A stretch of DNA of 63,555 bases, filler included, from Intoshia linei (lineage: Eukaryota > Animalia > Orthonectida): assembly GCA_001642005.1 (NCBI GenBank). It is 7 parts of 7 records of this genome, joined end to end, with 100 filler letters (N's around TTAATTAATTAA, not from the genome) between each part and the next. Parts side by side here need not be neighbours in the genome. Positions count along the whole stretch, not along the records: positions 1 to 26,396 come from LWCA01000474.1; 6 more parts are not named here. One strand, 5' to 3'. Both the position numbers and the translations under genes were made by a program. Position 1 is the first letter of the stretch; each line of letters opens with the position of its first letter. Positions 1 to 63,555 of this stretch are shown here, piece by piece. Under the pieces are notes generated by a model. It was not told the origin of the DNA. It searched no databases and saw only the letters and a list, made by a program, of their open reading frames with translations.

Positions 1-144
1 AGGTTGAAATTTATCTTAATATACGTCCCGGAAAAAACTGTAATTGAAATGTGGTCTTAAAAAAATTCTAAGATGGGTAGTTATTTAAATAAAGTTGAAC
101 ACACACACAAACCAAAATCGCGTAGCCTTTGATATAAATTAGGA
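1..144 (-). mobile_element. Helitron 5' portion (same family as copies at 3884, 44488 and 56333)
   Basis: Reverse complement of the ...GTGTGTGTTCAACTTTA...CCACATTTCAATTACAGTTTTT block seen at 3884-4110. Confidence 0.6.
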
Positions 145-268
145 TTATTATAATAGGTAACTATAACTAGTTAATGAATTATGTAATAAATATATAACTA
201 AAATAAAATAAAATACGATCTTTTGATTTACGATCTTTTGAATGGACACGAATAGTTTTATACTTTAA

Positions 269-697
269 CTAGGTTGACTGTAATGTACTACGTACAAACA
301 GAACTTAGCTCTGACGAGGGCACATCTTTATTAACTGCTTAATTTAAAAATTATTCCAAAGTATGTTTTATAAAGTATTTCAAATATGTTTGATTTTTAA
401 AATAAAGGTAATTTAATGGTTTGACCATGAAGGTATGCGTTTCTGAGGCTGAAATTTACGACAATGTTAATGATCTTAAAACGCGTCCCATAATTAATGT
501 TTTTTTGAATTTTGGGGTTAATTTTATTTTAAAAAAAAGGGTGAATTGGGTTTTTGACTTTTAAGAACTCATTTTTGGAAAAATTATTTTTTTTGAAACT
601 GAGATATAAACATCACTTACTAAACCTTGTTTTAGAAATTGGGTATTTTTTAAATAAACAGTAACGCACAGACCATCATTTTTATATAAGTAAAGGA
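269..697 (-). mobile_element. Non-autonomous Helitron, complete short copy
   Basis: On the minus strand it starts A|TCCTTTACTTATATAAAA and ends with hairpin CTGTTTGTAC-GTA-GTACATTACAG followed by CTAG|T, the classic Helitron termini with an A/T target and no TSD. Confidence 0.75.
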
Positions 698-1651
698 TAA
701 ATTTTCGCATTGCTCCACGGTTCTAGAGGTTACATCACCGACAAGCATATTATTTTTTTATTTCAAATTTTTGAAAGCATACGATCATTGATCAACTTTT
801 TTTGACCCCAAATTTATTTAATGTCTAGATACATCCCTATTTATACAGAAAAACTGAAATTAATGAAAAAATTTGAACTTTAAAAAAGTGGTTCACTATT
901 TCGCCCACAGTAAATTGCCCCGCTTAGTTTGTTGCTACTGTTCACAAATCTGTTAAATATTATACAATGTAAAGAAATTAATAAATATTTACATTTATTA
1001 AGTACTTATAAGTAACACATTAAATTATCATAAAACACTAAAAATCAATAAAACATCGATAATATCGTAACATTATAAATTTAAATGACATAATTTACTA
1101 TATTCCAATGCATCACCCATTTAAATGTGTAGCTCAATTTTACTAAAATTGTAATCCCGTTAATACACGTCTACATTTTATGTATTTGTACTAATGTTTA
1201 TTAATATTTCTTCTGTAATTGATCAATATTTAAATTGTTATTTTAAACAAAATAATGTCCACACTGGAATGTTCTTTTGAATAATTATATAGAGTATGTT
1301 TTGAATAGAATTAATGATTTTGTAGAGTATATTCATTTTTTGCTTCGTTTATAAAAATAATTTACCAATCGAACAATTTATATGCATTATACTCAATTAT
1401 TTTTAATAATTATAATTGAAGTCATTTTAACTATAAAATCATTTATTAAGAATTTTAAATAATTTAACTAAAGTAAAAGTATATTTTTACTATAGTATTT
1501 TAATGAAACTATCTAAGCAATTTACATAAGTGTAACTAACTTGACTATTCGTATTTGTTTACACATTTTATATGCTCTATAAGCCTAATTTTGTTTTAGT
1601 ATTTTTATATTCATTCAATTTGTCTACCAGCTATCAGTTAAATTACCAATC

Positions 1652-4600
1652 ATGTCAAATAATCCAACTACAAACCTCTCGAAAAGTGTCTTGGATCCTG
1701 AAAAATTGAGACAAATTAGTGTTAGAGGTAATTATTTTTAATTAATCTTATTCTGTTTAGGGATTGCTGTTTATGACGATGTTAAATCATTTATTAATCT
1801 TTTTAATCGACATCTACATTATAATTTGGTCAAAGATAGAAATGTAGCGACAGACCACGACTACTTTTACGCGGCTGCTTATGCTGCTAGAGACCATTTA
1901 TGTAGTAGATGGATCAGAACACTGCAACATTACAAATTGAAAGATCCCAAGGTTATTACATTTTTAGATTAATTTATACCAGTTGGATAATTTAAATCAA
2001 ATAAAATCTAGTTTATATTACTGACATTGACTTAAAGTTTAGTCTTGGACTAATCAATTTCATTCATTAATGTTTTCAAGTTGTTTTTAAAATAATCACG
2101 ATTGTATAAAATCTGTGGAATAATTACAAATGTAAAAATGTTATTATTTATTTTTCATAGTATAATGGCCACGACTTTCTAGATTCCACAAAACGGAATT
2201 TATAACAAATATGTTCCTATCATATTTTGAATTGTTCAATCCGCGAATTATCGGAAATTTAAGTTTAATTTAATTTAACGCAAAATTTAAGTTAGATTTT
2301 AATAATTTATTTTGTCATTTTTAATAATGTCAATGTTTTTTTTGTCATATGTCTTTAAAGGATATCCATGTTGTGCAAACGTTCTCAAATTAACAGAATA
2401 TTGACCAGATAGTGATTGATCAAATTTATGATCAAATTTTATAAACTCAAATCAACAGACTGTGATTGACTTGATAGACAATTTGATTAGATCCATACTG
2501 ATGGTCTATTTATAAAATGTTTTATTTTTGAATATCAATAAAATGTATGTTTGCTTTAGTTTTTATTGAGAATGAGCAACTAGAATATTAAACAGTTGTT
2601 CCATGTTAAATGATCAATATTGTGAATAGTAATTCAAAATAAATTCAGCATTGAAAAACATTATTAAAATTTTATTATACGGATTTTACTTTTTTAAGAC
2701 GATTTTACGAGCTGCGACGTTTGCCAACCCCAACATTATACTATTATTATATATTATATATAATTATAATACGATAATTATAATTACGATATATAATAAT
2801 TATTATACTGTGTATCATGGATTATAATAATTATTAGTAATTGTTATAATCATAAAAAAATTCATTGCAATATTAAATATTTTATACCTGTAGATCAGTG
2901 TTTCTTAACCTTTTTTACTTTAGGGCGCACCTGTGAAATAAATATAATAAAATAAAGATTTTGGCGCACCTTAAATTTTGTTAATAAAAAAACACATCGA
3001 TATTAGAAAATGTGCAACGATTAAAAACGATAAAAATATAAAATCATAATAATAATACAAAAATATTTCTATTTAATGATTTAGTAAAAAACATTTGATG
3101 TATAATGAAATGTTGACATTTTTGATGTTCAATATATTATTTACATAAATATAAATACTAATAATATAATAAATACCAAAAGTTTCATCAAGAATTTTCA
3201 AAGTAAAAGTTTGACATTAATTTTTAAAAATTTATAAAATAAAGTCAAATTTCTTTGCGGCGCATCTGAACTCTACTCGTTGCGCACAAGTGCGCCGAGG
3301 CGCACCGATTAAGAATCACTACTGTAGGTTGTAGAGAAGGGTTTCACGATATGGGTATTTTAAAATTTTGGCGCCATCAATTTAAATTTTTAATAAGAAT
3401 ATTCTTAAACCCAACCATTTGTACTAAAAATACATTTACCAACCTTAAAGGGAAAATTCATTTTCACAAACCCTTATGTGAACTATTCAATTTTATCAAC
3501 TCTTAAGGAAAAACCCACTTTTACAATTTCTATAAAGATTTTTACTAAATTCCAACTATTTTTACTTAAATTCAACCATTTTTACTTAAATCCAATCATT
3601 TTTACTAAAAATATAAATTTACCAACCCTTTAGGGAAAATTCCTGTTTTACCAAACCTTAAGGGAAAAATCCAGTTTTATCAATCCTAAAATGAAAAAAT
3701 CAGTTTTATCAAACTTTTAGGGAAAATTCCACTTTTACCTACCCTTAAGGGAAAAATTCAGTCTTACCAACCCTTAAGGGATTAATCCAATTTAACAATC
3801 CCTAAAACGAAAAATGCAGTTTTACCAACCCTAAAAGTTTAAAATTTTAACTGCATTTTTAATTATAATACATTACAATATAATCCTTACTTATATAATA
3901 TGCTACGCGCTTTTTGTTTGTGTGTGTGTTCAACTTTAATTAAATAACTACCCATCTTAAAATTTTATAAAGTCCACATTTCAATTACAGTTTTTTCTGG
4001 AGGTGTTCGAAAATATCTTTCAACTTCCCAAACTCACATCTTACAGGTTAAAAACCCCAATTGCCTTTTTTTGAAAATCAAACAGGTTGGAGAATTTAAA
4101 AAAATATACGTTATAATTTTCATTGTAATATTGTATTGATTTATCGTGATTTTTTTGTGAAATGTGCGCATCCAAGGAAACTTTTTGGAAACGACTACTT
4201 CAACGGACGCGTTCCGAATCAGAAATTTGAACTATATCATATGAAATAATTAGTATTACATTTAAATTACTTTAAATGTATATTGTGACGATTTAATTTA
4301 ATTTTAATTTATATAATTTAGAAAGTATACTACATATCCTTAGAATTTTATATGGGCAGAACTTTAACAAATACATTATTAAATTTGGGAATACAAAGTA
4401 TATGTGATGATGCACTGTATCAAGTATTTTATATCAAATATTTGTTATAGATAGATTTGTACGGTTTTAAAAACGTACTGACTATTTTATGAATCGACGT
4501 TTAAAGTAAAATAAAAGTGAAATAGTGATACTGTTATAAATATAATTATACGATTCAAAACTAATTTAAATTTAAATATAATCTGATAATACCATTTTAT

Positions 4601-7600
4601 ATAAGATAGTGAACCCTATAATTGATATATTTTTATGTATTTAGATGGGATTAAATTTGGAAGATATTGAAGAAGTTGAAGTGGATGCAGGATTAGGAAA
4701 TGGTGGTTTAGGTCGTTTAGCAGCTTGTTTCCTAGATTCGATGGCTTCTTTAGGTATAGCTGGTTTTGGTTATGGTATACGTTACGATTACGGATTGTTT
4801 ACTCAAAAAATCATTGATGGGTGGCAACATGAGGAAGCTGATGATTGGCTACGATGTGCTAATCCATGGGAAATGTAAATTTTTATTAAATTTATATATT
4901 ATTAATAATAATAATCTATACAAAATGTCTGATTATAATGTTTGATAAAATGGGTTAAATAATGTCAGTAAAAATTTTGTGCTGGTGGTGCAGTTTTGCA
5001 CATTACTAATATTTATTTGTAGAAATTATTAAATTTTAAAGAATTGGCTGAGCGGTACAGATACATTTTATGAATTTATGATTTATTAATGGTAAAAAGG
5101 TACCCCTTTTCATACCAATGATTTGATGCGAGGTAGTTACTTTTTATGGGGATTAATTAATTTGTCAGTATTTTAACTAAATACTGACATTTTTTAATAA
5201 AAAATTTTCTGTATTTTCAACATAAAATTGTCAGTATACACATTAAAAAATCAGTAATAAAAAGTATTTTGTCAGTATTCAATTACATATTTGTCAGTTT
5301 TTAATTGCTTTCTTGTCAGTACATAATTGCATTTTTGTCAGTAAATATATTAACTAGATCAGTATTCATCGAAAATTGTAAGTAACTTAACAAAAAAGTA
5401 TGTAGAAATAAACACATTTTATAAAATAATATTTTATCAGTAAAAAAATTGAATGTAAGTTTGATGATTTTGGAGTGTCAGTATAAAAATTAAAAATCTA
5501 GTTTTTGAAAATTTATTTTATAAAATACAATTACATGTAATTAATACATAAGAGCTTTAGTAGCTCTTTTTGGTCGTTCTCTTGACCTTTTTTACTAATT
5601 TTTCCTTGTTTTGCTGCTGGTGGGACGATTAATTAATTTGTCAGTATTTAACAAACCAAATTATGTAATTATGTCAATCCCTTTAATCTTTTTTATATCT
5701 CTCACTTGTCTTTATTATTATCCTTGTTAAGTTAATAATTAGGTTAATTTTATGAAATACTTTATATAATTATATCATCCACTACAGACCCAAGTTAAAA
5801 CTGAAATATTAAGATATTACCATATTATATCTAGAAACCAAATTACAAAAAAATTAAAAATATTCTATGCTGTTCACACCAGAAAATATTTTTTTATGAG
5901 AAAAAATTATGTCAATTAATATGTTAATTAATTGTGTCAGTATTTTTCTTATTGATTTGTCATTATTTTTCAGAATTGTAGATGGTTTGTCAGTATTTTA
6001 GGTGCCTATACTGACAAAATAATTTTTTTTACTGCCTTTCTAATTTAAATACTGAAAATCAATTATTTATACTGACAAACCATCTACAATAATGAAAAAT
6101 CAGTAAGAAAAATACTGACACAATAAATGCACGCCCTTTTTATGAACATCAGTCCATATATATTTTTATCATTTGTTTGTGTGATGTTAACAATACGAAA
6201 GGATCTATATTTTTTGAAAAATATGACTAAAATGAAATGAATCCATTTTTATGAAAAAGTCGTACTAATACGTAATAAATATCATATGTGGCAATGCGGT
6301 GGATTTAACCCTATGGGTATACACTGTGTCATGCTAATAGAAATATTTTAGTTTAATTTGAACCTTTTTGGATCTAATTTATTTAATTTTTATGGAAATT
6401 TTAAATTATATTCATTAAAGTGACTTAGATTAACCGTTCATTATTAAAGATTAAGAAACAGAGATAGGACCCTATTATTTTATTATCTGATAGGGACTCC
6501 TGATGGCTCGGTCACGCTTTGTCCATACTGAAAATTATTTCAATCTATACTCTATATATACTTTATATATACCTATATATTAATTTTTCTGAAGTACAAA
6601 AATTCTTAACTACTTAAAATGACTAGCATCATAATTATACTAAAACAATTTCAGTTCAAATTAAAAGCTGTAGATACGTAAAACATTTTATTTTTTTTTT
6701 TAATGATAATAATGGTTGATTATTAATTGTATAAAATGAAATGACCTGCAAATATAATAAGTGGAATGAAACTAAAAATATTTTTATTTTTTCATTGTTT
6801 TATTGCAGTGATTCTCGGTTAAAATAATGTACAGACACACTTTCAAAATATTTATTTTTTAGACCCCAAGGGAAACATGAAATATAAAACATTAATGAAT
6901 AAATTAAAGGTTTTCATCATAGGATTTAGTAATATCGTGTTATTTAAGAAAAATGGGAAAAAGAGGATATTTCCCTTAAGCGTTGGTAATATTGGAGTTT
7001 TATTTTGTGGTTGGAATAAGAGGTTTTTCTCATAAAATTTGGTAAAATCGTGTTTTTCAAAAAAATATTGGAAAAAGGGTATTTTTCCCTTAAATTTTGG
7101 TAACATTGGATTTTTTATTTTGTGGTTTGTGAAGTGGATTTTGTTCATAAGGTTTCGTAAAATCGAATTTTTCAAAAAAATATCGTTAAAAATGCATTTT
7201 TCCATAGGGCTTGAAATGTTATTTTTTATTAAATTTTATTAATGGTGGATAAAAGTGGGATTTTTAAAATAATAATTTAGCGGTCGTCTAGGCCTTGGGA
7301 TAATCAACATGTAGAAACACTGTAAAAAATATTAAAAAGTCTCGCATAAAAATAAACAAAAGTTAATCAAAATGTTTCTATATTATATTTGAATGTCACC
7401 GACCCCAGACTTATAATTTTGAACACCAATCGGGAACCACTGTTTTAATGTATACATAATATATAAAAAATTCCAATAAAATGGAATGACATTTTCTTTT
7501 AGGACCAATTATTCCGTTAACCAGGAATTAACCTGTATTTTTTTTAAATTTGACAAAGACAATGTATGTTTAATAAATATTATGTATATTTTTTTGGACT

Positions 7601-10600
7601 AACAAACCAACATCAATTTAATAAAATTGATATCCACACTTTAGTATTATTTGAAATGTAAAATTATAAAATTATGATTACAGTAATATTTAGAGCTCGA
7701 CCAGAGTACACGGTTCCAGTTGGTTTTGGAGGATATGTGGAAGTTATAAATGGAAAAAGTATTTGGAAAAAAGATGTCACTATTCTAGCAGTACCGTACG
7801 ATACACCTATTCCGGGGTACAGAAATAATGTAGTAAATACATTACGTTTGTGGTCAGCTAAAGCCAATAATGCATTTGAATTTGAAAGATGTAAGGTTTA
7901 TAATAGAGGTCATGAAAGGAATTTTTATTAAAATAAATTATTAGTGTGACAATGTAAATTGTGCACATTTATTATTGTAATAATAATTATTTATCATTGC
8001 ACTTTTTAAAACAATTAAAGAAGTAATACTATTCCTCACAGTTTCTGACCTCATATATTTATAATACAAAATTTGATATTCAATTTAGTTAACGTTGGAG
8101 AATATGTTGATTCTGTCATTGAAAAAACTCAAGCCGAAAATATTAGCAAAGTTTTGTATCCAAATGACAATGTATATTTTTAATATTATAATGGGTGTGA
8201 CTATGAAAAAAATAAAAATTTCATGGACACATGGCCATGAGAGGGCTGTGATGGGCCGATTATTCTAATTAAATAAATTTGATGTTAGAAAAGGTTTTTA
8301 TATGGTTTTGTCCAATTTTTTTTAAATGTGTATATAGGGTTCTACAATTTTAATCTGACTGGGCCGACTGTTATACTTTTATATTTGTGAGTTTTATACT
8401 TGATTTAAAAATTGATAAGTCGTGTTAATCATATAATATACATAACATGAAATAATATTTTATTAGGCATTTTCTGGCAAAGCCTTACGTTTAAAACAGG
8501 AATATTTTTTGGTGGCGGCCTCTGTTACGGATACTATTAGAAAATTTAAAGGCACAAATGCATACAAGAAAAATTTGCATTCTAGAAAAAAACTATGGAC
8601 AGATGTTTATTCTGAAAAGGTAATTTTAGTTCATGGTAAATTAGCGTAAAAGTATAGTTTGGTTGTTATTTCTCTATTTGTTGATATTTATATACATTAA
8701 GGTTGCATTACAACTAAATGATACTCACCCTTCATTGGCTATACCAGAACTTATGAGAGTATTAATGGACGAAGAAGGAATATCATATGAGGATGTAATT
8801 AAACATTTTTAGTGATTAATATTTAAACATACTAGGCATGGAGGTGTACTAAAATGTCCTGTTCATATACTAACCATACTGTTTTACCTGAAGCGCTAGA
8901 ACGGTATTGATTTTAAATTTTTATCAACTAAATATAGTCAATTTAAAATATGTCATATTAATAAAATAAACAGTAAATGCTATTTTCGAGTATCGGAGGT
9001 GCGAGAAAATTTTTCTAAAAATTTTTCATTTTTGTATAAAAACTATCAAATATTGACAATATAAAATTTGTAAATTTGACGCATATAAAACATTATGATT
9101 CCAAAACCAAAGTATGGAAACATTATATTATATCGCTGTATTTATTTATATATTTATATCTTTTTGACATTAGTTGGGAAGTGTCTCTTCTGGAAAAAGT
9201 TCTACCTCGTCATTTACAAATAATTTATGATATAAATGCACGATTTTTAGAGGTAATTGGTTGAAAGTCTTAAATATTTTTCTATTTTTTTGATTTATTT
9301 AGGAAGTAAAAAAAATTTATCCTGGAAATTTTGATATGATTCGAGATATGTCGATTGTTGAAGAATCCCCTGTAAAAAGCATAAATATGGCACATTTATC
9401 GATTGTTGGATCACATGCAATAAATGGAGTCGCAGAAATACATTCTAATATTATTAAAACTAAAACGTAATTTATCGCAACTTTGATTTTTTTAATTGTA
9501 TTTGAACTCATTAATTACATAATTCATGAAAAACTATGTAATTAGTGTAATTTAAAATTGAAATTGTAGTACCTTTCAAAAATTAAAATTGTTTATCAAT
9601 ACAATAAAATTATAATTTATTTTGGGTATTTTATTATTAATCAACTTAAAAATTAATTTTTAGATTTAAAAACTTTTATACCATTTGGCCTAAAAAATTT
9701 CAAAATAAAACTAATGGAATAACCCCTCGACGGTGGCTTATGCTGTGCAATCCTTCTCTCTCTCATTTCATTACTGAAGTAAATTTTATTTTTATATACA
9801 TAAGTATAATATATAGTACTAGCTTGGCTATTTTGTATTTCCTATAAACAGAACCTAGTTTTGCCGACGGTGGACTTTTCTAATTCTACTAAAAAAATTT
9901 ACCTGAACCTCTGGAAAAAAAACTTTTTAACAAAAAGTTTTTTTTATAATAAAGTACAAAAAAATTCTCGTAAAAACGCTCTTTTGAAAATATGATACTA
10001 AAAAAATACCATAAAAACCCTCTTTAAAATTTGGGGAAAAAAGTTTTGTTAAAAAGTTTTTTTGAAAATAAAGTACAAAAAAAATCCCATAGAATCTCTT
10101 TTGAAAATGATGACTAAAAAACATGGAGCTCGACGAAATTTTTGTAAAATGTGTGGCCATTAAAAATTATATCTTTGAATATCATAACTATTTTGTGTCT
10201 AAAATTTAAAATTTCAAGTCAAGAATATGTTAATAGTCAACATTTGCTATACTCTTTAATAATTTTTGGTTTTCCATTTTTTGAGGAATCGCTAAACCTA
10301 TTAAACCAGTGGCCACCAAACTTTTTGACATGGGGGCCGGAATAACTACAAAAAAAATCGACGGGCCAGATGGAAAATTACGATTTAAAATAAATAAGTT
10401 TTTTATGATTTATAAATGACAAGTCGATAGTATATATTTAAAATCTATGTCGATGATATATGATAATTTGTAAGATATTACCGGTGTATTTTGTAATTGA
10501 TTTGTAGTTCGCGGGCCCTAGTTTGGTGATCACTGTATTAAACTATCCAAAGTATAGCAAATCATGTTATATTTAATTTTAATTTTTCATATTATTAATA

Positions 10601-12029
10601 ATTATATTTAAAAAAATTTAGAAAATTGGAGAAAATTGGGTTCATAATTTATCAGATTTACAAAAATTGAAGGCTTTTGTAAATAACGAACAATTCATGA
10701 GTCAAGTTCAAGAAGCTAAAATTGTATATTGATTGAATTGATTGAATTATTTTGTTTATTAGACTAATAAAAAGCGATTAGCAAAATATATTTATGAAAA
10801 TCTTGATATTACTGTAGATCCAAATTCTCTGTTTGATATACACGTTAAACGAATTCACGAATACAAAAGACAACTACTAAACATTTTTCATGCTATTACA
10901 CTTTACAACACTATCTTGGCTCATCCGAATAGAGAATTTGTAGCTAGGACTATCATTATGGGCGGAAAGGTGATCCATTTTAAATTAAAAAAATATATGC
11001 TAATATTTAGGCTGCACCAGGATATATTACGGCTAAATTGATAATAAAACTTTTTAATGGGGTAGCAAAGGTTGTCAACAATAATCCACGTACTAATTGT
11101 ATTTTGAAAATGGTGTTTATAGAAAATTATCGTGTTTCATTGGCTGAAATTGTTATACCGGCCGCTGATCTATCTGAGCAAATTTCTACTGCTGGAACAG
11201 AAGCTTCTGGGACGGGAAATATGAAGTTTCAGGTATCAAAGTTTTGATGATTATTTTTTTATTAAATGTAAACATTTAGCTGAATGGGTCACTCACTATT
11301 GGAACTCTTGATGGGTAATAATTGTTAAATTTTTTGCTAACATTTTTAGAGCAAATGTAGAAATGAGGGAGGAAATGGGAAAGGAAAATATATTCATTTT
11401 TGGCATGAATGTCAATGAAGTCGAAGAATTAGATAAAAAGGGGTAAACATTTTTGGAACGTTTACAATTATTTATTTATTTTTTGTTTAGATATAACCCA
11501 ATGGATTATTACAATTCAAATATTACTTTACGGGATGTTATTTATTCTATAAGGGGAGGTTTCTTCAGTGATGGAGATACTCATGTTTTTGAACCTCTCA
11601 TTTCTTCCGTATTATATCATGACAGGTTATTTATTCATTATTTTATTTTATTCATTATTTTAGATTTAAATTATTAGCCGATTATCAATCTTATATTGAC
11701 ATGCAAAAACAAGTAGAAAAAGATTATGTTGTAATATATATTTATAATTTCTATATTCACATTTGCTATAATATAAAAAAATTAATAACGTTTATTGTAT
11801 TTATGATATAAATTATCATGTAAAAATTTAGAACCAATCCAAATGGATAAAAATGTGCATTTATAACATTGCTTCATCTGGAAAATTTTCATCAGATAGA
11901 ACAATATGTGATTATGCTAAGGATATTTGGAATATACCCGTTGAACACCTTAAATTACCACCTCCATATGATACTCCAAAGCAAGAAATTGAAGATATTG
12001 AATCTGCTGGTCGCATTTCTAGAAATTAG
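1652..12029 (+). CDS. PYG: Glycogen phosphorylase, 20 exons, complete
   Basis: Exons, all joined by GT-AG introns in frame: 1652-1727, 1761-1951, 4322-4423, 4645-4874, 7694-7890, 8089-8171, 8467-8619, 8702-8794, 8836-8903, 9174-9252, 9303-9466, 9664-9778, 10622-10723, 10763-10969, 11011-11232, 11280-11314, 11350-11442, 11491-11625, 11664-11730, 11832-12029. Motifs: RQISVRG (Ser14 site), [82 protein letters not shown] (PLP lysine), GKFSSDRTI. Confidence 0.97.
2896..3321. mobile_element. hAT (Charlie-like) MITE
   Basis: TIRs CAGTGTTTCTTAACC and GATTAAGAATCACTA. 8-bp TSD CTGTAGAT / CTGTAGGT. Subterminal GCGCAC repeats. Confidence 0.75.
3398..3835 (+). repeat. Minisatellite of ~40-bp TTTTACCAACCCTTAAGGGAAAA units plus ~19-bp CAACCATTTTTACTTAAA units
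   Basis: Repeated direct units. Related arrays at 6900-7260 (reverse), 15075-15420 and 31700-31945. Confidence 0.8.
3884..4110 (+). mobile_element. Helitron 5' fragment in phosphorylase intron 2
   Basis: A|TCCTTACTTATATAATATGCTACGC plus a (TG)n tract. Close copies at 44488-44720 and 56333-56590. Confidence 0.65.
6806..7442. mobile_element. hAT MITE containing a ~40-bp minisatellite
   Basis: TIRs CAGTGATTCTCGGTT and AATCGGGAACCACTG. TSD TTTTATTG / TTTTAATG. Confidence 0.65.
10307..10535. mobile_element. hAT MITE
   Basis: TIRs CAGTGGCCACCAAAC and GTTTGGTGATCACTG. Perfect 8-bp TSD TATTAAAC. Confidence 0.85.
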
Positions 12030-12537
12030 AACCAGTGTATTATTATGTTAAAAATTACCTAATTGGAAATTAATGTCAACTTATTTATAATATATTGTTA
12101 CTAGACCATTTTTTATTGTTTATTTAAAAGTTACTATATTATTACGAAAATAAATGAATGCCGTAAATTATTATTTATAATTTTTATCAATTCAAACTTT
12201 ACATTTCATTTTTAATCAAAGTAAGCCTATTCAGGGTACTAAGATATTAATTGGGTCATAAAAGGCGGAAAATTTATTTTTAATTTCATCAACTCAAAAT
12301 CCAATTTTACTAAACCTTGAAAGATGTTAGAATCCCTCAGAGAATTCTTAAATTTAACGTCCCAGTTTTAGCAACACCCTTGTAATCTCACTTTAAATGT
12401 AAGAAATTACTCTTTTCATAAAGATTATACTATTATTTGTAAATAGATTTAAAGAGAATTACTATTATTTAAAAAATTTACATAAAATGAATTTAATTTA
12501 ATCAGTGTTATATAAATTCTTATTGAGAGTATCAATG

Positions 12538-12685
12538 CAGAGTTTCTCAAATTCCGGTTGGTGAAAAGTTTTAACGAATTATAAGTCAATCAGTCTTATT
12601 AAAAATTTGTTTAAGTTGCCTAGTAACTTCGTCTAATTTTGTAATTTATTACCGATACGCCGTCAAAGAAGTGTGGTAACTCCTG
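12538..12685. mobile_element. Degenerate hAT MITE
   Basis: CAGAGTTTCTCAAA ... GTGTGGTAACTCCTG with imperfect TSD TATCAATG / AATTAATG. Confidence 0.35.
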
Positions 12686-13308
12686 AATTAATGGATAAGG
12701 TAATAATAATATATATGCAAATACAGATATTACAGAAATACATAATTTTTTTAGCTATTTTTTGAATTGAGTCTTCACACTAGAAAAAGCAGATTCATAT
12801 AAAACAATAGAGTCTAAACAGTAATCAGAATATTCACTAAAGCTTAGCTAACTGTTTATTTTTTAAATATCATTCTGTGAAGTTAACCCCTTTAAATACT
12901 CTAATTTTGAAAATGATATAATAAAGCTTAAATCAAATAGAATAATGTACAAAGTGGATTTTGATTAATATGGGCAATAAAGATAAAATTTTAAACAAAG
13001 ATTTAAATTATCTTAAGTTCCCGATAATTGTAAATTGTATGTATGGAAAGCAGTAATATATTGATTATCTGTAGTTTTATTGATTATAGAAAATGGCTAT
13101 TCGATTGAATTGTGGATTAAAATGTATCAACTATATTAACATGTATCAGACGAGAGAATGTGATCTAGATATGCTGCAAAACTAACCAGAATTTGTTAAA
13201 TTATCTAATTTATTGATATATAATCTAATTTCATTGGAGATAGAAATAGCACGAATGATTAAAATTGAACAGCGTTAAAATATTAAATTAAACAAAACCA
13301 TTTTGAAA

Positions 13309-16300
13309 ATGGAGAAAATTTTGAAAGTGGAATTGGACAAGTATAAGCATTTGATTGACACGTTTGTTGCTATAAGCGAAGCGGATAAGGTGATGGTGCT
13401 ATACAAGCTTTTGTTTTATATTGACCAAAGTTCGAGTAACTTGTTGTTGAAACATTTTGAATTAAAATATCAAAATATAAATTCATTGAATTGTAAATAT
13501 GTCATTTCTACAAATTTTGGATTAAATAGTAACATAATATGTCAAATTCAGCATTTTATGGAATCTTATCAAAATATATCCGACGTTCACCTACTAGACC
13601 AAATTCAAAATATATTTCAATGCATTTATCAGCAAGTTGAACCAGAAATGTTGAATGGTTTCACGGAGGATTTTCTAAAATTTTCTGGTAATAAAGAATT
13701 TAATATTTAAAATAATCATATATACACTATCGTATTTTAGAAGTGAATAACAAGAAATTCAAGATTATAGTTAATCTTAAAACTTTAATTCCATATTTAA
13801 AACCTCAAGAAACGCTACAACGAAAATTTTACTTGTTTATTATACGCAACATGTTTCAAAATTCCAATGATTTGTGGGAATTTGGATTTGATTCCATGAA
13901 ATGTTTATTATCAACGTCATATATTCTTAAAATTATTGAAAATATTAAAATGATTGTTTTGTACATAAGTATGCTTAGCCATATACCAAATGACGAAAAA
14001 AATGAATGTACTCAGTGGTACACGTATTTAATAAATTTACAGAATAATTTTGAATGTCGCAAAAATTTTGAGGAAAAGGTGAAAAGTTTTCATAGTAAAG
14101 GTAATTTTTATCATTAATTATTTAATTATTTATTTTCATTATCTAAGTTTTAATTTAATGTGATGTAGTGTCATCGTTTATTTGTAATTATTACTTGTAT
14201 ATCATAATTATAGTATGAATCGATTTATTGATAGTGTAACTGTAAACGTATGATATTGTAAGCAGTTTTTCATAGTTCTCATTATTTGTCAACTCTTTGA
14301 TACATTTTTAATTTTTTAGTTTCAAACATTGAAAATAAAAATATTAGAATTCTTATTACAATGCATTAATGCTATAAAGTATGCAGATGATCATGTGATA
14401 ACGAATAATTTTTTTATCATAAATTCTGATAAAATTACAAAAATAATTTGTTATTACTATTTATAACAACATTTATCAACATTTGAACCCTTAGTAGTTT
14501 TATCAGTTTAAAGCAGATATTATTTATCGTTTTATCAGTTTTTTAACTGATAAATTTCATATTTTGTTGGATTTAATGTTTAAATATTTAATTTTTTAAC
14601 GCACACTGAATTTTAACATTATTATAAAGGTCAAAAAATGAAAATTATCAAAAAATAATATTTAGTCAATGTTTATATATTTTTTCTAAACCTTATCAAT
14701 CTATAAATTATTAAGTGTGTGCTGGCAGAATTAAAACACTACATTATTCTGTTCACAATAAAACGTTTTGTTATTATTCACTGGCTACATTTGCATTAAT
14801 TCAAAAAAGGTATTTGAGAACACAGGTTAATATTCATGAATCTATCAATATTTTAATGATTAATAGTAATAGTAATAGTAACCTGTCTCCTCAAACTATA
14901 TAATTTCCCCATCATTATTAAATTCACAATATCTACGTTTTATTCATTTTCAGATTATTCGTAATTTTTTAATTTAGGGAAACGCTAAATAAGTCTACAT
15001 GTTCATAATATGACACTATATAATATGAACAAGTTTTTATTATTATTACTATGAACAAAATGGAAAATGGAACTTTTAGAATATTTTTTTACAAACCTTA
15101 AAGGTGAGGGTTCTTGAAGATTTTTTTAACCAAGTCTTTGAAGGGAAATTTTCATTAATTTTTTACCAAACTGTAGGAAAGAATTTCAGCTTATATCTTT
15201 TTACCAAACTTTAAAGGAAAGTGTTTTTGAAGATTTTTTTTAACCAAGCCCTTGAAGGGAAGTTTTCAATGTAATTTTTTACTAAACATTAGAGAAAATT
15301 TCAGATTATGTTTCTACTAAACCTTAAAGGTGAGGGTTCTTAAAGGTTTTTTTAATCAAACCCTTGAAGTGAAATTTTCTTTATTTTTTTAACCAAGTCC
15401 TTGAAGGGAAGTTTTCAAAAATAATCTAAATATTCCTATTCAAGAAAAAAATAAATAGTAAAAATAAAATTAATATATATGGTTGCCCATTTTTTCGTAA
15501 GCCATATTAATAGAATATACGCCAAATTATTGAAAAATAAGCTAAATTTTTTATTAAAACGCCAAATTCTTCCACCAGACATACCAAATTAATCAATACA
15601 CGCCAATAAAAAAATAAACGTAATAAAGATCAGAAAAAGGATATTAAAAAATTAAAATGATTACTTATACACTTTTATATGTATTAAAATTTGTTTGAAT
15701 GCTGACATGATTTATACGAATAACACGTTATTAAATTGATATAATTTGTAATTTTTAATACAATATTTCATTTGGGAACCGCTGAATTAAATTGAACATC
15801 ATGCATGCTGAAATTTAAAATATGTTAAAACTGTAGAATTACAATAAATACTATAAAAATTTAGAAATAGCTTCAAGATCCTTTGAATGTAACAACTCAA
15901 ATTTATTAAGACAAAGTAGTAATTTATGGCAGACCAGTGTGCTTCGTTCTTACACTGATGCATTTACAGAAGAGAGTAATAAAATATAATGTATTTTATG
16001 TCTTAAATAATATCAAGGTTTTATATGTGGCTAGTTTAATTTTAAACTATTATTTAAAATAAGGTATGCTTACCAGGGTTTCAATATTTGTTTTAATTTT
16101 GTTTTTCTTATCAAACTTAAAAATAAAGACATACCTACATATTTACAAAAAATTTTTCTATTTTGTTAATTATTAATTTACCGAAATGCAACGGTCCATA
16201 TTATACTCTGTATTTGATGTAAAATGAAATATTTACAAGTAAATACAATTTATATTACTTATACATTATAGTACATTGTACATCATATTAAAAAATAGAT

Positions 16301-18541
16301 GAAACTTATCAAATCAAACCAAACAATCTTACCAATAATTATTCCAACGTGACAAGTATTTGATTTAATTTAAATATTTAAACTAAAAATTATAGATTTA
16401 TTGGTTTGGCTAAAGCATTTAAGACTTCACAAGTATCATTCTTTACTAAAAACTTTGGACTACAAGTCTTTAATGACGATAGATGATGACTGGTTGAAGT
16501 CACAGGTAAAATAAATAATTAATTATTTCAAAAATAATTGTATATTTTATGATTTCTGATTTTTTTGTTTCTTTTATTTATAAATTATTTTTTAATCGTA
16601 GCATAAAATTTAGAATATAACCAAGGGTGCTAGAGGAAAATTGGTACTGAATCTTACAAAATTAAAGAACCGTTCGAAACTTCTCTTAAATTTGAAAAAC
16701 GTATTATTTTTAATTCTTATTGTTGAATACTTGTAAGAAAAAAATGGTTGATTTTATATAAAATGCTCAATGCAAATTTCATCAATACTAAAAAAATCAA
16801 ATTTAATCTTTGTCCCACCGTTCATGATTGGCGTGGTTATATATACTCTTACTTCACATTTTTTGTCAAATATATGCTAACTAAGGGATCTACAAAAAAT
16901 TTTACTCTTAGGAGCTCGTAGTCCGAAGTTACCAATGTTTCATTTTGGGAACATTGGAGGTTTAATGTTTCTCTACAAAAATGAAAGTTAAAATGTATAA
17001 TTCATAAATATAGATTAAACTCAAATGATTCTCTTGTTTTTTTCCACACTTGACAACTAATTTGAGTTTTTGAAAGTCTTACATGATTAATTGCATCATA
17101 TCTCATAAATCAGGTAAACATTTTGAGCAGGTTGGTTGATTCTTGCCTTCAGATTGATTCATTTTAAGATGATAATTTTTTACCAACATCGTTATAATTC
17201 CACATCGCTATTTATGTAAAACTTGATGAATAATTATAATTGTACTACAGAGTATTAACTGCAGCATACTTCAGTTTTTTCTTATTGGATTGATCCAAAA
17301 TGCAACAATTAGAATTTTTACCACCAAAATAAGTTTTTATATAGTTTGGGATTAAGACTGCAAATTTCAAACATCAGATCGTATTTACTATAACAAGTTT
17401 TACCTTTTCTGTTGACCACGTGTCCAACGATCAAAAAAGTTTTAAAGGCCAGATGAATTATTTAAGTGTCGAAATTTTAAGCCATGTTATTTATAAAACT
17501 ACATGTAATGTATTTTTAGAAACTATCATATTCTGGAGAAATCAATAATGTATTAATTCAACTGACTGATATATGTAAAACACCCATGCCATTAATTGAT
17601 ACCAGTAATGACGAAAACATTTCCAATACAATATTTGATTTACTAGAAATAAGTAATTTATATAATTTTTATAATAGGTAATAATATTTTGATTTATTAT
17701 TTAGTTCTAGGGAGACATGGACCGCTGGCGGAATTTGGATTCAACGATAAATTGAATAAAATTATAATTATACTCAATATATGCTTGGGAAATAAGGTAT
17801 ATGTTTCTTAATAATTAAAATTTAACATTTTGAAAAATATATATTCCAATTAATTAAATATCTATCCTTTCCTAATTTTTATTTTTATCATAAATTATGC
17901 GGAAACAAACAATTTCCTAAATGTTACAATTGAAATAAATAAATATGAAATAAATCTTTCTAATTTTAATTATTTAAAAAAGGCATTTGATTCTGGCAAA
18001 ATGGCCATGTTGTACAAGTGGAAAACGATGCTAAAATCCATGATATCATCGAAACTTTTCTACAATTTAAATAAAAATATTGAGTAACACTTTTAGAATA
18101 TATAAGCTATAATCAATATTATAGTTTTAAAAAGAGCAAAATGAATTTCATCAAAATGCCGCTTAGACGTAGCAATACAGACACAACCCCGTATAATTTT
18201 AAAAGTGTTAATATTTTTGAAAAAAATGAAAATAAAGACAATTTTAAGCAGGTAAATAAAATTTTTAATAATTTTGATTTATAACTACAGAAAAAGCATT
18301 TATTAGCTATAAGAACAAAATCTGCACAAACCCCAAACCAACAAACTAATAATTACGATTATTCCTTGTTTGATGAATATTCTGAAGATGAAGGTTTAAT
18401 TTAATTTTAATTGATACAATTTTTTAGATATTCACAAATTATGTCTAAATATGACCAACAATGCATTAAATTCGTCCGGTAAAAATTTTAAAATACCTAT
18501 GTTTATATTTTGGTTTAGAGTCGAGTGATAACAACAATTAA
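13309..18541 (+). CDS. smg: Smaug / SAMD4 / Vts1-family SAM-domain RNA-binding translational repressor, 13 exons
   Basis: Exons 13309-13687, 13741-14100, 15871-15975, 16299-16355, 16396-16505, 16614-16700, 17520-17652, 17705-17796, 17983-18083, 18125-18251, 18291-18393, 18428-18478, 18519-18541 join in frame. SAM domain LLVWLKHLRLHKY...NITKGARGKLVLNLTKLKNR, a PHAT-like region (ICKTPM, LYKWKTML) and C-terminal DIHKLCLNMTNNAL resembling the Smaug LESLCLSMTEHAL motif. Confidence 0.9.
15075..15420 (+). repeat. Diverged ~40-bp minisatellite in Smaug intron 2
   Basis: Repeated TTTTT(A)ACCAA(A/G)CC(C)TT(G/A)AAGGGAA units. Confidence 0.7.
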
Positions 18542-18679
18542 AGATTTAATTTGTTGTTATATAAAAAATAAATATATTCATTTCATTTGTAAAATTTTTA
18601 TTGAGAAGGATTATTTATAGAATTTTGTCTAAATCAATCAACCGTTTTTGTTATTAGATTTTAAATTTTATTTAAACTC

Positions 18680-19894
18680 ATGTCAGAACAAGTTGATCAT
18701 AGTACAAATCCAACGTTTAGAGGAAAAATTTCAATGTTTCTTCTTACCATATCCATTTGCCTCATGCTCGTTTCAACAATAATTCCAAAATGGAGCCAAC
18801 TTAAAAATAAAAACATGAACTTGTGGATTGAATGCGAAGATAATATATGTGAAACGATAGATGATATCTGGACAACAGGTTAATATTTAAGTTATACTCT
18901 AAATTTTAGATTATAAAATTCTGTATACTTCAATAGCAATTATATCATATATATTTGCATTCGCGGCAGTGCCTTTTCTTTTGAGTCATGTAATGTATCA
19001 TAGAACAAGGATGGGTATCAAGAGGAAAATATCTTTGATTAGCGCAACAATTCTCGTTTTATTATCTGGTAATCTTTTCTAGACAATATATAACTGGTTC
19101 CAAAATGGTCTCCACTTTAAAATATTCAATAGCGGAACGAATCGTATAATTGGCATGCTATATTAGTGGTATTGGAGACAAAAATTAAATTATAAACCAG
19201 GGTCTACAAACATCGATCATACAAAAAATATAACAGTGCATAGATATTGAGTTATTCTTCTTACAATAAAATTAATCATGTATTTATATGATAAAATTTG
19301 ACTATCAGGTAAAACGCCATTACACAATACTGTAATGTAGGGATCACTAAAACGAAATTAATAGGAAAATTTTTAACCCTTTGAGGATCGCACCAGTATG
19401 TGTACCACAGTACGAAAATATACCATGTTTTCAAATTAAGTTTTGTGCAGACTGATTTGGGAAAACTACTCTAATCATTTTTCTATAAACATTAAAAAGG
19501 AGGATACATCCATGCTGAATTAAGAAGTGCATTAGTCTAATATGAATTGTCATAAAAGCAAACCTAACATTTTGACTAATTAAACGGACGGAAGAGTTTC
19601 ATTACATTAACTAAGTAATTGATGACATAAGATCTTTATGATAAAGGGTTATCGCTCTGAAAAGGTTATATAATATATGTCGATTAGCAACATATTAATC
19701 TAAATTCTTATATATCGGATCCAAATAACCATTTTTAAATAGGCGTACTTATGATAATTTCTACCTCATTTTATAAAACACGCCATGATGCTTTGGATTA
19801 CAAAAGCGGTGAAGCATTACATTTGGCAATGGCAAGTGGAATAATTGAAATTATTTCAGCAACATACGCAATTTTGGAAATTGTAACATTTTAA
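18680..19894 (+). CDS. Claudin/PMP22/EMP-superfamily four-TM protein, 3 exons
   Basis: Exons 18680-18878, 18910-19068, 19743-19894 join in frame. TM1 is followed by W...NLWIEC-x4-C (variant of the W-GLW-C-C signature), then three more hydrophobic helices. Confidence 0.75.
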
Positions 19895-19929
19895 AAATAT
19901 AATAAACAATAATATACAAATTATTAAAA

Positions 19930-22900
19930 CTAATTAGGTCGAGGTTTATAGTTTTTAATGTCCGTCTTAGTATTAAGCACTCTGCGTAGAGTCAAATGTT
20001 TGTCCAAATTACAACGCGGTCGGTTAATAGGAGTTTTAACAAAATTATTGTACAGTGTGGCTCCACTTGTTTCAAACTTCAGAGGTTGGTTGAACGACTG
20101 AACAGGTGGTTGTCTTGAAATTGGAATTTGAGAAGTAGATTGAGGCGACAGTTTATCAATTTGAGTTGGTTTCAGTTTAACAGAAGAGGCAAAATTCGCA
20201 GAATTATTAATAACATATCCACTGCTACGCGATACACGTTGCATATTTGATATAATCTTGGAACCAAAATTCTGCGAATTCGCATTAATTGGAACAATTT
20301 CAGAATTCGGAGAATACGTCCTAATTTCATCTTGCTCAGTAAATACATTACTTTTTTGTTGTTTCGGAGTAGCCATTCGTATCTATTAAAATAAATATAC
20401 GTTTAAATGGTATCATACAAAAGACTGATTATGTGAATTCGTGGGTTGGCCTTTGTTTGGTAAAATTGTTATGATATTGGATGACGAATCCTTCCTCGGG
20501 TCATTATTATTAATAAATTGTTGATTTTTTAACAAATGACGAAACTGCTGCACACTAAAACGTTTTGCAATCTTCGGTCCACTCTGAATATTGCGAACAA
20601 TGTGTATTGGCCCCGGAGTAGAATTAGCTAAAATTGATCTATAGAATATAATAAACGTATTTACGTATATTCTTTTGTGGGTTTTGAGGTTTGGAAAACC
20701 TTAAATTTCTAGTAGATATTACACGAGCTAATTAAATTTAATTTTATATGGAACATAGAAAACTACCTTGCACTCTATTCTGCATATGATCGTTAGGTTT
20801 ACGTATCGTATTAATTTTAACAATATTATTCTGACGATAGCCAGTATCCGATCGGTTCATCCTTACGTTAAACTAAAAAAATTAGTACAATTTTTTTATA
20901 TATAATACCACATTGGGATTCGATAATCTACCATTATCTGAAATTGGTATATTTCGTATATTAACATTAGAGTAAGAAACTGTCGGTTTTTTAAATGGAG
21001 ATATGAAATTATCTTGAGAATTCTGAAAATGAATAGATGTATTCATTTTTTGCATTTGATATTGATCCAAAATCATTGAATTTTGCCGTTTTAACATTTT
21101 TTTTTTTGAATTTTTCAAGGTGGAAATTGTAGAACATTGTCGGTATTTTTTTTGATTATTAGAAATTGTAAATGAATTGGATATGACATTAGAATTGGGA
21201 ATAATTTGCTTGATAGTAGGTCGGTTTCCTCTCATAACATTGATATTATGGTTAACTATGTGAACAGACTTCCCTTTTACAGACATGGTTGATGCATTAT
21301 TTGATTTATTTTTAATATAGTTTTTGTGTTCTTCTAATTTCATTTTTGCCATAAATGCTTTCATGTCACCTGGTGAAATATATTCTGCAGAATCTGGCAA
21401 CATAACCGAATTGAGTTGCTTATTTCCATCCTGAGAAACAGATAAACGCTTACAACGACCAGTAGAGAACCTCACAGCATTTGTGAATCTAGCAGCGTAT
21501 AATTTGTGTAGTGTGACGAAGTTATCGCAAATATAATTAGCACCAGCCTTTTTGGGATTTAGAAAAATTTTCGCCTTATTATTCTTCTTTGTACCTGGAG
21601 GGTGGGTAGATATGTCTCCATCTTCTTCTTGTATTTTTATAATATGATCCAATCTATTTTGAATTTGACGGATAGATCTATTGTTATTGTCACATACAGA
21701 CTGAACAAAATCTTTCACGATTTGCCAATTTCCATTTTCGAAAATGTTGTAAATTCTTGAAAATACAAAGTTCAAAACCCAGTCTTCCTGAATTGTCCAT
21801 TGACACCTGTCAATTACAAATGTATTCTGTTTGTTCATTTGAATACGACCCGGCATTCCCTTATTCGTTTTATTTGACGACCTTTTATTGGAAGTCAAAA
21901 TGATGTTTTTACAAAACAATGATTTTGGACAACGATTAGTAGACAAATTTGAAACGTGGGTAATTTCTTTTCCAACATTTTGCTTTTTAGCTAAAAATAT
22001 ATGTAACAATATAATAAATATTATACTTTGTGATATTTTTTCTGGAGGCTGTCCGACATGATCTCTTATTTTGTAATTGTGATACAACATATTTTTATTA
22101 TTTACTATTTTCGGTTTTTCATCGGGAGTGGGAGGACGAAACATCTATTAAACGTTAAATTAAATAATAAATATACATACCTTAATGTAATTGTGGTGAC
22201 AAAGTATTTTCAAAAAACTCTAAAACAAAATGAATTTCATAATCTATTAAATTGAGCTGTACGCGATAGTAACATTAAAAACTGAAAAAAATAAAGGACC
22301 AACACCATTAAAAAATTTTACAAATCACCAGTACACCTGTTACGCCGATTAATACGAAGATGACGTTTTAGATAAATTGATATTCGAAATTGAAAAGAGA
22401 AACACAGTAAAAAATAATTTTTACCATTTTCGTTTGATAATTAAAGGCATTAATTACAAAATAATACTTTAAGATTATTATAATGTACGATATTAATCGA
22501 CTCATTAGAAAACATCGAAGCGACAAATAATTATTCTAGATAAAATCGTACACAAGGTGAAAAATTACACATAAACATTATTCAATTTTTTTTTCGGTGA
22601 GCCATAAAAATTATTGAAAAATACAAATGTTTATTTATATATACTTCTTACACGTAACGAAGAGATGATGATCAATTCGATAATAATATATCAATGCCAT
22701 GTAATTAGTCGACTATGTAGGTTATTGAAATTTAAGAAAATATCAAGAAAGTTTTTTTATTACCTATTTATACAGCTGTACTTTTAATATTAAGAATAAT
22801 AATTAAAAAATTTTTAAAAAAAATCAAAATTAAGTTGCGAAGCTTGAGAAGCTGAATCATCACAATTAAATGGATTTTACAATATGAATAAATAGAACAA

Positions 22901-25900
22901 AATTTATATATACATAATTATTTAAATAAACGTGTATAAGTGTGTCTCTAATCACATGTAATGTGTGTTGGGTAAAATTGAAAAGTTATATTAGAGACAC
23001 ACCTACACACATTACAAGACAAGAGGCAACTTAAACGTTTAATATAAAATATTTACAATATGTATATATAAATTAAGCATCTTAAGGAGAGGTTGATAAA
23101 TCCAAATTTTTTGTTAAATTCAGTTTGGAATTTACTTTATGGTTCGATAAATTTAAATTTGCTATCTGATATGGTTTGATGATTCTAATTTTATAACTTG
23201 AGGGTATGTTCTCAAGATTTGATCTATTAAGGCGAATAATGTTAATGGGTTTACCAATGGAATTTTTAAAATTGGCAGAGTTGGATATAATTTTTACATG
23301 GTTGCTATTAGTGTTTTTAGGCAATCTGAATACTCGAATGTTTTTAAATTGTGTTGGTATAAAGGTATTCAATACGTTTGGTTTGGGTTTGATACTAGTC
23401 TCTGAAATCTTAATTGGAGAAATGCGATTCTTTTGCAAATCGACATGTGGACGTTCCACGTGTTGCGAGTCTAGTCTAACGTTCTTAGACCTAGATCGTG
23501 TCTGAGCAACATTCTCCTTAATAAACTTCTGTGGCTGAATAGTTTTTACTTTACAGTTTTTTTTCTTCTTAATCTTATTTTTCTCAACTTTGACTACTAA
23601 AGGAGTTTCTTTAGGGGCTGAGTATTTTAGCAAAGACGCTCCACTCGCCAACATGTGAGAATATTGGGAACACTTAATTTGTTTTTTAGTAGGTTCAGGT
23701 ACAGCTTCATAAATATTTTTCATTTTGGATACCTGCATTTTATTTGTTTTCACATAAGTTAAAGGGTGTTCATTGGTAGTGTGATAAGCTGAATTTTTGG
23801 CGCGTTTAGACATTGGTTCATATAAAGTATCGTTCTAAAATAGAACTAAGATAAAATCATACAAATGTAATACCTGAACTGTTTCGTCTGGTTTTGGAAT
23901 GCTGGATTCAATGAGATCAATCGAAAACTGTTCAACGGGTGTAAACTAAATTTTAAAATAAATATTACATAAATAATGTAAAACCTTGTATTCGTCATTT
24001 TCTAAAGAATGTTCAATTATTAATTCATCTCTAAAATCATCATCAAAATCTACTTTATCAGCTTTGACTTCTGATTGTAATTTTTTGGCAGCTTCAACAT
24101 CCTCTTCGTCTTCCGCCTCAAACAAACATCGATTTATTTCGTCCTGAGAAATTTTATAAAGTTTCATTTCGTCTTTTGCAACATTTTCAAATATATCGTT
24201 AATGTTTGTCTTTTCAAAGAACTCGGTAGTAAATGATCCATTTTCTATTGCCAAGTCTCCAAGTAGTTTCTTTTGGTTAGCTTTGTTGAGAATATTCTCT
24301 TCAATTGTAAATTCAGATACAAGTCGGTAAATGTGAACATCTCTAGTTTGACCAATTCTGTGACATCGATCTTGCGCTTGAGCATCCATTGTAGGATTCC
24401 AATCAGAATCATAAAAAATTACACAATCTGCGCCAATTAAATTTATTCCCAAACCGCCACTTCTAGTCGACAATATAAAACAGAAAATTTTGTCATCGCA
24501 ATTAAATCTTTCCATCAAAGCTTGGCGTTTTTCAATTTTTGTAGAACCATCTAATCGGAAATATTTATAGTTGTGATAGCAAAGGAAAATTTCCAAGATA
24601 TCCAAAACTTTTGTCATTTGAGTAAATATTAAAACCCTGTGACTATTATTGTGCAAATCACGTAAAAGTTTATCCAAAGCTTGTAATTTACCACTGTCAT
24701 ATTGAATAAGTCTATTTTCCGGAAAAATCAAACTCTTTAACATGCACAAGGCATCAAAAGGCTGGGAAGTTTTTTTAATTTCTTTGTGCAAATTTGTCAA
24801 ATCATTCACATTTTGTTCATATTTGGAATTGTATTTAGATGGAGTGAACTTTATGTAATCACTTTTTACTTTATCATGATATATTGAGAATTTTTTAATA
24901 TTTTCATCACTTATGGACGGAACATGACAAAACGTTTTTGGTTGAATGGTAACAAATTTGATTAGATCGGATGTATATAATGCATTGGATTTATAAATTC
25001 TGTTACTGTTAGCATTTACAATTCTAAGTATTCTTTGGCGTTTATTACTAGCTCTTCGAAGTGCAATTTTTTCTAAAAATGGACTGGAAGGTGGTGGTTT
25101 GATATCGATTTTAACATTAGGCTTTAATAGATAGTTTTTTAATTCAACATCATTATTTCGTTTGTTTTTGAAAAATTTAATGGATGTTAACGTCATATCA
25201 CAATTATGTAGACTAACATCAACTTTTTTCTTAGTTAAATTAAGGAATATGGTGGGGACTTGGTATTGTAAACTTTGGTTGAAAAACGGACTTGAAACTG
25301 GTCGAGGGTCAAACAAATCTGGATGATTGCACACTTTTCGTAATTGCATCAACACGTTTGCTACATTAAGGAAACTACCAGAAACTATTTTCTGTCGCGT
25401 ATCTGATTTAGACATGAAATCGTCATATAGAAAACGTTGTCTTTTCGACATTCGACATCTTATAATGTGTTCATGTTTTTTCGGTAGTTGCTTTTCTACG
25501 TCATCTTTCAAACGTCTCAAAATAAATGGCCGAAGAACTTTATGCAGCGTCGTCAGTTGTTTTATGTTTGTATTCTTTCCAGATTCGATCAGTTCACTAA
25601 TCGGTTGATCAAACCAGTCTTTAAAGTCTAGGTGTGATTCAAACACTGAAGGCATTAAAAAGTGCATTAAACTCCATAATTCCATCAGACTGTTTTGTAA
25701 AGGTGTACCCGTTAATAACAAACGTTTTCTACTCTTGAAACCCAACAAAGTTTGCCATCTTTGAGATCTATAATTTTTTATGTGATGAGCTTCGTCCAAA
25801 ATTAAATAATGCCATTGCATTCTTCGAAATTTTGTAGCATCTTGCATAGCGATATTATACGATGTAATACACACATGAAATGCATTAGAGCGAGTCCAAC

Positions 25901-26216
25901 CTTTTCGCTTAGCAGACCGTTCTTTGTGAGAACCATAATACGTTAATATTTTTAAGGCTGGGCACCATTTTTTGAATTCAATTTCCCAATTTAACATAAC
26001 AGATGTAGGAACAATCACTAAGTGAGGCCCCCATATTGCTTTGAAACTTGCCAAATGTGCCAATAAAGCAATTGTTTGAATAGTTTTTCCAAGGCCCATC
26101 TCATCAGCTAATATACCATTTAACTTTCTATTGTGTAGCTTTAAAATCCACTCTACGCCGTCTTGTTGGTATGGTCGTAATTTATGTTTCAATAAAAATG
26201 AAACTTGTTTGATGTT
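19930..26216 (-). CDS. dom: Domino / p400-like Snf2 remodeller, long SANT-containing isoform; 5' part (HSA region) missing at the segment end
   Basis: Exons 26216-23985, 23945-23873, 23834-23733, 22219-22181, 22144-22027, 21990-20909, 20872-20767, 20727-20665, about 20627-20418 and about 20382-19930. ATPase motifs GILADEMGLGKT, LILDEAH, LTGTPLQN, QLRKVCNHP, LSTRSGGLGINL, QAQDRCHRIGQ. The p400/DOM-A-type tail has FRPPTP, PKSLF, SANT-like WTIQEDW...NWQIVKDFV...RSIRQIQNR and LYAARF. Confidence 0.9.
22932..23016 (-). promoter_or_regulatory. Candidate RNA stem-loop or pseudoknot in the domino short-isoform 3' UTR / alternative intron
   Basis: Arms 22990-23010 and 22932-22952 pair 21/21 on the minus-strand RNA, with two G-U pairs. 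A second perfect 12-bp helix pairs 23005-23016 with 22957-22968. Confidence 0.55.
23082..23732 (-). CDS. Alternative terminal coding extension of domino (read-through of the 23732 donor; short SWR1/DOM-B-like isoform)
   Basis: The frame stays open for 216 codons past CAG|GTATCC to TAA at 23082-23084, inside what is otherwise an AT-rich 1513-nt intron. The peptide is Lys/Asn/Ile-rich and low complexity. An ATTAAA lies about 40 nt after the stop on the minus strand. Confidence 0.7.
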   Translation of the reverse strand, partial: VSKMKNIYEAVPEPTKKQIKCSQYSHMLASGASLLKYSAPKETPLVVKVEKNKIKKKKNCKVKTIQPQKFIKENVAQTRSRSKNVRLDSQHVERPHVDLQKNRISPIKISETSIKPKPNVLNTFIPTQFKNIRVFRLPKNTNSNHVKIISNSANFKNSIGKPINIIRLNRSNLENIPSSYKIRIIKPYQIANLNLSNHKVNSKLNLTKNLDLSTSP

Positions 26217-26396
26217 CTAAATTTCAAATATATATCGTTATATAAATAAACAAATAAAATTAGGTAAAATATCAAAATTATTATATTATTAAGGATATTA
26301 ACAATTTGGTTTATATACTATTTCTTAGCATCGATATAAAACATACATCAATGACTCTGAAATAGACACAAAATAAAATAATGAAATTGTGAAAAA

Positions 26397-26496
26397 NNNN
26401 NNNNNNNNNNNNNNNNNNNNNNNNNNNNNNNNNNNNNNNNTTAATTAATTAANNNNNNNNNNNNNNNNNNNNNNNNNNNNNNNNNNNNNNNNNNNN
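26397..26496. other. Artificial spacer N44-TTAATTAATTAA-N44
   Basis: The 12-mer gives stops in all six frames. Identical spacers at 39034-39133, 49982-50081, 54652-54751, 58163-58262 and 59769-59868. Confidence 0.97.
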
Positions 26497-27292
26497 TCAC
26501 ATAACAAAAATTGCAAATATATTTAGGAATCTATTTTCCATGTGGTATTCGACAATAAAATTTTGTATAAAATTCGCCACATTTGTTTATATCATTAATT
26601 AAATTATTAATCTTTGTCTTAAATAAAAAAAATCCGCAAAGTAAACAAAATTTATTTGAATTTTTTGATTGACAGTTGCAATTCATATTACTCAATTTAA
26701 ACTTTAAATAAAAACTTATTTCATCTTATATCCAAATAGCAAGTCAATTTTGATTAGTTAATTTTATTTGGCCTATATTTCGGAAACTAGATCTAGTTAT
26801 CTATTAATATTTTATCAGTCATTATATTATCATTATGAGATCATAATTATATAGATTTGATTAATCTCTTTTTTGAAGTGTTGTACTGTGTAATTATTAT
26901 AATAAAGCTAGAAATCAATTTAAATGTACAAACTAAAACTAGAAATCTACAATAAAATCAGGCAAACACACTAAAGATAGAACTAAATAGATAGAAAAAA
27001 TTGTGATATTTAAATTAAGGATAGATGTAGCAATACACTTCTTTTAGTTTATTGAGCAACCATATCTACATATAAACCAAATTCTTTTCAAATTTTAAAT
27101 ATGTATTAACTAATTATATTATCACATTATATAAAATTAGTATTTTATAGTATGAAACATTTTATGTAGTTCGTAAAATATTATTTTGATATACATGATA
27201 TAATTATTAATTTTTAATAGTACGATGTATATAATGCAAATACTATTAGCTGGTATTTTGTTTTAATTTACCATTTTTTAAAATATAATATA

Positions 27293-27826
27293 CAGTCTAA
27301 GTCCTTATTAACGGAATTGAAAATTCCGTAATTCCGTTAATATGGAATTATCACATAGTAATTTTTTTAAATAAAAACCATTAAATGGTGATATTTCTTG
27401 TTATCATGAGTTTTTGAATAATGCATGACGATGTAAAATACACAAAACATTATCAATGGGTTTATATGGACTCCTGGGTCCACAGAAGTTTTTTTTGGGG
27501 TCCTTGAAAAAATTTAAATTATTTAAAGAAATAAAATAAAGTTTAAAATGATATTTCTGCACTGATAATTATAATTTCTAATTAATGCTATCTAATTAAA
27601 TGTCTATTAAAAATTAGATAAAAACGTTATAAATTATCTCCCAATTAGTAAAAAATGAGTTTATATGTACAATAGTGATTAAAAAAGATTCTTGAGCTTT
27701 AGAGATAAAGTTTTATTAACAGAGTTTTTGGTTCATATAAATTCGTTAAGAAAAGATAAATAATTCAAAATTCCGTTAAAATGGAATTTCCGCTAACAAA
27801 AATTTCGTTAATAAGGATTTAGATTG
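27293..27826. mobile_element. pogo/Tigger-type MITE
   Basis: TIRs CAGTCTAAGTCCTTATTAACGGAA and TTCGTTAATAAGGATTTAGATTG, flanked by TA on both sides. Subterminal TTCCGTTAA repeats. Confidence 0.75.
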
Positions 27827-29730
27827 TATTTTTAAAATAAACATTGAATATTATTTAATAAATAGCTCGTAAATTACAAATAATTTGAGGAAATTACAAT
27901 AATATTTAATATTAAATTATATTTAAGACTATGAAAATATACAAATAATGTACAATTTCATTGTACGTTGGACATTAGGGGTGTGAATTTTAGTACTTTT
28001 TATGGAAATTTAAGGTCCAAGAAAGGATAAAGTCGCGCATAACATTTTAATAGTTACACTGAAAAAAAATTATTTTGGATAATTATTAGCGGGGTCGCTT
28101 GCCGTTTTAAAAATTCCATACAAAAATGTTCCAAAAAAAACTAAAATATAACTTCATTTACTGGAGTCTTCCGATGAGGCCCTGTATTAATGAGTAGAGT
28201 GAGCCTGTGTTGATCGTCGTGTTTGGTTATTAACTTTGTATATTTAGATTCCATGCTACCTCATTTATTTTTATTTTTTGACACAATTTCTATTAATTAA
28301 AAATAATAAATTTTAACATCGATAAAATAAACAGTAATCAAGCTAGAATTGAATTTAAAGATACAAAGTGAATAAACAAATATGGCGATTAACACAAAAC
28401 CACTAAAACTAAAGTTTTTCATCATAATATTCCATTACATATACAGTTCATATATATGTAGTTATTTTTTAAATTTTGTATGAAATTAATGTAGTGAAAA
28501 CTTTATTATTGGATATTTAAAATAGCAAGCGACTCCACAAATTTTTATATAACTTACATATTTTTTTTATTGTTATTTTTAATTCATTACTCAATTATTT
28601 CCGAGCTTCGTCTTAATTTATAAAAATTTTAAATACCCTATTGTACACAGTATTAATATTGTTTTTATATTTACGGTTACATAAATCAATCAACATAGAA
28701 CATATATTTTTTAATTTACAATATTTAATATTAATATAATATGTAATTTTATTAGCTCGTAATTTTTTTGGCAATAAATTTATTAAGATAAAACTTATTA
28801 TCATAATAATTAACCAAAATATAATTTTGAATAAAAATCCAAAAACATGGGTTTGGGATTCATTTAATTATTAAAGTGAATTTTTTTCCTTTTCACTTTT
28901 TGTAAAACACAATTTATAAACTACTTTATAATTATCATACGTTTAATCGATAACTATTTGCAATTAAGTATAATGTAAGTAATTTTAGCACGTAATTACA
29001 TTAATAAACTATTTCCCTCTACTTTAATATTAAAATTCGTTATTAATTAGATAGTAGTAGTTAACCATTTTAGCAAAATTGTTATAATTAACCAACTACT
29101 ACATGAATTTTTAAAACAGTTTATCGTTTTTTGATTTGATTCTAATTATATTTTTGTATTAAGAAAATCATGATTAAAATAATATCTTTGAGATACTTAA
29201 CAATGAAAACAGCCAAAAAAAATTTTAAAATAAATTTTCGTATACTTATTAATGTGAATAATAATGTCGTCAACAAAATATAACAATTTTATGAAAAAGG
29301 TTGATGAAATTTATTTTAAAAAATTTCTAATTATAATTATTATATATTTATAGCAGGTATATTTAAACTATATTATTTTTTTAATTTTTATAATCAACAA
29401 ATGCATTACTAATATATTTATTTATTTATTAAAGTGAGTAAATATTCATATTTAAATTGTATTTTATAAAACAACTTTTTGACTTAACTTTACATTTCTT
29501 ATTCTGTGTGGTTGGTTACTTGGAAAGTTTAATTTTGCAATGCAAAAGTTTTATGTGTTAAATTACAATTGTAAGTTTGATTCAAATTTGTTTTAATTTT
29601 TAAGGGAAATTTATGCCACAATCGTAGTCGTTAAAAATTTTAATAAATAAGACAAAAATAAGATAATTTAAAAGGGACATTCATTATAACGAAATAATAA
29701 TTTATTTTCCCAAGCTTTCTACGTTTTCAT

Positions 29731-30316
29731 CAGTCTTTCAATATCGGTAAATTATTACCGGTAATTATTTTCAGTTACCGTTACTTTAAAATTTTTTTTA
29801 TAATGATAATAAAAGTTTATTGTATACTAACGTTTTTAAAATATTAATGTAAAGTTAATGTTGCAAATAATTATATCAATTTATATAATTAAATTTTTAA
29901 TATAATAGCTCATTAAGTCGTTTATTACTCGTTGAAAGTAATAATTAAATGTGAATTATGATTGTCTTCTAATAGTTTGGATTCAATATTTTTTTTCAAT
30001 CCTATTTTAAACCTGAAAGATTGAATAAATAAACTTTTTATTATATTATTTTGTTAATGTTTCGTCGTAGAAAGCATTCTAACTTAACCTGAAATTGAAA
30101 TTCTTTGAATTTTTAATTTCAAAATAAAAAAATAAAAATGTTTATCATTTCGACAATTCGAGACAGTTTTTATCTATTATTAATGAATTCTTCATCGTAA
30201 AGTAATTAAATTGTTTATTATACCTTATTCTATGTAAAAATGATTTAAGCTACTCTTAAAAAAGTAATTACCGGTAATTATTCGGTAATGAAAATATCGG
30301 TAAAATTGAAACATTA
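29731..30316. mobile_element. Probable hAT-type MITE
   Basis: Ends CAGTCTTTCAA and TTGAAACATTA, with TTACCGGTAA / TCGGTAA subterminal motifs at both ends and a degenerate 8-bp TSD. Confidence 0.45.
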
Positions 30317-30951
30317 GATTTTATTATTAGAAAATACGTGAGTCGACAGGCTATACCAATAGTGATTAATAAATATTTAAATGTTAATAATAATAAATTA
30401 TTAGTTAATCGAAATTAATTTAGAAGGTATATTACAATTTTAAATAATAAAAAATTAATGTAGTGTACATTTTACAGTGCAAAAGTGATGAATATAAAAA
30501 TTAATGTAATAGAATTAAAATTTAGTTGGTAATAATTTATTTTGAAAAAATGTATTGATCATTTTTTGAATTATATTTTGATGATAGTATTGACCAGGAA
30601 TTCCCAAAATCATTTTGTGTACCGCCCCTTTTTGAGCAATATATCTTTTCAATGCCTCCTTGAAATAATTTTCACTTTGATCACAATATTATTGACTATT
30701 AACGCCAATTGCTGTTTATATATACAATGTCTAATACACATTTCAATTTCAACGTTTCAATTAAAATTATATTTATGTAGCATGTAATAATTCAGTTTTT
30801 AACTATTATATATATTGACTATTATTAAGATTTTACTAAATTTTAAATTTATTAATACATCTTTATTAAAAGTTAATAATATAAAAATGAATAAAAACTA
30901 CACACAATATTTATTAATAATTTATATAATTTCTTTAACATTTATAAAATA

Positions 30952-33660
30952 TTAGTAGTGTTGAACTGAATGAATATGTTTTCCTGTGTCTATAACCGAT
31001 GGTTGATAATGTTTTTCACCACAATAAGTTGGTGTTGGAGTAACCACATAGTGTGTTTCTCCTATTAAATATATTAAAAATTGAAAAATATTATACATCA
31101 AATTATAATCAAATCAAAAAAGCATTATTACAACTTCAAAAAATGTAAAAAACATTAAACATATTAAATGTGCAAAGTAAATGAAATTAAATTATTGAAC
31201 TAAAAATTGGATTTTTTTGATTTTTTGAAATTATTTTAATTATAACTTGATTGAAAATGGTAGTCAAAACAAATAGTATGAAAAAATTGTATTTTAATTT
31301 TAAATTCATTTTTTTAATATAAAATCTATATACAATGTATATTATGCATACTTTCTTGACAGCTTCCACAAATGTAGCTTATAGACGCCAACAACATTAA
31401 TCCTATAGATACCCAGGCACAGATGTATGAAAATCCAAAAGTTGTTAAACTATATAGTTTGAGTACCTTAATTTAATTTTTATATAAATTGTATATTAAC
31501 TTTGGTCCAAAAAAAATTAAAAATATAATTGATACATATATTAATAATTATTAATAAAACTTCATTAAACTGTACAATTTCCAAAAATTTATAAAGTTTT
31601 AGAATTAAATATGTCATTTTGTAGGCAGTTCTATTTTAGATTGATTGATATGGGTCATTCAACTAAGTTTTAAAAAAATTTCTTGCAGATAAAAAATGAG
31701 AATATTCTTAAACCCCACCATTTTTACTTTAATTCAACCATTTTTACTAAAAATCTACTTTTATAAATATTTTATAAGGTTAAAAGCTTTACTGTATCTT
31801 TCATTTTAGGGTTGGTAAAATAGGTATTTTCCCTAACGGGTTGGTAAATTTTGATATTTCGTACAAAAGGGACGGATTTAAGTAAAAATGAATGAATTTT
31901 AGTAAAAATGATTGAATTTAAGTAAAGTTGGTTGGATGTAAGTAGACACCCATAAAAAAATATTTAATAACTATTTCATAATTTTCGTTTTTAAAAATTC
32001 TAGGACTCGTTTTATTTAAAAAAAAAAAAGGCCATTAATGTATTGACCATGAAGACCTCAATTTCTCAGACTGAAATTTATGATAAAAGCTGATTCTTGA
32101 AAAAAAGTATTATAAATTAAATTGCTTTAATTTGTAGGAGGCTTCATTTTGTAATTAAACGGTAACCTACATTATAGAGTATATAATTATGTTTAAAGTA
32201 TAGACATTCAATTTTATATGCAAGTAAAAGATGAATTAGGTAACACGAAACAGTTATAACTATAATACACCCATCCGTCAAAAAAGTTCAATACCCCACA
32301 TCGAAATTAATCATTATTTTGATTAATTACATAAATGGACTCAATGATAATAATAAATATTACTGCATATCCAGAATGTCTTTGCCAAAAGTGAGGGAAA
32401 GGATGATGATTCAACTTTTCGCGTTCCAAATAATCATTTGTATGGAATAGTACAATGCCAATAACGCCAAATACAGCTAAACAGTAGATTAATGACATAT
32501 TATTAAACATAAAGAAAAAGATAATTAAAAAACAGCAATTTTTTAAAAATTAAAAAATAATCTAAATAGAATAAAGTAAAAACTCAATTTTAAAACAAGC
32601 TTTAGGTAATTTAAAAAACTGTATACGAGTGGGCATCCACGATAAAATGGGATTTGTCAATATTTTTTTATAGGTTCATATTTTTAATTTTAAATCCTGA
32701 GGATACCTCTACCTTAAAACTTAATTATTTTGTAGTGGAATGGTACATGAAAATTATTAAAATTACCAAATAAATTACTAATTTATTTTGTATTTTTTTT
32801 TTCTATTTGTTAATAAAAATATCTCATAAATCAATTATTTTAAATTAGGATTTAAGAGATTCACCATAATAAATGTCTTAATTTAGAAAAATATATTTAC
32901 CTGCAACGAGAATGGTGGCAGCACCAGTTTTAACTATAAAATCAAAATTATAATGTGTCATTTTTATGAATATTACTTGTATTATTAGAATATCGGGCAC
33001 ATCCAAATCCTGCTACGATTAGAGACATGACTGCAAAAAATATAGATAAAATAAGTGCAGCTACAAGTGATCGTAAAACATCTAAAATGGATTTAATTGA
33101 ATATTGTTGATAAGTTTTAAATTTTTTTAAAAAACTAATTAAAAATTTTAAAAATAAATATTTACGTATTCTCATTCTGTAATGATATCCCCAATTGACA
33201 CGTTCTGGTGTCAATATAATTTCAAATCCTTTTTCATAAACGCAATTACCGCCAGCCCAATCAACTTCAACGTTGTCTATTGAATTTAAATTAAAATTAC
33301 TTTATAAAATTCCACTGAAAAAAAAAATTTTTTATAAAATGAAAAATGCAAAAAACCGTTATAGATGAATTTTTTTTATTAATAAAAAGGGACCTGCTTT
33401 GATATTTTTTAAAAATTACTAATTATATAGTCTTTTCCAAAACATCTTTTAAACAAGCCACGATAACTTGAAAAATATAATTCATCAGTGTATATTCTGT
33501 CTTTAATATAGTTATTGGCGTCGTCTTTTTTGAGATATTCAATTAATGGTTTTCTATTAACAGTGGTGTCAATCCAATTATTGGTTACCAATGCAATTAT
33601 GATCAAAATTAGAGAAAATATGGATAAAATGTACCCAAACACAACTCCAGCAGTTTTCAT
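30952..33660 (-). CDS. Claudin-superfamily (PMP22/Claudin_2-like) four-TM protein, 7 exons
   Basis: Exons 33660-33420, 33276-33166, 33081-32977, 32933-32901, 32476-32364, 31466-31352, 31061-30952 join in frame. Motifs IALVTNNW, YRGLFKRC, a second Cys (GGNCVY) and FGFSYICAW before TM4. Confidence 0.85.
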
Positions 33661-36600
33661 TTTTATTTCGTTTAATAAATTTAAAATTTAATAACTGGAT
33701 CAATATGATTGTTCTAAAAAATACTGGTTTAAATATTCTATTCAACAATCATATCAAGATTAGGTCAGTTTATTTTAAATAAAAATTGTTAAATTTAAGC
33801 ATTACCTTATAAATTAATAAATTAGAAATAACCAAAGTGTTACAAATCTTGTGAAGTTTTAAATGGTTTACAACTTAGTATAATTCAAAGACTAAGTAAC
33901 TGTACACAAATATCATTAATTTATTATGTTGATTTTGTTTAATATTTTCTTCTCATTAAAAATTGTTATAATTGCTCCATTTACATTTATTATATGGTTC
34001 CCATCCTTTTGAATAATACAATGAATAGTTAGCATTCTTGTGTATGTATTTATTCTGTTTAGTATAGTTTTAATAAATTTAGTCATTTTATTGTCTTTTA
34101 CAAGTGACAAAATAAAGTCAGTCGACGGTTTCAAATCAGTAGTTTTAAATAATGTACAATGTACATTATTACTTATGAGAATTCTGTAATTTTAGAAACA
34201 ACAATAAGCTATAATTATTTATCCAAAGTATTTCGTTATCTCATTGTGTTATGTTGTATCATAATGTAAATGCTTATTCCATTGTTTCAGTAAAAGAATC
34301 GCAGTTTTTTCCATTCAAATTTTGAAATGAACATGTTTATTCATTATAATTATAACGTAATTAATTGACTTGTATTATTTAATTCCATATAGATTGTAAG
34401 TTGTAAATTGTATAATCTTTCACGATTCTAATATATTTTAAGATTTAAATTTTTAGTTTAACGTTTTTAATAATTATAATAAAAATTACCTACAGATGGT
34501 AAATTTCATTTCATAATATTTTTAATTTTTATATTTTATAATTATAGTTTTATTAGAAATACTTTTATATTCATTGTAGCCAGTAATTACATGATTTTAA
34601 TTATTATTAAATTTTAAATTAAATTATTTTTAAAATTTTTAATGATTTGTTTAAATTAATAAAATGAAATAAGAAACAATAATAATGAAATACGTTCATA
34701 AATAATGTGAAAATTGTAATCATGAACTACATGAAAATATATAAAATAACTGTAAAAAAAGAATTATTTTTATAAAATTATTATAAAAATAAAAATAAAT
34801 ATTATAACGCACATTCCACAATTGGGGGCGGCAAATGACCCGCGGCCCGCATAATTGACACATCTGATATACATTGTATATTATGTATTTTATCAACCAA
34901 TCATATATATACAATAATATATAACTGTAAATATGCAAAATAGTTTTTATAACTTTAGAAAAATGTCAAAACATATATTGTAATAATACAGTTGGTAATT
35001 TCAAATATCAAATATCAAATTTTATTTTAATATTGTTCCCATTATACATTGTATATCTACAATCGATGTAAATGTTAACTATTTTACCCCATAATGCAAT
35101 AAAAATAAATTATTGGATGCGAGCCCTTCATGGGTGTCAATGGAAGAAAAATAAATTTATATGCCATCATCATATTCACCAGAAAACATTTTAGATTTAT
35201 CTGCTCACTACCTTTGTTGACATAATTTGCAACACCGTCTACCTGGAATTTTGAGTTGGAATAAATAATCATTTCGATAAGAAATCAAAATTTTTTGTTT
35301 AACGAGTTTAGATATAGTCAATAGGGTGTCACATTTTTTCGAAAATTTTAGAATTTGATGGATGGTTAGCACTAACTGTGTGTATTTTTAAAAAAGAAAC
35401 TCTATAATATAATCAAAAACTACGAACGATAGATATTCGTTGTGCGTTTAATATTTTAAATAAACCATTACAAATCTTATAGTAAAATTAAAATATAACT
35501 TTATTTTTTAAAAAAACAGTGTTATAGTGAATTGTCATGGTTTACAGAGTATTTTGTTAATCACCGTTTATAACTAAACATCTTACTTTTTTAATTTTCA
35601 TTCTAGCTGTTTTAGTTTGATTTTTATCAACGATTCAATTTCTTAAATTTAGAGTATAAATGTAAAGTGAAAAAAATTTTGTATTGAAAATTCAATCAAT
35701 GTATGATTTAAGATGTAATGGGGTCGTTTTTTAAAAAGATTGAGAAACTTCTCGTACAATATTATATTGCCCAAGTAGACGTTAAAACTTAAACAGGGTT
35801 ATTCTGTAATCTTTAAAAGACTTTTTTATATAAACATTTTCAACTAGAGTGTAATTACAAATATATTTTAAAATGAAACAATTAAACTGGATAAAAAAGT
35901 CGATTGAAAATATTTTAATTTTAATTTTGCAATTTATGTAGCCAGTAAATCATATTTTTTTCAAAACTATCATTATTGATATATATTTCATTTGTACCTA
36001 TGCATAGGCAGTAAATTGAGTTTAATATTATTATGACATATAATATTATAACCAGTAGCTAGCTTTTTATTAGAAACCCATCGAGCATAATATAATATAT
36101 TAAAAATTTAATTGAAATATTATATCTGTGTATAGTCTCACAGCTTTACTTTTCGCATAATGAACCATTTTTTATAAAACATAATTTTAAGCATTTCCAA
36201 TAAGATGTAGAATGATTTAAAGCATTTTAACAGAAATTATTTTTTAATGTCTTTTTTATTGTCTTGCTTGCCATTTGCAACGATAGTATCAAACCCAATA
36301 AAATTAGGTATCTTCCGGTACATATTGAAGAGGATTGTATGTATTTACATTCAATCTTGAGTTACAACAGACCATCTACAATTTACCATTTTCTATTGAT
36401 ACAAATTTGTATAACTGAATTACATATTGGCATTGGTGGTCAGTATCAAATATAATAAATTAGACATGTTTTCAATAGAGAAGCCTTTAATTCAGTGTTT
36501 CTCTAAAAGTTTGCACTAAAAATTGGCCTCGGGATTGGCAGGTTAAGCTCTGGTAGTATCATTAAGAGGTATACATTTAGTAATTATAAAAAGGTTTGTC

Positions 36601-37570
36601 CAACAATTTCTGCGTAAATTAAAAATTATAAAAAACGTCCAAACAAAATTCCTTACTTTAACAAAATGGGAATTATAATGTATATTTAATAGCTGGTAAC
36701 ATTCAAATTATTAATCATAAAGTAGTTTCTTGTTAATAAATACAGAAATAAAACATTATATATTTATATTTTTTTATAAAGGCATGAAAAATCATTAAAA
36801 TTTCTTTTTATGCATTTACTTGATAATTTCGCCGGCCTTATAACAAAAAAATTTATATTCACTAAAAAAAAAAATTAATAAACTAATTATTTTAATTAAC
36901 AACAATACTAGCCTACTATAAATCAAGTGGAACAATTATATAATCAATTAAATTAAAATTTTGATCAAATTTAGAGTGATCTAATATTTTCAATGAAAGC
37001 AAAATTTAAAATTTGAATAAACTATGGATTTAAGTAAATCTGGAATCCTATTATAATTTTAAATGGGGCGCATATATGAAACTCATAAATACGACATTTA
37101 CATTGTAGAATCTATACTGTCTTTTGAACGCTGTCAATCACAGATTTCAAAGTTTACATTTGTCTATTTTTATCCATTATAATAAATCATAATGATTTTT
37201 ACTATTATACTACTATTATCATAGCTTGTAATTATAGATTTATTAATTATAGTTAATAATTTACGTTTTATTCTGAATAATCTTCTTGAATATTCTCAAT
37301 AAAAGTATATTATTTGATATAAAACACATAGGATATGCAGTACTGTGAACATTGTAAGATTATTTAATTTATTTTTTTTGTTTACAATGTAAACATAAGA
37401 ATGGCTAATAGAGTGTTAACTTTTTTATCGAATTTTAGAAATTAATAAAATACACCCCCGTACGACATAAGAAATGCCTTCTAAATTAACACATTAATTT
37501 TTGTTTCACATATAATGACAAAAACACAGGCCCACTTTTACATTTAAATAATACCCTTTTGCAATTTAAG

Positions 37571-38940
37571 CTAATATTTATTAATTATATCTATGGTATC
37601 TGTAACTAACTCATCGCCAATGTACTTAAGTGACGCCCTATCTCGTAACACTTGGACTCGATAAATGGGTTGTTCGGCAACCTCATTGGTCATGGCTACA
37701 TTTAAAGGAGGAATTGAAGTATAAGCGTGTCTTTTCAAAAAGCATAAGCAACAATTACACCTTTGTGGCAAAATACAAAATGGAACTCCTGTCACGGCTG
37801 AATAGAGGGACTGTTAATATGAAGCAATGTTTTCGTATACGGTAGCATTCAACTAAATATGAACGAATATTTCTGCAATAAATGTGCAACACTCTTCCAA
37901 CCCTGTTTGCCGAATACCTATTGTAAATATTATATAATAAATTATAATAATTACCTAAAATCCATGCTTGCAACGATTTTATAACTTTCAAATTCCATCG
38001 AACATTGCTTAATGATCTCAATTTAAGCCACTTAACTTTAGGCCAATCTCCAGTTTGCATAATTTTATATACTGATGATAGATGTTCAAGTTCAGAATAG
38101 TCATCACGAACCCAATGGGATATTTTAGGAACACATTGAAAGTCATGAGACATTTCTGAATATGATTTGGTTAATTCATCATAATTTGAATGTAATTCAT
38201 CTATAAGTTTATATTTTTAAAAGATTAAATATAAATGTTTACTTATGAATTCATAACCGATGTTCGGATATTTGTTTATGCTTCCTAATTTCGCATCCAT
38301 GTATAGCCGTAATAATCGATTTAGTATGTGTCGCTGATATCCAAAATATGAAATACTTCCAATAACATTTTTTTGTAATTTTGAAATTATCCCATTACGC
38401 CCCAAATTTACAGAACATGTGTCAGATATTACCATTTTAATATTATCTTGGATGGAATATTTTTCAATTATTTTTTTTATAGCTAAATAAATAGTTTTTG
38501 CTTTACCGTTAAGTAGATATGCAACTCCAATTGCTAATCTTGTTTTCATGATTTCGGATTCAAAGTATACTACTTGCTAATATCAAATTTTTCTGTTGTC
38601 TTTGTTAAAAATTCTTGATTTTTCTTTGTATTAGGATGTCGCTTAAAACCATCATAATCAGTCATGATTTTTGACAATTTTCGTTTTATGCTAGTCACAC
38701 AAATGGGTCTAATGTTAAATTTAATAAAAATAAATTTGTAACTTCTTGTGCTATGCGTAATTGTAATTTAATGTTTAGAACTTGTATTAGTTTTTCAAGG
38801 CTTTCCTCCAATCGAGGAAAATCAGAACATCGCTTAGCCTTTATCTTTATATTACCGAAACGCTCTTTCTGGCTTTTAGTTGTAGTATTAGAAACATTAA
38901 ACATTAAAATATCAGTAAAATCAATAATCACAATGCGCAA
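37571..38940 (-). mobile_element. Decayed DDE (RNase H-fold) DNA transposase, frameshifted
   Basis: Consecutive minus-strand ORF pieces with VISDTCSVNLG, YFGYQRHILNRLLR, SNVRWN and MTNEVAEQ motifs typical of cut-and-paste transposases. Intronless and disrupted. Confidence 0.6.
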
Positions 38941-39133
38941 AATATCATTAATAAAGATTCATTATACAAAATCAAATTTAATGAATTGTTTATGTTGAAT
39001 TAATAATAATGAAACAAGAATAATCGGTGTCTGNNNNNNNNNNNNNNNNNNNNNNNNNNNNNNNNNNNNNNNNNNNNTTAATTAATTAANNNNNNNNNNN
39101 NNNNNNNNNNNNNNNNNNNNNNNNNNNNNNNNN

Positions 39134-40367
39134 AAAAAATTTATTTGTAAAAGATGCGATAAACTGGCGGGAGAAGGCGCTCGGCTATGTAGACTTCCGA
39201 GTAGGTTTCGAGATATAAATATTATCCAAATGTCAGGCCGAATTCGCAGAAACAAGTGGTGTCGCAACGATGAGCGAGAAGAACGACGAAGGCGCGATAA
39301 CTTATGGAACCTTATTGAAGAGGCAGAAGAAATTGAATATAGACGACGACTACGTATCGACGTTTACATATCGACATAATCAAATTTTGGATTCAACTTC
39401 GAAAAAGGCGTTGGCGGACATCGAACTCTGTCGAAATTATTCAAACAGCAAATTAGTAGTTATAGATATATACGAAAAAGTTAATTTAAATATAAGTTCA
39501 ACAAGTGAGCGATATAAAAATTTGATATTCACGTGAAATTTTATTTACAATATATTTACATGTCGTCAGAAGAGGAAGATTTTTTGGCAAATCAATCAAA
39601 TACCTCTAGAAGCGAATTGGAATCAAAATTGGCGGACCTAACTATGCATCTGGAGGATATAGACACGAGGCGTAGTATGACGTTGGCGGATGTCAGATAT
39701 TTTCAGGATTTATGTAAGGATGCTGGCATGAAAGAGAAGGCAGAATTCGGATGTTGTCGGAAAAGGAGAAAGGCGAGTTGTTAATGAGGAGTGTCGACAG
39801 TCGTAGTCGAAGGCGATTAGAAGGTGTCTTAGGCGATACGGGGATAAAAGAAAATTCATTTAAGTTGGCGAAGGACATTTACCTGGAGGGGCGTGATTCG
39901 GCGGATAAATTGTCGAAAGGTATTATTAAGTTCATGACGATTGATTTTAGGCGTTCCAGTGTTTTGGAGGCGTTTGAGACGATAAAAACTCAATTACTAA
40001 ATAGTTGGCCGAACTTTCCAGGCGATATTTTGGAAGACCTCTGCATGCAACAAATCCTATTTGGTTTACCTCGAGATGTGGCGGAAAAAGTGAGGTATAC
40101 GGCGCAAGACCCTATAAAATTGGCGGATAGATCAAAATGAAGATCGACAATTACCTACAATGCGGGAAAATCGATCCAAATACTTTAGATGTGGTGATTT
40201 TGGACATATATCAAAAGATTGCGATATTAAAGATAGGCGTAACAGGTGTCATCGATGCAGTTCTATATACCATTTACCGGGGCAATGTGGAAAATTTAGC
40301 AAAAAGCGAGAGATGTAATATACTTGTAACTATTGTAACTAAATGAACATTGTTCATTCTAAAATAA
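39134..40367 (+). mobile_element. gag-like retroelement relic with two zinc knuckles, no pol seen
   Basis: GC-richer island. A capsid-like segment (LCMQQILFGLPRDVAEKV) is followed, after a frameshift near 40130, by YFRCGDFGHISKDC and CHRCSSIYHLPGQC, a stop near 40318 and AATAAA. A second frameshift lies near 39750. Confidence 0.7.
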
Positions 40368-40394
40368 ACACATTTTACGTCTGTTAATTAATTT

Positions 40395-40972
40395 TGCTAA
40401 ATCTTCAATTCCGAAATAGAACACCTACCAAAAAAATGTATATTGAACGTCTACACATTTCCAATAAAGAAATATGGGTGAAAATCTATATAATTCATAC
40501 CTTCGGATTTTTTTTCATTGCTACGCAATTTTCATTCTGGAATACTCATTTTCAAAAAAAAAATTTAACGAAATTTATTTTAAAACTACAAGAACTAAAA
40601 GCACAACTTTGTTATTTTTGTATATATCACAATTCTTTGCAATGTTAGTAAAATTCATCGGAAATATGTTTTTAAACTTCTTCCGTTAATTATTGATACT
40701 AAATTAATATTTTTTACTCATCTAAAGCAGATACTGAATGTACAGGTTTATTTTTTATGGAATTTAAGCTGTTTTGACAATATTTAGGATTTATTATTTT
40801 GGCTTTATTTTAAATAGATAAGTTTAGGTATGATTGTTAATGAGTAGCATTTTTAATTTTATTTTAGATTTAAAGATTTTATTATTGAATTTATATTTTT
40901 GGTGGAATTAGATAAGTCCGCCCTCAGCAGAGCTAGGTACTGTTTGTACGTAGTACAAAACAGCCAATCTAG
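40395..40972 (+). mobile_element. Helitron 3' portion in the caveolin intron
   Basis: Shares sequence with 45570-45860 and ends GCCCTCAGCAGAGCTAGG...CTGTTTGTACGTAGTACAAAACAG...CTAG|T. Confidence 0.65.
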
Positions 40973-41041
40973 TCATTATAAACCGTTTACCTAAAAAATT
41001 CACACCGTCCGTGCTAGAAACGCTTTAGCAGTTAAAATTAC

Positions 41042-41488
41042 CTTATAACAAAAATTTTTCCCACCATGAAAACACCAATACCCAGCTCTCCATGACCATT
41101 CAGGTGAATTTGTACCATCGGGTTCAGCAATAACATCTTCAAATCGAACCTAAATTCGATTTAAATATAATCTACCTAAGATGCCACGTAGGCCATTCTG
41201 CCTTTAAAAATGAGCAATGGTGGTGATTTATACATTATAAGATTATTTAAAAGGTTTAATTTAATCGATAAACTGCCTTGATCCTATTTTAAAAAAATAT
41301 AATTATATCCCTTAAAATTATATTTTGAGGGTATTTGTTATTTAAAGAATAAATGGGTTAAAAATCCTTTAATGTCCTGCAAAATAAATTTTGATTTAAA
41401 AAAATAAATGATAACAAACCTGTAAATGATCATTAATCCCTTGAGGATCTCTAATAAGCATGTTCAAATCATCGACAGGTACACTCAT
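41042..41488 (-). CDS. CAV: Caveolin, first two coding exons (3' part not found in this segment)
   Basis: Exon 41488-41420 gives MSVPVDDLNMLIRDPQGINDHLQ and exon 41149-41042 gives VRFEDVIAEPDGTNSPEWSWRAGYWCFHGGKNFCYK. Includes the caveolin signature FEDVIAEP and the RDP motif. Missed by the ORF track. Confidence 0.92.
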
Positions 41489-41759
41489 CTTTCAAATTCT
41501 GGTTATTTCAATTTTAGTAACTAACAAATAAACCCAATATTTACGCAATAGATTCAGCCATACATAACGTTCCTAGGAATTTACATACATAACCTTAATT
41601 TATACATCGACATTTTGTGTTTAAAATGTTTCTTTATTAATTACAGTTAAATATTTACCTTTTGAACACTATAATCCGTAAAAATTAGAAAAATAAGTAA
41701 TAAAATAGCACGAAGTACCTAATTTACTAATAAAATGTAAAAATTTTATTTAACAAAAT

Positions 41760-43235
41760 TTATGTTGTTTTCTTTTTATTTTTTGATTTTACGTGCTGAA
41801 CCTTCTTTTCTAAATCGTGTATTAGTTTACATATAAAATTTGCTATCATAATTATTGTATTATTAAACTGAAATTTTTTGAATTTTTGAATAAAATCGAA
41901 TTAGACAAGAATAAAAAAATAATACCACTTTTGAGAGCATTGACAATTTTTAAAGCTTTCCTATTTGAAATGAAAAGGTAAGCAAGAAGCCAAACCTGAT
42001 GAATGATCATAATGGCAGAAAATATGCTAAAAAGGTTTGATAAATATAAACAAATACAATTACACGAAAGCCACATTATTTGAAATTAAATTGTATAACG
42101 AAGATTTAATTTGTCTAAATGGAAAGTTTATAATTAAAAAATAAAATGAATACGTCATGATAAACAAATGCATGTAAATCAACAAAATTCTCGCAATCAA
42201 AGTCATTAAATTATAAAAGAAAATGACGGTTTTATTGATATACAAATTGTAATATTCAGACATGTGGAGAATGCACGTAGTTAAATTCATGAGAAATTCA
42301 ACACTGTAATTAATCATCATTACAACAAACCCAAATCTATACAACCTAAATAAAAAATATAAAAATGGAATAAAAAAATGAATACTTGAAATATATAAAG
42401 GAAACCGGCAAAATAAGATGATAGGAATAGTAAATCCATCTATTACTAAGATCTGTAGAATTTACTTTTGTAAAGTATATATTGACAAAGCTTTGAATCC
42501 AATTTCCAACTTGGAGAACAAACCAAAATTTCACAAAGTATCTGCGTAATTTAATAAAAATTTGAAAAATAAATAAATTTTTAAATTACGAAATATAGTC
42601 AGAATTTCTCTCAATATCTATCAAATCGTGGGTGGAAACAATAAATGATTTGTCCTAAATTGAAAAATTTCAAAAATTAACATTTAATTTTCATTAATGA
42701 TTAAATGACTTACATTATATAGAATGAATATACCCATTGCAACGGATATAATATTTGAAAAGAGAACGCGAGAAGTTTCAATTAATTTGGTATTTGTAGT
42801 TTTTGAAGGTCTCATAGGTTTAATTAATTTCTATTATAATAATTGTATGATATAAAGAAAAATTTCATTTACCTCGCAAATGCTTTCACGTATAATGTCA
42901 TCAATAATAAAACAAACGACGGCATAGTATATAATTGTCAAAAAATCATAAACACCAAACGACAATTTTCTTTCCCAAACACTATTTGGATAAACATTAT
43001 TTTCGTATTCAAATTCATGTTGCATAAAGACGAATTTATTGGATATTAGCGAAGTTATCTAAATTATTTTAAACATTTTAATATTCATGATATGGAGGTA
43101 TTAAAATATTACTCTATTTACGCATCCAGCAGTAATTATGAGCAAAAAAATGGTGGCTGTATCTCCCTTGTTTTTCTTGTAATATTCTAAAGAAAACATG
43201 GAAAGAGTTTTTGGTTTTGGACGACGATATGCCAT
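41760..43235 (-). CDS. TRAM1: TRAM (translocating chain-associated membrane protein, TLC domain), multi-exon
   Basis: N-terminus MAYRRPKPKTLSMFSLEYYKKNKGDTA resembles the TRAM N-terminus. FGVYDFLTIIYY...IIRESI and KFWFVLQVGNWIQSFVNIYFTKV match conserved TRAM segments. The last exon ends KNKKKTT-stop, a KKxx ER-retrieval signal. Internal exon edges are approximate. Confidence 0.8.
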
Positions 43236-43613
43236 GTTTTTTAAATTTATTAGATAATGAAAACTAAATTATTGACTCAAATGAGACATTTGTTTAGCTT
43301 GGAGATAACAATTTGTTGACGTGGAGTTTTAATTGAAATTTATTATTGAAATTTTCAGTAACTATTAGTATTTATATTTTAAATTTCATTTTCAAAAAAA
43401 TAATAAAGTAATTATGCGAATATGTATAAGTAGTACTTATTAAGTACAAATGTATTAAATACACTGGTTTGTGTTTCGTTTCATATATGAATTTATTTTA
43501 TACATTCAAAATTTGATTTTCAAATACAAAGTACGATTGTTGCTTATAATGATCAATTTCGAAATTTCTGTATCTATAGAAAATTCAAAATTTAAATTAA
43601 ATGTAACATAATT
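43236..43613. promoter_or_regulatory. Probable bidirectional promoter between TRAM (-) and DAP3 (+)
   Basis: Divergent ATGs are only 378 nt apart. No specific motif identified. Confidence 0.5.
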
Positions 43614-46600
43614 ATGAGTAGCATGAATATTTATCGTAATTTTTTATTAAACGTTAGAAAAGATGCCAACTTTAAATATATCAAACAGTTTACCACCGCT
43701 TCCAATAATCCAGTAATATTCATTTATTTTTTTCATAAAAATTTAAATAAATTTGCATCTGGTTTCGCCCAAACACTCACCACACCCTCTTCAAGGGTCA
43801 ACGAAATTATTGTAAATCTTTTGTAAAGTGAGACATTTTTCTAAATTCCAAATTGATCATTAAAAAAGTATATTCTTGAATAGCATAACTATTTTGTGTT
43901 AAATTTACAATGTCAATTAACATTGTCAAGTTGAGATTCTTGAGATGTGGCTATGGTTATATGACACTACCAATTTTTTCCGAAATTTTTAGAGATCGAT
44001 TTTTCATTGTCGGTAGGTTCATGTCTGCTCGCGTAGCACATATTCTTAGTTTTTAAAACGTTTTTCTTTTTGATTTTCAATACAAGTACATATAATATAT
44101 GTATAAATTTATAATTTCGTAATTTACAACTTAGAACGATCATACCTACCAAGATGTCGGAAAATTTTACGAAATTGACAAAAATGACATGACACGATGG
44201 TTTCCACAAGGATTTTCTAAATATCAACACAATTTGGTAATTTGGTATAAAACGGGTCACGTTAATACGACCCGAGAGTGTACTTTAAATTAAAAACAAA
44301 TAAATCAAAGTTATTTAATTTATTGGAATTAGGAAAACTTTGATTAATTTAATGTTAATTTGTAATGTACTTGGTATAAACAGCGGCTAGCTCTGCCGAG
44401 GGTCACATTTTAAATTATTTTATAATTTAATGTAATAAGGTTGTCATTTATGATCATGCTCATGATTTAAATAATATCCAGAATATATCCTTACTTATAT
44501 AATATGCTACGCAATATTTGTTTGTGTGTATTCCACTTTATTTCAATAATTACTAGTCTTATAATTTTATAAAGTCCACATTTCAATTACAGTTTTTTCC
44601 GGAGGTGTTCGCAAAATAAATTTAAACTTCCCAAACTCACATCCTACGGGTTAAAAACTCCAATTGTCCTTTTTTTGAAAATCAAATGAGTTGGAGAATT
44701 TAAAAAAAAATATATACGCTGATACGGATTTTAAAATCATAAACATTATCATAAATTTAAATGCTGATGCGGATTTTAAAATCATAAACATTATCATAAA
44801 TTTAAATTTAAAAAAATACACTGATGCGGATTTTAAAATCATAAACATTATCATAAATTTAAATTTAAAAAAATTATATTTTCAAAACCAAACCCCAAAA
44901 TTACCCTTTCTTTTTTTTATCAAAATAGCTCTAGAATTTAAAAAAAATGTACAGGTGGTACAGTTGTATCCTGTTAACACACACAAAAAATTTTAATCTG
45001 AATAAGTTACGATTTCACGGTCAAAAAAACATTTTAGTATTCATATATTTTTTCTCCGAAATAATTTATTAAAATAGTGCGACCATATTTAATTCGTACT
45101 ATTTTTTGTTATTAGTAACTATAATAGTATCTCAAATGATGATAAATTTATAAATAACATTAGATGAAAATGTTTAAATGAAAATTATATCAATTTTTTG
45201 GCATTGTCGATTCAAAATATAAAAAATTTCATCTTTATATTAAACTTTATTTGATATAATCAGTGAAAGTTTCACTGAAGAATGATATTGGTATTTGTCA
45301 CGTTTTAATTAGTACGAAATGGAGTAAAAAATCATGTTATTTTCATTTCGTACTTTTTATATAAATTCGTACTTATGTGAAATAATTAACTGTCCGAAAA
45401 TTAAAAAAAAAATTAATCTGATAGAGCTTATTCCAGTTGATATAAATACAAAATTTGAATCCCAGAAATCTACGCATTCCCGGTGAAAATTAATTTTTAA
45501 TATATTATCAACCAATATTTTTCAAATATTTGGATTAAAATTAAAATAAAAATTGAAAATGTAAATATTGAACCTACAATTTCAAAAAAAATGTGCATTG
45601 AACGTCTACACATTTCCAATAAAGAAATATGGGTGAAAATCTACATAATTCATTCCTTCGGAATTTTTTTCATTGCTATATAATTTTTAAATTCTCATTT
45701 TCAAAACATTTTGTTTCAAATTTAAACTACAACAACGAAACTAAAAGTCATACAACTTTGTTAATGTGATTTTTATATTTATTACAATTCTTTGCAATAT
45801 TAGTAAAATTCGCCTGAAATATGTTTATAAAGTGAAAATTCGGTTAGTTATTGATACATAATTGGTATTTTTAAGTATTTAGAAAATTGATACTTAATAT
45901 ATATGTATATATCATCAGTGATGATGAGTGAGGAAAAATCTGACATAGAATTTGTTTGTGAATAATTGAAGAACTCTTATTTCTTCAATTAAACGATAAC
46001 AGACAGACTGACAAAAAAATAGTTTGATGTATACAGTTTTATATTAGTTAGGATTATTTACATTAATTTACAAAAAAAAATTTAAATTTTTTATGCTGAT
46101 TTACGCAATAGTAATGATGTTAAAACACCTCTAAGATTTAAGTTGTCTAATTTTATTATTTATATTAAAAAAAATGATAATTTGGGTTTTTGGAACTTAA
46201 TTTCTGAAAATGAAATTTGCGATGAAACATGACTCGAAAAACTACATTAGAAATTGTGGTTTTTTAATTAAACGGTAACACACATTCAATCCTTTACTTA
46301 CATAAAATTGAATGTCTGTGTGTGTTACCGTTTATTTAAAAAATTAACATTCGTAGAATTAAAAAACCCAATTTCTAATACATTTTTTCCTAGAGCGTGT
46401 TTATATATATTTTTCAATTTCTGAATTTGAGTCCTTCAAGGTCAAAAACCCAATTTTCCATTTTCTTAAAAAAAATTAGTCCAAAAATTTAATAAAACAT
46501 ACATTCTGCGACGCAATTTAAAAAAATTAACATTTTCGCAAATCTTAACCTCAGAAACGCCGGTATTTAGAATTTTATTTTTTCTGGAATTTAAAATTTA

Positions 46601-49129
46601 TGACAATTTTTACTATTTTACTGTTTTCACTTTATTTTTAAGATTATACACTCATTCTCTAATGAATTAAAAAAAAGAAATCTCAAAATTGTTTTTAAAA
46701 TTCTTTACACAAATGTTGACAACAAAAAAATTAAGTGAGATTAATTCACTTTGAATTAGATGATAATGTGAAATGACCGGTCCGCTATGATTATTATAAC
46801 ATTTTTAAGTTATATCTTGGGTTTTAAACTTTTTCTATTTGGCACCCTTAAAAATTTAAACTTAAATCCGGGGAAAAATTATTGTAACTACGGTAACAAA
46901 ATAGTTAGATGAATTTCATTGAAATATCTTTAAATTTGAATTAGTAAAAACTCTTAAACACGTGGTTTGTCCGATTTATTTATTTTAGATAATCCATAAC
47001 GAATATAATCATCAATCTATTTTTTTTACTCATTAAAATATTTAATATTTAAAAATGTTAATTAATAAACAGAATTTGGCATTAATTTAACTTTATTTTC
47101 GAAAAGAATTAACTTATCTTTATATTTAATGTCCGTTGACGTTGAAACCACTGATTCAATTTTCATCGATTTTCTTAGACAAGGTATCTATTCAAACTTA
47201 AATTATTACAATTAAAGATTTCTTCACGATTTTTTAACAAGTTATTTACCAAACCTACTTAAATTGAATGTTTGGTGGCTAAATATTTTTGAGACCGATC
47301 GAATCTGCGTCAAACAGTTTAATTTTATCATTTATCGACAAATCTTGTCTTTTTCTTTTCAAATTCAAATTTATATTGAACACAAACCACTGTAACTGTA
47401 AAATGATTTTTATTGAAAAATTTTCTGGTAACCCAAAAACTGGTTTGGCACTCAAAATTAAGAACGCATGAGTTAGATTTTCTTATTGAATTTATTTTTT
47501 TAATATAATTAAAAAAGTTCGCCCTCAGTAGAGTTAGGTGCTGTTTGTACGTAGTACATAACAGTCAACCTAGTTTTATATACATAAAGGATTCTCATGT
47601 GTTATACCTAATATTGAGAAAATTTGTAAGAATCGTCAGGTTCAGTGAAATGATTCATTCTTTTTTGAAATTTTTTAAACTCCCGATTTTTAGTAGCGTA
47701 AATAAAAATTAAAATAAAATTTGAATTAGTTTAATTACATGATATAGTGGAATGCGTTGGGAAAATCACATGTAATGATTCGCAAGTCAGCTGTTGAAAT
47801 GCTTACAAACATAAAGTCCAAGATTGATTTTGATCAGGCTCCAATAAAATATATTTTATGTAATTTTATTGATTTTGTGATGATTAAATTAATTTTATGC
47901 ATAGATGGCTCTTATGGTAATGGAAAAACTTCTACATTGTGTCATGTCATGCATTATTGTTATACTCAAAATTGGATGGTACTTCACGATATTTATGGTA
48001 TGTTTTAAAAATCAACTCGACGTATTCAGAGTCTGAATTTTAGAAAGTACCTTAAACTAATATAACTTATGAAAAACTTTGACTTTGAAAAATAAAAATA
48101 TTATAAACAAATTAGTTTAATTTCGAAATATAACCAGCAATTATAGTGAAATGATATGGTTTTATTTAAATTTTAATTAGGACATTCTTTGAACCGAAAA
48201 CGTAAATACCCCGATTTAATTATAAACGAAGATGGATCTTACAGTGTACCCAGTTTTGAATCGCAATGGCTAGCAACTTTTCACCTGGCTAATTATCATT
48301 TATTAGACAAGTTTGATGTAATGAATCGAAAAAGTATAAATATTGAATTTTAAATAGTTACGATTAAAAGAAGATGTTGTGTGGGGCACGAGAGATTCTT
48401 CTAAAGCTGGTAACACTTGGAAATCGACGATTGAAATGGTATGACATTAACGTTTTGATAATATTTAAATATTTAGATTGTTGGTAAACCAAAATTTGCA
48501 TCCCAGGGCATGAAACTGTTGTTTCGTGATATTAAAGAATGGGTTAACCAAAAAAAGTTTATTTATTCTTTTATTTTATAACTTTAATTAGATTCAAATT
48601 ATTGTTGGCAATAGACGGTGTAAATTCGTATGGACAGCCTACAAATATAAAAACTGGTCATCAGCGTAAAGACGATAGAAGCACGTTTAGCGATTCTTTA
48701 GAAATGGTTTATTTTCAATGTTTCGATTCCTTTTTGTCTACAGATTGGGTAATTAATTGATTAACGTTAATGTCAATTCAATTTATCTAGACAAACGGAA
48801 TAATATTGACTACTGTTGATTCAATCGCAGATTGTAGAAAATGTCGACATGACAGGTCCCTTACTACACCTGTAGAAATTTTGGATAAAAAGGTAAAAAA
48901 TATATTGAAATCATCATTTAGAATTTAGATGTTTTATAGATTTGAACCTCATATACCAATAAAAGTCGATGATTATTCACCCTATGAATTTCAAAATTGT
49001 TTACAATATTATCATGATGTAAAGTATTTACAAAATAATGAAGCTTTAACTGAGGAGGGAATGAATGAAATTAAATTTCTTTCTACCAATAATCCGAGAG
49101 ATATTTATAGAGTACTTTTCTCGTGGTGA
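43614..49129 (+). CDS. DAP3: DAP3 / mitochondrial ribosomal protein S29 (mS29)
   Basis: Exons 43614-43712, 44135-44236 (NDHTYQDVGKFYEI...WFPQGF), 47748-47859, 47905-47997 (P-loop YGSYGNGKT, LCHVMHYC...NW), then exons starting near 48181, 48358, 48477, 48592 (LLAIDGVN), 48791, and 48929-49129 (PHIPIKVDDYS...EEGMNEIKFLSTNNP). The N-terminus looks like a mitochondrial presequence. Confidence 0.9.
44716..44880 (+). repeat. Three-copy tandem repeat CTGATGCGGATTTTAAAATCATAAACATTATCATAAATTTAAAT
   Basis: Three near-identical units inside a Helitron. A single shorter version occurs at 56548. Confidence 0.85.
47100..47400 (-). mobile_element. pogo/Tigger transposase N-terminal (CENP-B HTH-like) remnant
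   Basis: Minus strand reads KRKRQDLSINDKIK ... NNLLKNREEIF with frameshifts. Confidence 0.4.
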
Positions 49130-51026
49130 GCCAACTTGCTTAAAGATATATTATTAAAATATACGGGATTATTGTTCAAATAAATGAATTTTTTTTAAAT
49201 TTGTAAGTTATATATTTACATTAAATTCTTATAATGTAAGTCGTATTGTATTTTTTTATCAGGCTCTACCCGATGCAGACTCAAATCGCTATTATCTTTT
49301 CTTATGTACATTAATTTAGCTAAAAATGTCTGTTTGTTCCAGTTTATTTAAAAATTAATAGGCGTAGAGTTTTAAAAATATCATTTCCTAATACTAATGT
49401 TTCGTCGATTAGATCTTATCGCCAATTTCATTATCAAAAACCCAATTATCCTTTTTTAAAAATGAAACAAGTACTACAATTTCAAAAAAAGTGTATCTTC
49501 ACGGTAAAAACCACACATTACGTTTTTTTGAAAAATGAAAATAGTCTTAGAATTAAAACAGCTGATACAGTTATATCCAATTAACACAAAAAAATTCAAT
49601 ATCAAAATTACGCCTTCACTATCAAAACAGCACTGTAGTAATCATTTTTTATTATTTAGTAACAATTTTATTAAAACAAAAAATTTGAACTAATTAATGA
49701 TCGGAAAATTTAAATAAAAGATTATTTTGATAAAACTTATTCCCGTTAATCTAGATACAAAATTTCAACATCAGAAATCTACGCATTCCCGGTGAAAAAT
49801 AACTTAATTTCAATCAAAAATAATGGTTTTAATTAGTGTGTCCATAAGTATTTATTTTAACAAGTACTTATTTTTGACATTTAAAAATAAGTACTCATAA
49901 ATACGAAATAATTTTAGTCAATATTTCACTTGTAATTTTTCACTTTCTTAATAAAGTGAAGTTTTAATAAATTTATATTTTNNNNNNNNNNNNNNNNNNN
50001 NNNNNNNNNNNNNNNNNNNNNNNNNTTAATTAATTAANNNNNNNNNNNNNNNNNNNNNNNNNNNNNNNNNNNNNNNNNNNNTGCACATGTAAATAATTGA
50101 ATATTTCAAAATCTAACTTTATTAACTTTTAAAAACTTCTAACATTTGAAAAAAATTTGAACTTTTCTATTATATTATTATTATTATATTAAAATTTATA
50201 TATTATAATACTTTTATCAGAAAATATCTATAGGTTTGGTCCCCCTGAAAAAAAACTAGTTTTTTAAGACGATGGACTGAGGGGTACGGAATTAGCGAGT
50301 TTTAGAAAGAATACCGTAAATTAATTCAATTATTCATTTTTCTGTAAAATTCTTTGAAGTAAATTCTAAACTTTTCAAGAGAAACTAAAATTGTTCTTCG
50401 GATAAAACTTTTTACAAGTGTGATGCGATATTTTTTACTACAAATGTATAGTATTAGCATGAAAAAAAATTGTAGTGACCACAGCATTAAGAATTCTCGA
50501 AAAAAAAAATTATATCAATGGAAACCTGTTATCCATGTTATAAAATTATTTGAGTAGTTTGCATCTTGTATAGGTAGGATTTAAAAAGCTAGCGCTAAAT
50601 TAATTATTTGCCCTGTACCGTGAATTTCAAAAAAAAATCTTTTTTCATGAATCGACGGTCGTCATAGTGGAAACATCTAACCACATTGTTACTAACCCAG
50701 TAAATATGTAATTATACTGGATAAAGTTTCATTTTGATTACTTTCAATCAACTAATTGAGTTATTTATAATGCTTTCATTATGAAATTATTAGAAGTAAG
50801 AAAAATGTGTAAACTTAAAGTGAATAAATATAAATCCAAACTTGCAAATTAAAAATGTAATACAAATTTTGTTTTGCATGAGTTTAATGTTAAATAATTT
50901 AAACTTTTGGATTAATCGTTGTAGACAAATGCATCTATAAAAAACATATCAAATTTCAACAATGAGTTGTTACACAGCACAAATCATAATGAAAACGAAA
51001 TTTCTTTTTCTGTTTATTTTTGTTAG

Positions 51027-51210
51027 TTTCATGAAAGAATTGAATATTCATTTAGATAAGGTAAATTTTTTGATTTGAAATAAAAATTGTTTCAATTTTT
51101 TTAAGGGTGATGATATATCAGAATTGCAACTTACTGGCTACGAAGGTTTGGGAGTAGAAGTTGAAGATTCAAATGGACAAGTTTTTCATTTTGACAAGAT
51201 GACTTTTTAA
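51027..51210 (+). CDS. Possible 3' exons of an unidentified gene
   Basis: Exons 51027-51060 and 51106-51210 join via a 45-nt GT-AG intron (FMKELNIHLDKGDDISELQLTGYEGLGVEVEDSNGQVFHFDKMTF-stop), followed by AATAAA. No family recognised. Confidence 0.3.
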
Positions 51211-51881
51211 TGAACTGAATATGCAGATTTGAATAGACAAAAAATAATAAACATTTATAGATATACTGCTGTAATTTAATAATCATTATTTATTAAAAAT
51301 GATTATTTATGTTTTTTTTTTGTATATCTTAGACTGGTTCACTAATTTTTATAGTATGACGACAAATAATAGTGAAAGGTAAAAAATCTACAATAAAATA
51401 AATTGTAATTTATATAATATATAATATAATATAATTCCCGTTTAATTTTATTATAATAATTAAATTAAATACTTACCTTACGCCAATTTTATAAATAAAC
51501 AATGAATAAATAAATATATGAAACTAAAAAAATATTACCTTTTATGAAAATAAGCATCTGCGCCATAATAAATACAAAATAATTGTAATTTGTAAATTGA
51601 ATTTATCTATATAATCATGAACACTAAATATTACCTGGTATCATGTTGGCGCAATTTAGTGAATCAGTGATTATATAAATAGTAAATCTTTAGGAATCAT
51701 TATTATACATCCATATTTTGGATAACATTGAGTAAAATAATTTTTGAAGATCATTTGTGCAAGTATTTAATCAATTTTCTTAAATTTAAATATTCACGAA
51801 ATTGAAAAAGCAACGAAATAATTAATTTCATTTTAAATTACAATATATTCAGATTTTACATTTATTTTACACAATAATGAA

Positions 51882-52366
51882 TTAACAATTTGTACTTTCA
51901 ATAATGTATTCTGGTTTGGTGGCTTGGCACAATGCAGCATAGTAAAAATTTGTAGGTGTTTTGTTTTTAATTATTTGATAAACTGCTACAATTAAAATAG
52001 GAATTAAGGTCAATGCTGTCATAATCCATCCAAACACATCTAACCATAATAGATACGAAGAATCTTTTGTATTCAAGCTGGTGTACTTTATACAATTGAA
52101 TACAAACACAAAAATAATTGTCAGAGTAGTGAGAAAAGACTAACAAGTTGCCCAAACAGGGTATAGAAAGTTTTTTGATCTAAACATAAAAACAATGTCA
52201 TTTTTAATATTTTTAAGTCCATAAAAATAATATATTAATACACATTCCAAAATTGCAACCGTTAAAACAACTTTCCAATCTTTATTGTTTTTCTGCATAC
52301 AAATCCATTCATCATTTTCCACTTGCATTAATTTTTCTTTTTTCGCAATCATATCTTTTGATAACT
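51882..52366 (-). pseudogene. SLC6 (sodium:neurotransmitter symporter) C-terminal fragment with an in-frame TAG
   Basis: VAILECVLIYYFYG...NDIVFMF...VWATC*SFLT...KYTSL...YLLWLDVFGWIMT matches SLC6 TM10-12. The TAG at 52140-52142 sits where the conserved CW tryptophan is expected. No SLC6 TM1-9 found upstream. Confidence 0.7.
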
Positions 52367-53287
52367 AAAAGTAAACATTTTAAAAATTAAAAGGTACAAA
52401 GAACCTTTTCATGAAGTTTTTATTAGATTGGATTCCTTTTCTTTTTTATATAAATCAAAATCATTTTGTCTCTTCTTTATAATGTGTGAATATTTTTCTA
52501 TATTTTTGTTTTCGAGTTCAATTCGTTCATCGTTCTGTTTTTTCCAAATCTCACGTTGTTTTTTAAAGTTAATTCCACTACCAACTCACAACTACAGCCA
52601 ATAAAAATAAGAGCGAAAGAATTTGATATCATCGATGTCCACACACAAATTAAAATCGCGTAGCTTATTATATAAGTTAAGATATTTTGTGTTTTATATT
52701 TAATATACAATTTAATTGATTTGTTCATATTTATTCATCATTGATCACATGACACATCACCACTTAAAACAATACAAACGTTTGAAGCGCTTTTTGGGTT
52801 TATTGTATTGCAAACATTAATCCAACAGTTTGTTTCGATTGAAAATCGTTCAACTGTAGAAATGAGACCCGTCCGTCATAACCAGCTATGACATAATTTG
52901 AATTCTATATTTGATTAAGTTCAATTAAAATGAGTTACTTACTTTAAAGACGGTTGCTGCAAAATTACAGCATCGTTCGTTTAAAAACGCCGAATAAATC
53001 CATTTTTTTAATTTTTTGCAAAAGTTATCTACACATTTATTTCTATAATTTTCTCCAAATCCATTGTTATTTGTACCGCCTATAGCGCACAGTCTTTCTA
53101 AAAATTGTTTACAAGTTTATAATAAAAAGTTTCTACCATTATATAGACACAGGAAAAATCCATTTCGTTTATCATTCATTTTGGAAAAATTTAGCCATTT
53201 ATCCTACTTTGGATTGTAAAATTCAACTAGATTCAGAATGGATGTACCATCAAAGCCGCCACACAAGTAAATTTTGTTCGTATAGAC

Positions 53288-54651
53288 CAGTGCTTCTCAA
53301 ACTAGAGGTCGCGTCAAAATAAATTGGGGTCGCAAGAAAATTTAATAACATTGTTGTTTCTTTAAACTTGAAGTGAAAAATTTAAATGTATCTTTGAATA
53401 AATTTAAATTTTTATAAATTATCACTTATTTGAATATCCCGTGTCATTTACAAAATTTAAATAATTATTCTATTACTAAAACTTATCTATAAAAACGTTA
53501 ATATATCAATGAAAACATTGGCTAATAAAAAAAAACCGAAAAAGGAGATACAGTAAATCCTTTTTACAATACGGATTTTCAACATCAATTCAAAATAATG
53601 AAGATCAACCTGTTTGTGTAGTATGCAATTAAATTTTAGCAAACGAAAGTATGAAACCCTCAAAAATAAAAAGACATTTGAATTCAAAGCATGCTATGTA
53701 CGCTGATAAACCTATTGAATTTTTTGAAAGAAAATTAGAATCATTTGAAAAGGAAAAATTGTCGTTTGAAACACAGATATACCAACAAGAAAAATTTTTA
53801 TTAGCATCTTATGAGGCATCGTATTATATTGCCAAAACGAGTAAGCCATTTACTATCGGTGAATAATTTGCTTTACCATTAGCGATTAGATTAAATGAGA
53901 TTATTTTCGAACAAAGTTACGCTAACCTAGTAAAAAATATCCACTTTCAAATTACACTGTTATAAGAAGGATTGCACATATAAACAAAAATCAGTTGAAT
54001 CAACTCATTGAGAGGGTTCAAAATTCGAAATTTGCAATTCAGTTGGATGAATCAACTGATATTAAAAATATGGCACAACTTTTAGTGTACGTAAGATAAT
54101 AAATAATTCTTATAATAACAGTTTCCATGAAGATTTATTATTCTGCAGATCGTTAAATGATTACACGACAAGAGAGGAAATTTTTGTAAAAGTTTTCAAT
54201 GAGTTCGGTCTTAAATGGAATAATTGCATCGGTATTTGTATTGATGGTGCAGCTGCAATGACTGGTAGACTGAATGGATTTTATTCTAAAGCTATATCAA
54301 CGTGTATTAATCCTATTAATTTTACTCATTACATGATTCACCGAGAAGCACTCGTCTCTAAGAAAATTTCAGAGGATTTGAATTCTGTTTTACTAGACAG
54401 AAATAGACAGACTAAAAATTAAATGAATTGAATATTTCACTTCAAGGAGGGCATACTAATATTTTTAAATTAAAATCTAAAATTCAGGGCTTTATAAACA
54501 AATTAATATTATGGAAAAATAAAATTAACAAAAATCAATATGAAATATTTTCTAATATAGAAAATTATATTGCTGATAATGCATTGATTATGGATTCTAT
54601 CAAGGTTGTAATTATTGAACACTTACAGAACTTACAAACTAACTTCACAAA
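53288..54651 (+). mobile_element. hAT (Charlie/Buster, ZBED5/SCAND3-like) transposon, decayed and cut by a spacer
   Basis: 5' TIR CAGTGCTTCTCAAAC after GTATAGAC. ORF pieces MKPSKIKRHL, IAKTSKPFTIGE, FAIQLDESTD, DGAAAMTG, HREAL and LNISLQG, with stops and frameshifts. Confidence 0.9.
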
Positions 54652-54899
54652 NNNNNNNNNNNNNNNNNNNNNNNNNNNNNNNNNNNNNNNNNNNNTTAAT
54701 TAATTAANNNNNNNNNNNNNNNNNNNNNNNNNNNNNNNNNNNNNNNNNNNNTCAATTATAAATAAATTATATTATATCGTATTTTTATTTATATGTAGGG
54801 AACCTGATGCTCGAGACGGATTTTGTTGTTCATGTTATTTTTATTTAAGTGTTTTAAATTTAAAGCAACTTGTTAGTTCTGGGGCTATGGACTAAAGTA

Positions 54900-55815
54900 T
54901 ATTAAAAAGGTAAATAGCAACGTTTTGAATTAAGAATGAATCAAAAATGAAACACCTAAATACCCATGAAATTTCTGATTGGGTTATATTGTTATCAAAA
55001 AAATCACACTAAAATATTGTAATAGCGGTAGTATTACCATTATTCATAATATTTATTTCTCAATTTGGGTAAAGAGTTTTACAAAGTTCCGTTTTTACAT
55101 TTATCCATTCATTTAATGAAAAAGTATAATTTTCATTTTTTGATTTATTTTTCACAACTTGTTCATTTCATAGTGTATCACTTATCGCAAAATGGATTGT
55201 GATTTATACAGATTTGGTGAAGTTCAATATTCTTTCTAAATTTAACTATAGCTGACGCGCTATCTGTTGTACATCCAACTATGTGTTTATTTAGATAAAT
55301 ATTGAATTCTTTTAATTTTTTGAAAAGTATTTCAATCAGTTTAGTACTACAAATTGATATATGTAATTTCATAAGATCCAATGTTTTTATTTTTCATGAA
55401 CATTAATGTTTATGTAGCGTTTGTTTTTAATGGAAGTGTACTCATCTAGGGTTAGGGAATACCTAGTGCCCAATTCTCTTTTGTTCTGTAAAATATTTTT
55501 GTAATAGTTATTTTTTTTTCAGCAGAAAGATTCCTGAATTAATGAAATCTTGGCTATAACATTAAAGCTTAATCTATCTTTACTAGCTAGTCGCACAACG
55601 TCTTATCTATAGATCTTTTTGCTAAATAATTATCTATCATTGGTTGATTTAAATTTTTATTGTCACGAGTGATACTATGTACAACCTTTAAAAAATATGA
55701 TAAAGATGAGGTAGAACCGCCACATTTAATTTTTTTGGAACACGCAGTACATGTGGCTTTACCGTTGATTTTTGTTGATTAGAAATATTGCCAAACAATA
55801 GAATTTCTTTTCATA
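54900..55815 (-). mobile_element. Decayed hAT transposase with BED zinc finger
   Basis: MKRNSIVWQYF...ATCTACSKKIKCGGSTSSL (BED finger), SLTLDEYTSIKNKRYINI and IVGCTTDSASAI, with several stops. Confidence 0.75.
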
Positions 55816-56332
55816 ATGTAAAATAATAATCTAAATTTAAATAAAAAAAGCACAATAATGTCTTAAAGGAAATTTTATGTGAAAATATAAAAACGTGCAT
55901 GATGTTATGATTGATATTATAGAAAAATCTTGTGTTTATTTATTTTTTAGTAATGCAGAATAAAAAATTTTAATTTATTTTATAATTATTTAATTTTAAC
56001 CGGTTATCAACACTAGACAGAATGTGTATATAATCTTAAAAATAAAGTAAAAACAGTACAATCGATTGTATTCAGTTTTAATAGGGGCGCTATCATTTGA
56101 AAATTTTATACAGGTGCACTGGAGAATAAAAGGTTGGGAAACACTGTTGTAATCAATCAAATTCAACAGCCAAAATGACTTGGGCGTGATTAACTGATAC
56201 GTATCCCAAATTTTCAAACATTTATTGCATTTTGCTAGTAAACCATCGCGGGTCACAATTTGGCCACCTCTGATTTATATCAAATTTTTGATTTTTTAAA
56301 TGATTTAATACAAAAATTTCACATTATTAATA

Positions 56333-56590
56333 TCCTTACTTACACAATATGCTTTGTTTGTCTGTGTGTCAATAACTACCAGTCTTAAAATTTTATAAAC
56401 TACATTAGTCCACATTTCAATTACAGTTTTTTCCGGACTGTTAGCAAAATAAATTTAAACCTCCCAAACTCACATCTTACAGGTCAAAAAGCCCAATTGT
56501 CTTTTTTTTAAATCAAACGAGTTTAAGAATTTAAAAAAATGTACATTCTGATACAGATTTTAAAATCATAAATTTAAAAAAAATTATAAA
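56333..56590 (+). mobile_element. Helitron 5' fragment
   Basis: A|TCCTTACTTACACAATATGC... matches the copies at 3884 and 44488. Confidence 0.6.
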
Positions 56591-57257
56591 ATGAATTAAA
56601 TAAATGCATAATGTAATGCTTTTATAGTTTGATTAGTTTCATTAATTAACGTTGGATAATTAGGATAGCTCTCAATACTCTGGTAAATGTTAAAAATACG
56701 ATTTATGGTACGAGATATTCTACATTGAAAAATTGCTAATAAAAATGTAAATGTGATTTATGTTTCACATTATAAAATTACTGATAAACACCGAAATTGT
56801 TTTTTATAAATTTGACCATGCTTAAAACCTTGTAAATGATATTTTTTGTAAAATTAATTATCACTATCAATGTTGGTGTGATTAATTCACTCGAAAAATG
56901 TTTTTAATTAGACTTCATTAATTAATTATTGATAAAAAATATTTGTTACTTATACGAGGTAAATTTTCATGTTCACGTTTCTACTTAAATCAAGGTTTTA
57001 TGAGATTATGTTAATGTTAATAAAACTAAAATTCAAAATGTTTAATAAAACGTTCGAACATTACACAGTACAGTAGACCACGTACGAAGTATAAAGTCGT
57101 AAACGTCACCAAGTATAAATGTGCGTGTGTAAATATTATCAGACAAATATTCAAATAATACTACGTATTTTCTCGTGAATTTAATTAAAATGTAATTTAA
57201 CGAATTAAGTTCTAAAAGTTGAAATCAAATGACGCTTTAATTTTATTTTGAAATGTA

Positions 57258-57429
57258 CAGTGATATCTCGTTCTCGTCATGTTTTATTACTTCAATTTTA
57301 GTTTATTTAAAGTTAAATGTAAAGCCAAAATTACATATCTATAATTGCAAAAAATATTTTTGGCTTAAAATTGTTTCTAAATAAACTAAAATTTAAGTAA
57401 TCGAACATGACGAAAACGAGATATCACTG
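57258..57429. mobile_element. Tc1/mariner-pogo type MITE, 172 bp
   Basis: 26-bp TIR CAGTGATATCTCGTT(C/T)TCGTCATGTT, 25/26 identical, with TA TSD. Confidence 0.85.
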
Positions 57430-59868
57430 TATTTCATAAAATTTTTAATTTTAATTTTAGTATAATTTAGGCTTATAAATGAAACTATTTTGCTGGTTTT
57501 AATTTAATCACACATCATTTTGTAGTCAAAATATGTCTTAGACGCAAAATACAATATTAGATATCAATTTGATATTTTACCTACAATGTAAACTCAACTT
57601 CAAAACTATGTGAAAAGTCTTATTTTTCCCAGGTGAGCGTGTTGTTAAAATGCTAATTTATTATTTTTCACATTATGAAAAGGACTAATAATTTAAATCT
57701 TAAATACTAAAATTTGTCATGATAAGTTTAATATTTTAGAAATTAATTAAAAATTAAAAATATCATAAATTTACATATTGCCCAAAACTATGTGAAATTA
57801 TGTTTATTATTTTATTCTTATTTTATCTTTTATCTATTTGAAATTATTATACAAGGCCACAACGAGGTACACTCTTATCTGAATTCGAACGAGAATGTAT
57901 TACTTCTCTGCTTGAAAAAAATGTCGCAATTGGTGAAATACACGGATGTTAGCATTTCTGTGTTGTATGTTGTCTTTATTTGGATGATTCTGTTTGACAA
58001 TTTCTTATATGTTGCTTTTTTCTTTGTTGGTTCTTTTTCTATAAATATGAGCACTTTTTTGGAAATTTGTATGTTTTAATACACTCACTCTTCGAGTTCA
58101 TGCATTATAAGAAAACTGGTATCAGAAAGTGAAACTTTACGCACTAGATATGTATATAATTANNNNNNNNNNNNNNNNNNNNNNNNNNNNNNNNNNNNNN
58201 NNNNNNTTAATTAATTAANNNNNNNNNNNNNNNNNNNNNNNNNNNNNNNNNNNNNNNNNNNNTAAAAATACATCTATAGGCAAATATATTTTTTGATCTT
58301 TAAAAAAGTGGACACCTTAGTGTACATTTAATAATTATACACATTCTATAGAATATACATTAAAAATATTTTACTTTTTCAATCATATACATTTAGATTG
58401 CGATATTATGTGTTCATTAGAATACTTCAAAAAAATGAATACATTATTCAAAGCCCAAAATAAACTTGTTAAACGTTCGTTAAATCGTAATTTTATATTT
58501 CTTTACAAAATACATTATAAGATGCCTAAATGTACTATATTAATAAAGTATTATTAAATTGTACTAAAATTTAAATTGTATTGTATTGTATTAAGAAAAA
58601 TTAAAAATAGAGAGTAATACATTATATTTTATTTACTGGATTTATTTACTAAATCCAATTAAACTAATTAATAACACTTAATCATTTACACATATAATTA
58701 TAATATACTTTACAATATATATTACTAATAAGGTTTACAAAAAATATAGTTAGCCTTTTTTGATATATTGACCATACAAATGTATTGAATTTTTATGTTT
58801 AGATCCAATTCCATTTTATACATTGCTCACATTGACAATAATGTTTGGTTTACTCATTATTTTCTTATTATGTATTATTGTATTAAAACGTAATAAATTC
58901 TATAATAAATAATTTGATGTTATTCTTAATAGTTTTTTAGTTTTTTATATTCGAACTCTTAGAACAAAGATAAATTTTTACTTAATTATTCATGCAAGGG
59001 GTTTATCCGGTAAGAATATAAAAAAATTTAAATAAAATGAAAACTTTTTAGGCAACTCAAATAGACAACCCTCTACTTAGTAAAATTGAATTTGTATGTG
59101 TGAGTGTGTGTGTCTGTTACAGTTTAATTAAAAAAATAAAAGTCCCAGTATTTAAAAAACCCAATTTCTAATACAGATTTTAGAGATATTTTATAATATT
59201 ATAATGCAAGTTTCATTATCAGAAATTGAGTCTTTCAGAATCAAAAACACAATTTTCCATTTTTTTTTGAAATAAATCATCCTAAAAATTTAAACATTAG
59301 AAAAACATAAATCTAGCAGGTGTTTCAAAATCATTAACATTGTCGTAAATATCAGCCTCAGAAACGTAAATCTTTATTAGGATGTCAACCATATTAAAGA
59401 ATTTAGAGCGCTTAGTGTGCATTTGCTGTATTTTTGGATTATATAACTTAATGTTAAATTTTATTACAATTTTAACATCCCAAACTCACAACTCACGGGT
59501 CAAAAACCCCAATTGTCCTTCTTTTTGAAAATCAAACGAGTTGGCAAATTTAAAAAAATTATATCTTCAGGGCCAAAACAGCCCTAGAATTTCAAAAATT
59601 TTACAGGTGGTACAGTTATATTCTGTTAACACACTCAAAAAATTGGAATCTGAATAAGTAACGCCTTCACGGTCAAAAAAGCACTTTAGTATTCATATTT
59701 TTTTATTTCAAAACTATTTTATTAAAACAAAAAATGTGAAATAATTAACAGTCCGAAAATTAAAAAAANNNNNNNNNNNNNNNNNNNNNNNNNNNNNNNN
59801 NNNNNNNNNNNNTTAATTAATTAANNNNNNNNNNNNNNNNNNNNNNNNNNNNNNNNNNNNNNNNNNNN

Positions 59869-60790
59869 CACGAAAATTTGATTGTAAAAACATTTAAATG
59901 ACCATATTATACCTTGGTCACACATTTGTAGAGTAGATGTGGTGTTTGCTGGTAGGAAGATAATTTCTAGGTTCGATAATTTTGCTTCGTAATGACAACT
60001 TGCTTGATCAATAAGAAGCAAAATTTTTCGAGATGATTTATAAAATATAGAATTAAGATTATGTATATATTCAGAGAAAATGGTTTTTGTCATCCAAGCT
60101 TTTTTACTGCTTTTGTAAAAAAAAGGTTGATTATTTAAATTTATTTTACTGAAGCATCTAGGTTTTATGCTTTAACCTATAAACAAAGGTTTAATTTTTT
60201 CACCTTGAGCACTACAGCACAATAATACCGTGATTTTCTCCTTATTCTCTTTCAACTTCCTCCTAGGATCATCACTCTTTATGATATAGCTTTTATTCGG
60301 TAATTTTTTATAGAACAAAGCAGTTTCATCTGCATTAAATACGTCTTTTAAATCATATTCGATGATTTTATTATTGAATTTAGTGAAAAAATCATCAATG
60401 TCTGACTGATTTTCTTCCTGTTTTGTGCCAGAAAGAGATTTATATGTAATTTCGTGACGTTTTTTAAAATTTCTCAACCAACCGTCTTGCTTTGAAATTT
60501 TCCCTGTGACTACAATTACTATTATTTATAAGTATTGCTTGTTCTTTTAAAATAATACTACTTAATGGAACATTATTTTCCCTTAATTTTGATAATGATG
60601 TTATTAATGTTTGATCAAAATTTTTACTTTTATTATTTATTCTTACATCATTATTTAATTCATTAAATACATTTTCATTGAAAGCAATTATGTTTTGTTC
60701 ATTTTTTTTTTATGTCACTAACGGTAGATGATAAGGGATTATACTTATTACAAATGTAGCTTTGTTTTGAACTTTTTTAAATCATTTAAA
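59869..60790 (-). mobile_element. Tigger/pogo (DDE_1) transposase remnant
   Basis: GWLRNFKKRH, VFNADETALFYK, ITVLLCCSAQGEKIKPLFIG, LLLIDQASCH, FLPANTTSTLQMCDQGII. One internal stop, cut by a spacer. Confidence 0.9.
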
Positions 60791-61380
60791 ATCTTTTTTT
60801 ATAAATACAAAAATTTCAACCCAGATAACTACGCATTAGCGATGAAAAATAACATTTAATATATTATCAACCAATATTTTTCAAATGTTTGGATCAAAAT
60901 TAAAAATGTGCATTGAACGTCTACAAATTTCAAACAAATTGATTCCTTCTAATTTTTTTTTACTTTCAAAAAGTTTAAAATCACTTTGTAATGTCGTATT
61001 TAAAATTCGTAATGAAAAACGTTTAATTTTTAAAACACGTTTTTATACGGTTTACAATTAATATGAAGTTTATTTTCTATTTTGGTTTAGTGTTGGGATG
61101 ATACCAATACTACACACTTTATATTAAATTTTGGTCTAAAACTACAACAAAGTACTACTTTGTTATTATTATGTTGGTAAAATTCGCCCGAAATATGTTT
61201 TAAAAGTGCCGATTCAAATGTGTCCCAATTGTAAGTATGCACCATCCAAAATAATATCTGGCCATGTTCGAATTACTGATCTTTACATTCTTTTTTGTCA
61301 AAGTGTACGACAGTAATTGTTGGAGATATACATAATATATTTTGTATGAATTGTACAAATGTATATTTACTTTGCCATAG

Positions 61381-62133
61381 GCTATCGATCCTCAATCTGA
61401 TTATCAAAATTAAACTTAATAATTTAGAACACAGAAATATGCCAATTGATATGGGTATAGAAATGTTGAAAAGCAAATTTAATTTGTACAAAGATCAAAG
61501 GCCCAAAGTAGCCAATAAATTGGCAGTTGTGAGTAAAAATAATTTTATTGCAAAAAAAAATATAATTCCAAACAATGTGAGACATTCAGGAATAGGAATA
61601 CAATCAAACAATCAACATCATAACCAACAAAATAAATTTGACCAGCAAAACATACCCCGAAATCTTACAAAAGAAAAGGCGTCACTTTTGTTTAGATTTT
61701 TGGCTTCCGGAAAACTGTTACATTCAGTTGATTTATCAAGTCTCATGAATTACATTGATCGTTTAATACGAGGAAATATTTTTGATAGTAATTTTTCCAT
61801 TGATAATTTAAATAAATGATTATTAATAATTTAGACAATTCTGCTCCCCTCAGTGAACTCACTCTAGTTGAAATAAAAGAGGTTGAACGAGAACGATACA
61901 CTAAAAATATTTTGGGTTTAATAAAAGAAAGTTCGCCATTGCCTCCGCCAAAAAAGAGCTTATTAGACTCTCACAGGCCCATGCATTCTGACAACCGTTT
62001 AATTTCTCCAAGAAACCCTAGATTCAATATGTACAACGAATCGCCGAGACATCCGTTTCAACGAGATCAAAGAATGTACAGTAATATTAACCCACGAAAA
62101 CGAATGTATCCGAGTGCTCCTAATTATTATTAG
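61381..62133 (+). CDS. NCOA5: NCOA5-like protein, 3' part (5' end unresolved)
   Basis: EHRNMP motif followed by a helix (IDMGIEMLKSKFNLYK) and LLFRFLASGKLLHSVDLSSLMNYI. A 47-nt intron at 61788-61834 joins the two listed ORFs in frame. Confidence 0.65.
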
Positions 62134-62172
62134 ATATGTTAGTATAAAAGTATGATTTTTTATTACATTTTA

Positions 62173-63237
62173 TCAACTGTAATATTTTCTATTTTCATTT
62201 CGTTTTAATTGACGCTCTCTTTTCTGTTTTGATTTTTCACTCACGTAACTTGAAGAATCAATTGAAGGTGTCGTAGCCCATGGCCAAATCACATAAATCC
62301 AAAAGTAATAAAATGATCCAAGTGGTATCTAAAAATTTTTTATTTCAAAAAAATTGCTAAATACCAAAAGTAGTATTAACCAAAATAATGTATTAATTAA
62401 AGACAAAACTTGACTCATGCACATTACAATGTAAATGTCTAGGATGAATCTATATTTTGATATATTGAGATTATAAATATTACTCTCCTAGGCCTTTGGA
62501 AGCATTCAGTTCTATACCAACACTAACCAATTGGCCATTTTGATGTGTGGCTTTTGAATGATAGTACAACTGTTGCAAGCAAATTAATTGAAAAAAGCTG
62601 GCAATTAAAGAAGTGTACTAATTGTAAAATTTAGTTGTAAAATTTTTCAATTTTACCAAATCCACATTAGATAAATTATTGTATAGAAATAGTTTTGTAA
62701 ACCAACATGATATCTAAAAAAATTATTTTAAATTAAACTAAATAATAAATTGAGGCACACAAATATCAGATTTTAGAAAATTAGGTAATGTTTGGAATCA
62801 ATTGAAAATTTTCTTAATTTTTAAAATTGTTTCCATAAGATTAGACTACTCAGTATGAAACCAATACAGATAGTTCAGTCTTAAGACGGTATTGCTAACT
62901 TACAAGTAATAAGGAATTACTAGCTTAACCGGTGTAATCCTGTATATCAGTGGTGTAAACTGAGTGGTGCTACTTTTAAATTTTTTCATATAGTATAATA
63001 TTTGCACTTTTATATTAGCGAGAATTTTTTAAATCTTGCTGGGTGTCGTTGAAAAAAGTTGTTGTCACTTCTGTATTATTAGAGTCCACTAGAAAAAAAT
63101 ATTGTGTAATTTTAATAATTTACCGTTATAAATATAAATGATACTTTGACGTAATATATAACTTGTGTATTGTTTTCATTAATTTCATATATTCCCACAG
63201 TCCTCTGTTTTCCTGTTTTTTTATAATAATTGTTCAT
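62173..63237 (-). CDS. TMEM208: TMEM208 / SND2 (SRP-independent ER targeting), 5 exons
   Basis: Exons 63237-63124, 62713-62657, 62617 to about 62484, about 62449-62365 and about 62328-62173. Peptides GKQRTVGIYEINENN, KATHQNGQLVSVGIELNASKGLGEFILDI and FWIYVIWPW...EKSKQKRERQLKR. Missed by the ORF track. Confidence 0.88.
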
Positions 63238-63555
63238 TTTGTAAATATAAAAAATTTATCATTTAAATTTAAATTTATTTTATAATTCAGAAGAAATTGT
63301 TGTTGGATATGAGAATCGGAATTCATACAATTTACAATACAGTGTACAATGGATGAAACTTTTGAAACTATAGTTAAGTTGACAATTACAAATTTTCACT
63401 GTTGATAACTCTGTCACTTCTTTGGCAACTAAGGTGTACTGTTTAAAAATTATCTTTATTATGATAACAAAATATTATACAGTCAGACAATAGATAATAA
63501 AATTTTAATCATACATTTTTGTAAACCAAAACAAAATTTTTTTTTAAAATATACA

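What the first reader, a model, noticed from the sequence alone, without database searches (positions are those of the whole stretch)
19930..23834. One domino gene with two C-termini: read-through (SWR1/DOM-B-like) versus spliced (p400/DOM-A-like)
Seen: after ...HPLTYVKTNKMQ there is a good donor (CAG|GTATCC at 23733/23732). Splicing it in phase 0 to a 39-nt exon (22219-22181) and then to 22144 gives MQ-SFLKILCHHNYIK-MFRPPTP, PKSLF and a SANT-like domain. Skipping the donor leaves 216 open codons ending at 23082, which is very unlikely by chance in DNA this AT-rich. Known: Drosophila domino yields DOM-A (SANT, p400/Tip60-like) and DOM-B (SWR1-like, H2A.Z loading) through alternative C-termini, whereas mammals use two genes, EP400 and SRCAP. 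Inference: this compact, probably non-arthropod genome keeps the one-gene, two-complex switch, suggesting it is ancestral. Automated annotation would probably split the locus into separate genes. The short tail here is basic rather than acidic, and its TRSRS segment is worth comparing with arthropod DOM-B tails.
Basis: partly seen in the sequence, partly recalled or inferred. Interest (0 to 1): 0.8.

Follow-up and report, generated by a model that had tools for sequence, protein, structure and literature searches.

The report
Intoshia domino gene, two possible C-termini
The parasite Intoshia linei has a single domino (SWR1/p400-type) chromatin-remodeller gene laid out so that using or ignoring one splice donor would give a SANT-containing or a short basic C-terminus, at the same junction as in molluscs, nematodes and insects, but no transcript data for this species were available.

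Summary
The window is a whole contig of Intoshia linei. On the minus strand, a SRCAP/Swr1-like ATPase exon is followed by two short exons. The second ends in CAG|GTATCC at 23733/23732.

- **Read-through:** it gives 216 open codons, with chance about 1e-8. Codon usage is coding-like and the tail is strongly basic. The stop is at 23084-23082.
- **Downstream exons:** a 39-nt micro-exon and further exons carry FxPPTP, PKSLF and a Domino/EP400-type SANT region (custom profile 31 bits; best shuffle 9.8).
- **Public annotation:** OAF68293.1 already joins everything into one gene. It uses a later donor (23136/23135), which makes the tail internal.
- **Comparison with orthologues:** A-type proteins continue into the micro-exon and WxPPTPP. 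B-type proteins start with Val and run into a basic tail. Two transcripts from one metatranscriptome differ exactly there, and the B form retains CAG|GTGAAG.
- **Copy number:** the assembly holds only one SWR1-class ATPase.

This is a new, non-arthropod member of the known DOM-A/DOM-B arrangement. Expression of both forms in Intoshia is not shown.

The parts
23985..26216 (-). Large exon with both ATPase lobes of a SWR1/SRCAP-class Snf2 remodeller. It is open from the acceptor at 26216, and the annotated CDS starts at 26099. The HSA-bearing N-terminus lies on another contig, C1291.
   Evidence: Pfam SNF2-rel_dom 3e-91 and Helicase_C 4e-27, about 200 aa apart. PDB phmmer scores: SRCAP 784 bits, Swr1 694, EP400 487, INO80 482. 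HSA on C1291 at 1.4e-13, and its ORF matches Domino N-termini at 1e-40.
23874..23945 (-). Short common exon (FTPVEQF...), flanked by 39-nt introns 23984-23946 and 23873-23835.
   Evidence: Present in the public model. Maps to positions 53-68 (TPIERYA motif) of the A-type Domino profile.
23733..23834 (-). Last exon segment common to both proposed products. It ends ...PLTYVKTNKMQ.
   Evidence: It aligns with the conserved ..LTYS..D..Q that precedes the A/B divergence in other animals.
23727..23735 (-). Candidate phase-0 5' splice site CAG|GTATCC, with the exon ending at 23733. This is the proposed A/B branch point.
   Evidence: It is positionally equivalent to the oyster NQ| junction and to TCCCAG|GTGAAG, which is retained in the B-type transcript L016 and removed in L017.
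23085..23732 (-). Read-through tail of 216 codons, starting with Val from the GTA of the donor. It is basic (K+R 43, D+E 11). The stop is TAA at 23084-23082.
   Evidence: Open-frame probability 1e-8 to 7e-8 and coding-like codon usage in this frame only. No Pfam hit. No match to the A-type profile. No homology to other B-tails beyond composition.
23130..23138 (-). Alternative phase-0 donor AAA|GTAAAT, with the exon ending at 23136. The public annotation uses it. This makes 199 tail codons internal and leaves a 916-nt intron.
   Evidence: Mapping of P0001 onto the window. It is one of 15 phase-0 GT sites in this exon. The 17 codons left before the stop would stay open by chance with P about 0.25.
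22921..23021 (-). mir-279-like hairpin, 61-161 nt downstream of the tail's stop. It lies inside the long intron, or in the 3' UTR of the short form.
   Evidence: Rfam RF00754 at 32.8 bits, E 2e-4 to 4e-5, below the gathering score of 56. Fold energy -29.9 kcal/mol, z -4.5. Single copy in the genome.
22181..22219 (-). 39-nt micro-exon of 13 codons (SFL...). It has a good acceptor, an in-frame TAG immediately upstream and no ATG inside.
   Evidence: It has the same position and nearly the same length as the 12-aa VFLSD..MP segment that oyster isoform X5 skips. The next exon starts at profile position 137.
22027..22144 (-). Exon starting M-F-R-P-P-T-P, the conserved M[WF]xPPTP motif of A-type Domino/EP400. 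It is followed by an in-frame 36-nt intron, 22026-21991.
   Evidence: RPPTP maps to profile positions 139-143.
20909..21990 (-). Exon with PKSLF and the SANT-type region. The profile match covers 21889-21452. The three predicted helices lie at about 21793-21620.
   Evidence: Domino-region profile at 31.4 bits, E 1e-8 in a database of 2002 sequences, best shuffle 9.8 bits. Protein-atlas top hits are Myb_DNA-bind_6 clusters at 0.91. The AF2 model has three helices at pLDDT about 70-78. The top Foldseek rows are short chains of human TIP60 TRRAP-module entries at E 0.09-0.5, then Myb domains.
19930..20872 (-). Four further C-terminal exons (20872-20767, 20727-20665, 20627-20419, 20382-19933) separated by 36-39-nt introns. 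The stop is at 19932-19930.
   Evidence: Mapping of the public protein and the sequence itself.

Best explanation
This is the single domino gene of Intoshia linei. It is a SWR1/SRCAP-class ATPase gene that keeps the bilaterian two-ended layout.

If the phase-0 donor CAG|GTATCC at 23733/23732 is used, a 1513-nt intron is removed. The transcript then continues through a 39-nt micro-exon into exons that encode M-F-x-PPTP, PKSLF, a SANT-type domain and a long C-terminus. That is a DOM-A/p400-like scaffold for a Tip60/NuA4-type complex.

If the donor is not used, translation runs on for 216 codons into a basic, probably disordered tail and stops at 23084-23082. The transcript would then presumably be polyadenylated inside what is otherwise the intron. 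That is a DOM-B/SRCAP-like subunit of an H2A.Z-exchange complex.

**Shown here**
- the sequence features and their coordinates
- that the tail is coding
- the homology of the downstream part to the A-type region
- that the junction is conserved
- that the assembly holds a single SWR1-class gene

**Inferred**
- that both transcripts are made in Intoshia
- that they assemble into two complexes

The public model, which places the tail inside the protein, is most likely a by-product of a gene predictor that cannot end a gene inside an intron. It could also be a third isoform.
For: 1. The ATPase is SRCAP/Swr1-like: 784 and 694 bits against 487 for EP400. Its lobes are split.
2. The tail is coding: 216 open codons with P of 1e-8 to 7e-8, and frame-specific coding codon usage.
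3. The downstream ORF matches a profile of the PPTP-PRSLF-SANT region from 12 metazoan Domino proteins at 31.4 bits, against 9.8 for the best of 2000 shuffles. Motif spacings are 59 and 43 aa, against 65 and 48 in molluscs. The fold and atlas leads agree.
4. Metazoan A-type proteins read ..LTYS..D..Q, then VFLSD..MP, then MW.PPTPP without a break. Oyster isoform X5 skips exactly the 12-aa middle piece, which marks both junctions. The Intoshia exons map collinearly onto this, and the tail falls exactly at the first junction.
5. The spacing from TPxE to [WF]xPPTP is 270 aa in the public model. It is 82-85 in molluscs and a shrimp, and 71 in oyster X5. Removing the 199 annotated tail codons gives 71 (arithmetic).
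6. B-type continuations that begin with Val and run into a basic tail occur at the same junction in a brachiopod, an octopus, gastropods, a rotifer, a sea cucumber, filarial nematodes and a stick insect.
7. Two transcripts from one JGI sample are identical for 1811 aa. They then diverge after ..TCCCAG. The B form continues GTGAAG.., an unspliced consensus donor, and the A form continues ATGTTT...
8. Eight of the nine introns in the public model are 36-39 nt. The exception, 916 or 1513 nt long, is the one at the branch.
9. Only one SWR1-class ATPase and only two HSA loci exist in the 41.6-Mb assembly. EPL1, YL1_C and MYST genes are present.
10. In the fly, DOM-B ends in exon 11, upstream of the DOM-A exons (PMC7239659).
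Against: - There is no RNA evidence for Intoshia. The protein searches returned only the annotated protein itself.
- The public model uses another donor (23136/23135) and is equally compatible with the DNA. The 17 codons between that donor and the stop are open by chance about one time in four.
- GTATCC is an ordinary donor, not a strong one. It is one of 15 phase-0 GT sites in the exon.
- The alignment of the short Intoshia exons to the profile is collinear, but each exon on its own scores weakly.
- The tail shares only position and composition with other B-tails, not sequence.
- Pfam SANT/Myb models and PDB phmmer do not detect the SANT region.
- Models with the B tail placed internally also exist for a stick insect and for Dirofilaria. 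Such a product might therefore be real.
Confidence: 0.65

Rival explanations
1. The public annotation is right and is the only product. The donor at 23136/23135 is used, the 199-codon basic stretch is a lineage-specific insertion inside one long DOM-A-like protein, and no short isoform exists.
For: OAF68293.1 has this structure. GTAAAT is identical to another donor in this gene (intron 20664-20628). Similar tail-internal models exist for a stick insect and for Dirofilaria. Fast-evolving parasites often carry low-complexity insertions.
Against: The insertion would sit exactly at a conserved exon junction whose GT is still present. It would triple the otherwise constant TPxE-to-PPTP spacing. It leaves unexplained why this one intron is 916 nt when the others are 36-39 nt. 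Ab initio predictors are expected to choose a late donor to keep a long ORF. In other taxa the same junction yields a terminal tail.
Confidence: 0.2
2. The gene has split. The ATPase gene ends at 23082, and the exons 22219-19930 form a separate gene for a SANT-only protein that starts at ATG 22144. The micro-exon would be a 5' UTR exon.
For: The exon at 22144 begins with ATG. The 860-nt AT-rich gap could hold a terminator and a promoter. A well-formed 36-nt intron directly upstream of the ATG is compatible with a 5' UTR intron.
Against: The Met is the conserved residue before [WF]xPPTP in other animals, not evidence of a start. The micro-exon matches the conserved coding micro-exon in position, length and its xFL start. 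A SANT-only protein would lack the HSA domain, and only two HSA loci exist in the assembly.
Confidence: 0.08
3. Only the spliced A-type product matters. The open tail is a retained-intron ORF with no function of its own, either a relic or a product removed by RNA surveillance.
For: The tail has no detectable homologue. Intoshia has lost many genes.
Against: 216 open codons with coding-type codon usage in 24-32% GC DNA are not expected without selection. YL1_C, a marker of SWR1-type complexes, is retained, and the only ATPase able to serve such a complex is this gene.
Confidence: 0.05

Closest known systems
[quoted passage not shown]
   Same: One gene carries HSA plus a SWR1-type ATPase in the common part. 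The long C-terminus has SANT, and the short one is unstructured. The short end is encoded upstream of the long-form exons. There is no separate SRCAP or EP400 gene.
   Different: The Intoshia protein is far smaller, about 1650 aa annotated plus the HSA piece, against about 3200 and 2500 aa. It has no poly-Q region. Its introns are 36-39 nt. Isoform expression and complex composition are untested here. I could not fetch the fly sequence to place its branch at residue 2008 on the same junction.
Human EP400 (TIP60 complex) and SRCAP (SRCAP complex)
   Same: The ATPase is closest to SRCAP. The FxPPTP, PKSLF and SANT block is of the type found in the A-type invertebrate Domino proteins compared here, which carry Pfam EP400_N. 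The top fold hits are short chains of TIP60 TRRAP-module entries. The basic tail recalls the basic, AT-hook-bearing tail of SRCAP in composition only.
   Different: Humans have two genes where Intoshia has one. Direct phmmer against the EP400 chains in the PDB finds no match for the SANT ORF. The Intoshia tail has no AT-hook core motif.
Domino proteins of other spiralians and nematodes in public databases (oyster isoforms X1-X8, Lingula, Octopus, Elysia, Biomphalaria, Brachionus, Brugia)
   Same: They share the junction after ..LTYS..D..Q. A-type proteins continue with the micro-exon and WxPPTPP. B-type proteins continue with Val and a basic tail.
   Different: Intoshia is the most reduced version. 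Its tail is 216 aa against about 260-830 aa. It has no isoform annotation, only a merged model.
Yeast Swr1 plus Eaf1
   Same: The same functional parts are present: HSA, a split ATPase and SANT.
   Different: In yeast the ATPase and the HSA-SANT scaffold are separate genes. Here they lie in one locus.

Membership tests
SWR1/SRCAP-class Snf2 ATPase | Snf2 N-lobe and helicase C-lobe separated by a long insertion | tested here: met
   SNF2-rel_dom covers aa 8-293 and Helicase_C aa 502-614 of the exon translation. The other Snf2 loci of the genome have adjacent lobes.
SWR1/SRCAP-class Snf2 ATPase | Closest solved relatives are SRCAP and Swr1, not EP400, INO80, ISWI or SNF2 | tested here: met
   Bit scores: SRCAP 784, Swr1 694, EP400 487, INO80 482.
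SWR1/SRCAP-class Snf2 ATPase | N-terminal HSA domain | tested here: inconclusive
   An HSA ORF at 1.4e-13 that matches Domino N-termini at 1e-40 lies on a separate 1528-bp contig, C1291. Its physical link to this contig is inferred.
DOM-A / p400-type C-terminus | Collinear [WF]xPPTP, P[KR]SLF and SANT block after the ATPase | tested here: met
   Motifs lie at P0001 positions 977, 1036 and 1079, with spacings of 59 and 43 aa against 65 and 48. The profile match is 31.4 bits against 9.8 for the best shuffle.
DOM-A / p400-type C-terminus | SANT/Myb domain recognised by general models or by fold | tested here: inconclusive
   No Pfam hit. The AF2 model has a three-helix core at pLDDT about 70-78, mean 57. 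Foldseek gives nothing below E 0.001, though the top rows are TIP60 TRRAP-module chains and Myb domains. The atlas lead is Myb_DNA-bind_6 at 0.91.
DOM-A / p400-type C-terminus | Glutamine-rich region after SANT | tested here: not met
   The C-terminal 570 aa of P0001 are rich in N, S and K and have no poly-Q runs (by inspection).
DOM-B-type short isoform | Tail produced by reading through the phase-0 donor after ..LTY..Q, Val first and basic | tested here: met
   CAG|GTA at 23733/23732, 216 codons, K+R 43 and D+E 11. The same pattern occurs in other taxa and at the DNA level in L016 against L017.
DOM-A/DOM-B alternative isoform system | Both transcripts and proteins are made from the one gene | not testable with these tools
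   No Intoshia transcript data could be reached. The searches returned only the annotated protein.
DOM-A/DOM-B alternative isoform system | No separate SRCAP or EP400 paralogue | tested here: met
   A six-frame search of the 41.6-Mb assembly finds one split-lobe SWR1-like locus. C1630 looks RAD54-like and C1247 ATRX/ARIP4-like by eye. The only other HSA locus is next to an ATPase with adjacent lobes on C475. The assembly is fragmented.
mir-279 microRNA family (side observation) | Rfam gathering score | tested here: not met
   32.8 bits against a gathering score of 56, though the full model is matched and the hairpin is stable.

The most novel reading that the evidence does not exclude
The DOM-A/DOM-B switch, made by using or ignoring one phase-0 donor after the conserved ..LTY..Q exon, is ancestral to bilaterians. 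Here it is seen in spiralians, ecdysozoans and a sea cucumber. On this reading, vertebrate EP400 and SRCAP are the two isoforms fixed in separate gene copies after duplication. Intoshia keeps the switch in minimal form, with a mir-279-like hairpin placed in the sequence that is intron for one form and 3' UTR for the other. That placement could couple miRNA processing to isoform choice.
Probability: 0.45. Interest if true: 0.65.

Novelty: new member of a known kind. Interest (0 to 1): 0.5.

Why it matters
The literature I could search describes one domino gene serving both the H2A.Z-exchange complex and the Tip60/NuA4 complex only for Drosophila. Scacchetti 2020 adds a remark that this may be widespread in arthropods.

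An orthonectid with the same layout, together with the same junction in molluscs, a brachiopod, a rotifer, nematodes and a sea cucumber, suggests the switch predates arthropods. It also suggests that vertebrates resolved it by gene duplication.

Intoshia offers a very compact version. Most introns are 36-39 nt, and the switch region is 1.5 kb. The control of donor use against intronic polyadenylation could be dissected there.

The result also flags the public Intoshia model, and similar models in a stick insect and in Dirofilaria, as probable mergers of two isoforms.

Tried and rejected
**Searches that found nothing useful**
- Pfam gave no family for the tail or for either downstream ORF.
- PDB phmmer with the 420-aa ORF gave only chance hits and no EP400.
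- The word search with the 420-aa ORF was blank.
- The full HMMER search of 1.84 billion representatives returned only the annotated Intoshia protein.
- Its 90% cluster has one member, and no encoding contig is on record. No transcript-derived fragments could therefore be found.
- A profile of ten invertebrate B-tails scored against the Intoshia tail was matched or beaten by 81 of 1000 shuffles, so there is no homology beyond composition.
- A regex for a TR.S..RL-type motif hit only vertebrate SRCAP tails.

**Steps that failed or were not run**
- A MAFFT alignment of the annotated protein region with orthologues misplaced the tail and was not used for the junction argument.
- The DBINO family search found nothing, but its control also failed, so it says little.
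- The Intoshia genome paper is not held.
It was rerun by reference.
- The exons were scored one by one by reference.
- A splice-site weight matrix was not built, because too few confirmed Intoshia introns were at hand.

Full report
**What the window is**

The 26,396 bases are one whole contig (C3473) of a 41.6-Mb, 3520-contig assembly with about 25% GC. The protein found by the large HMMER search is OAF68293.1, "hypothetical protein A3Q56_03951 [Intoshia linei]", on a contig of exactly this length. The organism is therefore the orthonectid Intoshia linei, a highly reduced spiralian parasite. Its median intron length is reported as 57 bp (PMC6543705).

**Checking the observation**

- A 756-codon open stretch (26216-23949) carries SNF2-rel_dom (3e-91) and Helicase_C (4e-27), separated by about 200 residues.
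- Among solved structures it is closest to SRCAP (784 bits) and Swr1 (694 bits), well ahead of EP400 (487) and INO80 (482).
- Two 39-nt introns follow.
- Reading on gives 216 further codons and a TAA at 23084-23082.
- With local base composition the chance of this is 1e-8 to 7e-8.
- Codon usage in that frame scores +0.28 bits per codon. The other two frames score -0.19 and -0.54, accepted exons 0.32-0.41, and the adjacent non-coding DNA -0.5 to -0.76. The tail is coding.
- The tail is strongly basic (K+R 43, D+E 11).
- The 39-nt exon 22219-22181, the 36-nt intron after it, and the exon beginning ATG TTT CGT at 22144 are all as described.

**What the public annotation does**

It does not. The 1651-aa public protein maps to ten exons from 26099 to 19933. 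It then splices from AAA|GTAAAT (23136/23135) to the same micro-exon at 22219. In that model the tail is internal.

Eight of its nine introns are 36-39 nt. The annotated donor is one of 15 phase-0 GT sites in the exon. The 17 codons between it and the stop would stay open by chance about one time in four.

The model starts at MGLGKT because the contig ends. The HSA-bearing N-terminus sits on a 1528-bp contig, C1291. Its HSA domain scores 1.4e-13, and its ORF matches Domino N-termini at 1e-40.

**Is the downstream part DOM-A/p400-like?**

General tools say nothing.

- There is no Pfam hit.
- There is no PDB sequence hit.
- The word search is blank.
- The big search returns only the protein itself.

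A search with the whole annotated protein returned Domino and SRCAP orthologues. Many invertebrate ones carry [WF]xPPTP, P[KR]SLF and a W.I.EDW.L stretch in a fixed order after the ATPase. Intoshia has the same three at spacings of 59 and 43 residues, against 65 and 48 in molluscs.

A profile built from that region of 12 orthologues hits the 420-aa ORF (residues 86-231) at 31.4 bits. The best of 2000 shuffles scores 9.8.

- The protein-atlas lead is Myb_DNA-bind_6 at 0.91.
- An AlphaFold model made with these orthologues gives three helices at pLDDT about 70-78, with an overall mean of 57.
- Foldseek finds nothing below E 0.001. Its top rows are the 133-154-residue chains of human TIP60 TRRAP-module entries, including "TRRAP and EP400", followed by Myb domains.

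I take the homology as established by the profile. The fold evidence is weakly concordant. There is no poly-Q region.

**The junction**

Across sponge, cnidarian, tunicate, mollusc and arthropod A-type proteins the sequence runs without a break..LTYS..D..Q, then VFLSD..MP, then MW.PPTPP. Oyster isoform X5 lacks exactly the 12 residues of the middle piece. Exon junctions therefore lie after the Q and before the MW.

Intoshia has ..PLTYVKTNKMQ, then the tail, then a 13-codon micro-exon starting SFL, then MFRPPTP. I scored the exons one by one against an A-type profile.

- Exon 23945-23874 lands on positions 53-68.
- Exon 23834-23733 lands around positions 108-124.
- The exon at 22144 lands on positions 139-143.
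- The tail has no counterpart.

Each short exon scores weakly on its own. The argument rests on collinearity.

The TPxE-to-[WF]xPPTP distance is 270 residues in the public model. It is 82-85 in molluscs and a shrimp, and 71 in oyster X5. Subtracting the 199 annotated tail codons gives 71.

The micro-exon has an in-frame TAG immediately upstream and no ATG of its own. If it is coding, it must be spliced to an upstream coding exon. The Met at 22144 is the conserved residue of the motif and is not evidence of a start. This argues against two separate genes.

**The other continuation exists elsewhere**

At the same junction, many database proteins continue with Val and a basic tail of roughly 260-830 residues instead. 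Examples are Lingula, Octopus, Elysia, Biomphalaria, Bulinus, the rotifer Brachionus, a sea cucumber, filarial nematodes and a stick insect. In the first 170 tail residues, K+R is 22-49 and D+E is 3-20. Intoshia has 37 and 9.

Val is what a phase-0 GT donor encodes when it is read through.

Two proteins from one JGI metatranscriptome sample are identical for 1811 residues and then diverge at this point. Their contigs share ...TCCCAG. The B form continues GTGAAGAAAAAG, a textbook unspliced donor. The A form continues ATGTTTATT.... A Brugia pair behaves the same way.

Models with the B tail internal, like the Intoshia annotation, also exist for a stick insect and for Dirofilaria.

The Intoshia tail has no sequence similarity to other B tails beyond composition. 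The TRSRS segment matches no shared motif.

**Genome context**

A six-frame search with the ATPase finds no second split-lobe SWR1/EP400-like locus.

- The other Snf2 loci have adjacent lobes.
- C1630 reads as RAD54-like and C1247 as ATRX/ARIP4-like by eye.
- The only other HSA domain lies next to an ATPase with adjacent lobes on C475.
- EPL1-domain genes, YL1_C and several MYST acetyltransferases are present. Parts of both complex types are therefore plausibly retained. I did not assign them to complexes.

**Comparison with what is known**

[quoted passage not shown] DOM-B ends in exon 11 and DOM-A in exon 14. The authors note alternative C-termini in several insects and a spider, and suggest the mode may be widespread in arthropods (PMC7239659; 10.1101/052746). 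I found no paper in the held library that extends this beyond arthropods. The isoforms are visible in public annotations, however.

**Verdict**

The public single-isoform model remains a live rival.

My probabilities are:

| Reading | Probability |
|---|---|
| Two-isoform reading | about 0.65 |
| Annotation-only reading | about 0.2 |
| Gene split | about 0.08 |
| Functionless tail | about 0.05 |

This is a new, non-arthropod member of a known kind. It is of moderate interest for the evolution of the SRCAP/EP400 pair.

**Side observation**

A stable hairpin at 23021-22921 lies 61 nt downstream of the tail's stop. Its fold energy is -29.9 kcal/mol with z -4.5. It matches Rfam mir-279 over the full model at 32.8 bits, E about 1e-4, below the gathering score of 56. 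It is single-copy in the genome.

Noticed in passing
window 22921-23021, minus strand: A stable hairpin (-29.9 kcal/mol, z -4.5) matches Rfam mir-279 over the whole model at 32.8 bits, below the gathering score of 56. It is single-copy. It lies 61 nt after the tail's stop, inside the one long intron of the gene, and may be an intronic or 3'-UTR miRNA.
   Followed up: partly
G000:C1291 (L011 75-1184, minus strand) and window 26216-26396: The HSA-bearing N-terminal part of this domino gene sits on a separate 1528-bp contig. The public protein therefore starts artificially at MGLGKT inside the ATPase. The window ends in an intron upstream of the acceptor at 26216.
   Followed up: partly
window 21991-22026, minus strand: A 36-nt intron (GTATAA...TTTTAG) inside the 420-aa ORF stays open in frame. 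The raw ORF therefore contains 12 intron-derived residues that the public model removes.
   Followed up: yes
whole assembly G000: No INO80-like split-lobe ATPase and no DBINO domain were found. The DBINO control also failed, so absence is not shown. The candidate with separated lobes on C1630 looks RAD54-like, and C1247 looks ATRX/ARIP4-like.
   Followed up: partly
P0116 (stick insect), P0058 (Dirofilaria), compared with P0043 and P0064: Public Domino models in other species also place the basic B-type tail inside an A-type protein, as the Intoshia annotation does. These may be merged isoforms in the databases.
   Followed up: partly
P0005 compared with P0021 (oyster domino isoforms X5 and X1): The 12-residue segment just before MW.PPTPP is itself alternatively included in oyster. 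The homologous 39-nt Intoshia micro-exon (22219-22181) might also be optional.
   Followed up: no
window 7674-7931, plus strand: An 85-aa ORF reads like a glycogen phosphorylase exon by eye. It was not tested.
   Followed up: no
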